A DNA stretch of 63,728 nucleotides, counting the filler, from Collodictyon triciliatum (Eukaryota): assembly GCA_043381765.1 (NCBI GenBank). It is 3 parts of 3 records of this genome, joined end to end, with 100 filler letters (N's around TTAATTAATTAA, not from the genome) between each part and the next. Parts side by side here need not be neighbours in the genome. Positions count along the whole stretch, not along the records: positions 1 to 25,111 come from JBHJMP010000990.1; 2 more parts are not named here. One strand, given 5' to 3'. Shown piece after piece: positions 1 through 63,728 of the stretch. The stretch's first letter is position 1, and each line of letters opens with the position of its first letter. The translations under genes and the position numbers were made by a program. The notes under the pieces were generated by a model that was given only the letters and a program-made list of their open reading frames with translations, was not told the DNA's origin and searched no databases.

Positions 1-2151
1 AAATTTTTTTTCATTACTCGAATCTTTTATTCTTATTTTTTTTTTTTTTTTTTTACCAATGTCGACCGTAGTTCTGTGACACTATGATCCCAAGTAACAA
101 ATCTAGTCATGGCACAGAAGGGGTAAAATAATTATATTTTTGTATTAATTATCAATCACAAAATACGCTGATGCATATTTTGTACGTGTTTTAGTCTTAT
201 ATTTCTCTGTATATTTCACGATTCCAAATGATGAAGAAAAATGTAGAAAAATGTAGAAAAACGCTTATAATTCGCCACAGTGGATAGAAAGATCGTCTGC
301 TCTATGGACATGATTCTAGGATAGCTAAAACAGTCTACTCACTGTGAGGAAGGTATTATCTTAGTCGTGGTCAATGGCCTCAGAAACGATTTGTGAACAA
401 TGGGAAACCAAACATTCAAATCACCTCTGGTGACTTCATCAGCCTCATCAATTACCTGGTAGAAAATTGTGATTCGTTTTTTTATATTTTTATTTTGAAA
501 GCTAATGATCAATCCTAATTAGTTTAGTTTGCATCATAAAATAAAAGTATATCAATAATGAAAAGAACAGGACAAAAGTAAAATAACATACCATAATCAG
601 AAAAGAAAAGAAAAGAAAAGAAAAGAAAAGAAAAGAAAAGAAAAGAAAAGAAAAGAAAAGAAAAGAAAGACAAATGCTAAATTCAAAAATAAAAAACAAA
701 CGAAATATCTCAAGTCTGATAGAGTAAAGCCGGGAGATTTAGTAACGTGGTCGGTAATGCGTCCAATTGTTGTGACAAGGACATCTACCTTAGAGCACCT
801 ATGATGAAAAGTTTGTTATTAAATAGTACATGTATTTGATTATTGTCATTGAACTACGAATTGTCAAATGAGAGAAACTCTGACCATTCATTATCTATTT
901 TCTGAAGTAGATTCTGCTGTTCGATATGGAAAGGTGAAGTTCCAATGATAATCCCGCACTACATCATGATATATTATCATCACAAATTTGATAAAAGATG
1001 AAGACTTTTATGATGGGGAATGTGAAAGTTTATGCGACTCTTTATACTCGTCCTACCAGCAATAATTAATGCGTTTGTTTATATTGTAAGCTTGCCTTAA
1101 GATCAGTATATTTTGCGAGTTTATCAAACACGCTTTTCACTTGTATGGCCAAGTCACGTGTGGGTAGGATTATAAGAGCACGCAGACGAGTTATGATCCG
1201 TTCAATTAATTCCTAGGAGTTGATGTAATTTTATCACTAAATCAGGAGATTTGATACAGAAACGAAGATATGTAAAGAAATCAACCATTTATTTTACATG
1301 TATCAGTAGAACTTGTTTATGTACAAACCTGAATGATTGGAATCAGATAACAAAGCGTTTTGCCACTTCCTGTAGGAGCTCGAATGCATATATCTCGATG
1401 GCTTTCGCTAATTATCTTTGGAATAGCAGACCCCTGTTCACAAACATAGATGTACTTGTTGGAATAGGCACACACAAGATTTTTCAGTATTTTCGAGTTA
1501 TTATTTACACTTTCGAAAAAATTACCTGTATGGCAAAAGTTTGAGTCAATCCCATTTCATCCAAGGCTTTCACGATAGCCGGGTTTAACTTTCTTCCTAC
1601 ACAGTTTGTGAAAGAGGAGGAAAGATATTAAAATCATAAAGTGTTGACTCAAATTGAATTCAAAAAGGTTTATCAATATCGATGATAAGTGCAATAGCTT
1701 TCATATGATATGAAAGCTTGCAAAACTCTAGGGAAAACGCCCAGGGAAAACATAGTAGTAATAATATTCAATGCTTGACTCATAAATATTTTTTGGGATA
1801 CAGAAAACGATGGCAAGAAGGATCCTTTACACTCAACTTCTTTTTTTTTTATTTCCTCTTCAGCCACACGTGGTTTAGCCATATATTAAATAAAAACTAG
1901 TGCATACCTGAAGAGTCCAGGACAAGATCTTGGAATGGGAGTTCGAGCTGTGGGAGATTATCCTGCACGTCGAAGGTTGGCCGTGCTGCTTGCTTCTCGT
2001 CCTCGAAAGACTTTGCTGTAGGCACTTGCGGCGCTTTTTCAAACTCGCCAGAATATTCAAAAGGCCGTGATCTCTTGGGGAGACTTTCTGCGGAAAAGTG
2101 ACCTTGTGTGTCGGGCAGCGACACTTTTGGCCTTATTGGGTTTGAAGCCAT
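1..2151 (-). CDS. DDX51: DEAD-box RNA helicase, DDX51/Dbp6-like; multi-exon, 3' end runs off the window
   Basis: Spliced minus-strand exons give Q motif LNPAIVKALDEMGLTQTFAIQ, motif I RDICIRAPTGSGKTLCYLIPIIQ, motif Ia RLRALIILPTRDLAIQV, VDVLVTTIGRITDHV..PGFTLSDLRYF and VIDEAD (~430-457). RDIC.APTGSGKTL and RLRAL..LPTRDL are Dbp6/DDX51-type signatures (recalled). Confidence 0.85.
601..668. repeat. (AAAAG)n microsatellite in an intron
   Basis: Directly visible. Confidence 0.95.
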
Positions 2152-2261
2152 CTCCTTTTCTTTTCTTTTTTTTTTTTTTTTAAGAAAACCGAATAAACTA
2201 CTCCGACTAGTAGACTATCCCTGCAGGGGACTCTATTATTGTGATAATGATAACGATTATT

Positions 2262-2370
2262 AATATTATTAGTATTAGTATTATTGTTATTATTATTAGT
2301 ATTAGTATTATTGTTATTATTATTAGTATTAGTATTATTAGTATTAGTATTATTAGTATTAGTATCATTG
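2262..2370. repeat. Imperfect (TAT)/(TATTAG)n low-complexity repeat
   Basis: Directly visible. Confidence 0.9.
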
Positions 2371-2661
2371 CTATAATTGTTCATATCAACTAAATGATAA
2401 AGGCTTTTTCTTGAGTTCTGAGAAGAAGCGTCCTTGGATGCGTCCCGTTAGGACACTTTATGGTCTTTGCCCACAGACCCACCAGAAGATCTGTAGGCTG
2501 TTGCGCAAACTTGGGGAGGGCAATGGGTGTGTGGCTGAATAGCTTGCAGACGATGAGGACAAAAAGAACCCAATATATACCGTAATTATTTCCTTTTCTG
2601 GCCTCACCTCCCGCCCTCTCCACCGCGCTCACCTCTGTTTTCAGCCCAAATTACTTTTATT

Positions 2662-2790
2662 TACTACTAGAAGGGGTTTACCAATCTTTCGATTGGTAAA
2701 CCTGGTGGGGTAGTATCCAAGGGCTCACCACTTTTTTCACAAAGATTATGTAGTGGTGAGGGTTGCTAGGAAAGACCCAACAGCCTCTTT
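2662..2790 (-). ncRNA. Putative Fanzor omegaRNA scaffold and element right end
   Basis: Three consecutive stem-loops overlapping and following the Fanzor stop. 2761-2785: GGCUGUUGGG/CCUAGCAACC, two G-U pairs on the minus strand. 2724-2760: CUCACCACU/AGUGGUGAG, 9 bp. 2675-2702: perfect 12 bp GGUUUACCAAUC-GAAA-GAUUGGUAAACC. The position matches known TnpB/Fanzor omegaRNA loci. Confidence 0.65.
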
Positions 2791-4742
2791 TTTTTAAAGA
2801 AAGGTGTATGCATATTTTGAAGGATTAAAAGAACTTTCTTGAGTATATTATTAGCGCTGTTAAAGTCTTTGTCAAGAATACACTTTGTTTACTTTCTGAG
2901 TGATTGCATTCTTTACACATGAGACATCTATACAACCTTTTTTTGTATTTCCTTTCGGTTTCACATATTCCAGTTCTTTTTCGCAGTTACAACACATCTT
3001 GGAGGTTCTAAATTCATCTACACGGACTGTTTCAATACGTTTGGATAGTATCATTCGTAATTCTCTTCCGAATGTTGGCATAAAATGGTTTCATCGGACA
3101 TTTTCTGCTCCAGTCTCCATACGCCAGTACAACATCCTTGCCAAATGTCTTTTTGATTCAGTCCTTGAACAATGCTTCACTTCTTTTTGTATGAACATAC
3201 TGTCTCCATCTCATCTTTCAAAAAGTTACTTGCTCATAAAGTCTGGAAAGTTCTATCTGGTATCTAGATTTCATAGATACATATTTTCGAAATTTTTCAT
3301 AATCAACCGCGCGTGAATTATGTTTACTCAGTTACGTCCCTAAATCGGTTAAAGATACTCTTGATGTCTCAAACTGCTGATTCTCTTCAAAAGTTATGAG
3401 ACCAAAAGAAACAGCATTTAGTAAATCTGTCGCCATGCATACCCGAATAATTGTACTTTTTTTTCTCGCAAGAGTACGTTGTGATTTTCAAGAGATTTGC
3501 TATCATGTCTTCTTTGTTGTGCCGTGTAACGCAATTTCTTACCTGTCTCATCCGCCATGTAAACAAAATTAAACTTGCCTGCGTCCACTCCAGCTATTAT
3601 TTTTTTGTCGCTAATAAAGATAACTGCTCTTCGAAAAGTTCATCTACATAAACATATTCTTGATTTTTTGATTGTATTTGTATTTTGAATTTTGAAATAC
3701 CTTTCTTTTCAAACAATAATGACACCGCCAAGCCGTCTGTTTGTATCATGTATTTAAAATTGTAGTCTCTTTGATGAAAGACCCTCTTCTTCATTTCAAA
3801 GAACTCATCCCATAGTGTCTCTTTGCATCCTGATATATTCTTCAGTAATAATGTTTTTCCGGACAGTACTGATAAATCTATCAAACATGGAGTATCTAGA
3901 GTAATATGACATGGTATATTGGCAGTTCTTATAGAGATTAGTTGACAGTTTGGTTCCAATGTCCTCAAAGAAGGTATTCATGTAAATCGGACATGGTATG
4001 GACTTATTTGTATTGAATTTGACGTCATATTCGATACCATTTACAATATCGCTGGGAATGATATGATGCAAATGCGTTCTAGCTCATTCTTTATATTGTT
4101 CCGGTATGTCGAGTTTCTTGAAGATGACTTTTTTTAACTTTCGTAAGTCTGCCTTTTGAATAGCTTCCATAATATTCTCGTCTCTAGGAACTGTTTGATT
4201 TATAAAGCGCAGTAACCTCTTTACAGAATGTTCCTTAATGTTGTTGTGATAAGCTGTTAACATTTGCTTCGCCAAGTACGGTAATACATGAGACAATCCA
4301 ACCAACGGAAAACGTTCTTCTCGGGACAAAAGGAATCGAAAATCATTGAGATAAAAAGGTTACCATGTCATCTCTCATTTCTGGTTTTTTTAAAACTCTT
4401 GTGGGACCATCTTGTGAAACTATTCCGACTGTCTTTAAAGCGTCAAAAACAACATTTCATCGATTGTTGAGAGTTGTTGTGATTTCAATGTGTAACATCT
4501 TGCAAACATATAAGTGTCAGTAGCTAAATTATGACACAATAAAACCGTATCGTTGATTTTGTCATAGCCATCCCGGATTCTTTACAATCGACTGTAAAGA
4601 TGCTCTCACATTTTTATAGTCTGATTTTACAGACCTTATATTCTCAGACTCAATGCGTTCTCCTTTATTCATCTGAAAGTCTTTGTTTTACTTTTTCCTT
4701 TAGGAAAGTACCGAGTTTTCTATTTAATATAACTTTAGTCAT
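2766..4742 (-). pseudogene. Fanzor1: Fanzor1 (eukaryotic TnpB-like RNA-guided RuvC nuclease), full-length but frameshifted and with premature stops
   Basis: Stitched frames in order: YKNVRASLQSIVKN, KINDTVLLCHNLATDTYMFAR, QMLTAYHNNIKEHSVKRLLRFIN, IEYDVK, HITLDTPCLIDL, YMIQTDGLAVSLLF, RuvC-I IIAGVDAGKFNFVY (D 3583-3585), KLRYTAQQRR, KKTFGKDVVLAYGDWS, RuvC-II VDEFRTSKMCCNC (E 3013-3015), LYRCLMCKEC zinc finger, RuvC-III KDFNSANNIL (D 2865-2867). No introns, unlike host genes. Confidence 0.9.
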
Positions 4743-5214
4743 TCCGTCAATTTAATAAATAAAATAAAATTGCACAAAATCAATTTATGTATAATTAAGC
4801 ATCTACCGAGACTTTCAAAATGTGTGCTTTGTGGCAAACAAACTCACAAAGTTTTTTTACAAGTGATTTGAGACAAAACGCTGAGAGCTGATTCGGCGAG
4901 TTCGAAAAGGACGGCTGTATGGCGATTGCGACTGAAAGTCAACATATCGGCCCCAAACAACATAATTGCCGCCACAAGTGTGGATAGTAGCTTATTTGAT
5001 ATGCATGTTTGATGGCAGGTTTATAGGGTAGGTTCTGTCTGGGCCAAGGCAACGGCTTGTTTGTAATTTTTGTATTTTAATGACTAATTTTACATAAATG
5101 GAAAATAAAATATAATTTGATTTCAGGAATAGCATGAGGTCGCAAAGTATTTCATAACCTCGGGGAGTGCGGGGTGGCCGTGTTGTCATTCGCCTTCAGT
5201 GGAAATTTGGCCAC

Positions 5215-5370
5215 GGATCGAATCCAGGTCAGGGCTCCCGGTAGTTGCAGCTCCTTAGATTAGTAATCATTCCCAACCCTCTTGGGTGCAGTGATGGACC
5301 ATGAATCAAGCTTCCATACCAAGCCAGCATGCACCCTTAAACAACACGCGTCACTGCTTTCAACCAAGTC
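5215..5370. repeat. Dispersed ~160 bp repeat, copy 1 (homologous to 25575-25733)
   Basis: Colinear alignment, e.g. ggatcgaatc(c/t)aggtca..., accctcttgggtgca, catgaatc, acccttaaa. Confidence 0.8.
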
Positions 5371-5505
5371 GCATACAACTACATCGGACTGTAAAAAAAC
5401 CAAACCCCTTCCTTCCCTTCAATCGAATAAAGGGGAAAAAATATTGCCTCACGGCCATAAAGAAACAAAGAAACAAACATACGGTTGAAATTTTATTTAG
5501 TTGTT

Positions 5506-8500
5506 TTACGCCCTGCTTGTGGACAGGGATGTAAACTCGTAGACGGATTCCACAATCTCCCGAATTACAGAGGGCTGTTCCTCGCTGGCTTGGTGCCCTC
5601 CTTCGATGATGCGAACAAAGACTCCTGTCTGCTTCGATAGTGCGTCATCTAAGGCACATGCTTTGCTGTCAAATACCTGTGTTTTATGCGATTGTCATGG
5701 ATAAATTTTCTTCCGATGGACATAGAGCAGAACCACACTGGCAATCAAATAATTGCGTGTAATTGATTAGGAACGGAACCTTTAGGATATCAGCAAGATG
5801 GTTTCCTTGGGCGAATGAATCTTCGGAAGATCGGAGAACTACAAGACCTATACCCAAGTCCCCCAAAAAGGGGGTCGCGTTTTCGCTGTTTTGAAACCCT
5901 GCGATGGGCAGATGATTTCGTTTTTCAATTATACGTCATGCCACTTCAAGAAAAATAAATTGAACAATCCGACTTTCTAGGTAATATACAAAGATATCAT
6001 AGTTCACACCAACCGAAAGAATGAGTTCAAAATGCCCAGACATGTACAGACGATAAAAAAACAAAAGAGGAGAAACTGGAGCATTTTGCATTCCTACTAA
6101 CCCGATAGAAGAAACTTGCGCCCTGAGAGGGTTGTCAAATCGTCATCATTCATATGTAACAGGACGCGTGATTCTACGTTCTTTATAGTGCCGTCCTTAT
6201 ACATATTGACTGGACTGGAAGCAACTCGACTTCTTCTCTGCCTTGTAAGATAGCCTTCAGAGTAGAAAATATGCGAAAAGAACTAGAAAAATCAATTCGT
6301 CAGACAATAAGATGTGAAAGCCAAGATTGAAAAAAAAGAATGGAATGAAAGGTTAGAAATGAAATGTCGTGTTGATGGTAAATATATATTCATTCTTTCA
6401 TTGTAACTCCCAAACCGTCTGGATGCTATCAAATCCCGGATGGCTGGCTGTGGCATTATCGGCAGAGTAGAGGTTTTCAAATACAATTGATATGTGCGGG
6501 TCCACAGATAAAATAGGATTGACCATGATAATCGACCGAATCGGCCGATCCATAAACATGCGGCCTAATTGAACATCGCATTAAGATAAAAGGAGTGAAA
6601 TTACTCTGGTAATTGTAATCACATAAAATAGCAATCTTACGATACTGAACAGCCACACCGGCACCCAACCCGAAAGCCAGGAGACATGTAGGAAGATTTC
6701 GAATAGAAATAAATCCCTATAGGATATAGAATCAGATATACACGTGTTGACAAAGAAATTTTACTCTAGTATCATTTATATTCACCTCTTTTTCTATAGC
6801 TGTAATCAAGCTGTCCAGAACTTCAGCAGCATACGATGTTGAGAAGGTGGAATTGGTGTCAAATTTTGTTCTTGGTTGTCCTATTTGATTGTGTGCTCAC
6901 ATAAGAATTCCGTATCAATCCTTTTTATTTAATGAAACAAGCAGAACCATTGAAAGAAAGACGAATAAGGACGCTGCCTCAGAGCCGTGATACCTGGGTA
7001 GTTGTACATTATAATTCGACAGCCTGGGTTGCGACCAACAACAGGGGAGAAAAGTGGAATAAGAGCCTCAAAATCGTCCAGGAAGTCGTTAAAAATAAGA
7101 AAGTTTACTAAATGATATATTAAAGAATGGTTAGTGGTTGATGACTTCTTCAGTCACCCAAACATGTGTGGGACGATTGACAAAAATATTAGTAGCGATA
7201 TCACTTATAAACCTGATATTTCAATACTGGGGTCGGGATGTTGTAAGATTTTGAATGATATATTGACTTGATTTGATATTCTGCATTGTGCTTTACGACA
7301 ATTCTTCATTATATACGGGTACGTTGCAGACTTTATTCAAAAATAATTAGAAATCAGAATAATACTTTCGCAAATAGAATGATTGGTCCACGCAACGGAA
7401 AAAAAATATGAAAATGAGATGAACTTTGTTGCGCCTAAAGCTATAAGATACCTTGGCTTGCTTATGTTGTGATCGCTCTAGAGGCGACTCTGGGTCGAGA
7501 GGTAAAGGAAAAGGGGAAGGCGTGCGAGATAGCTTAGATATTTCAATATCTGAGGCTGACTTTGACGCCTTGATTTTCATGCGATCTGGGCGTGTCTGTG
7601 ACTAAAAAAAAAAAAAAAGCTACGTAATTACCACAATATTGACATGCATATTTAGAAGGATGAGCATCAGATTATAACTACCAAATATAGTTCCTCGCGA
7701 TCAATGAACTCAGATATTGATTCTTGAGTTTCTCCTAAATCTTTCAATTTCTAGAAATTTTTTCGTTGTATTGCAAACCCATAAAGATTACTAATCCATC
7801 TTTGAGAGAAAAAGGAAAAAAATGCTAATGTTCAAGTAATTGAGAGAGAACTAGTACTAGTAGAACTATTGTATGTATGTATGTATGTATGTATGTATGT
7901 ATGTATGTATGTATGTATGTATGTATGTATGTATGNNNNNNNNNNNNNNNNNNNNNNNNNNNNNNNNNNNNNNNNNNNTTTTCTTTTGTTTGTTTGTTTG
8001 TTTGTTTGTTTGTTTGTTTGTTTGTTTGTTTGTTTGTTTGTTTGTTTGTTTGTTTGTTTGTTAATTTGTTACTTTGACTATAGTTCCTTTCAAAATTGGA
8101 GAAGTAGTCCGCTGAACTGATCTAGATAATTGTGCATACAAACGATCCCGCTGTATGATATTTTTGTTAAAATGTGCATTTTTCCATACAAAGATACATG
8201 ATTAAATAGCTTAATTGCAGACTTGCTGAAAGTAAAATATTAAACTTATGTAGGGAACTTCCTACCTGTTGGTTGACATCAAGAATCTCCGTGGCATCTT
8301 TACTTACAGACGGAGACTAATTTATTGATTTTTATTAACCACTTGTCCATGAGATTATAGATATGATCCACCTGTTTTAGAAAAAAATCCTATGAAAACC
8401 ACCAAAGTCTACTCGTACCCTATTCTGCTGAGCGTCTCGCCTTTCTATGTCTTTTCTTAAGTATATAAAGTAGCATTTTGGACAAACAGTAACCTTCATT

Positions 8501-11500
8501 TGTTGTTGGATAATTAGTTATGTTCTTTCTAAGTATAGATAAACGCACTCATTCTCCATAATTTATGTTAGCAGTGGTCAATTAATTTGAATACATATTT
8601 GAAATATTTTGCAAAATGGATACGAAATGACACACGATTTATTGATATATTGTCATGGCAAAAAACCTCAGCGTAATAGTCTGTTGGTGCAAGGTCCTTC
8701 AAGTCCTTGGCCAATACCAGTGATTGTTGAGTATAAACTGGTTCTTAAGTTAGGGTAACGAAAAAATTAAAAACAATAATAAAAACGAAGCAATACAGTT
8801 TCTATTATCTATGAATGTGTAGGGTAGCGATTGTAAATATGTCCAAGTCCTTGAATTTTCACAAACCTGATTCTGTGAGTGAGTTGGATATAGGCTTCGA
8901 TGAACGTTCTTCGAGTCTTGCTAAGACGATTGACTGGTTTTTTTTTTTTTGGAAATTTTAAAAAAATAAACGATAAAGTATGGTATAAATTTAGTATTGG
9001 TGTGTTTTTCGATAACAGAATAGTCATGACCTTATTCATAATCTTGTAGTAATTATCTTTTTCAAGACGAGGCCGTCTTAGAATTAGCTCGACATCTGTC
9101 TTGGAATCACAATAATCTCCGTAACATCTGCTTGGCTGATTAACATATTGTTTTAGGATTGTCTCTACGCAATGTTGATTATGTATGTATATAGACTGTT
9201 CAAAACGTCATAACTGTGAATAAATATTATTCAAAGCTAATTTACCAAATGTATGCGTGATTTACTGACAACTCGAAGTTTTCCCATCTCTTCAGACTCC
9301 TGGATATGGGACAAAAAAAAATTGATTGATTAATTTATATATGTAAATAAGGATTATGAGGTCAAAGCTTTTTCAGAAATGTGCAAATTGGATTGAGATG
9401 AACAAAAATATTTATGAATGCAACTTCGATGTTGGCTGCAAAATTATTGCTTCGATCCATTTCTTCATCCTGGTATTCTGACTCGTCTTCGTCGCTTTCA
9501 TCCTTACCATAATAACCACGACCTGGTTTTGGTGATCTGGTAGGTAGTTCTTCTGGTAATTCTAACACTGTTATGTGCGTCGCATGAAAGAACCATGGCT
9601 ATTTCGGTTTATGAAGGGAGTTTGAGTACATAGATAGTTGGTGATGTGGCTAAAAATGCATTAATAGAAGAGCCCATATCTAAAATGGATGACTACCTTG
9701 TCATTGACATCGATTATGAAATACAATGATATTTTGAGAAATTTCTAGTTCCGCCGCACAGTCAAGGATATAATACAGGTATCAAATGTTTGGTTGTGAT
9801 GTATTCGAATTAGAAATTGATACACATGATTTTTAATTTTGAAAGCATATCTTGGTATATCTTTAGGATACAACATTTTCATGTGTTTCAATAAACTTGA
9901 TAATATCTACAGCCCATTTTTCCAAAAAGTAGTTAACATCTGACATCCGCGACGGAGTGAATTTTCTAACATACTTTGTTCTGATAATTATTTTGTGTTA
10001 GAAGGGAAATTACAATGAAGGGAAAGATAAAAAAACTTCATATACGCAGCGTACACATCGAATCTATATACGTATATATATTCTGCGTTTTTTATTAAAA
10101 AAAAGTAAGAGGTGGAAATTCATATGAAATTCATATTACGGAGGTGCCTGGTCTTTAAAGCGATACATCAAATCTTGTGATTCATCCAGGCTTTTGGGGG
10201 GTTGGTTTGCATTCAATCTAAGATTTTAAATTTTATGAATTTTTTGGAGAAAAATGAATTCTATATATCAATTTTATTTTTAAAAAAATCTGTAACTTTA
10301 TTATTTAGCCACACATCTCATACACTATTGACTTAATATGTAAACTGACTGATATGATAAAATATTCTGAAAACATACGCTGAGTAACTTTTCAAAGTAT
10401 ATATGTAAGGTTTTCCGAAATCTTGGAGAATATATTCCACTCGGAAACAAGAGTCTGATGAATACTATGGGATACCAAGAATGTTAGGAGAATTGCTTCA
10501 AAAATATAATATCTGAATTTTATTATATTTGATGGACAAAAAAAAAACCATGCAACCATACAACCTTGCTGGTAATAAAACTTTGAAGTGATACGGTGTT
10601 TCTTCGTGTGACAGGGGGCTCCTCTAACCAAGAACTCATGCTTTCAGACATCATAGGGTGAATAGTGTGTGTTCCTATATACAAAGCATTAAAATTTCAA
10701 CACGAGAAATATATTTTTCTTGTTCTCGTTTTACATGAGGACATATGGCCTTGTGCGTATATTTATACCATCCTGCTTCACTTTTCTAGAAACAGCCACA
10801 AATTCTTGGTGCCCTGCATTCACCGCATGGAACTTATCGAATTCTGTGCGAACTCTGCTATAGTCATTTTGGGGCAGGGTGTTTCTTTTCATGATTTTTC
10901 CTTCCTGTATCAAAGATTGACGGAATAAGAAAATAGTGAGAATAACAACAGAAATCCTTTTTTTTAATTAAATCAAAACCTTGTTTGTAAAGTACCAAGT
11001 GCGGAGATGACCTCCTTCAAAAATCAGCGTCTCTGGAATTGCAATGCTTAGCTTATCATCCTGACTCTATTTTTCAATCAAATAAAATAATCGTGATTGT
11101 TGCTATGTATTATTCAGTTGAGCGAATGTGCATGTTGATTATATTCCTAAATAAAAAAAAAACTGATTTCAAGGGGTTTAAGATGAAATACACACAAATG
11201 TGAGAAAAGGACGTATGACTCAATATGGTTTCCATCTATATTCTAACAGTTTGAATATTTGCACACACGGATCTCTTAATCACTTATAGAAAAATGGAGG
11301 ACTATAATCAACACAATTCAGACAGCGGTAACTTCATTTAAATGAATCCAAACCCAAAGACAAGTAAAAAGCCAATTTATATCTCGGATTTGAGGTGCCA
11401 TCGAGGGTGTTTGGCTGTGATTGACAGGATCCTGAGGTCCATAAATCCCGCTGGACATTAAAGGCGGCGTTACACTTCCCATGGGAAAGCCTACGACTAT

Positions 11501-11515
11501 GTTTGGATCTGCCTT
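5506..11515 (-). CDS. Large multi-exon hypothetical protein with C-terminal alpha/beta-hydrolase-fold domain lacking the nucleophile Ser; may be two genes, start uncertain, spans an N gap
   Basis: Exons include IAIPETLIFEGGHLRTWYFTNK|EGKIMKRN, KFLKISLYFIIDVNDK, FLIFNDFLDDFEAL..IIMYNYPGQPRT, LLAFGLGAGVAVQY, IRSIIMVNP and IIEGGHQASEEQP...RA*, with GT-AG boundaries. Confidence 0.55.
7870..8062. repeat. (TATG)n and (TTTG)n microsatellites flanking a 43-N assembly gap (7936-7978)
   Basis: Directly visible. Confidence 0.95.
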
Positions 11516-11673
11516 GTTTATGGTTATATATTTATATTTATGCTTGTCATTTAGAAGAGTATGAAGCTATTTACGTTATTGGTCTGAGTTATCGTTGGAT
11601 CAAGTAATAACATATTGTGTCTTTTATTCGTTCCATAGTTTTTTCCAGTGCTGTTTTCGTTCTTTTATGTTAT

Positions 11674-11872
11674 TTTTGCGTTTTTTGCGTTTTTTGCGTT
11701 TTTTGCGTTTTTTGGGGGTTTTGTTTTTTAGGGGTTTTTGTTTTTTGGGGGGTTTTGTTTTTTGTTTTTTGTTTTTTGTTTTTTGTTTTTTTGTTTTTTT
11801 GTTTTTTTGTTTTTTGTTTTTTGTTTTTTGTTTTTTGCTTTTTGCTTTTTGCTTTTTGTTTTTTGTTTTTTG
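11674..11872. repeat. T-rich (TTTTTTG)n-like low-complexity repeat
   Basis: Directly visible. Confidence 0.9.
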
Positions 11873-12009
11873 AATTGTAACGTTATATGCTTCATCAACA
11901 AACAGGGCGTATGCATTGTGTTCGCAATAGAAGATCGTCGGCACGAACGTGATACCACAAGGATGTGCGTAAACGCGGAGAGTCTCAAGAGCAACCCTGC
12001 CCAGGCTTG

Positions 12010-13989
12010 ATGGACGCCAATCAGCAGAAAGATCACAACCGCCCAGCAATCGAAGGGAAATCCGTTATTCCAGATATGGTATATTAATGTGGATTTCATA
12101 TTATCTTCCATTTTTTGGTCAGTATATCCTGCTTATAGCATTAATTAAGGCAATTATGTATGACCAATATGTTACTTGACTCAATTTAGTTGTAATACCA
12201 CTTATCTGCCACGAACTTTCAAGACTGCCGGCATTTAACTTACACCAGTTTGCCACGATACAAACACACAACTCACTGGCACATGCAACCAAGCGCTTTT
12301 TTTTTTCATTATCTTCTGTAGGCCCTCAAGGAGAGGATCGAAAATGAAGCCATACGCCGCCGACTTTGCGGGCCAAGTGATTCTGCGCGCCCCGAATCTA
12401 GCCTGTGTCTTCCTATGTTGCTTTTTTGTCCCGTTTGATTACTTGATCAGTGTTGTGGATGCGAACAACGACGCAGCCAAGAGCAGCTTCATGGGACTCT
12501 CCTTTCGATCGGATGTCGGCATTGCATTCTTTAGCGCCATCGGAATGCATTATTTGTCTGTCTGGGTTCGATGGTGTTGGTTACGGCCTTTCGGGTTCGC
12601 TATAATATGGACCAGGGTACTCCTTGAAAACGGAATTACCACAATATACGAGCCTGCTCATTTTCTTGCATTATTTGCGTCTGCGATATGGGTTTCTCAT
12701 ACAAAGGTAGCATTCTTGAGTAGTTTGGATGTTGAGAGACCCATGTCTCTCTTCCGGTTTGCCCATAAGATGCAAGACAGGGTTGTGTGCCTCCAAGTAT
12801 GTGCTCCGTATGAACATGCATCACAAATATTAGTTTTTTTTTTTAAAAAAAAAAAGATAGATAAAAGTCTCGTAAACGTCGATAGGTTAAACCCACACCA
12901 TCTTGCCCATATTGAAAAGATAATATAAGAAAAATGTATTCATTAACATGTCAATGTAAGTTATAGTAATTGTTTTCTATTTCTATTTGGCTTATTAGTA
13001 CCTTGACAGTTTGGTCGAGGCGCAGCGCACTCGCTATTTCAAAGTCGAACTTTGGGATAAGAATATACACCGCACTCAAGCATGGAAGCTTTACGTCATG
13101 TTGACCAAATATTGTGCGGCCGTATGTCCTTTGATCCTTCATTAGTCACAGACATGATGCCAGCACATGTCTTTATAATTTCATATATTAAAGAGAATGA
13201 ACATGATTGCAGCTATGAATTTTTTTTATTCTTCCGTTCAATTCTGTGCAAGATGGTGGGGCGGCTCTGAAAATATAGAATGTAATATAGAAACAAGGAC
13301 TTCAACTGTCACACGAAACCTGCTATGTGAATTCAATCCAGTTGGATGAGCAACGACTGTTGAGACACGCAAGGCAGAGCGAAAAAGACATTCACAACCT
13401 TCTGCAATCTTACTCAAATTATGAAGTATTTTAGTTTTATTACTTCGATTATCACCAATACTTATTCACGACACGCAGACATGCATCATCTTACCAATTT
13501 GTCTTGAGTGAATAGAATTTCGATAAAATCGAAGGGCATATCCAAAAAGCATTTTATGATGAAGCACTTCTTGCCAACCCATGGCTACCATTTCGGCGCT
13601 CTTCTGTTGGCCCATCCACCGTAAATATGTATGTTGCCAGAAATCACTCATTTCAAATCGGAATCTTTTTGAATATGCGCACTGGTTACTCAATATAATT
13701 CCTTTTTCTGTAAGTGTATTCTATTTTATTCTATTATATCATATGTAGCACCATCCCGTATCGACACAAAAGCCCTGTATTCTATGGATTCTCTGGGCAC
13801 ATCCTCTTTTCGTGCGTATACATTCTTCGTGTTTTAATATGTTATTTTTTCGTTCATGTTTGCCTTGAGTATGGCATTCATGAAAAGATCATCAATTACT
13901 TACGCTCTGAAGATTTCTCGAGTTTGGTTTGTCTGCTCCACAAAAAATTGTCTGCCATATTCCTTGAAGAGGATCCCTTAAATAAATAA
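12010..13989 (+). CDS. Hypothetical multi-exon protein; boundaries uncertain
   Basis: GT-AG-bounded open segments: VVDANNDAAKSSFMGLSFRSDVGIAFFSAIGMHYLSVW, VLLENGITTIYEPAHFLALFASAIWVSHTK, YLDSLVEAQRTRYFKVELWDKN, GLQLSHETCYVNSIQLDEQRLLRH. No family recognised. Confidence 0.4.
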
Positions 13990-14056
13990 TTCACTACATC
14001 GGCTCACTCTCCCATTGAGTTCGTTGACGAATGGGAACTAATAATGATAATGATAA

Positions 14057-14107
<51 letters not shown>

Positions 14108-14545
14108 ACGGGAATAAAAATAAATCGAGCTCTAGCCACCGACCCACAGGTAGCAAGATTAGTATTGGCATAGTTGCTCTGATTCATTCTTCCGTTTCTT
14201 ATCTTTTCTTTTTTTAACTTTTTTACATTTTGTTGTCATCTGCGCCAACGCCATACACCGCCCTGTTTTTCACTGTGCAAAAGAAAACAAAGCAGCCCCC
14301 ACCGTAATAGAATAGAAATTACCGTACTAATTACGAAACTTCCCGATGGATTTGTGAAGTCCTGCCATTTCTGGGAATTATTTTATCCTGGCGCAAGAAA
14401 TAGCCCAGAATCTTCCAGCCCCAAGCAAGACACAACCAGGCAGAGAACGCGCACATAAAGGCTCACAGCTCAAAGGAGGCCCAGTCTTGTTTGTCAGAAA
14501 GAAACGTGCATACCCAACTACAACCTAGGTTTCCAACCGGCCCAG

Positions 14546-16797
14546 ATGAAGTGCCCAAGGTCTGTGAAAATAGTCTTGGCCGTCCTCCTGTTGCTGCTTG
14601 TTGTCTCTGCAAGCGCAGCTCAGGATAAGAAAGGTATACTGGGTCCAGAAGGCCTCCATAACCCCTTGGTTTTGTTAATAAAAGAGCCCTGATGAAAAAA
14701 ACGCTGTGGCTTTCCTAGCCACTTTTTTTTATTTTTTTTTTTATTTTTCGTTTTTCGTTTTTCGTTTTTTCGTTTTTCGTTTTCTCGTGTGTCATGTGTC
14801 CTCTCTGTCTTCTCACAAGTGAACGATCCAAGCTAAAAGTTTGAAATACCAAACAGAAGATGAAAACAACAAAGAACCGAAGCAGCAAACAGATCAGAAC
14901 GAGCAGAATTCGGATGGGTTTGATTTCGATCAGAAAAGAAAGGACTTTATAGCTGATATCTTATTTATCCACTCTCCAGATATCCTTGCATGATCGGCCA
15001 CCCTATCCATATTGATCTCTAACTGGTTTCTTTGTGTCCTTCGCTTAGAAATGGACTCGACTAAATTCACTTTCCACAGGTCAAACTTTAAAGACTTGAA
15101 CATCGACTACGTTATCGAACTAGACTCTGTTCCTGAGCATTTCAGCCAAGATATGATATCTGAGAGTTTGTTCATTTCTTAAAAAAATCCAACTCCATAT
15201 GGGATTCACAAATATATTCGCACTTTGCTTTTTTTTAATTGTTTGTAATTTTTTTTTTATTATCGTGTTGCCTGCTGAGTCATTATATGCCATATAATTT
15301 TTGATAGTTAAATCAATATATCCTTTACAAATTCCTTATCTTGTACATATTGGAAGGAGAGAAAAAAAACAACTCATTTACCCACCTCTAGTTGAAAGGA
15401 AGCTGAATGAAATAATACAGAAGAAAACGAATGAACCTTTGAACAATGTGGAGAAAGTTCAAAAGCCTGTAGAAGAAGGAGGCAATATTATCTTTCATAT
15501 ATTCTCCCATTTTAAATGATTCACGGCAATTTTTGAAGAGATAAAAACTATGTCTTTCTTTTAGTCTTCATTTTGTATTATTTTAGTTACTGTTTTGCCT
15601 AAAAGGAACCCTAACCTAGATGAAGCAACTCCTCATACGACTATGAAGCAAGATAAAGATTTGGAGCAGGAGAGATTATTTACCGACGCACAACAGCAGC
15701 GTTCTTTCATGAACTATGAAAGGGCTCTTTCATTATATGAAAGCCTTGGAAAGAATGGAGTTTCTGATGCGTGGTATCAAGGTGCATCTATGCTAATGGT
15801 AATGAATATTCAGAAACTAGAATACTCGCACTCACAATTTCGGCCTGAATGTGAAATACACCCACTTTTTTAAAAGCAGAACATACCAAATTGAATACTG
15901 ATAAAATGGTGACAAGCAAATCACTCACTAAAATTTTAATTGATTGTTGCGGGAAAAAAAACGTGGCATATTTCTTAGTTTGATATGGGTAAAGAAGATA
16001 ACCTGGCTCTCTCCATCGAGTATTTGAACGAGGCTGTTAATTTTGGACATGCAGAGGCCCAGTATTTGAAGGGATTTGCCCATAGTGTGGGTCTTTCAGA
16101 TTTAGAGCCAAATCTGCCGTTGGTGAGTTTATATATCAAATCTACTCGTGATGGAAACGAATACATAACAATTGGTGTAGCTTTGTTTATCTAAAATACA
16201 ACCCATGTACCTATATCAATCACTATCATTTTACAGGCCTTGCTCTATTATCACTTTGCGGCCGAAGGAAATAGCACTGAAGCAGAAATGGCGTAAGTAT
16301 ATAGTGATTCTACCTTTAGAAGAAGCCCTTTTTTTTTTGTTTTGTTTTGGAAGACATATATGCTATGGGATGCTTTATTCATCTGGATATTCTTCAATAA
16401 ATCTAACTCATCCCTTCGGAACACTTGAAGGTTAGGGTTCCGACATCAAACAGGCGAAGGATTGGAGCGTTCATGCAAAAAGGCATTAATGTACTACTCC
16501 AAGGCTGCAAAGAAGGGTATGATTATTTGGACATGCCATAGTTCAGGAAATAACTGTTTGCTTGGTTTGCATATTTGACAACACTATTTCCTTTATTTTG
16601 TGTCCCTTTTTCATTCTTCTTCTAATTATGTTATTGGTGGCGATATAGTAACCTCGGCGATGAGAGCAATAGGCTATGTGGGTAAACATCCTGAGAGAAA
16701 AAGGATATCGGATATAGAAACTTCCAAGGCATCACCACACCAGAAGGGAATAATCGACCACATCCAGGTTTTTACTTTTTTTTTTTTTTGTATTCTG

Positions 16798-16895
<98 letters not shown>

Positions 16896-19800
16896 CACTT
16901 TATTATTTATTCATACCTCTGGGAGTTGAGTTAGGACTACTTTAATCTATGCTGTATGCACTGCAAATATCTTTTAATGACTAAGAAAAAAAACATTTAC
17001 CACAAAGAAGCTCATTTTTATCCTGAATTTAGTGGGCTGCCCTACAAGGAGATGTACAGCAAATGGTGGCTAAAAAAAATAATTCAATACATGCGAATGT
17101 TTCCCCCCTTTATTTGACTCAAAGAAAATAGGTGTAAACAATTAATGTGATGGCTGTATTTCGGATGGGGATAAATTTCCATCGCATCTATTTATCTCAA
17201 TCTTACTTTCATATATAAATCACTACCAGGTCACCATGGGAAACCTATATATACACAATTTATATGGTGTAGAGCAAAACTTTCATGAAGCGTTTCTGTT
17301 TTTCCAGGTGAAGTCTGGATATGTTTGTCTCTTTATATTTCAATAAGTTTTTATCTTTTTTTTTTTAAAAAAAATAATGAAACGGCACATATACGAAATA
17401 ATATTGCTTTATTTTTCAAAAATAAAAAAGGAAGAGGAGAGGGACAAAGAATGAAACATATGATTGACCTATATGCATAAATTAGAGAGCCACCGTGCAT
17501 GATCACCCAGAAGCATGGGGCCAGGTCAGAATATTATTCTACGACGGATACATTAATTTACATGAATATATCTTATGTGGTAAGGTGGCAGATGTATGAT
17601 TCATATATGATCCTCCAGATCCTTCTTCTTGCCTTTCTCTAATCAACTGGCATTATTTTCATCATAGATTGGTAATCTTTATCTCCAAGGCCTCGGAGTC
17701 GAACAGAGCTATCAGAAAGCACTCGAGGCATATAGGAAGGGTGCTGCTCTGGTTAGTTTTTTTTTCTCACTCCTCAGAATGTGGCATATTGTGGTGTTCA
17801 ATTTTTTTAATTGTTGAAGTGAAAGCCTACTTTCTGTGATTATACTGAAATCATTATTTTAACTCATCAGGGGAACGGAGTTTCATTTAATGGATTGGGC
17901 TACATGTCGTGGAAGGGCTTGGGTGTTGAAAAGAATGCTGCTGGTAATAACCTTATTTATGTGCATATTTATTGTACAAAATAGGATTTCAGTCGCTTCT
18001 TCAAAGATATATAGCAAATATTGATTTATACTAATTATAGACGCCAGAATCAACTTTGAGAAGGCAAGCGACCTTGGAAATGTCGAGGGGAAAATCAATA
18101 TGGGAATCATGTATTTAGGTATATTAAGTTACCTCTTAGTGACCACAAAAGTGGATGACGTTCATATATCTCATTTTATCATTCGTTTTTCCATATGCTC
18201 GTTAATTGATCATCTTTATCTTTATCTTTATCTTTATCTTTATCTTTATCTTTATCTTTATCTTTATCTTTATCTTTATCTTTATCTTTATCTTTATCTT
18301 TATCTTTATCTTTGTCTTTGTCTTTGTCTTTGTCTTTGTCTTTATCTTTGTATTTGTCTTTGTATTTATCTCAATATTAGTCTTAATGCTAGTCTTTATT
18401 TTGTTAATAGATGGCATCGACATACCTAAGGATTTGGTGAAAGCGTTCATGCACTTCTCTGTTGCAGCTCGTGGTGGGCACAGCCTCGCCCTGTACTATA
18501 TGGGGTACATGCATGAGCAAGTTTGTCACTATTTCAATGTCTACAAACAGTAACGTAATCCTGCTTTCTCGTACGCTCCTTGGTTAATCCATATCAACTC
18601 AGGGACTTGCTGTGGCCCATAATTGCCAAATAGCAATTCAAAACTATAAAGCAGTTGTGGAACGTGGCTCGACGTCTTCTATTCTAGACTTGGCACAGAG
18701 GAAATATGAACAAAAAGTATCTTAGCAATCTTATTGTGGCGATTTTTTTTTTATTCTTAATATATTTTTCTTGAATCTATTAAATTTGTCGTGCGTGTCT
18801 AACGCCTCATTTATTGCAAAGGATTTTGATTCCGCTTTGCTGCTTAACGAACTCGCATCTGAGCTTGGTTTCGAGATTGCTCAAAGCAATGCAGCATATC
18901 TATATGAAAATCGACTGGGATATGTAATTCACATTACCTATATTCTCTATATGCACTCGTTTCCTCTTTATAATTAAATATGTATTTCACGTATATCCAT
19001 ATGTTATACCACCGAAACCATAACTCATTGCATACCTATCAAAGAACAAGGCCGATTATATGGTTCATGCGCTTCAGCGCTACCGTCAATCTGGTGAGTG
19101 TAATAGCGGCATATATTGGCCAACTACTCACTATTTATCACACACCTCGTACTATAGTAGTTTTTTTTTTTAAAAAAAAAAAACTGCCAATATTTTTAAT
19201 TCATATTCTATTTAGCTCACCAAGGGAATGTGAAGTCGAAAATCCGTGTTGGAGATGCATACTATTATGGTCAATCAGATTATTTATTTCATTTTCTTTT
19301 CTTTTTTTTGTTTTAAAGAAAAATTCTTAGTTCTCTGCTTATTTATGCAAATAGAAACTCAGATTTGTGTTACCATATTCCTTTGGTTGTTATTGTCCTT
19401 TTTGTTTTTGTTTTCATTCATCACCGTTGTTACCATTGTCCTCGTCCACTTTTTTTTTCATTCCTTGAAAGCCTAATGAGTGTGGATTCAAGGCCAGGGA
19501 GTAGCAAAAGACCCCGAAGTAGCTGCTTTGCACTACACAGAAGCCGTCCAGATGGGTAACCCGCAGGCCATGTTCAACCTGGGGTACATGCACCAATACG
19601 GTATGCTATTCAAGTGCGCAGCGAATGCTGCTCACCTTTTCGAGTTCCTTTTCGCATCTGTGATCATCATGATGGCGTCATCTCTGCCGTGCTGAATGGT
19701 GCTCTCTCTGCAGGCGATGGCGTGCCTCAGGACTTCTATCTCTCGAAGAGATATTATGATATGGCCTACGAGAATACCCCCGAAGCCTACATCCCAACGC

Positions 19801-20124
19801 GGCTGGCGCTGCTGGTTTGGTGCGTGCACTTTGTCCTCATCAACTTCATCACGACACCTGAGACCCTCGCGAGCACACAGGAGGTTGTCGATGGAGAAAT
19901 CCTCCTTATTGCGAGTCTTGTGTGCCTGCTCGTGGTGTTGGTTGTGAGAATGAGATATCTAGCAAATCGGTGAGTGCTAAACAGCAGCGGTGTGCCACAC
20001 ACCCACGGGTGAATGATGAGGCCCCGATGTCATGCATGTTTTGATTCATTCATCTCTCCCTCCTGATTATCTTTTTTTTTTTTTTAACTAACAAACACCA
20101 TTAATCTCTTCCAGGAGACAGTAG
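14546..20124 (+). CDS. SEL1L: SEL1-repeat ERAD component, SEL1L/Hrd3-like; multi-exon
   Basis: Signal peptide MKCPRSVKIVLAVLLLLLVVSASA; many Sel1 repeats (GHAEAQYLKGF, GNLYLQGLGVEQSY, GHSLALYYMGYMHEQ, ASELGFEIAQSNAAYLYE, GNPQAMFNLGYMHQYG); C-terminal GVPQDFYLSKRYYDMAYENTPEAYIPTRLAL followed by a TM helix. Confidence 0.9.
16799..16894. repeat. (TATC)n intronic microsatellite
   Basis: Directly visible. Confidence 0.95.
18213..18365. repeat. (TCTTTA)n/(TCTTTG)n intronic microsatellite
   Basis: Directly visible. Confidence 0.95.
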
Positions 20125-20545
20125 CGGCGCTGTAGAAAAAAAAAAACAAGTCAAATAACCATAAAGTCAGGAAAGATTGGATGAGGGCGCAACGCCTCTG
20201 CGCGTCCCCGCGAATCATAGTGCATAAACATACCGAATTCGGATTCCACATTAATGCGCCACAAGTCGTGTGGTTCGTGCGTTTTCAGGCTTTGCGACTC
20301 GCCCGGATAATCAGCACGATGTCGCATACACATAACATTCCTTGATAAAGAAGAGAGCGGAGCATGAGGGACAATCGAGTGGAATAGAAACTGCAGAGTT
20401 TGAATAGACAGATTCCATAGAAGGCTGTGAAAGTATTCTTCATATCACGAAAGCTGCGTTATTTTTTCTCCCCAAGCAAATGACTTTTTCTTTCTTTTTT
20501 TTTTTTTTTTTGAGGCAGACCCGCTTGAAGGAGGAGCTTTTGACC

Positions 20546-21886
20546 ATGTCCGCTGCCGAAAACTTTGAGACACACATCAAGAGCAATGCTTATCCCGGCC
20601 GTGGAATAGTTGTAGGGAAAAATAGTGAAGGCCAGTGGATTCAGGTTTGCCTAGAGTCTAGCTGAGGCTGTTGCTTGGCCCTTGGCCCACTTGAAATACA
20701 AAGAAAAAAAGAAAAAGAAAAAGAAAAAAAGAAAAAAAGAGGAACTATGCGGTGAAGTTAAAGTCGAATCTAAACAACTCAGAACACACACACAACCCCC
20801 GGCTCGCCTGCGAAAGTGCTCTTACATTAAGACTTCATAGGTCTACTGGATTATGGGCCGCTCCGAAAACAGCCGCAACCGTGTCTTTGTCCTGGACTCT
20901 GAGACGAAGTGAGCGTTCTCATGGGCAGGATTCATTTTTTTTTTTGTTTCTTTTCGTTTCTTTTTGTTTTGTTTTTGTTTGGATTGTCGCGTTGGAAACT
21001 TATACTTTGTTCCGACTCTCCAAAGCACTCTCAAGACTCAAGCAGCCGATCCCTCCAAAGTAAAGGATCCGTCCCTCATTATTTACAACGCACTTCGCAA
21101 CCACGGGTCCCGTTTCATCGTTACCAACGGAGACCAGACCGACACTATATTTGAAGGATTAGATAAGGTTTTTTTTTTGTAAATGTTCTCTCAAATAACT
21201 ATTTTTTTTTTGAAAAAGAAACAACTGTAGCACAAAGGACATTCGTTTTTAAATCATTATCTAGTGAGGGCTCAGCATTCATGTTGACTAAAAAAAATGA
21301 TGATCTATCAAAGTGACCATGCTTATGCTGCTTCATCAGGGACTCAGCTTCGAAGACTCCCTTATGAGCCGAACACACGAACCCGATGCGCCGAACTTCA
21401 CCCCTCGCATTTCTGCCGTGGTTGATCTGTCGGAGAATGCTGTGGCAGCCGCAACTATCTCGATCATCCGCAAGTCCCCGTTCAGCGACGAAACCAGCGA
21501 ATATCGTTCCTTCAGGTATAGTTTCGTTGCAACTTAAGAGTCTTCATCTTATTTTCATGTTTGATTCATCGAACAACCTACTGTGTTTCATTTCTGGCTG
21601 ACTTCTTTGCTGCTTACGTTTACTTACCGCCAATACTAGATACAATACCATCCCCAACGGACTCGGCTACGGAATCACTACCTACAAACACGACGCAGCC
21701 GTTCTGCCGTCCTTCGATGGCGCTCCACTTGTGCTCCCTCTTAATGGATCGGCCGAAGAGATCGCACAAACCTACTTCCAAGCCTTGAACGAAGACAACA
21801 AAATCTCTCTTTGTGTCCGCGTCATCGACCCAGCAAACTCTGCAAACTCACGCTACGTAATCCACAACAAGCACACTCCCCAGTAA
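20546..21886 (+). CDS. purO: Monofunctional IMP cyclohydrolase-like protein (PurO / IMP_cyclohyd family), 5 exons, 243 aa
   Basis: Exons 20546-20644, 20841-20908, 21026-21167, 21340-21515 and 21640-21886 (732 nt, in frame). Motifs YPGRGIVVG, YWIMGRSENSRNRVF, DPSKVKDPSLIIYN, IVTNGDQTDTI, RTHEPDAPNFTPRIS, ITTY, LPSFDG, LNEDNKISL. Confidence 0.85.
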
Positions 21887-22633
21887 TGGCTCTGTGCAGT
21901 CATTCAATAGGATAAATAATCAATAAGGAGGCAATATACATTAAAAAAAAATAATGTATGTTTCGTTTTGTTCTCAAGAAATAGGGTATTCTCTCCCTCT
22001 CTCTCTCCCTCCTACCTGAAATCGCCACGAACCTGAGATTAATCGCCAGGTAAGAAAGCGATGCCACCTGCTGGATACACCACGCGGGAATGCGGGAAGC
22101 CGTGCTCTTTTTATTAGACTCTTGCGAATACACGAGCATTCAAATCAATTCCAGAATTGCATTTTTGTTATTTACTTTTCCTGTATGGAGAAGCATGGCT
22201 GGAAATCAAAGCCTTGAAGCCAATCGTTGGGAAGAAATACAAGAAGGCCTACTAAGATAACCCGCTCGTAAAAAGGTCTCTAAGCGCAGCCAAGTATGCC
22301 GGAAGAGAAAGAAAAACCATATTACAGGATAGCGATCAAGCAAACCAAACCAAACCAAACCAAGCCAAAAAAGAAATAAAGGCTGCTGCTATTCCAGGGT
22401 GCCGAAGTTATATGTCTTTGATTGTCTAGCCCACCTGCTGGTGAAGGCTTTTAATCGAACGAACAGCAGAGACAAACGCAGCAAGACACAGTCACCTTGA
22501 GTCTCTTCAGAATCCTAAAATGAAACCCAGCTTTCGTGCTCGCACTAACGCACACCCATATTATTATATATTTTTTTTAAAAAAAGGGGGGCTTTTGAAG
22601 TAGTCTGGCCGCGTGTCTGCTCGATCCAGAAAG

Positions 22634-24835
22634 ATGGAGCGGCCAAAGGCACCGAAAGAAGAGACACCAAAGCTTGTGTTCATCTCAGACAGCTACGACC
22701 GCTACAACTTCGTCCAGCGACCCGAGCATGAGAGTGTTGAGATATTGGGACCTTCTGGAACGTCATTGTGTGAGAGTCCAGTGACTACTAAGTACAGAAT
22801 CCCTGCTGTATCCAGCCTTGAGTTGCCTGGTCAAGGAGAGGAATTGGTAGGCATTCAAATACCGGAGCTGAAGCCTTTTTTTGAGTCCCTTCGGAAAAAC
22901 AAGGAAGCAACTTCATTCGATCTTATTATGCGCAGGGACAAGATAGTAAGATTCCTGCTTGAATCTATCATCTCGCCACTCTCTTCTAGACAATCCTTTT
23001 AAGTATTCAGAATATTTGTATTTCATCTTTAGAAAAACGTCAAAGAATCAAATAGTCATTATGTTATTTCCCTCCACAGATTCTGGAATACGAAAACACG
23101 ACAGTGGTGCTTACTCCAGAGAAGGTAGTTGACAAATTGTCATTGTATAGATATTTCGGCAGTAACTCTGCCTTAATGGAGAGCCCGTGTTTCGCTCAGG
23201 TCAAATTTTTTTGGTTAAAGAAGAATGAAAAGGACTCCATAAATCACTTACCATGTGTAGAGTTTTATATCATTATCTAAATAATGTAATATCTTATGCT
23301 TAGATATCATCTGTCACCAAATATGTTCCCCAATCTGAATCAAAAAGTCCTGATAATCATCCTAATCGCCCAAAATCTCCTATTCCAGTTCAAAATTTAT
23401 CATATGCAACTCTGGTTGCTCCAAAGATTGTATCTGACATTCATTTAACAAGCATGGAAGATATTTTTTCCACAGTCGGATTAGAAACCCTTCTCATTCA
23501 TATCATACCCCTGTGGAAAAGAGATATGAAAGAGTTAAATTCGCTTGTAAAACAGCACCCAGAAAATTCTAAATTTCATGAAATTCTGACAAAGGTTGAT
23601 ACGTCAATTTTTTATAAAATCGAATTATTACATCTGTTCTGAAATGGTTTTTGTTAGCTTTTCACATATATTTACGCTCGTCTTGCCATGAGAAATCTCA
23701 ATGCGGTGAAATATTGTAGGTTGTCAATGACCCAAAGAGTATGGTTTTGAAAAAAATGTACATGCACTCAATCGACCGTAACTGGCAATTCTACACGTAA
23801 ATAATCTAAACCAATATATGATAGTGCCCTATTTTTATGGAATTCCTGAAATATTAATTTTCCATGCAGATTTGTTTCACATGTGCTTGTTATAAAATAC
23901 TATTTAAATTTAAAATGGACAGCCAAAAAGGAAGGGAAGGTATAGCTGTTTACTTGGACGAACGTAAAGATAGCATGGAGGAACATGAATCAGGTTTTTT
24001 TTTCCATCCTCTTCTTTTCGTCAGTTGCCGTAAGCTCATGTTTACTGCAACGATTCTAATGAACATTCCTTCCTCTGACTATTTTGAAGCACTTTGAATT
24101 AAAATTAAATCTCGGTTGCTTGTTCTTTGATAGCATCCCATGGTATCTCGAATCCCCTTGTCAAGGCGGTAAGAATTTCATTTAAAAAGAGAGAAATCCT
24201 ACTGAATATCCAAGAAGTTCATATATGTTTATAATTCATTTTTCTTTTCTATCCATTGCCTCAATTAAATGAATGTTTACCATTTTACTTATTCCTGGGT
24301 TGGATGTCCAATCCAGATGTCTCCACCTCCCAGCGCAGACCACAAACGGCCACCAACCAAGCACAATGCAGAGGCCTCCTCCAGTGGTCCCGGAGCGCCA
24401 AAAAGACATCAGACAATTGCCTCTGTCAACAAGCAAACGGAGGCGATTGATAGCGAGCCTCAAAAGAGGTTATCTCAGATACATTCTTCGATAGAAAACG
24501 TAGTCGAGTCATCAAAGAAAGCAAACGGAGGACCTCCTTCGATTTCGGTTGCACAATCTGTTCAATCACCTAAAAAATCGGCCGTTCCAAAAAAAGCTGC
24601 ATCAGAAAAAGTGACAAAGCCTAGTACGCAACCAGAGAAAAGGCCATCAGATACATCGCAGCTGAGGCAGGAGTTCAAAAGTGAATACGAGCATTATTGC
24701 AAATTGCACGAGAGAATTCAAGTGGTAAGGAGCAAGTTTGGGGCTCTAAAAAGAAGCCTGGAATCAGCCTCAGACCAAGCAGACAAAACAAAGCTGGCCC
24801 ACGAAGTGCAATTATCCTACAAGGCGCATTCAGAG
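22634..24835 (+). CDS. Occludin/ELL-domain protein (RNA Pol II elongation factor ELL-like); 3' end lost at contig end
   Basis: Multi-exon; low-complexity S/P/K linker followed by RQEFKSEYEHYCKLHERIQVVRSKFGALKRSL...EVQLSYK, which resembles the Occludin_ELL C-terminal domain. Confidence 0.6.
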
Positions 24836-25014
24836 GTTTGTCATACATACTTTGAGATTATTGACAGAGTAAGAAAAAAAAAGGGAGGGGTTATATATGT
24901 ATTTTTTTTTAAAAAAAATCTTTTTTATTATATACTAATAAATCATCGGTATGAGCGTTTATTTATTTATTTTGTGAAATACACCATGCTGACATCATAA
25001 AAAATTTCCTGTCT

Positions 25015-25015
<1 letters not shown>

Positions 25016-25111
<96 letters not shown>

Positions 25112-25331
25112 NNNNNNNNNNNNNNNNNNNNNNNNNNNNNNNNNNNNNNNNNNNNTTAATTAATTAANNNNNNNNNNNNNNNNNNNNNNNNNNNNNNNNN
25201 NNNNNNNNNNNAATCATAATCATAATCATAATCATAATCATAATCATAATCATAATCATAATCATAATCATAATCATAATCATAATCATAATCATAATCA
25301 TAATCATAATCATAATCATAATCATAATCAT
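25016..25331. other. Artificial contig joint N44-TTAATTAATTAA-N44 (25112-25211) between (ATCT)n and (ATCATA)n microsatellites
   Basis: Exactly 100 bp; TTAATTAATTAA gives stops in all six frames; identical structure at 38060-38159. Confidence 0.95.
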
Positions 25332-25574
25332 AGTTTAATGGGTAGAAAATCTCATTGATATTCTTATTTGCAATGAAATATTTCATGCGTTATTGTTAAG
25401 ATGGGTACTTGTATTATTCAATTAAAACGAAAGTATTCAATTTGGTGCAAAAATAGTATATAGAATATTTTGTAGCCAAGAGTTGAAAGGGAACATGAGT
25501 TTGAATATAACTTGTCGCCGTCCTTGCACGTCGTGTGTCTATCATTTGCCTTAGGGGAGAGAAAATCAGGTTTT

Positions 25575-25733
25575 GGATCGAATCTAGGTCAAGGTCTCTG
25601 GTGATTGCATCCCTTTATAGTTGTTACTATTCTCGACCCTCTTGGGTGCATGATGATGAAGCATGAATCCAGGTTCCATATCCTGCTGGCCTGTACCCCT
25701 TAAATGACCCATGTCATTATTTTCAAACAAGGC
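25575..25733. repeat. Dispersed ~160 bp repeat, copy 2 (homologous to 5215-5370)
   Basis: Colinear alignment with copy 1. Confidence 0.8.
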
Positions 25734-25773
25734 AAAAACTTCGAATAAAGGAAAAAAAAACAAGGCAAAAACT
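25725..25773 (+). mobile_element. Micro-insertion TCGAATAAAGGAAAAAA with 16 bp target-site duplication
   Basis: aaacaaggcaaaaact repeated at 25725-25740 and 25758-25773. Confidence 0.7.
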
Positions 25774-26344
25774 AATTCGGGCTGGTTTTCCATTTATTTG
25801 ATCCAAAGAATAAAGTATGACTATATAAAATACAAAAAAACTTTCACTTCAATTGAATAAAGAAAAATGGTTATATAATACAAAGACATTCAAAAGCATT
25901 TTGTGAATTAAACAATCAAAATGTTGACAAATCTTAAGTATGAAGAGGAGCAACCCTTAGTTTTTTCTTTTATTCAATTCAAAGGATGGATCTAGGATAG
26001 ATAAATTACTTTATTTTGACAAAAAAAATACTTTCTCTCGAATAGAATATAAGAAATATTGTGGGTAATATCTCACAACACATTTTCAGATTTTTTTTTT
26101 GCTTAGGGTACAGAGTAGCCTAGAATTTGGATGTTTCTTTTTATCAAGCTCTTCAAGAAGATATATTAAAGTAAGATTCCTAGATTCAGCGAACTGATAT
26201 TCTCGTGCACTAGAGGCATTCTAGCAAGAGTATGTACACAGTCCATGAGTACCGTAGCATATATTCCCTATGTAACTGTCCAGGGCATTCTTTTTTATTA
26301 TTATTTTTTTCGATTTTTGGGCAAAATTATAGGGTTAGGGTAAC

Positions 26345-27150
26345 CTTGATCCGCTGGCCAACGTTTGCATGGATGATACTTGGTGTTAGAGTGATGGAAA
26401 AGTAGTCGGTAATCAGGAATCGCATCCTGCAGTTTGGCATGTAGTCTGGGTCTTGTGCTTGCATGAGAAGCAAAGTGAGGCTTGATTTCTTGCTCAGCTT
26501 CTTTCCTCATGTCCCTTCTCACAGGATTTAAGAAATGGAGAACGTGAAGGTGGCGAAGAAAGCTGTGAGGAAAGTGATATGTATGATTTCATACCCTCTA
26601 TTCTCAGAAATAGATGACTGGTTGTCGAATCTTGATTTTACTTGAGTATATGCATATTATCCACGTGGTCCATAGGAAATGGCCTGCGTTACTGCCCAGA
26701 AGGTTTTCACATCTCTGGACGCAGTTGGAGCAGAGGTTCAAATATCACCTAGGTTAGACCAAAAGCTGCTGCCATCTTGAGTTTAAGCCAAAGAATCATG
26801 GTGGTCGTTTCGCGCAGGTTTTGAGAGATAGGATACTGCACAAATGTGTGCTCAATAGACTTATCACTTTTGCTGCAAAGTGTGAATTGTTGGGAGGCTT
26901 TGCTAGCTTTTTCCGCACGTGAACACTTATCCATAACTACCCATTGGTGATATCAAGCAAAAAAGAGCGATGATTTGGAAGTATTTGGAAGGTTTTGTGG
27001 GTTTTGTGGGTTTTGTGGGTTTTGTGGGTTTTGTGCTTAGATCTAGCTTGCGGTGAGCAAGGTGTGGGTGATGCTCACTTGTTCTCCTCATAGCCGATGA
27101 TTTGATTTTTTTTGTGAGATTGTATGTGTTGGGGACTTATATCGAAAGAA
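26345..27150 (-). mobile_element. Degenerate non-LTR retrotransposon fragment (zf-RVT region), paralogous to 41310-42070
   Basis: QQFTLCSKSDKSIEHTFVQYPISQNLRE; colinear DNA similarity to the second copy; frameshifts; internal (GGTTTTGTG)x5 expansion. Confidence 0.8.
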
Positions 27151-27531
27151 TTTATATATCTGGGGCATTATAGAGTTGTGAGTCATTTGGTTTTGTGTAT
27201 CATAAAGGATTGTGTGTGTGTGTGTGTGCTGCGTTGAGTAATAGCATAATCAATCCTGGAGAGCGTTTTAATAATCGATTATGTTTTTATTGAACAACAG
27301 AGCACTCAATTTATTCATATTATTCCTTTCAATTTTTCTGCAGGACGGTGGGATTTTTTTTTGTGCAGGAAGGTGGGAAAAATAGAGCACTCGATAATAT
27401 ATATTATCCATCGAAATCCTTTTTTCACTAATAGATATAAAATAAAACACGGATCCACAACAAGTACATCTTTTTTTAATTGTTTTAATTTTATTTTTCC
27501 AGAAAGATTCACTTGGACTTTATGGTGAAGA

Positions 27532-30500
27532 TTAAATTGATCCCAATTCGTTTTCTATTTCGTAGAAGGAGGGTCTTTTGGTGGGTTCTGCATTCCAACA
27601 ATCCTGGATTAATTTAGTCAATGACGGATGAACATCGGATGGAATATTTGGCCTTATCCCATTGATCACTTCTAATGCTAGCTTGTATGGATCGACACTA
27701 TCGTAGGGTTTTTTTCTTGTGCATACTTCCCACGATAGAATCGAAAAGCTATAAACATCCGCTTTTTCGTCATATCTGAGCCCTTTCAAAACCTTTAGAT
27801 AGATTCAATTATGAATTTCTTGGAGAAGGCTTATCTCAGAAGTAAATTATATATTTTCTTGACATTTTGATATTTACGCGATATTATCTAAAATACTCTA
27901 ATAGATTATCATTATAAACCTCTGGAGCTATCCATGCCTTTGTTCCACATTTTGTCATGGTCTGATTATTTGCCTTTACTCTTGCTAATCCAAAATCTGC
28001 TATTTTAGCAACAATGGGACTGTCTTGAAATATCTATTGAGATTGAGTTTCTCATCATATAGGAGAGGTTGATAATTAATGAATGATGGCTTTGAGTATT
28101 ACACAAGAAGAGAAATTACCAAGACATTGTCGCTTTTCAAGTCTCTATGGAATATGGGTCTCTCACGGGAGTGTAAATATCGCATGGCGCTAGATATATG
28201 CCTTAGAATTGTCTTTTGCTTTTCAAAATTGATTATTACCTGGTTATGAATAAAAAGCTAGTATGAAATAAAATTTTCAAGTTTTTGGATATGAAAGAGT
28301 TTTTTATCATCTGTTTGCAGAATTTTTGATATCAACTAAGAATTGAGTTATTTATAAAGGCTTAGGACTTACAGACTTGTCTTGTAAATATTTTGATAAA
28401 CTTCCAAAAGCTGCATATTCTAAAACCAAGCATAGATTTGGCTGTTCCAAGCACACTCCATGGAAACGAATTATGTTCTCATGGACCAAATCCCTTTTTT
28501 TGCAAAAAAAAATATTATTAAATATGTTTCCGTATGAAGAATGTTTCCTTTTTTTTAAAAAAAAACTTTAAGATATTGCTATTTATTTTGTAATCTTCAA
28601 GTGTATTGGAAATGTATTCAGATCATTGTAGGGTTATTGAATGGATTATTTGTTATGTACTTTATTGTCAGGACTTCAGACATCAAGGAAAAAAGTTGTT
28701 TTTCGGGCATTTTTTGTCTGATGAATTTCTTTACAGCAACTTGTTTTTCTCCAATTGAACCAAGGTAGACTGTACCGTACGATCCAGACCCAAGTTCTTG
28801 GGTACTTACGTTAATGTCTTCGAATTTGATCTGGAATGACTCCTGTAAAATCAGAGAGAGAGAGAGAGTGTGTGTGTGAGTGTGTGTGTGTGGATATATT
28901 TTTGATTAGTAATAGCAAAGTGTAGGAGTGAAATGTATTTCTCGAATCCATTTTGAAATTATTTTTTTTAGGATTTTAGATACTGAAATAAAAAAGAAAC
29001 CTCATTTGATGTATCTGTTTCGGGATCTTGCTTAAAATCAACCATTGAATTTATGTATTGATTCGAATCAGCCGAAAAATATTGGACACGGTCTCGCAAT
29101 ATTTCAGAAGTAATCTTACAATCAATACCATATTAATAAATTATTTTTTGAGAACACCAAGCGTACAAAGAACTTTATCATATGAAATATGAAGAATCAT
29201 TTTTTTGTATCCAGTATATTTATATGAAACAGAAATGAGATTTGGAAGAATACCTCGTAAAGATGCTCAGGTGTATCCAATCCTTTCATTTCATGATGAC
29301 CGATATCTCTAATCAAGATATTTCCCAGAAATTTCAAATCACTACTAATCGCCTAAAATCAAAGTTTTTTTGTTAGGGTTTATCTCATCAATTTTGAATA
29401 TATTAAAACAATAATCACATAAATAAGAAAAAAATAGGGTAGCCTTACATTATAAACAGCCTCTCCGATTACCACTTGGCCTCCTTTAGGATAAGACCCA
29501 ATTCTTGCAGCTGTGTTTACTACAGGCCCATAGTAATCCATTCTCCCAGTCACAGGATCTTCTCGACACAATGGAGATCCGGTATGAATCCCCTTTCATC
29601 AAAATTTTAATTTTTTTTATCAAAACAGAATATAGAATAAGTCTACAGATTTTTATATTATTCTTTATAATTATAAATTCAATCGAAATATATGTTTTTG
29701 TCTTTTTTTTTTAAAAAAAAAGAAAGCCCAAAATTTTTTATTACCATTCGGACTCGAATACCTCTGAAAATCAATCCTTTTGCACTTTTAACGACAGTCG
29801 TTGATGGATGATTAAGAATTTTTGACGGCCAGTCGACTAGTAGCAGCATTTCTTGTGCTTGTAAAGCAAACTTTACAGCATTTAAAATCGAATCAAATGC
29901 AATCATAAAGGCATCTCCTTCTGTTTTAACCTCATAACCCTATTTTTTTTAAAAAAAAATAACGAGTACATGAATTAGTTATAAAAAAGGGTATTTTTAT
30001 AAAGATTTTTTTATGTGTTTTACATCATTATAAATTTGAAGCTATTTGATATTTGAACTACTTTGTTTCTCCGAATAGCATCTCTCATGGTGTCGTTGTG
30101 AAGATTCAATACTTCAATCATATCTTCAGGGAATTTCCCCCAAAGTGAAGTTGAGCTTTGGATGTCTGTAAATATCAAGGCTATGTTTCCTGTAGGTGCC
30201 ACCTGCTTCGCTCTGTTGCCTATTTTTGTACCCATAATGGTTCCAGAGCTAAAAGACATGGATGCCGATTCGTTTTTCTTAAATGCAACGTGACTTGTAA
30301 TTTCACTAAAAGATGGTCTATCTGTTGGGTTGTGAGACCAACATCTCTCTGCCAAATTCCTTAGTTCTGGAAGGTTCTCATATTCTGGTAAGAATGTTGG
30401 TCTTAGGGTTCCCTCCTGAACCCTGTAAATAACCGATTCTGCTAGTTCTCCCTTTTTTTTTTGAAATAAAAAAGTAAAATTGTATTCCTGGGTTTAGCGA

Positions 30501-33500
30501 AATATGGAACACAATAATTGACTATTTGATAAAGAAATCATTTTTTTTTAAAAATTTTTTTTTGGATACTGAATTTTTATAAAATACATTCAAGTCGAAA
30601 CAGTCATATTTTTCTGATTTAATCAAACCGGGTAGGGTTCTTGTCTACTTATTATTTCCCATATAATAATTCCAAAGCTATAGACATCTGATTTCATCGT
30701 GTATTCTTCCCCTTTGATGACTTCAGGTGCCATCCAAAGAAGTGTTCCAGGAGGTACAGAGTCTTTTTTTATTTTTGTTTGGACTCCACTCAGTCCAAAA
30801 TCACTTAATAAGGGTTCAATGTGTTAGTTTTATAATAAAAATTTGCTTTTTAAAATAGATTATATAGGCAAACATTTTAAAAATACCTTATTTTACAATT
30901 AAATCTCTCGTCGAGCTATTTGATTTATGGATTTTTTTATCAAAAGTCTTATTTTACTATATTATAACACAATTATCATCCTATTTTGTTTGTATACATA
31001 AATAAATACCAATAGATTGGGACTTTTAAGATCTCTATGGAGTATAGAAGGGGTTGAAAGATGGAGATACTGGAGACCTTTTATCAAAAAATTATACCAT
31101 TAAAAAATCTGGAATAAATTCTTTACTTATTTAAAATAGACATTTAGACATTTTAAAAAACCTTTAGCTGCATCATTTACGAATGAATACTTCATAAATT
31201 CATCAATATCAATCGATTGATTGTGTAGAATCTAACATTTGGTATTTTGGTTTTAGTAAAGACATTCACTTTTTTTTTGGATATTGATTAAAGTGGTGTT
31301 ATTCAAATTGATTTCTATAGTTTCTAATACAAAGACAATTTTTGTAAAAACTTATTCAAAATTTGATCAGAACTGCAAGGTATAGAGAAAATTGTTACAT
31401 CATGTAGACTTCCATGAACCATTAGTTCAGAAACGATGCATAAAAAGTTTGGGTCTATACATGCAGCCATGAATAAGACGATATTTGGATGTCTTAACTC
31501 TCTATAACATGATCATATGTTATACAATGGATTTTTTCCCTTTATTCATGCTATACAATGACATGTTTCGTGTGATTATAAATGAAGAAAAAAAAGGATT
31601 TCAAATACAGAGAATGACTAATGAATAGAATATTCTTTAATAAAAGGAAATTTTACACCATGACGCTGACTTCTGCTTCAAATTCCTTAATTGCAGCTTT
31701 CGTTATATTTTTGTTCAAAAGTTTCTTGATAGCAACATCAGTTCCTCTCCATTTACCTTTATAAACCTAGAAAACTTTTTTATTTATAAAGTAAAGAGAA
31801 ACTTATAATTAGATTCATTTTGGAATAAAAAAACAACCTCTCCAAACCCTCCCGATCCAAGAATATTTTCGTAAGAAAGTTCTTGATGGTTTATCACCCC
31901 ATAAAGCTTCTTTTCCGCTTCTTTCATCTTTTTAATCATTCTCTTTCGGTATATAAAGAAGACTGTCATTAGAATCACAAGTAAGCCACCCACTGTCCCT
32001 CCAATGACAGGAATATATTGGAATACTTTTGATTTGGTAACTGTAGGGTAAATTGTAAATAGAGTCGATTTTTCATTAATTTAGTAAGGATCCATGATGA
32101 TTTGTAAATATATTTTAATGTCTTTTTTCACGATAGTCTGAGTATGAAGATTTTACCCTTGTCGCACTGCATCTGTTTCAAATTATTGTATTTAATAACA
32201 AATTCTGAATAATTGATTCGTATTTAAATGGATTGGTGTTTGGAGTTTTTAAAAAAAAAATTAACCTTATTCATTTTATATCCTTCATTACATAAACAAC
32301 TGATGGATACTGGATCCATGTATGAATTATCAGGACATTCTAAGAATAGATTTTTTTTGAATTGTAATTCACATATGATGATTGTAGCAATAACTCTAAT
32401 AAATATAAACATATGTCTTTATTTTAAAACGGACTCACTTGCGTGATAAATATTAAACCCATAGCATCCATCACAAGGGTTGTTATCCTTATCACCAAGG
32501 ACTGTTTCAGATATGAATCTTATCAAAAACCCAGATGTTGAAGAATAAGTGTTTGTATTGCTCATCATAGTGTCTTCAAGCATGTTACCAGTTTCGAGAG
32601 AAATTATGTCAAGTCTGTGTTTTTGTTTTGAGTCTTGTTAATCAGTACTTTTATTTAAACATAAAAATTCTTTCTGCTTGAAGACAACAGTCATTTATTT
32701 AAGAAAATAAACAATGTATGGAGTAGATTTAACCTGTCTTGACCTCGAATATATTTTTCCACTTTGATATGAGTGGCATTTCTTAGAATCCAAGTGCAGT
32801 TTGAATTGGTAAGGTACATTCCATCGCCGCTCCCATCTTCAAACATTTCTGGAATAAATTGACTCTGAATTTCATTCATAGGGGATGAAGAACAGAACCC
32901 TTATAAGGTGTTCGAGAGTTAGTGTGTATTGGATAATAATTGATATCTTAAGATAGATTACAAGTAAAAAAAATTTTTTTAAAAAAAAAGAAAATTCAAG
33001 TTAAAAAAATAAAATTACCTGGCTTGTACATGATCACCAGATTAGTTCTGTAAAAATCGTTTTTTCCACCGAATAATACAATTTTATCATCAAAAACTCC
33101 TCCGTTTCCTTTTGATATTGAATCGTATCCAATCACTCTATTTGATATTTTCATCAAAGACTCGACTTTGTATTCTGTTATGAAAAAAGGGTTAGGCTTG
33201 ACTAAAAATATGAAATATTGTTCAAATCGATAATATTTAAAAACAGAGGAAAACAAGAATAATTTTTCTAAACTTTTATTGTTCTCATATATAAAACTGT
33301 CATAATAATAGAAAAAATAATGGGAGGGATTATATACTGTTTTGTATCATCTTTGACACCCATCTTCCGGAAAAAGGGTCGATGCCGAATAATACATTCA
33401 AGTTTTTGTAATAAAAACAAAGTGGTTGTGTAATCTGCGTACTTGATGCGCTATTGTTAAATACCACAGGTCTCCATATATTTTCAGCTATAGTTTAAAG

Positions 33501-36063
33501 TATTAATTTGAATCACTCTAAGGATGATTTTAAACAAGAAAATGCATTTATATTAACATATAAATCAATCTATGTTTTAATAAATCCATATGCATACTTT
33601 ACCATCCTGCACAAAATTGAAAGGAAGAATAAAAAAAATACATATGCATACTTATTCTATAATTCCATGTATCATCTAAGAGATTTCCGGAGAAATCAGT
33701 TCCTCCAAAAATTAAGATATTGTCATTATCAGTCTGACAGAGGGAATGATAAGCCCTCTTCTTCTAAAAATCCGATTCATATAAATTTATCAATTCAGAT
33801 ATGGAGGCATGAATTTTATATGGTTCAGTATTGTTTTCAATCGGTAGATGATAGTCAGGATGGGTTATTTTTTTGTAAGCATTTACAGGAATGACTCCAC
33901 CGATTTCCGTAGATTGTATATTTAGGGCTGAAAAATCAAGAATCATAACAGCAGAATAAAATTCTTTTTCGTCAGTTCCTGGTATAATCTTTATATTAAA
34001 TATTTTAATATGGAGAAAATAGATAGAGTGCTTATTATATGTACATATACATATATATATTATTTGGACCTTTCCACCCCACATGTACAGATTATGACCA
34101 ATTTGAACAGAACCAAGACCATCTCGATAATATGGTCTTTGAAAATTTGATAGATTCAGATCATAATCTTGTAAGCTCCATAATGATTCATCTATTTTTT
34201 TTTTAAAAATTTTTTTTCGAAAAATCAGTAATCCAAAGAAAATCAATTCATTTTTCAAAGAAAAGGATTTTGTATCAATCTAAACCTAAATCAAAGACCC
34301 AAAGTGAATTTGCTGAATATCTGAATTTGGTCTTTCCTCCAATCACAAAGACTTTATTGGACCAATATGAAATAGATGCACTAGATCTTGGTGGAGGTCC
34401 GAATTTTTCAGACTCAATAAAGAGACATTCCCATTCTTGGGTACCTTAATTTGAATGAATCATAAACACACAATTATTATCATAGTTTGTATTGGAATAT
34501 AGTTTATTTTTCTTTCTTTGATAAAATATATTAGGTTCTTAAAAATCTGTCAAACCTATATCAAAAATCCATAAATCATTGAGTAACAGTTCTTCTAGAT
34601 ATTCAGTAGATCCTCCAAATATAATTAATGCAGAGTCATTTAATTTGGAAAAGGATGTATCTATTCTATGCATAGGCGACAATCTGATTGAAGTATCAGA
34701 CCAGGTTTGAATACCTAATATATTTAATTTTTTGTATTAATTAAGCGTTCCCTGAAGAAAAAATTATACATTTTTAATATTGCATCAACCATAGATACAT
34801 ATAAAGCTTACTCGCATCCCAAGTCCATCCATCATTGCCCACTAAGTTGCTGGCACCAGAACCTCCAATTAAAAACATGGATGCTTTATTTGAAGTATAG
34901 GCAGCACCATATTTTGGTGGTGGAAATGAGATGGGTAGCTTTGGATTCTTTAGACCATAATTAACTCTAAAGTCTACCTGAAAGGTTTCTGTTTTATTTT
35001 TTTTTAAGAAAAAAGATATCAATCTAAAACTCTTTCTTCCAATTGAATTGAATATAGGAGAAAAATAAGAAAAGAGACCAAAATTTAATCTTGCAAAGCA
35101 ATCTATTCTAAAAATAATTTATGTACAAAGAGAAATACACTTTACCTATATTGATAACTATTAAGTCCTGTAGAACCTCTCCTTCTTTTATACCTCCAAA
35201 AATATGCAATTCATTTCCATAAATTCCATGTGAAAACTGTTGTCTTGAAAAATCACATATTCCTCCTTCTTCGTTACAAACCAAGCAATCATTCAATGAT
35301 ATAAGGGAGCTTTTTGATATCAATTCCTGTTCTTTTTCTATTTTTTTTTGAAAAAAAAACATTTTTATGAAACAATCAATTGAAGGACAAAAATCGAAGG
35401 GAGAAAAAAGTCTTTTTTTTTATTATTATTTTCATAAATAATTTGTTTTTACCGTATTCAAAAAAGTATATATATCCGTTTTCTTTGAATCCATTAAAGC
35501 CCCCAAATATGTATGCAGTGTTTTTATGAATTATCAGGCATGAGAAAGCTAATCTGGGCAAGTCTCCTTTCACATTGAGCAATTTCCATTCTCCTTTATC
35601 TGACGTATAAAAATAAAACCGAGTTATTTTCCCTTTCTCTTTTTTTAATGATTACTATTTTTTTCCTTTATTCGATTCAAAGTGTAGCGAGGTTATGCCA
35701 TCTTTTAATGATTACGATTGATTTACTTTGAATCGAATAAAGGAAAAAATGATTACTATCGATTTTTAAATTAATTACCTGGATTATAGTTGTATACGGA
35801 ATTGTCATATATTTCGTTAATCTGGTAATTTCATAAAAGAGTTTACTACGTCTTTCTTCTCATTTACATTTTTTTATTCTTTTTCATTTATCCGATTCAA
35901 AGTGTAGCGAGGTTATTGCATTATTTATTCTTAACTTCGATTTTGTATAATGTATGGAATATATTGCATATTCTCATTTATGATTGGTATCATCATTATT
36001 CCAAGTGATATTGTTTTAGTTATTCTTTGAATATGATAAAGGAAAAAAGTGTTTTGGTTATTG

Positions 36064-36094
<31 letters not shown>

Positions 36095-36215
36095 CATTAT
36101 CATTATCATTATCATTATCATTATCATTATCATTATCATTATCATTATCATTATCATTATCATTATCATTATCATTATCATTATCATTATCATTATCATT
36201 ATCATTATCATTATC

Positions 36216-36248
<33 letters not shown>

Positions 36249-37900
36249 TTAGAATTAAACATGAGTTCTTTAATTATGAATAATATATTTACATCTTTTC
36301 CTCCAAAAATTATAATGTCGTTGTTGTAATTGGCACATGATGACCCAATACGATGGAAAGGGTTTCTTTCTACCCTTTTCCATCGTCTTATATTAGGAAG
36401 GAAAAAATAAACGTAGTCATCTCTTTTTGTTGTCTGGCCTCCTAACATGACACCATATGAACCTCGGTTAAGTAGACAAAAGTGAACTCTGCTAGCTGGT
36501 AAATCTCCTTCGAGTGACTGTTTATTCCATTTGGATTTCACTACATGGACCAAAACATATATTTACTTTCTCTTAATACAAGACAAAGAAAAACATATTT
36601 GAAATTAATCACATGCATTTGAAAAATATCCCCAAATACAAATAGTACCTATGGATTTTGTGTAATAGACTAAGTCCATGTTATGGTGCAGGGCAAGAGA
36701 ATTGGTATCGATCGAATTACTACCTCCAACTAGATACATTATTTCATCTATCCAGATGATTTGTCCAAAAACTATTGGTGGGACATCAAAACTCAACTCC
36801 ATCATTTGAGATTGAGAAACATTTTTAATATCTATACGAATTTATAAGAAATTTTTTAGATTTTAATCCAAAATAAATCATTATGAAATGAAATGGTACT
36901 GATGTGATGCTCAATGATTTGGATATGTGTTATCATTTTTATTATCATTCATTTTTGGGTATAATAAAGGAAAAATACTGTTATTGGTTATATAAAGATT
37001 TTTTGTTTTCAAATTTTCTCTCCGATTCCTTTTTATTTTTTATAGATTCAAACATACTTGTCTTTAAATTTGTTTCTTGGTACGAATCGAAGCAAAAAGT
37101 CTAATTGATATGAGAGGTAAACAGAACTTTACTTTTTCAAAAAAATATACATTTAAATGAAATGGATTTTAAAAACATGTTTCTTCAAAATAAGGCGAAT
37201 ATTTCTCAATCTTTTGCGTTTTAAAAATTAGAATAATGATGAAAGGGGAAAATGGATCGATAATAAAAAAAAGAACCTGATTCATCATTGGCTGGTAAGT
37301 TCCTGTTGGACAAGACACACAATCTCCACGGAAATTGATATATCTCTCACTTTCACAGTAACAACCATCATCATTTGCATTGAATCCTTTGCTACATGCT
37401 TTTTTTTTAAAAAAAAGGAATAAGATGAATTTTAATTTACTTTAAGATATATGAATGAACTTTAGGGTATTTTTTATAATATTTAATTAACATGTGATTT
37501 AAATATTTTTGGAGGGGTAGGATTTCTCAAAATATTCTTACAAAACAGTTTCATTTCAAATCCTTCATCTCCAATGGAATTATAAGGTACATTAAATATC
37601 AGTCGAGAGACTGAAGATGGAACTCTTATCGTGGTATTGATGCTCTGTTTACTTATTTCAATCTGTATGTTTTATGAAATGAAATCCATGAAGTACAAAT
37701 TGCAGTAAAGTTTTGATGAATCATTATATATATATTGAGAAAGTGAAATAAGAGGGATGGTTTTTTTAATAAAAAACGCATAAATTCTACCTTTCTGAAA
37801 TACTCATTGCCAAGAACTATATCTTTGTCACATGAAGATATGGTTTCAAGAATTAATGAAGCATCTCCGGAGACTTTCATCTTTTTGATCTTCGCTCAGG
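27532..37900 (-). CDS. Receptor-like protein: CUB-like/Cys-rich and Kelch-repeat ectodomain, TM helix, TKL kinase, class III nucleotidyl cyclase, second TKL kinase; 5' end probably lost at contig end
   Basis: Kelch GG motifs (IIIFGGK, AYIFGGFNG, LHIFGGI, LYMWGGK); YLTNSNCTWIL CUB-like motif; TM IPVIGGTVGGLLVILMTVFFIY; kinase 1 GSGGFGEV, HRDLKSPN, DFG, WMAPE; cyclase FTDIQSST, YEVKTEGDAF, RMGIHTG, RMDYYGPVVNTAAR; kinase 2 GSGSYG, HRDLKSDN, DFG, WIAPE. Confidence 0.9.
35643..35765. mobile_element. Two opposite-orientation micro-insertions of the GAATCGAATAAAGGAn family, each with its own TSD (intronic)
   Basis: Insert 35658-35700 flanked by ttttaatgattac (35643-35655, 35703-35715). Insert 35725-35749 flanked by tgattacgattgattt / tgattactatcgattt. 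Confidence 0.65.
36066..36245. repeat. (ATTATC)n intronic microsatellite
   Basis: Directly visible. Confidence 0.95.
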
Positions 37901-37957
37901 TAGAGTTAGTTGGGAAAAAAGTACAAAAATATAACCCTTACATTCAAATATATTCAA

Positions 37958-38257
<300 letters not shown>

Positions 38258-38473
38258 ATAACGATTTAAAAGCAAGTTTAGCTCCCGCCAGATCGCGAGT
38301 GTAAGACTTGGATCGGTCAATAGAATGTAATTTAGTTTTTTTTTTTTTGTATATACTTTCTCATGGCCGATACTTTTTCTATTTTTCTTTTTTCTCTTTT
38401 GTTTCCAGCCTCAACCCAACCACGATCTCTCGACAACCCAGCGACAAAACAGCCTTCACCCACACCGAGAGAA

Positions 38474-40786
38474 ATGAGCAGCACCTGCCCGCTGGAAGGA
38501 CAGATCCTTGGCGAGCATGACTCCGGGGCACAGTTTGTGCTTGGGCCTGTTCTTGGGCGCGGCTCCTTTGGCGAGGTGCGGTCGGCAGAACGCCTGAGCG
38601 ACGGACTGAGTGTGGCCATCAAACTTCAAGAGATCGTTGACGGTGAAGGGCGGCAAACCTTCTCTCATTTATCGAACGAACACGCGGTCATGTCTGTAAG
38701 TAGCTAGCCTAAGTGATAGGGTCATTTACAGATGTGTCTATTTGGTTATTATTTGGTTATTATTTGGTTATTATTTGGTTATTATTTGGTTATTATTTAG
38801 TTTTTTTTTTTGGTTTCTTTTTAGCAGTTAAGTTGTTATTTAGGTGTTCATTCATTTATCTATTTATCTGTTTATCTGTTTATCTGTTTATCTATTTATC
38901 TATTTATCTATTTATCTATTTAATCACATCATCTATTTATCTATTTATCTATTTATCTATTTATCTATTTATCTATTTATCTATTTATCTATTTATCTAT
39001 TTATCTATTTATCTATTTATCTATTTATCTATTTATCTATTTAATCACATCATCTATCTACCAGGCCCTCACTACCATGCAAGGCTTCCCCAAGGCCTAT
39101 GCTCTCAACACCACACAAAGCCACTTCTTCCTGGTGATGTCGCGGCTGGGGCCAAGTCTGCATGAAGTCTATGAAAAATGTGGCAATCGGTTTACTGTAA
39201 AAACAGTCACGTTGCTTTGTCTTCGATCTTTGGCACGCTTGGAAGCGCTGCACTCGAAAGGATTTGTCCACTGCGACATCAAACCAGAAAATTTTCTCAT
39301 AGGCTCTGGAAATGAAGCAAATAAATTGTTTTTGGTTGACTTTGGTCTCTCTTTTCGCTGGCTTTGTCACAACGGAAAACATATCCGCTACCGCGATGGC
39401 AAGCACGGCATCACAGGGACATTACGCTACTGCTCACTAAATGCTCATGCAGGAGTTGAACTCAGCCGGAGAGATGATCTCGAGTCGCTCCTGTACACGA
39501 TGATATTCCTGGCCAAAGGGCAACTTCCCTGGCAAGGCCAGACCGGCACGAAGGAGGAAAAACGTCTGAAGGTCTTTGAAAAGAAGAAATCCATTCCGTT
39601 GTCTGAGATATGTCGCGACTTACCTTTCCAATTCGTCAAGTGAGTTTTATCATTTCTACAATCATCATCATACTTATCATTATTAATTTTCTATATTTTC
39701 GCTCAACATATGATGTTTATATCGAACAAAACCTTTAAGTTTTAAAAAAACGCACATTTTTTTGGCAGGATTCTGGAATATATTCGTTCCCTGAAGTTTG
39801 ACTCAGCCCCGAACTATGATTACTGCAAAGATTTGATGAACCAGGCCCTTGCCAGTATTCACGCACGAGATGATGACGTTTTTGACTGGCTGACACCGGA
39901 AAGAGGTGTGATGGTTCACTTTATGCGCCCGAAGAGACCAATCGATGGAAATTCAGAGTATCAAGCGCCCTCCAAAAGGGTGAAGACATTCCGCCCAGAA
40001 GAGTTGCAAAAGACGCAATGGATTATCACAGTGACTCGAAATCACGATGGTCTTGTGCAAAAATCAGCCCGAGAGCATTCATACCAACACCTTGTCGAAT
40101 GGCTCAAGAAGAACGAATGGGGCAGCGACTCTGGGCTGTACATCACATCCATCATGCATTCGATGGAAGGAGAAGCCAATTCAATGTGGACGTGCATACT
40201 CTCGTCTAGCGCAACCTATATAGCACAACAAATCAAAAAATGTTCATCTCCGCTATCTGCTGAAGAGTGGGCCAAACGCAAAAGAGAGTCTGGCTATCAA
40301 GTGACATGCATTTCTGGACATGTCCAAAACTCTTGTGTGGTGGTTGTAATTTCCAGGACAAAGGAAGACCCACCTCAACAAGTGATGACTTTTGCAGAAG
40401 TTTTCCCTCGTATATGGATTGAGGCCCACTGGAAACTCGGCTACTACATTACTTCTCTTGGGAACGCTGGTGTCTACTGGTTAATTGTAATGTCCAAGAG
40501 TCCAGAAGTATACACGAGGCAATGGTTTCAAACATCCCACTCATATCCGGCCAAGTCCATCAAAGAAAGATGGGCAACTAGTTTCCGAATTACCTCAATT
40601 GCCTCCAAGGACAAACTATTTGCAGTTGTGATGTCTCAATTCCATGGTCGAGCTACGTCTCAGGGATACAACTGCAGCTACACATGGCCCCATGAATATG
40701 TTGAGGAGTCGCAGGCACAGAACAGATTTGTATCGTCTATAGCGTGGAAAATTGACGACGAGCGCAACTCTAAACAAGCATCATGA
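38474..40786 (+). CDS. Casein kinase 1-family kinase with MUT9-like/PPK-type C-terminal repeat domain, 3 exons, 604 aa
   Basis: Exons 38474-38695, 39065-39639 and 39769-40786 (1815 nt). GRGSFGEV, LGPSL, LHSKGFVHCDIKPENFL, GTLRYCSLNAH, SRRDDLESL, LPWQG. Tail: PSKRVK...TQWI, FPRIWIEAHWKLGYYITSL, WLIVMSK, YPAKSIKERWATSFRITSIAS, FAVVMS. Confidence 0.88.
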
Positions 40787-41299
40787 AACAAATCTCCTTC
40801 ATCCCTTTTGGTTGATAGTTTTTTCTTTTCAAGTCCAAATCAACTTTAAAAAATCCACCAAATATTCTATAGTAGGATTACTAAAGATACGTCACAACCA
40901 ATATATGATTCCTTGTGAATCGGAAAGACTACTATGCAAATTTCATTTTGTTCAGCTTTTCTCTTTGCGCCACCTTTTATCAATTGAGAGAACCACGTAA
41001 TCCTAACTATATAAAACTAATATTCACGGCTAATGATTTATTTATTTACTTTTTTACATTTCTGATTATTGCCTGAGTTGTGATTTGGATAAAGAAAATG
41101 GAAATGACACAATATTATGCGAGCTTCAATACTGTCGTTTATTTATCAATTTTTCTGGATGTTCTTGAGAAAACAACAGATTCTTTGCAAAATAACAAAT
41201 TTAATCAGAGATGAAATCAACCTGTTTGGTAAATATAAAGTAGGTAAACTTAAAGTCAGGTTAAAATATTCCATTGAAATTCCAGAGATAAGTATTATG

Positions 41300-42420
41300 G
41301 CTTTGGTTCGCTAGCCATCGTTTGCATGGACGCTACTTGGTGGCCGAGTGGCGGAGAAGTAGTCAGTAATCAGCAATTGCATCCTGCAGTTTGGCCTGTA
41401 GCCTGGGTCTTGTGCTTGCATGAGAGATACAAGGCGAGGTTTAATTTCTTTCTCAGCTTCTTTCCACATGTTTCTTTTCACAGGGTCTGAGCAATAAAGA
41501 ACGTGCTGGTGGCGAAGGGAGCTGTTGAGGAAAGAGATTTGTATGATGTCATTCAGCCTGTTATCAGGAGTGGGTGTCTGGTTGTTGAGTCTTGCTTTGC
41601 GTGAGTATATGCGCGCTATCCACATAGTCCATAGCAAATGGCCTCAGGTCACTGCCCAGAATGTTTTTGCCTCTGGACGCAGCTGTTGCAGAGGCCCAAA
41701 CATCGCCTGGATAGGACAAACAGCCGCAGCCGTCTTGAGCGTCATTCGAAGAATCTCGCCGGCTGTTTCGCGCAGGTTTTGAGCGAAGGGACATTGCACA
41801 AACGTGTGCTCAATGGATTCATCATTGTTGCTGCAAAGTGTGCATTGTTGCGAGACTTTGCCAGCTTTTGCCGCGCGTGTGCCTATCCATAGCTCCCTAT
41901 TGGTGATATGAAGCATCGGAGAGTGGTGATTTGGAAGGACTTGCGGGGTTCGTGCTTGTCTCCAGCTCGCGGTGAGCGGGGTGTGGGTGATGCCCAGTGT
42001 TTCTCCCCATCGCTGATGTTTCGCTTTTTGATAGGGTGTCGGTGGCGATATTTTGTATCGAAAGAATTTGGAGTAGGCCATAGCCACCGATAACTGAGTA
42101 GACTGCGCACCGTTAGACGAGTGTTCGTTCTTGAGGCGGAAAAAAAATGGCGACGGGATGTCGTATGAGATTGGTCTGCGTGAGCGCCATTTTCCTTTGT
42201 TATTCAGGACGGCTGTGGTTGGCTGTGCATCTTGTGTGCGGAATGTGGTGGAGCCTGGCGATGATGTATGAGCCGTCTTCTTTGAGTGAGATTTCTCTGA
42301 TGGTGGCCGCGTTGCCTTCGTGAACCTGTTTGATGATGCAGAAGCCATTTTGGTTGTCCCAGCATATTTGTCCTGCTGCCAATGGCTCGTTCAGGCTTAC
42401 TGTCATTTCGAAGGGATTAT
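41300..42420 (-). mobile_element. 5'-truncated non-LTR retrotransposon (L1/Tx1-like) ORF2 C-terminal remnant with zf-RVT motif
   Basis: CTLCSNNDESIEHTFVQCPFA...LLWTMWIAR (CxxC-x7-H-x4-C, then a WxxW-x2-R motif); one in-frame TGA at 41644-41646 and a likely frameshift; intronless and more GC-rich; second copy at 26345-27150. Confidence 0.82.
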
Positions 42421-42630
42421 ACAGAGTCTGTCAACGCGAGAGTAACGGCTCTGCAGTTCTCATCCCAGTGTGTATCCCTCTTGCAAGATATAACGTGTTT
42501 CATTATTCATTCTTTTCTTTTCATTTTATCTTCTCTTTTCTTCTTTTATCTGCCCTCTACCCTTTAAAAAGCATCACAGCGCTACGTGTGACGATATAAA
42601 AAAAAAATATGTCTCTTTCCTAATGCTATC

Positions 42631-42679
42631 AGTTTCGATTCCATCCATAAAGGAAAAAAAAGTTTCGATTCCATCCATA
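42631..42679 (+). mobile_element. Shortest micro-insertion (AAGGAAAAAAA, 11 bp) with 19 bp duplication
   Basis: agtttcgattccatccata at 42631-42649 and 42661-42679; the junction reads ATAAAGGAAAAAAA. Confidence 0.6.
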
Positions 42680-42739
42680 CGTTTTGTAGTGTGGATTTAT
42701 CCAATCATTAGACTGACAGGCGCGTGTCCTTCGCCATTC

Positions 42740-45576
42740 TTATTCAGCGACGCACGCCAGTGATGTGACGACGGTGACGGTGTATTGGCATTTTAGCCCG
42801 TCATATGAATATGCCATCTAAATAATGACCGACGCGATAAGGGTTGTTCGTGTTTTATAATAAAATACACATGAAGTTTGTACACTAAATCTGTTTTTTT
42901 TTTAAAAAAAAAATTGGTGGTGTATTTTATTAAAGCAGAGAAAATAAGCAATTACCGGAAGTGGTTCGCTTGGAGTGCGATTTGACCCACACACAAACTT
43001 GTAGTTAAGCGTTGGGCTGGGAGAGCAGGCAGTCCCGCCGTACTTGTACTGGAGTAGGATACCATCACGCGGTGAACCTCCTACAATGATTGCCATCGTA
43101 TGCGATGTTAAGGAAAAGGTGGATTTCTATGAGAGGAAAATGTGGGAATGAGTCTCCTCATATCAGGTTGAGGTATCAATAGATTAGACACGGCCAATAC
43201 GGAGAAAGTCATCCAAAATCCGAGGGGCTTAGACATAATTTAACTTTCTTTCTTAACAATATTCTGAGCCATAAGATCATCATCAGAAAAAGAAATGTAC
43301 CATTCACATAGCTAAATGACGGTGATTTCATGAGAGCGATAGAGCGGCAAGAATTCAGGTATTCAAACCCAGCATAGCTATTTATTAGAATGGTATTTAT
43401 GACTAAATTCTAGAGATTTAATACAATCCCCCATTAATCATTCGAATAATTACGAAAAGAATATCTTTTAAACGTAAGAAAAAATGCGATAAATGTGATA
43501 AATGCAAGGCGCTGATTGTATTTATATAAGTCCAGCGATAAGAAAGTATAAAATCCTATATTACCTTGGCTGTGTACAAGTAGTGGACACAACATCAGTG
43601 CAGAAGTTGACAAAATACTTGTAATTGGTAGAGTCTGCTGCGGTATAGAAACTCCTGAAGTAAAAGATTGCACAGTTTACTAGAATCTTACGTATTTTCT
43701 TTACCATTACATGCATCCTATGAATCGATAACTCTGCAATAGTGCATAGTAGTTAATTTACCCTCTTTTTGCTAAAGTAGAGAAATCCCACTGTAGCCCG
43801 TCAGGGGCTGCCCATGTACACTTTACAATATTAATGTTAGCCGATTAAAAAAAGAGGGTTTCCTTTGCCCAGATCCATGACTTCTGGATTCCTTGTTTTT
43901 ATACATTAGAATAATGCAAAAATTTCATATTTGATTGGAAGATATGAAAACTTTTTAAAAAAAACTTTTACAAATAACTCATAGAAAGAGGAATCTTAAC
44001 CTTGGTGTCGGGGTAAGGAGTAAGGCCTGATTTCAATTTAAAAATGCATTGTTATCTCCTTTTGTGAATGGAAAACTATCGAGAGTATGAATATTTGACT
44101 TATTGAGAAAAAGAAAATCACTTGGCGAGGGAGGGCTTGTTTGAACAGCGCATGCATATTTCGTGGTCAACCCAGCAACGAGGTAGTATGGGTAAATATA
44201 CTTAACCTTCATTTTGTTTAAAAAAAAGTTATGGTGACACTATTTTAAGTACCAACATTCATCAGACGGGGAAAAAAATCTTAAAAAACTAAGGAGAAAG
44301 CCATTTTTATCAAAAAATGTAAATCACAAACATATGATTATTTAGTATCGGGTATAGGATTAGACAGTAAGCATTTCAATATACAAGCCAATCAATTAAA
44401 TGCGTATCACTACCGTGAAAGGCTCTGTGGGGTATTCATTAGTGCCACACATCAGTTCGTACTTGATGTACATTCCATTTCTACCATAAAATCGAACAAC
44501 TATTCCGGCTGTGTCGTCGTTTCCTAGAGCATATAAATGTTGAGCACAGTTCTTCTCTCATCCCTAAAATTAGAGTAAGTAATGTAGGAGTATATGAATA
44601 GAATGGTTATCGGTCTCTTGAAGGTATTCTTGAATGGTCTAGCTAAAAGCTTTCAGTGGCAACACATATTCAAGGCTATATATTTACCGTATTTGAAGCT
44701 GAAGGATGGTGGTGCGTCTGCTGGAGCGATGGACTTGCAACCTTCTGACGTAATCTCCCACGCCACGGAGCTTCGGTTGAAGGCATAGTAAAGATAGAGA
44801 ATGTATATTAATGAGCCATATTTTATTGGATGTTTACATCTGGGATTATGCTACACAGTAACTGCTCATAATCCTTGGATACACATAACAAAGGTCTTTT
44901 ATATAGCTGACTGAACAGAGCATAAAACTCCATCACAAAGCCGTACTCAATTTGTCCCGTGCAGCTGGATGTTACGGCGGCTGTGCAGAAATTAAGCGCA
45001 TAGGTGAATGTGCTTCCAGCAAACCCTGTATATTTCCCACTAGATGGTGGATGTCAAAGAAAGTGCATATAAGCAGCAGTGATAGCGAGGACACATGAAA
45101 AAGCGTAGCGGTAGAGAATGGTGATGCTGAAATATGCCTTTTTTTTTAAAAGTGTGGTTAATTAAACCCATCCTCATAATTAAATAGAGGAGAACGTAGT
45201 GACATCTATATAGCCCTTTATATGGGTTTGCTCTCATGTACTTTGAATAGAATAAAAGGTGAAAATAACATCTAGAAAGTACTCAATATAGAAAAAAAAA
45301 AAAGAGCGCACTCAACGATATGGACATATTAGAATGAAAAAGTAAAGTAGGTTGACTCAAACTTGTATATCTACAATAAAAAGTACTTTGCTCTGGGAAA
45401 AAAAAAAGGGAAAAGGGAAGACTGAACCGGAGGACTCACCCGATTCGCGCCAGGGGCAGAAGGTCATATGTCTTGCCGTTTGGTGCGCGCCAATAACAAG
45501 AAACTTGTCCGCGCACAAGTGCGTCGCTGCACACAAAGCACAACACGACAAGGACAACAGAGGCAAAGTAATTCAT
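42740..45576 (-). CDS. Secreted protein with two mannose-6-phosphate-receptor-homology (MRH)-like domains; multi-exon
   Basis: Signal peptide MNYFASVVLVVLCFVCSDA. Repeat 1: CYWRAPNGKTYDLLPL, YALNFC, GIVVRF, YELMC, TTKYAC. Repeat 2: CTWAAPDGLQWDFSTL, YFVNFC, GILLQY.GGTAC, YKFVC, CQYTVTVVTSLAC, then stop. Confidence 0.75.
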
Positions 45577-46516
45577 GTCTGGATTGATTATCAGTGAGGG
45601 CCCTTAGCGAAGCAAAACAATGCGCAACATTCCACAGACAACAAGCACAAGGCTCCCAAGTAGTTTGGGGGGAAGATGAAGAAACGAAAGAAAAAGAGAA
45701 GGAAAAGGAAAATTAAAAAAGAAAAAGAGAGAAAAAAACAGAAAAGAAAAAGTGGGGTGATTGATAATTGCAAGGGAGAATCACCAAAGGTCACCACTTT
45801 TGATCAGCGCCCGCACGAGAGAACCTTCGCGCGACTTTGTCAGGGACACTCAATCGATCCGCCCCATTCTGATCCGCGAATCAAAACTCAGATCCTGGGC
45901 TCGTTCTCACCTGACATACTCGACAAAGGCGATGTTGGTGTGGCTGGGAATGCCAGAAAAGGATATAGAGAAACTCCGAATCGTGTTTATTTTTCACTTG
46001 TGGAAAATATGACTTCACATACGTAAATCTATTAATAAGTAATATAAGGGCTTCTATAATCGTAATTGATATTACAATAATAATAAAATATAATATAAAA
46101 ATATTCTTCAACAAGTTCTAATTTCTGAATCGTGAGCCTTCTACATAACTGGAATCGACTCTGAGGATCGAAATAGCGTCCGTAGCACTGTGGTCTAATT
46201 AAATCAGCAAAAACTAATCAAATCACAAAATCTACAAATCTACAAGCAAACGAACAAATAGACGAGAAGACGCTGAAGCATGTTGCGTGATAATCCGATC
46301 GACTGGGGGGCAGAGTTGCGTAAGTCTCTGTCCCCAAAGATATGCCAGAAAGTGTAATTAATGGCGTTGAGGAATCTCACCAAGGTCTCAGTCTTCTATC
46401 TAAAGAAGGGTTTTAGATCTGACCGCATACGGACGAAGCTCGATAAGCTGAGAGGTTACCTTGAGTGCCTCTGGCAAACCAATCTCACCCGTTTTACTTT
46501 GCAGTGCGATCGGAGA

Positions 46517-51605
<5,089 letters not shown>

Positions 51606-52411
51606 TAAACAATCAATCAACCATCAATCAACCATCAATCAACCAATCAATCAACCAACAATCAACCAACCATCAATCAACCATCAATCAAAAATCAAAC
51701 AATCAACCAACAACCAACAATCAATCAACCGAAGGAATTAGCAGGAGGCTAGCTACACGAGCATGACTCGTCAAACACTGGGTGAGATGATACGACATGA
51801 CCTTTTCTCTCCATCTCTATTTTTATTTCTTTATATCTAAAATTTTAATGTTCAAGAGCAGATTGAAAAGGACTCTAGAGACAAAGTAATCATGTACTTT
51901 ATTACAAGGATGTTTGGTGGGTGACGGGGGGTTTTTTTTTCTGGGTTGAAAAAGATTTGTACCAAAAGTGAATGAAATAGATTGGTTTTGTCAAAGGACG
52001 TGATGAGGAGCAGAGGTTGAATAATTAATTGGGCAAATAGAGCGAGAAAAGGAAAGCAAGAAAAGTCTAGTCGAAGCAGTGATAAATATGTGATGTGGCA
52101 GGAGGCGAATCTGCAGCAGCCCATCATATGAACTCGTTTTCATCTATGTAATCCCTATTTTATTCCGTTTGGTATGTATATTATATTTAGAACCAAAAAA
52201 AAAAAAGCAAAACAAATTAAAATTCATGTACTCCAATCGAGGTAATTGACAAAAGGAAAACAGGCATAGTCATTTGGTTCAATTCAAAGTAATATTGCTG
52301 GCAATATCAAATTGCATTCATTTGTTTTTTAAGTGCAGCTTTGGTTGGGATGATACATGCATATATGATGTTATATCATTACAAACATTTATTTTTATTT
52401 TTTTTAGCTAT

Positions 52412-55400
52412 CTATGAACGTAATGAAAGTATTACAGCGTTCGTGGTTGTATACGAGTCTGCTGTCTTTGTGTCTCGGACGTGTTCTGTGTTGCAGGTGG
52501 TTCGCCCTTCTCGGCTGTGGAAGATTACCGAGTATAATGCTCGCGTGAGTATGTTTGATCGAATGGTGATGCAACAAGGTGTGCAATATTATATTTTGAT
52601 TGTCCTCTTTGAAGTCATTTTCGACTCTTTTGAGGGGCACCTCTTTGCAGCACGAAGCTGCTGTTGTCATACACTTGAGATTCTCCCGAGTCCATGTAGC
52701 TGAGGACTCTCGACGTCGGCGCATCTTGCTCAACTATCCTCCTTTTTCGCATGCTAGCATAAATTTACATGTAATAAGGTCATGTATTTATAAGAAGCGA
52801 AGAAACAGGGGAATCATGCATTCAGGTGTATGCGTTGTTATTTGTGCCATACACATGCTGCGGCTGACCACTGACGGAGATGGAATCGTCTATTGGGTTC
52901 GTTAATGAAAGTTTGTGAATAGATTAAATTCATAATTTCACTATGAATTTGTAGCAGATGATTTTGTATTTTAAGAAAAGCTTTTAGTTTTAATGGCAAA
53001 AGTAGAGAAAATTATGGAATTGACGGGAAAAAAGAAGGAACTCGAACCCATATGCGAGGATATAGGCTGTGGATATCTTTCTCCGTGCTGGTACTAAATT
53101 CAACATCGGGATGTAGTTTAATCGCATGGTAAATCACTTAACGTTAAGAAAAAAGAAAAAAAGAAAAGAAAAGAAAAGAAAAGAAAAAGGAAAAAGAAAA
53201 AAGAAAAGAAAAAGGAAAAAGAAAAAAGAAAAGGAGAAAAAAGGAAAAAAAGAAAAGAAAAAGAGAGATAGAAAAAGAGAGATAGAAAAAGAGAGATAGA
53301 AAAAGAGAGATAGAAGAGCTTACCGCATGGACGGTCGTAGAACCAAGCGTAGCCATGGATACTGTATGCTCCGATGAAATCGCAACCGACCTTGTGCCCG
53401 AGTGTGTTGCGGGTATGTAGGAAAGTGGCTTGTGTTGTGCGATGTGGGGATGTGATGGCATTTGTCGTACTCGGTTTGCATACGAAGTGCTTTGCGATGG
53501 ACCTAATGAAGAAGCCGTGTCCGCTAAATGGCCTCCTGGGATTACTGGTCGATTCGCAGTCGACCGAGGTCGGCTCTGTCGAGAATGATACCATAACTTT
53601 CAGAAAAAAATTAAAATAATTTGGAATCTGAATAATTTGCATGGTATATTTATTCGTATGATATCGGTGGACTAACTGTAATAACGTATCCCTCAGGTAA
53701 GCTGTCCATTTTTCCTAAACCATATTTTCAATTAGGACATGAAACTAATCAGCGAATGGCCAAGAAAAGCCGAACCAACCATAATGATTTTTTTAATTGC
53801 TCACCGTTGGCAAACATATGTTCGCTAATCTGATGTTTGCATGGATGTGTGTTGAAATCGGGTATTACGTGAGCTGAATTAGAAATGATACTAATTTTCT
53901 AATATATATTTCTGAGGAAGAGATATCATTAAAAATTCGCATACTTCATCAGGAATAGGCCCAACTTGGATATACTGAGAGACGTGCTCGTCTGAAGGAA
54001 TCCCAACCTTTGGTTATATTGAGATGAGTGAAAGTAGAAATGGTAAAGAGATATCCTTTATATTTCAAAAGAATTTTATGATTAAGCTATTATCTCCAAA
54101 AAAAAAAATAGAACCATACTTTCTGAATCGATACAACCCTGTGATGTGGCGGTTGACTATTAATATTATACATATTTAATATCCAGCGAAGTCTGTGCAT
54201 GCATTCATTCATTTTTTAGATTATATAAAGAAATACATGTTTTCCAAGGATTGAGAATGCCGATGACGCACAGTCTGAATTATTTTGAACTAAAATCAAT
54301 ACTTCGCTGGTGGGTAGATTAAAGCATGAATATAAGATACACACTTCAGTTCACCTGTGTATTGAAAGGAGACACATGTTCGTCGAGGTAATGATAAGAT
54401 TGAGATGGGCACGATTCCTGTGGATTAAAATATTTTTAACTGAGTAAAAAACAGTCAAATATATACTTTTTTTTGAAAAAAAATAGAAAAAAAGGAAACG
54501 AGGTTTACATCATATCCACGAGATGATATGCTTGGTCTTTCTTTGGAGACTACAAAGTGAATTGAAATGTTTCCATCACTAACAAGATCAATAGATATTC
54601 TCGAGATTGAATCTAAAGGTCTTCAATAAAATTGGATTGCATTGCGATATACTTGGGAGCTAGGCGCATACCATGGGTGACTTTGACAGTATTTGAATAC
54701 ATTTGGTTTGTATAAGCATCCACAGAGACTGAAGTCTCTCCGTATGGGGCGTGGGGGCTGCGATGTGGAAAGGATTCCATGTCTGCGTAGCGAAGATTAG
54801 AGCCAGTTTGGACATCGATATTGGGTTCTGAAATGGTGACGACCGCACGCGGAGCTTTATGAGGTTTTGGAAAGAAATGTTGAACTTTGATATCTCAATC
54901 ACCGTTTTGATGGGGAAAGCAAGTATATCGAGATTAACTTTATTAAATTTCATTTACCTCGAGGCACGAAGGCAACAGAGCTTTGACTCTATTCGTGTAA
55001 GGGTGCCGTTATATATTATTCACACAGTTGTTATAATTTTTCATTAAAAAATCTGGAAAAATATTCACAGGACGTTTAAAAAAGTATTTAGTACAACAAG
55101 AATAAGGCATACGGCTAACGGTGCGTGTTGGTCATTCTTTGGATTGAGGGTAGCAGTTTTGGTCTTGTGTAGACTGTGGCTATGATTCGTCTCTGAAGCG
55201 GCTGTGTGTTGCAGTGATGGTGACTTGGAAGAAATTACATGCGTTTGTTTGGGGACGGCAAAAGGCGGAGCAGCTGCAGAGGTGTTTGCCTGATTCTGAA
55301 GGCAGTCCAACGAGTCCTTACGGATTAGGGAGATTCATATTAATAATTATGCGGGTATGCTTCAGTCTGATGGTGAGCGAATTAAAAAAAAAAATAGCAG

Positions 55401-56240
55401 AATGTAAATGACTTGATCCAGAAAAACTTTCAGGTTCTGCTTTCAATTCCATTTATTTAGATTTTTTTCTCTTTTTACCCGAAAGGAGGCGAACGGATTC
55501 TTTAGAGATGGAGACACTCCCTTCTTTGTGTAAAAGATTTCCCAAAAGATTGACCACCATTCAAGAAGAAATCCGCTCGGAATATCGCTTGGTATCGACT
55601 CCTTTGATATATACAAATATCATAAGAATGAAAATATATTTGAAAATAGTTTGTAGTTTAATAATCATAATAATCACGAGTATGTGATTAAGCTCAATAA
55701 GGGAGTCTAAGTAAAATACCTGAGAAAAGCTGGATGACTGCAACATAACCCGAGCAGCCATCTCAAACTTGTTCTTCATCAGATAGTCGATGATGTACAA
55801 TTGAAGCCTTCGTTTCAAACAGCAGAAAGGTAAAATAAAGTAAGTGTACATGCAACAAAAGGACCCAGCCCTGTCAATAGAGCTCATCATTTCTATTATG
55901 CGACGAACAGAGTCAACATGAAATGGCTGCTCAAAAACATACCGACTATGAGAAATATACAAAAGATGAAATGGGAAGATAAACAATAGGCATCTTTGAG
56001 CCCTGTGAATAAAGATGCTGGATATAATCTGCGCGACCCAAACGCGAGAGTTTGAGTTTAGAGCAAAAAGAAAAAAGAAAAAAGAAAAAAGAAAAAAGAA
56101 AAAAGAAAAAAGAAAAAAGAAAAAAGAAAAAAGAAAAAGGAAAAGGAAAAGGCATCATGCACTGACATTTTTTCAGCTTCGCTCTGAGGCTGAATGGAGC
56201 CTTGTTCAGAGAAGATCGGGGCCGGGCGAGCAGGTTGCAT
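52412..56240 (-). CDS. LisH/LUFS-domain protein (SSDP/LEUNIG/Flo8-type N-terminus) with unrecognised C-terminal region; boundaries approximate
   Basis: RLQLYIIDYLMKNKFEMAA (LisH, ~55750-55810), next exon DIPSGFLLEWWSIFWEIF (~55530-55587), then a P/S/Q-rich region. Confidence 0.65.
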
Positions 56241-57360
56241 CAAACAAACGTGCGGAGGCCGAAAAGAAGCGCAGCCTTTTTTCACTGACTCCCAAATAAC
56301 TGCAAAGAAACCCTCGTTAGAGAGATGACCATCGAAGAGAATGCAGCGCGCATATGTGTCAGGGGAAAGAATACATGCGAGGGACAAAGGAGGGCAGGAA
56401 AAGGGACTGAGTCATGCAACAATGAAACACTCGCTCGGAGGCGAATATGCAAAAGTGTGCTTTGGTTGACCGCAGAGTTATGACTGCTTCGTACTATTTT
56501 GGTATTTATATCTCTGGCTTTGTAAACTCAATATCTGGGAGCGTAACAACACATCAATTCGATTGATTCATATGTCTTGTTCTTTTTTCTTCTTTTCTTT
56601 TTTTTTAAAGGGAAACGTGAGTAAAAGATAATGGCAACATTAACTGCCCTTATTGACAGATTTTCTTGGCAACCACAGATTCATCACCACTTAAGCAGGG
56701 TTCAGATACAAATGATGATGTGCGTTGGTATGATTGAGAATCGGGTTTAGTTGCAAAGCGGGGTGGGATTAATCAAAAGGTGCTGCATCACGTAAGATAG
56801 AGCAATTGGGAGAATTCATTCGGGTGATTTAGAGTGATTGTCTTTCATTTGAATTTTTTTTTCATATCAATATGAAGACTTAAACAAGGTAGACACGAGC
56901 TTCCTTTCACAAGCAGGGGATTGGGCGGGCTCATTGTATGCTTTTGGGGGAATATATATATAATAGTTGACAGAATGGATGCAAATCAGATGAAAGAAAA
57001 GCAGCAGATGTAATGAATTGGGGTAATGGAAGTCGCCGTCACCAATTGTAATTACACGTGTGTACTGCCAGTGAATATTTTGTCAGTGGAAGGTTAATAG
57101 GGAGTGCTTGTGTGCGTGGGCAACAAAAGCAAAAGGAAAGGAAAGGAAAGTGATTATGTGAAAGATTTTATGATACTGTGCATCTATGATAATGCTTTGA
57201 GCGAATTATCAACCTTCAGAAAACACTTTCAACTGCTCATAGAGGTTGATAGAAAACATACAATCAATTGGTTCAGAATCGAACTTCCAAGAATAAAAGT
57301 AAATAAGAGCAACCCCTGGTTGTTTGTACATGCTTGTTCGCTTTTGAGGTTTCTGAATCC

Positions 57361-57462
<102 letters not shown>

Positions 57463-58353
57463 CTTTCATCAAGATGTGATCCCCAAACCTTTCGTGTTGT
57501 TTCTCACCCTCACTGGCTTGTGATTGATGTGCTTACCTTGGGCTTATGTTCTGATTTGGTTTCTTTGCTTATGATTATTCCAATGTCTTTGTTCTTCGGA
57601 CTTTTATAAGGCTTAGCAAGCGAATGGTCATGGCCCACAGTCAGGCACTTGGCAACGCCGCAAATAGACTTTTGCAAGTAAACAGAATGTCTGGCCGCAC
57701 AGAAACGTTCTGCAACTCGATTTCTTGGTCGCGTTAATGACGAATCAATAACATCCAAAAAAAAACAATGAATTTTTTCGGACAGGAATTTGGTTGGTGT
57801 ATAATTTCCACAACAGGATGAGAAAACCAATATGGAAATCAACTTTTCAGAAAATGTCTATAGGAATACCTTTTCTATGAATAATCTTTTTTTGGACAGA
57901 GAGATTCGAATCTTCAAACCCCATTTTAAGAAAATGGTCTAAAAAGCATCCGAGATGACGTCACAATGTCGTCACCAAAATTTTACGAGGTTCTGGTTAT
58001 GGAAATGTTGCCACTTCTCATTCACAAAAATGGAAAATAATAGCCCTGTCCCAAAATTGGTATTGCATTATCGATGCATGTGGAAAATAAAGTTTGCGGA
58101 CTGAGGCCGACTCCAGGCTTGTGTTCGTGATTATTTTGTATTGGTTTATTTTTTTTTTTTTTTGTTATTTCGTAAACAGTGGACCAGAAAAGAGGCAAAG
58201 TCTTGCGATAGATAATGTTCAGTGCATGTGGAGGGAGTGTTTTATTCGATTGGTTAACATATATAAATTTATAATATTTTTGCAGGGTTTGGCATGGACA
58301 TGATAAAGGGAATTACGAAAGAGTATGCGAAGGGGGCGCTAAGTTTGTAGAGG

Positions 58354-60042
58354 CTACTGCTTCAGAGCGCTGTTTTCCCCTTCGTGTCGTCCTTTTTCTT
58401 CGCCTTTCTTTTCTCCAATCCTTTCTTCGGGCACTTCTTTAACAACTTCACCAATAATTTCGAGTTCTGTCCTGCTTAATTCACTGCCTTGATTTTCTTC
58501 AGAGACGCTTCGATTGGAGGCATTCTCATCCAGACCAGCACTGCGCAATGGCGGGTCAAGCGAGACTTGCAAGATGGGCAGAGTCATAAACGGAGATGTC
58601 TTGTGACTATCGTCCGCATTGCTATCCGCATCAATCGATTTGAGGTCGATCTGTTCCATATCCTTTCCTTTGTAGCCATGATGAGCACTCCTTGAGTTAG
58701 AATTGAGTTCAATCACATCCTGCTCACTTATCGATTCAGGTTCTCTATTAGAAAGCTCTCTGGTCAATGCAACTGCCTCGTGAGTTGCTCTCACATCATT
58801 TCCCTCAGCCACATCATCGCTCTCTCTCAGGTGTGAACTAGGGCTGGCAGATTCTTGGCTTTCAAGTGTGTCTCTGATTCCCGTGCTCGCTCGTGCAGCT
58901 TTGGTCGGGTGCTTTGGTCGGGATGCCACAGACCGAATTTTGGATAACCAGCCCGGTGATGAGTCGATTTTTGGGGCTTGTGATTGAGGTTGCAGTGCGT
59001 TATCTACCTTAAGCTGATTTTCAATCGGACTCGGTAATGGCGTGGATATGTGTTCTGCAGCTCTTTTCGTACTAATCCTGGATATCATAGATGGAGCAGG
59101 ATGGCCATGAACAGACGCAAGCTTTTTGAGGGCAGCCTTGTTTCCACGGTGGTATCCTATCATGTAAGAGAGGCCACATCCTGACAGAAAGAAGCCGGTC
59201 TTCATCTGTGATGTACAACCAGTCAAATGATAAAATGAGAAGAAAAGAGACTACTTTGGAAAAGACGGAAGGAAACGTGCTGGGAGAAGAAGGAAAAAAA
59301 CACAATGCTAAAATACGGAACAGATTGACAATTCAAACCATGAAGATGGCCCAGCTCTCTTCCTTTATGGCGTTGCTCTTGGGTGGATTGATCTTTTGCT
59401 TCAGCTCGTCCTTCAAAATGCGGTTGATTTCTCCCAGCTCCAGCTCCAGCTTGTTCATATGTGCCTGGCGTGCAACAAGACCCTAACGTTGAAGGGAATT
59501 AGTAGCAGCTGGCTGAAGCGATAGGGTATGCCTGGTTGGCCCACGGTAAAAAGACAGCGATTGATAATAAAGAAAAAGAGAAGCATATTTATTTTTGTTG
59601 GAATTGTGTTTAGCACAAAGTCGTATAAACGTGTGGTGAGTCAGACGAAGACACTTACAACCCACGCAGCCCCACAGGAAAGAATTGTCGAGGATATGGT
59701 CAGAAAAACGCGGTGTTTCTCGAATGTTTCTTGCAGAGATTCCTTCAATCCCGTTGCCCAGCTCATTGTTGCGGAAACGCGCGCCCCAACTTTGCTGCTT
59801 GCGCCAATCCCCCAACGCGACATTCTTGTCCTCAGCGTCAAACTGTTCCTTTACTTATGATTTCTTTTCAGACTCCCGATCAACACAAACTTAACTGTTT
59901 GTTTATTTTGTGTTTCATTCTCTTCTTTTTCTTCTGGAATCTGAGCAGAGGCGGCCGCCGATCTGAAAGACTGGAGGGTCCCAGCGAAAAGCATCAGAGG
60001 TGATTGTGTGATGGTGTGATGAAACGCGCTCATCCATGCCAT
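58354..60042 (-). CDS. Hypothetical membrane protein with a long low-complexity S/E-rich C-terminus
   Basis: Exons LQETFEKHRVFLTISSTILSCGAAW, ARQAHMNKLELELGEINRIL, MKTGFFLSGCGLSYMIGYHRG, then a long open terminal exon. Confidence 0.55.
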
Positions 60043-60151
60043 TTTTGTGCTCTATGCATTGAAATGTGCTGATTGTGTGGAAGCTAAGCTGGTTCACTCA
60101 AGAGGAGACAGGAGAGAGGAGAGAGAACTCGCCATTTATTCATTGCGTGCA

Positions 60152-61785
60152 CTATGCTTCAATCACGTTTTGGAGTTTGCTGGCGACCCCGTTGTAAAAG
60201 TTGCCCTTCCATCGTCTGCCGTTTACATCTGTGAAGTACCCGAGACCGTGCATTCTAAGAGTTTCCAGGATGTGGTTTAGAGCATCGACTTAACTTGAGA
60301 TGTGATGGGTCATTTCTGCTCCCTTACGCTCGATTCCACGAGCGAAGATACAGTTGCTATCGAATATGATGGGATAGTCCATTTTCTTCCCATGTTATAT
60401 TTATTGGTATACTTGACATATGATTGCGTAAGGAAAATGTACTTGTCTTCATGAAATTGTCCCTCGTAGAAGGAGCCATCCGGCCAAGTGTACTTGCCCT
60501 TTCCTTCATATTTGTTCTGCACCCAGTCACCCTGCATTGCAGACATTCAAGAATAGGTCCGAGAGCAAATGTATTATATAACAATTGCATAGCACATTAA
60601 AGCTTCTGTTTAAATTATTTTTCTCTTATCCAGGAATTACTCTTCCATAAAATCTCATGCGTCCATGAGAATAGATTTACCTCATAGGTAGCCCCACTTG
60701 CATATCGAAACATTCCTACAAGAATATAAATGGTGTTTCATAAGACTGTATTCAAGTGGATGTAATACTTCATTTCATAATGTTACATTAAAACATAAAA
60801 AGAATCAACCATTCGTTAAAGGAAGTTCAATAATAATGGTGAAGAGAATGGAGTGAAGGAAGGCATCATCCCACCATAACCCTCCATGTAATCAAGCTTC
60901 CATGCTCCTTCGTATCGCTGCTCTCGATCAATAAATACACCTTTTCCGTGCCTTTTTATGACCATAGGGACCTCTTGCACTTCTTTCTCTTTCTCTTGCT
61001 ATACCACAATTTAATCAATTTAAAAAAAAAAGAAGGACATTTGATGCATAGAGATGTCGCATAAAAATAAATCGAGAGGATTATGATGCTTCGCGATCCA
61101 TCAACAAAAAATTAAATGAGTGAATGGATAGAGTGCCTTTTTTGACTTCTTGTCTTCTTTTTTCTCCTCTTCGGGCTCGGGCTCTATCGTAGGAAACAGT
61201 TGCCAATCGCCTTCTACGATAATAATATAATTTTTTGTGGACCATACACGGCATACAGGCTCAATAAATAATGTTTGACTTTGAACCCGTGAGTACTTTG
61301 ACTAAAGAAACCAACCATATCTGCTCCCGTCGGGAAATATATACACGCCTGTCCCCCGATCAGTGGGTTCTTGCTCGACTGGGGCGACTGGAAAATAGTG
61401 CCGTTTTGAGGTTAGCTTTATTATCACGAGGCCAAAAAAAAAAAAAAAAGAACGCTTTCGGTTTCGCGACCGAAGGCAGGGTTGGAGAAGTTTTTTTTTT
61501 TTAAAAAAAAGACATGCCGCTTTCATCGCTTGAGAAAAAAACAAGGAGTCATCTAAAAAAGTTTCTGGAGGGAGCGGAATGTATTCGATAATGAAAACTC
61601 GTATGCATTTTATTTTTTTGAAACTTTTTTTTAATTTTTTTACTAACAAAGTAAAAGCGAAATTGAATAAAAAGTCGAGCCTGAAGATATTGACACAGAC
61701 CTTCTTCGTGCTCTTCGAGTTTCTCCTCCTTTTCCTTTTCTTTCTTTTTGGGGTCCTTCCCTTTTTTTGCTCCGCTCTTATCCAT
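60152..61785 (-). CDS. MORN-repeat protein (MORN2-like); multi-exon
   Basis: GTGVYIFPDGSRYEGDW, RHGKGVF..RYEGAW, GMFRYASGATYE, GDWVQNKYEGKGKYTWPDGSFYEGQF, HGLGYFTDVNGRRWKGNFYNG. Confidence 0.85.
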
Positions 61786-62182
61786 GTCTACTGTGGTATC
61801 CCTCTACGTTGCGAGATCGAAAGTTAGTTTTTGACAAATGAAGTAAATAATAATAAAAGACAGAAAGAAAAAAGAGCGTGAAAGAGTCTTCGCGAATGCA
61901 TGGCGACTGCCTGCTTTTCTTTTCATCTGCAGGATCGAGTCGATAATATCATCACGTTGCGCATGATTAGAAGGGAAGCCCCCCCAAAAAAATGTTGTCT
62001 CTCGATTCTTCTTTCAACCCGGCGAACTCTTGCATGCTTGCTTGTGGGAGTCGTGTTGGCAGACGATTAAAACTAGCAGAGGTTTTCCTTTCTTTTCCTG
62101 CGCAGATCGCGAATATGGAGCAACGGAATCCGTTGTATCTTCCAGTTTTGTACATAAAGCTTCCCAGCATCCAAAGAATAAT

Positions 62183-62239
62183 TGTGGAAAATAAAATATT
62201 TTTTCCTTTATTCGATTCAAAGTGTGGAAAATAAAATAT
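62183..62239 (-). mobile_element. Micro-insertion CTTTGAATCGAATAAAGGAAAAA with 17 bp TSD
   Basis: tgtggaaaataaaatat at 62183-62199 and 62223-62239 around a 23 bp insert. Confidence 0.72.
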
Positions 62240-62398
62240 AATACATCAGTGGCTTTTGTCTCTACGCATCTTGGGGGTTTGGCAAGAACACACTCGCACC
62301 CTTTGCTGCTCTGACCGTGGGAGAAGAGAGATATACAAATACGCTACTAGATATACCCCATCGCAGATCGGATATCTGCTTCACATAAATTCAATGTA

Positions 62399-63728
62399 CT
62401 AATCAGCTCGCTGTGGCTGACCTGCGGCTGAACGCACCATGTTCACCTTACACTCCTTGCATCGCTTGGCTTCTTGACATAAAGAGCCTCTAAACAAAAT
62501 CAAAGGGGCGCATTTTGCCTCGATTTCAACAACAAAAAACCTTACCGGATATTATACAAATTAAATCATGTGAGTTTGTTGTGGGCGAATATAAAATATT
62601 TTATCTGTCCCGCCCAAGGACTGGCCAGACGTATTTTCATTTAAGATTTCCACTGTTTAGCTGACGAGAGCACATAGCTTTATTTATTAGCTGAGGGAAG
62701 CTGCAGTTGATGCCATTCTTTTCATTCACCTGTCCAAAAGATTTTTTAACTTCTATATGTATGGCTCTATTCAGAAAGGATAATTTTTCTATCACTAATC
62801 TAGAAAAATATAAGGAATTCCGATTGTACTAGTTTAAATCCTTTATTTATTATTTATTTTAAATTGATTTTTTTAACCTACATCATTTTTGCCACATGCG
62901 AGGCTATTGATTTGCCTTCTTTTGTTTTATCTTCAGTGCGCTGTGGTTAGCTGGGATTTTATCACCTGCCGACGCAACGGCACTGGCAAGGAGGTGGAGT
63001 GTTGATTCAAGATCTTGTGAATAATCCACCAAAAATTTGCGGGGTTAGAAGAATTAACCAATGATAAAATGAACAAACGTGACGAGATTTCTACTGTCAT
63101 TATCGCCCCAACATGAGAGGATTCGTTACAAAATACTTATGGATTCTGTCATTAAAAATCCATAAATTGCAAGGAGTTATCAATATCGGTACATGTCCCA
63201 AAGATCTACCTTCTATTGTCGTCTCTCCGAATTCCTCCAAGACTATCTTTTCCATCAGCTCCTGCTTTTCTTTGCAATTTCTTATTCTGTTTTCCCATTG
63301 AGCGCTGATACCGTTGAAAAATCTATAATTTAAAAATGAGTTGATGACGTGCTATCAAAACTAACATATGGTCACCCAAAAGTCAAGGACTGCCTTCTAA
63401 TTTCATCTCATCATGTTTTATTTTAATTAAAAAATAGGTATAACTAACCTTGTAGGAAGCCCTATGTGACCAACAAAAGTCCGGCTGTTCGGTTCATACG
63501 CCAATTTATGGATATGTCTCATGACATCAAGGTCAGAGCTCATAAAATTCAATTCTTTTTGAAGGGAGTTCACCGATGATTCTTGTGACTCAACTTTTGC
63601 GGTGCACGTTTTCTGCATCTTGAAGGCGATCGGGGGGGGGGGGGGGGGGTTTTTAAAAAAAAAAACCAACAAAAAAAAAAGAATTTTTGTTTTTAACTTT
63701 AAAAAAAAAAAACATAAAAATTTATATT
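62399..63728 (-). CDS. 3' part of a hypothetical coiled-coil-like protein; starts beyond the window
   Basis: Open exon-like segments KVESQESSVNSLQKELNFMSSDLDVMR and ISAQWENRIRNCKEKQELMEKIVLEEF. Confidence 0.4.

Follow-up and report, generated by a model that had tools for sequence, protein, structure and literature searches.

A decayed, nearly full-length Fanzor1 copy of a multi-copy repeat family in a Collodictyon triciliatum assembly

The stretch of DNA analysed here (63,728 nucleotides, Collodictyon triciliatum assembly GCA_043381765.1), referred to as the window, contains a Fanzor1 gene copy in decay at 4672 to 2766 on the minus strand; the copy is non-functional, nearly full-length and part of a multi-copy repeat family. 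We put the probability of this reading at roughly 0.93. Bacterial TnpB has a transposon-borne relative in eukaryotes, Fanzor1; the intact protein binds an omegaRNA encoded just past its stop codon, and its RuvC site cuts matching double-stranded DNA in a TAM-dependent way. Homology to the family, the colinear order of the matching pieces, the lesions that interrupt them and the many other copies of the same sequence were all observed. The element is of a well-described kind and this copy of it is dead, which is no surprise to a specialist. The literature on Fanzor1 goes back to 2013 and already covers degraded copies and introns as well as the structure and RNA-guided activity of the enzyme (PMC3627910, PMC10432273, PMC10530073).

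The coding remnant begins at an ATG-equivalent at 4672 and ends with a stop codon at 2768-2766. Start-codon ORFs across it amount to only 56-123 aa. Its delimitation as a Fanzor1 pseudogene (2766-4672, minus strand) relies on matches to a family HMM, on tblastn and on a frameshift-aware alignment to a relative. The HMM was built from 115 full-length relatives, which form the 550-800 aa subset of 151 family proteins, and was searched against all stop-to-stop pieces of 15 aa or more in the six frames of the whole window (n = 2714, E ≤ 10). Nine pieces matched, all within the remnant, with E-values from 9.6e-36 to 0.0042. They lie on the minus strand from 4581 to 2875 and are colinear along HMM positions 63 to 601, an arrangement that is far beyond chance. 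No second Fanzor1 copy was found, as the rest of the window gave no family-HMM match among these 2714 pieces. With tblastn, 150 of the 151 family proteins matched the window, each with its best match inside 2837-4578.

The closest full-length relative is a protein of 634 aa, P0003, whose residues 1-607 pair with window positions 4678-2790 in the frameshift-aware alignment; 248 of the 591 aligned codons are identical (about 42%). The two terminal pieces (2986-2828 and 2888-2769) gave no family-HMM match and are placed by this pairwise alignment only. Closer similarity was found to partial proteins. The largest intact piece (3977-3600, 126 aa) is 59% identical to P0001 (E 7.9e-35) and 66% identical to P0002, both of which are partial, and P0021, a fragment of 137 aa, is 79% identical to the window over 135 aa. 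An initial annotation of the sequence had described a dead, full-length Fanzor1 relic of roughly 650 codons at 2766-4742. The relic itself is borne out by the nine colinear pieces, the P0003 alignment and the lesions described below, as is the end at 2766. The start has to be moved from 4742 to 4672, and the length comes to about 605 codons once an 89-nt segment is removed (arithmetic from the alignment and the coordinates).

The assignment to Fanzor1, rather than to another branch of the TnpB superfamily, is supported by profile matches, by a structure model of P0003 and by the mapping of the catalytic residues, and it is reached through the relatives. A profile of only two proteins (P0001 and P0002) matched the Fanzor1 structures of Guillardia theta (GtFz1, 1e-20), Spizellomyces punctatus (SpuFz1, 5.9e-17) and Parasitella parasitica (PpFz1, 9.7e-15), and at E ≤ 0.001 it retrieved 1826 cluster representatives from a set of 1.84 billion proteins; lengths of 600-700 aa are common in this group. 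P0003 matched SpuFz1 over residues 14-607 with an E-value of 9.2e-37. A larger profile, made from 65 of the 115 full-length relatives, gave 1e-107 for SpuFz1, 1.5e-107 for PpFz1 and 4.8e-83 for GtFz1; its sole further match was LaTranC (about 3e-4), and the Fanzor2 and TnpB chains missed E 0.001. The structural comparison with SpuFz1 that the initial annotation had proposed was made on P0003. Its AlphaFold model (pLDDT 90.6, pTM 0.87) reached TM scores of 0.80-0.85 against SpuFz1, 0.71-0.74 against PpFz1 and 0.64 against GtFz1, compared with 0.24 for the mimivirus Fanzor2 (ApmFz2) and 0.22 for ISDra2 TnpB.

Taken directly from the window, the evidence for Fanzor1 over Fanzor2 or TnpB is one weak match: the top PDB match of the piece with the RuvC-II motif DEFRTS is PpFz1 (E 0.0059), in which DEFRTS is identical. 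A PDB search with the RuvC-I piece returned chance matches only, and the RuvC-II piece gave no match when proteins were searched by word index. Pfam gave sub-threshold or chance matches only on the nine window pieces. The zinc-finger piece scored 18.5 bits against PF07282 (OrfB_Zn_ribbon / Cas12f1-like TNB), below the gathering cut-off of 26.3; the same domain was above the cut-off in one of five relatives (P0008, 28.8 bits), below it in two and without a match in the other two. Since this sole Pfam hint is a general Cas12f1-like/TnpB zinc-ribbon domain, and since large DNA viruses carry Fanzors too (PMC3627910), the remnant might be thought to come from a Fanzor2, a bacterial TnpB, a Cas12-like gene or an integrated giant-virus gene instead of a cellular Fanzor1 transposon copy. 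There is very little chance of this, because the family profile is strong on Fanzor1 structures only and the TM scores of Fanzor2 and TnpB are far below those of SpuFz1. A scan for viral contigs was positive for none of 40 candidate stretches, a tblastn of P0001 against phage records was without a match, and next to the remnant there are host genes with introns and what is left of a retrotransposon.

All motifs named in the initial annotation were located on the minus strand in the order given there, spread over three frames, and the domain order of Fanzor1 is kept: REC, WED, RuvC-I, RuvC-II with a rearranged glutamate, zinc finger and RuvC-III. In the REC region, HNNIKEH..RLLRFIN (4198-4248) is found unchanged, or almost so, in P0001 and P0002. 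It is followed by IQTDG (3732-3746), of which the T is invariant and the D and G are nearly invariant in 65 relatives, and by the RuvC-I motif GVDAG (3577-3591), with the catalytic D at 3585-3583 and an A after it at 3582-3580. YGDWS (3107-3121) has a G at the canonical position of the RuvC-II glutamate, as do 113 of the 115 relatives, and DEFRTS (3001-3018) provides the alternative catalytic E at 3015-3013, which is E in 112 of the 115. A C4 zinc-finger remnant (2906-2994) extends from CCNC (2994-2983) to CKEC (2917-2906) and is split by a frameshift near 2945. The last motif, KDFNSANNI of RuvC-III (2844-2870), has its catalytic D at 2867-2865, with a frameshift near 2868 in the preceding codon.

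The three catalytic acids could be traced to a solved structure. D372, E530 and D581 of P0003 align to D383, E541 and D606 of SpuFz1, and through P0003 the window residues D (3585-3583), E (3015-3013) and D (2867-2865) map to the same three positions, which are conserved in 110-114 of the 115 relatives. All three therefore remain in the dead copy, as had been claimed. In SpuFz1, two magnesium ions are coordinated by D383, N385, E541 and D606 (PMC10432273). A rearranged RuvC-II catalytic site has been reported for Fanzors (PMC10530073), and the G500/E536 pair of the Fanzor1 protein SPu-1-1p had been noted earlier (PMC3627910); the window shows this arrangement as the conserved G of YGDWS and the downstream alternative E of DEFRTS. 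The superfamily motif of Bao and Jurka (2013), D-X(125,275)-[TS]-[TS]-X-X-[C4 zinc finger] (PMC3627910), can also be read in order in the window, as the D of GVDAG, the TS of DEFRTS, K-M and CCNC...CKEC; in P0003, the D and the TS are about 160 residues apart. According to the same paper (PMC3627910), a terminal RD pair is found 5-50 residues past the zinc finger in the Fanzor/TnpB superfamily. In the window the D of this pair is kept and the residue before it is K, where 110 of the 115 relatives have R. This was taken as a lesion of a dead copy, so that the copy counts as a family relic rather than a functional member.

The initial annotation had regarded DAG in place of DPG, at the first catalytic D, as a possible feature of the lineage. 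It is not one: the position after the D is P in 113 of the 115 relatives and A in only one of them, and P0001 has DPG. DAG is more likely a private change of this dead copy.

The alignment to P0003 requires eight frameshifts, four in-frame stops and one skip of 95 nt. The frameshifts lie near 4576, 4442, 4360, 3945, 3598, 3088, 2945 and 2868 (places approximate). The stops are a TGA at 4086, opposite a W, a TAA at 3334 and two further TGA codons at 3220 and 3160. The window copy thus lacks the intact open reading frame expected of a working Fanzor1, and together with the substitutions at nearly invariant residues, these lesions mean that the pseudogene makes no protein. As three of the four stops are TGA, an alternative code with TGA read as W was considered. 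It was rejected, as only the TGA at 4086 aligns to a W, the frameshifts would persist, and the ORFs of the host are open under the standard code.

Assembly quality has to be weighed here, since five of the eight frameshift places have a homopolymer run of 4-7 bases no more than 12 nt away, so that some of the frameshifts could be assembly errors, and since the 219 N in the window indicate a scaffolded draft. That all of the damage is of this kind, and that the locus is really an intact and live Fanzor1 gene, is nevertheless highly improbable. The frameshift places near 4576, 3945 and 2868 are outside homopolymers, and the four stops are substitutions that involve no indels. Two contigs from freshwater metagenomes, which are data sets other than the assembly, match the window letter for letter at 3946-4173 and at 4204-4455 and so span the TGA at 4086 as well as the frameshift places near 4360 and 4442. 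Finally, near-invariant residues have been replaced, P by A and R by K as described above. Assembly error is therefore unlikely as the general cause, and the copy is best regarded as a true pseudogene.

Compared with P0003, the window has 95 nt of extra DNA after RuvC-I. The initial annotation had noticed it as an extra segment of about 30 aa at ~3345-3450 and had suggested a lineage-specific coding feature; the extra DNA is real, and a coding nature is not supported. On sequence features, the segment is best read as a candidate phase-0 spliceosomal intron of 89 nt on the minus strand (3456-3368), with GT at 3456-3455, AG at 3369-3368 and a TACTAA branch-like motif. Its removal joins two frames exactly, the RuvC-I piece and the next piece, and the nine HMM positions left between the flanking pieces are accounted for by 11 codons that come next to the AG on its far side. 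The segment carries an in-frame stop in the window copy, and the gene model of P0001 enters the same segment and then terminates. The contigs of four sequencing runs stop aligning at the candidate intron, with loose ends at 3450-3457 that are still recognisably similar; other copies do carry the segment, in a form that has diverged further than the coding sequence on either side. Introns have been published for Fanzor genes (PMC10530073, PMC3627910), and the ancestral gene would most likely have had one 89-nt intron after RuvC-I.

There are points that fit a segment of 89-95 nt which is no intron at all; it would then be a coding insertion specific to the lineage, or else a short insertion acquired once the gene had died. 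The donor GTACAA is weaker than the GTGAGT of the one host intron that was inspected (39641-39768, GTGAGT..CAG), and of the 25 joints recorded in four runs, the 15 that were listed include no spliced one linking 3457 to 3367. The gene models of only three of 31 truncated relatives end near the segment, which was considered too weak for truncated ends to serve as an intron marker, and this marker was dropped. Such an insertion is still unlikely. It has to contend with the in-frame stop in the window copy, the termination of the P0001 model inside the same segment and the exact restoration of the frame by the 89 nt between GT and AG. Against it are also the fit of the 11 codons after the AG to the HMM and the greater divergence of the segment than of its coding flanks in other copies.

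That the window copy is one of many was revealed by a comparison with sequencing runs. According to the run index, no run holds most of the stretch, and 17 runs hold small shares of it; these are mostly freshwater metagenomes, with two small organism-labelled runs. Contig pieces that align to the stretch at 85-99+% identity number 358 in run X5 and 333 in run X8. By identity (99+, 95-99, 90-95 and under 90%), they divide into 46, 84, 127 and 101 pieces in X5 and into 32, 79, 122 and 100 pieces in X8. In the four runs compared, contig cover extends from about 2749 to beyond 4900, with at most 27 different contigs over one place, and is absent at 2500-2661. Contigs by the hundred in two organism-labelled runs, pieces in freshwater metagenomes and up to 27 contigs at one place indicate a multi-copy family. 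As a repeat, it is thus present in freshwater metagenomes and in two or more labelled organisms. A separate scan of metagenome contigs yielded one locus among 547 pattern matches; its identity is 33% and it is truncated where the contig stops, which made it no help in a comparison of element ends or guide RNA.

The other copies are not damaged in all the same places. At 3334, every covering contig in the four runs has another letter, which abolishes the TAA. P0021 has W where the window has the TGA at 4086. The comparison of copies yielded 543 differences and 80 indels, of which 40 and 12 respectively were listed; among those listed, indels matching the frameshifts near 4576, 3598, 2945 and 2868 were found in part of the contigs, and near 2868 some of the other copies are one letter longer. 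Since other copies are without some of the lesions of the window copy, less-damaged copies exist.

In SpuFz1, the guide-RNA scaffold follows the stop codon (PMC10432273); the guide RNA of a Fanzor1 is encoded at or beyond the 3' end of the ORF and extends to the right end of the transposon. Directly after the stop of the window copy, on the minus strand, is a structured flank (2640-2765), in which 125 nt fold into hairpins, one of them with arms at 2662-2686 and 2691-2715. Over 2900-2620 the fold gave a z of -3.5, and none of 200 shuffled sequences folded as well. By analogy with SpuFz1, this flank may be the remnant of a guide-RNA scaffold. Rfam gave no match on the whole window, and ARAGORN found no tRNA in it. 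A Fanzor1 resides in a DNA transposon, with terminal repeats, a target-site duplication and often a transposase. Around the copy, no terminal inverted repeats above chance and no target-site duplication were found, and ten tested of the 21 upstream ORFs listed had no Pfam domain and hence no transposase.

The window as a whole is eukaryotic in look, with a G+C of about 0.36, long microsatellites, 219 N and intron-bearing host genes. The neighbours of the remnant within it are such intron-bearing genes of the host and the remnant of a retrotransposon.

The relic itself is inert, and its value is that of a marker for a present or recent multi-copy Fanzor1 transposon family of the host. The initial annotation had taken it as a signal of a Fanzor family in this lineage, which agrees with the many related contigs. 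A further step would be to take the relic as the mark of a still-active, intron-bearing Fanzor1 lineage whose copies number in the dozens or hundreds, in a single freshwater eukaryote or in several. This reading is tentative, and we give it somewhat less than an even chance. If it is true, there would be intact paralogs with a guide-RNA scaffold of their own, perhaps the hairpin-rich 2640-2765, and with a TAM. Such paralogs, if they exist, would be candidates for the pool of compact eukaryotic RNA-guided nucleases. The mildly interesting point is whether the host has live members of the family or none. The family may already be present in the supplementary catalogues of PMC3627910, PMC10432273 and PMC10530073.

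Among the characterised enzymes, SpuFz1 (PDB 8GKH, 9CEU-9CEZ) has the same domain order and is of the same length class as the family of the window. The family is nevertheless distant from it: P0003, the closest full-length relative, is only about 22% identical to SpuFz1 in the structural alignment. In RuvC-I, SpuFz1 has D-P-N, whereas the family has D-P-G and the window copy D-A-G. The 30-nt inverted repeats of the SpuFz1 type were not found around the window copy. PpFz1 (PDB 9CF0-9CF3, aligned chain 722-726) and GtFz1 (PDB 9CER-9CET, aligned chain 609) have larger insertions and gave lower fold scores against the P0003 model than SpuFz1. Fanzor2 (ApmFz2, PDB 9B0L) and TnpB (ISDra2, PDB 8H1J) share the RuvC core and the zinc ribbon with the family, and all three are members of the RNA-guided transposon nuclease superfamily; what sets the window family apart from Fanzor2 and TnpB is its long N-terminal REC region, which is that of Fanzor1. 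In its state of preservation, the window copy also has a parallel in S. punctatus, whose genome likewise contains many partial copies: 42 loci have been described there, of which 19 are full-length, together with 134 "ghost" loci that have no ORF (PMC10432273). Judged by these numbers, broken Fanzor1 copies such as the one in the window are the norm.

The stop codon of the Fanzor relic, the dead Fanzor1 pseudogene on the minus strand, is followed after about 50–100 nt by a hairpin (2662–2715, minus strand). Its two arms, each 25 nt long, show 76% complementarity, and its core folds into a perfect 12-bp stem with a GAAA loop. A long microsatellite, an ATT/AGT-rich array at 2225–2395, comes directly after the 3′ flank of the relic. 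Upstream of the relic, a 157-nt direct repeat was found at 5215–5368 and 25575–25731, with 72.6% identity between the copies (E = 2.5e-17). When the first 9 kb were used as the query, no further dispersed repeat turned up, and ARAGORN predicted no tRNA in the 157-nt repeat.

Further long microsatellites were detected in the window: (TGTA)n and (TGTT)n arrays flanking a run of N at 7862–8066, and an ATC/ATT-type array at about 36020–36300, which is situated within the region of a kelch-repeat gene.

A host gene at 38927–40786 (plus strand) encodes a protein-kinase domain, which we read as casein-kinase-like, followed by DUF7477 (E = 1.1e-32), and it is interrupted by an intron of about 128 nt (GTGAGT..CAG) at 39641–39768. 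An exon at 30023–30493 (minus strand) runs from the end of a kinase-like region into the beginning of an adenylate/guanylate cyclase catalytic domain (E = 3.8e-06). An open stretch at 24272–25000 (plus strand) matches the Occludin/ELL homology domain with 29.9 bits, slightly under the Pfam cut-off of 31.2.

The zinc-binding region of reverse transcriptases, zf-RVT, was matched (E = 3.4e-08) by an open stretch of 248 aa at 41647–42390 (minus strand), which is probably the remnant of a non-LTR retrotransposon.

As for relatives elsewhere, the one locus found in the scan of metagenome contigs (L001, positions 2050–2433 of a 2550-nt contig) codes for a relative of the REC/WED part, at 33% identity, and is truncated by the contig end.
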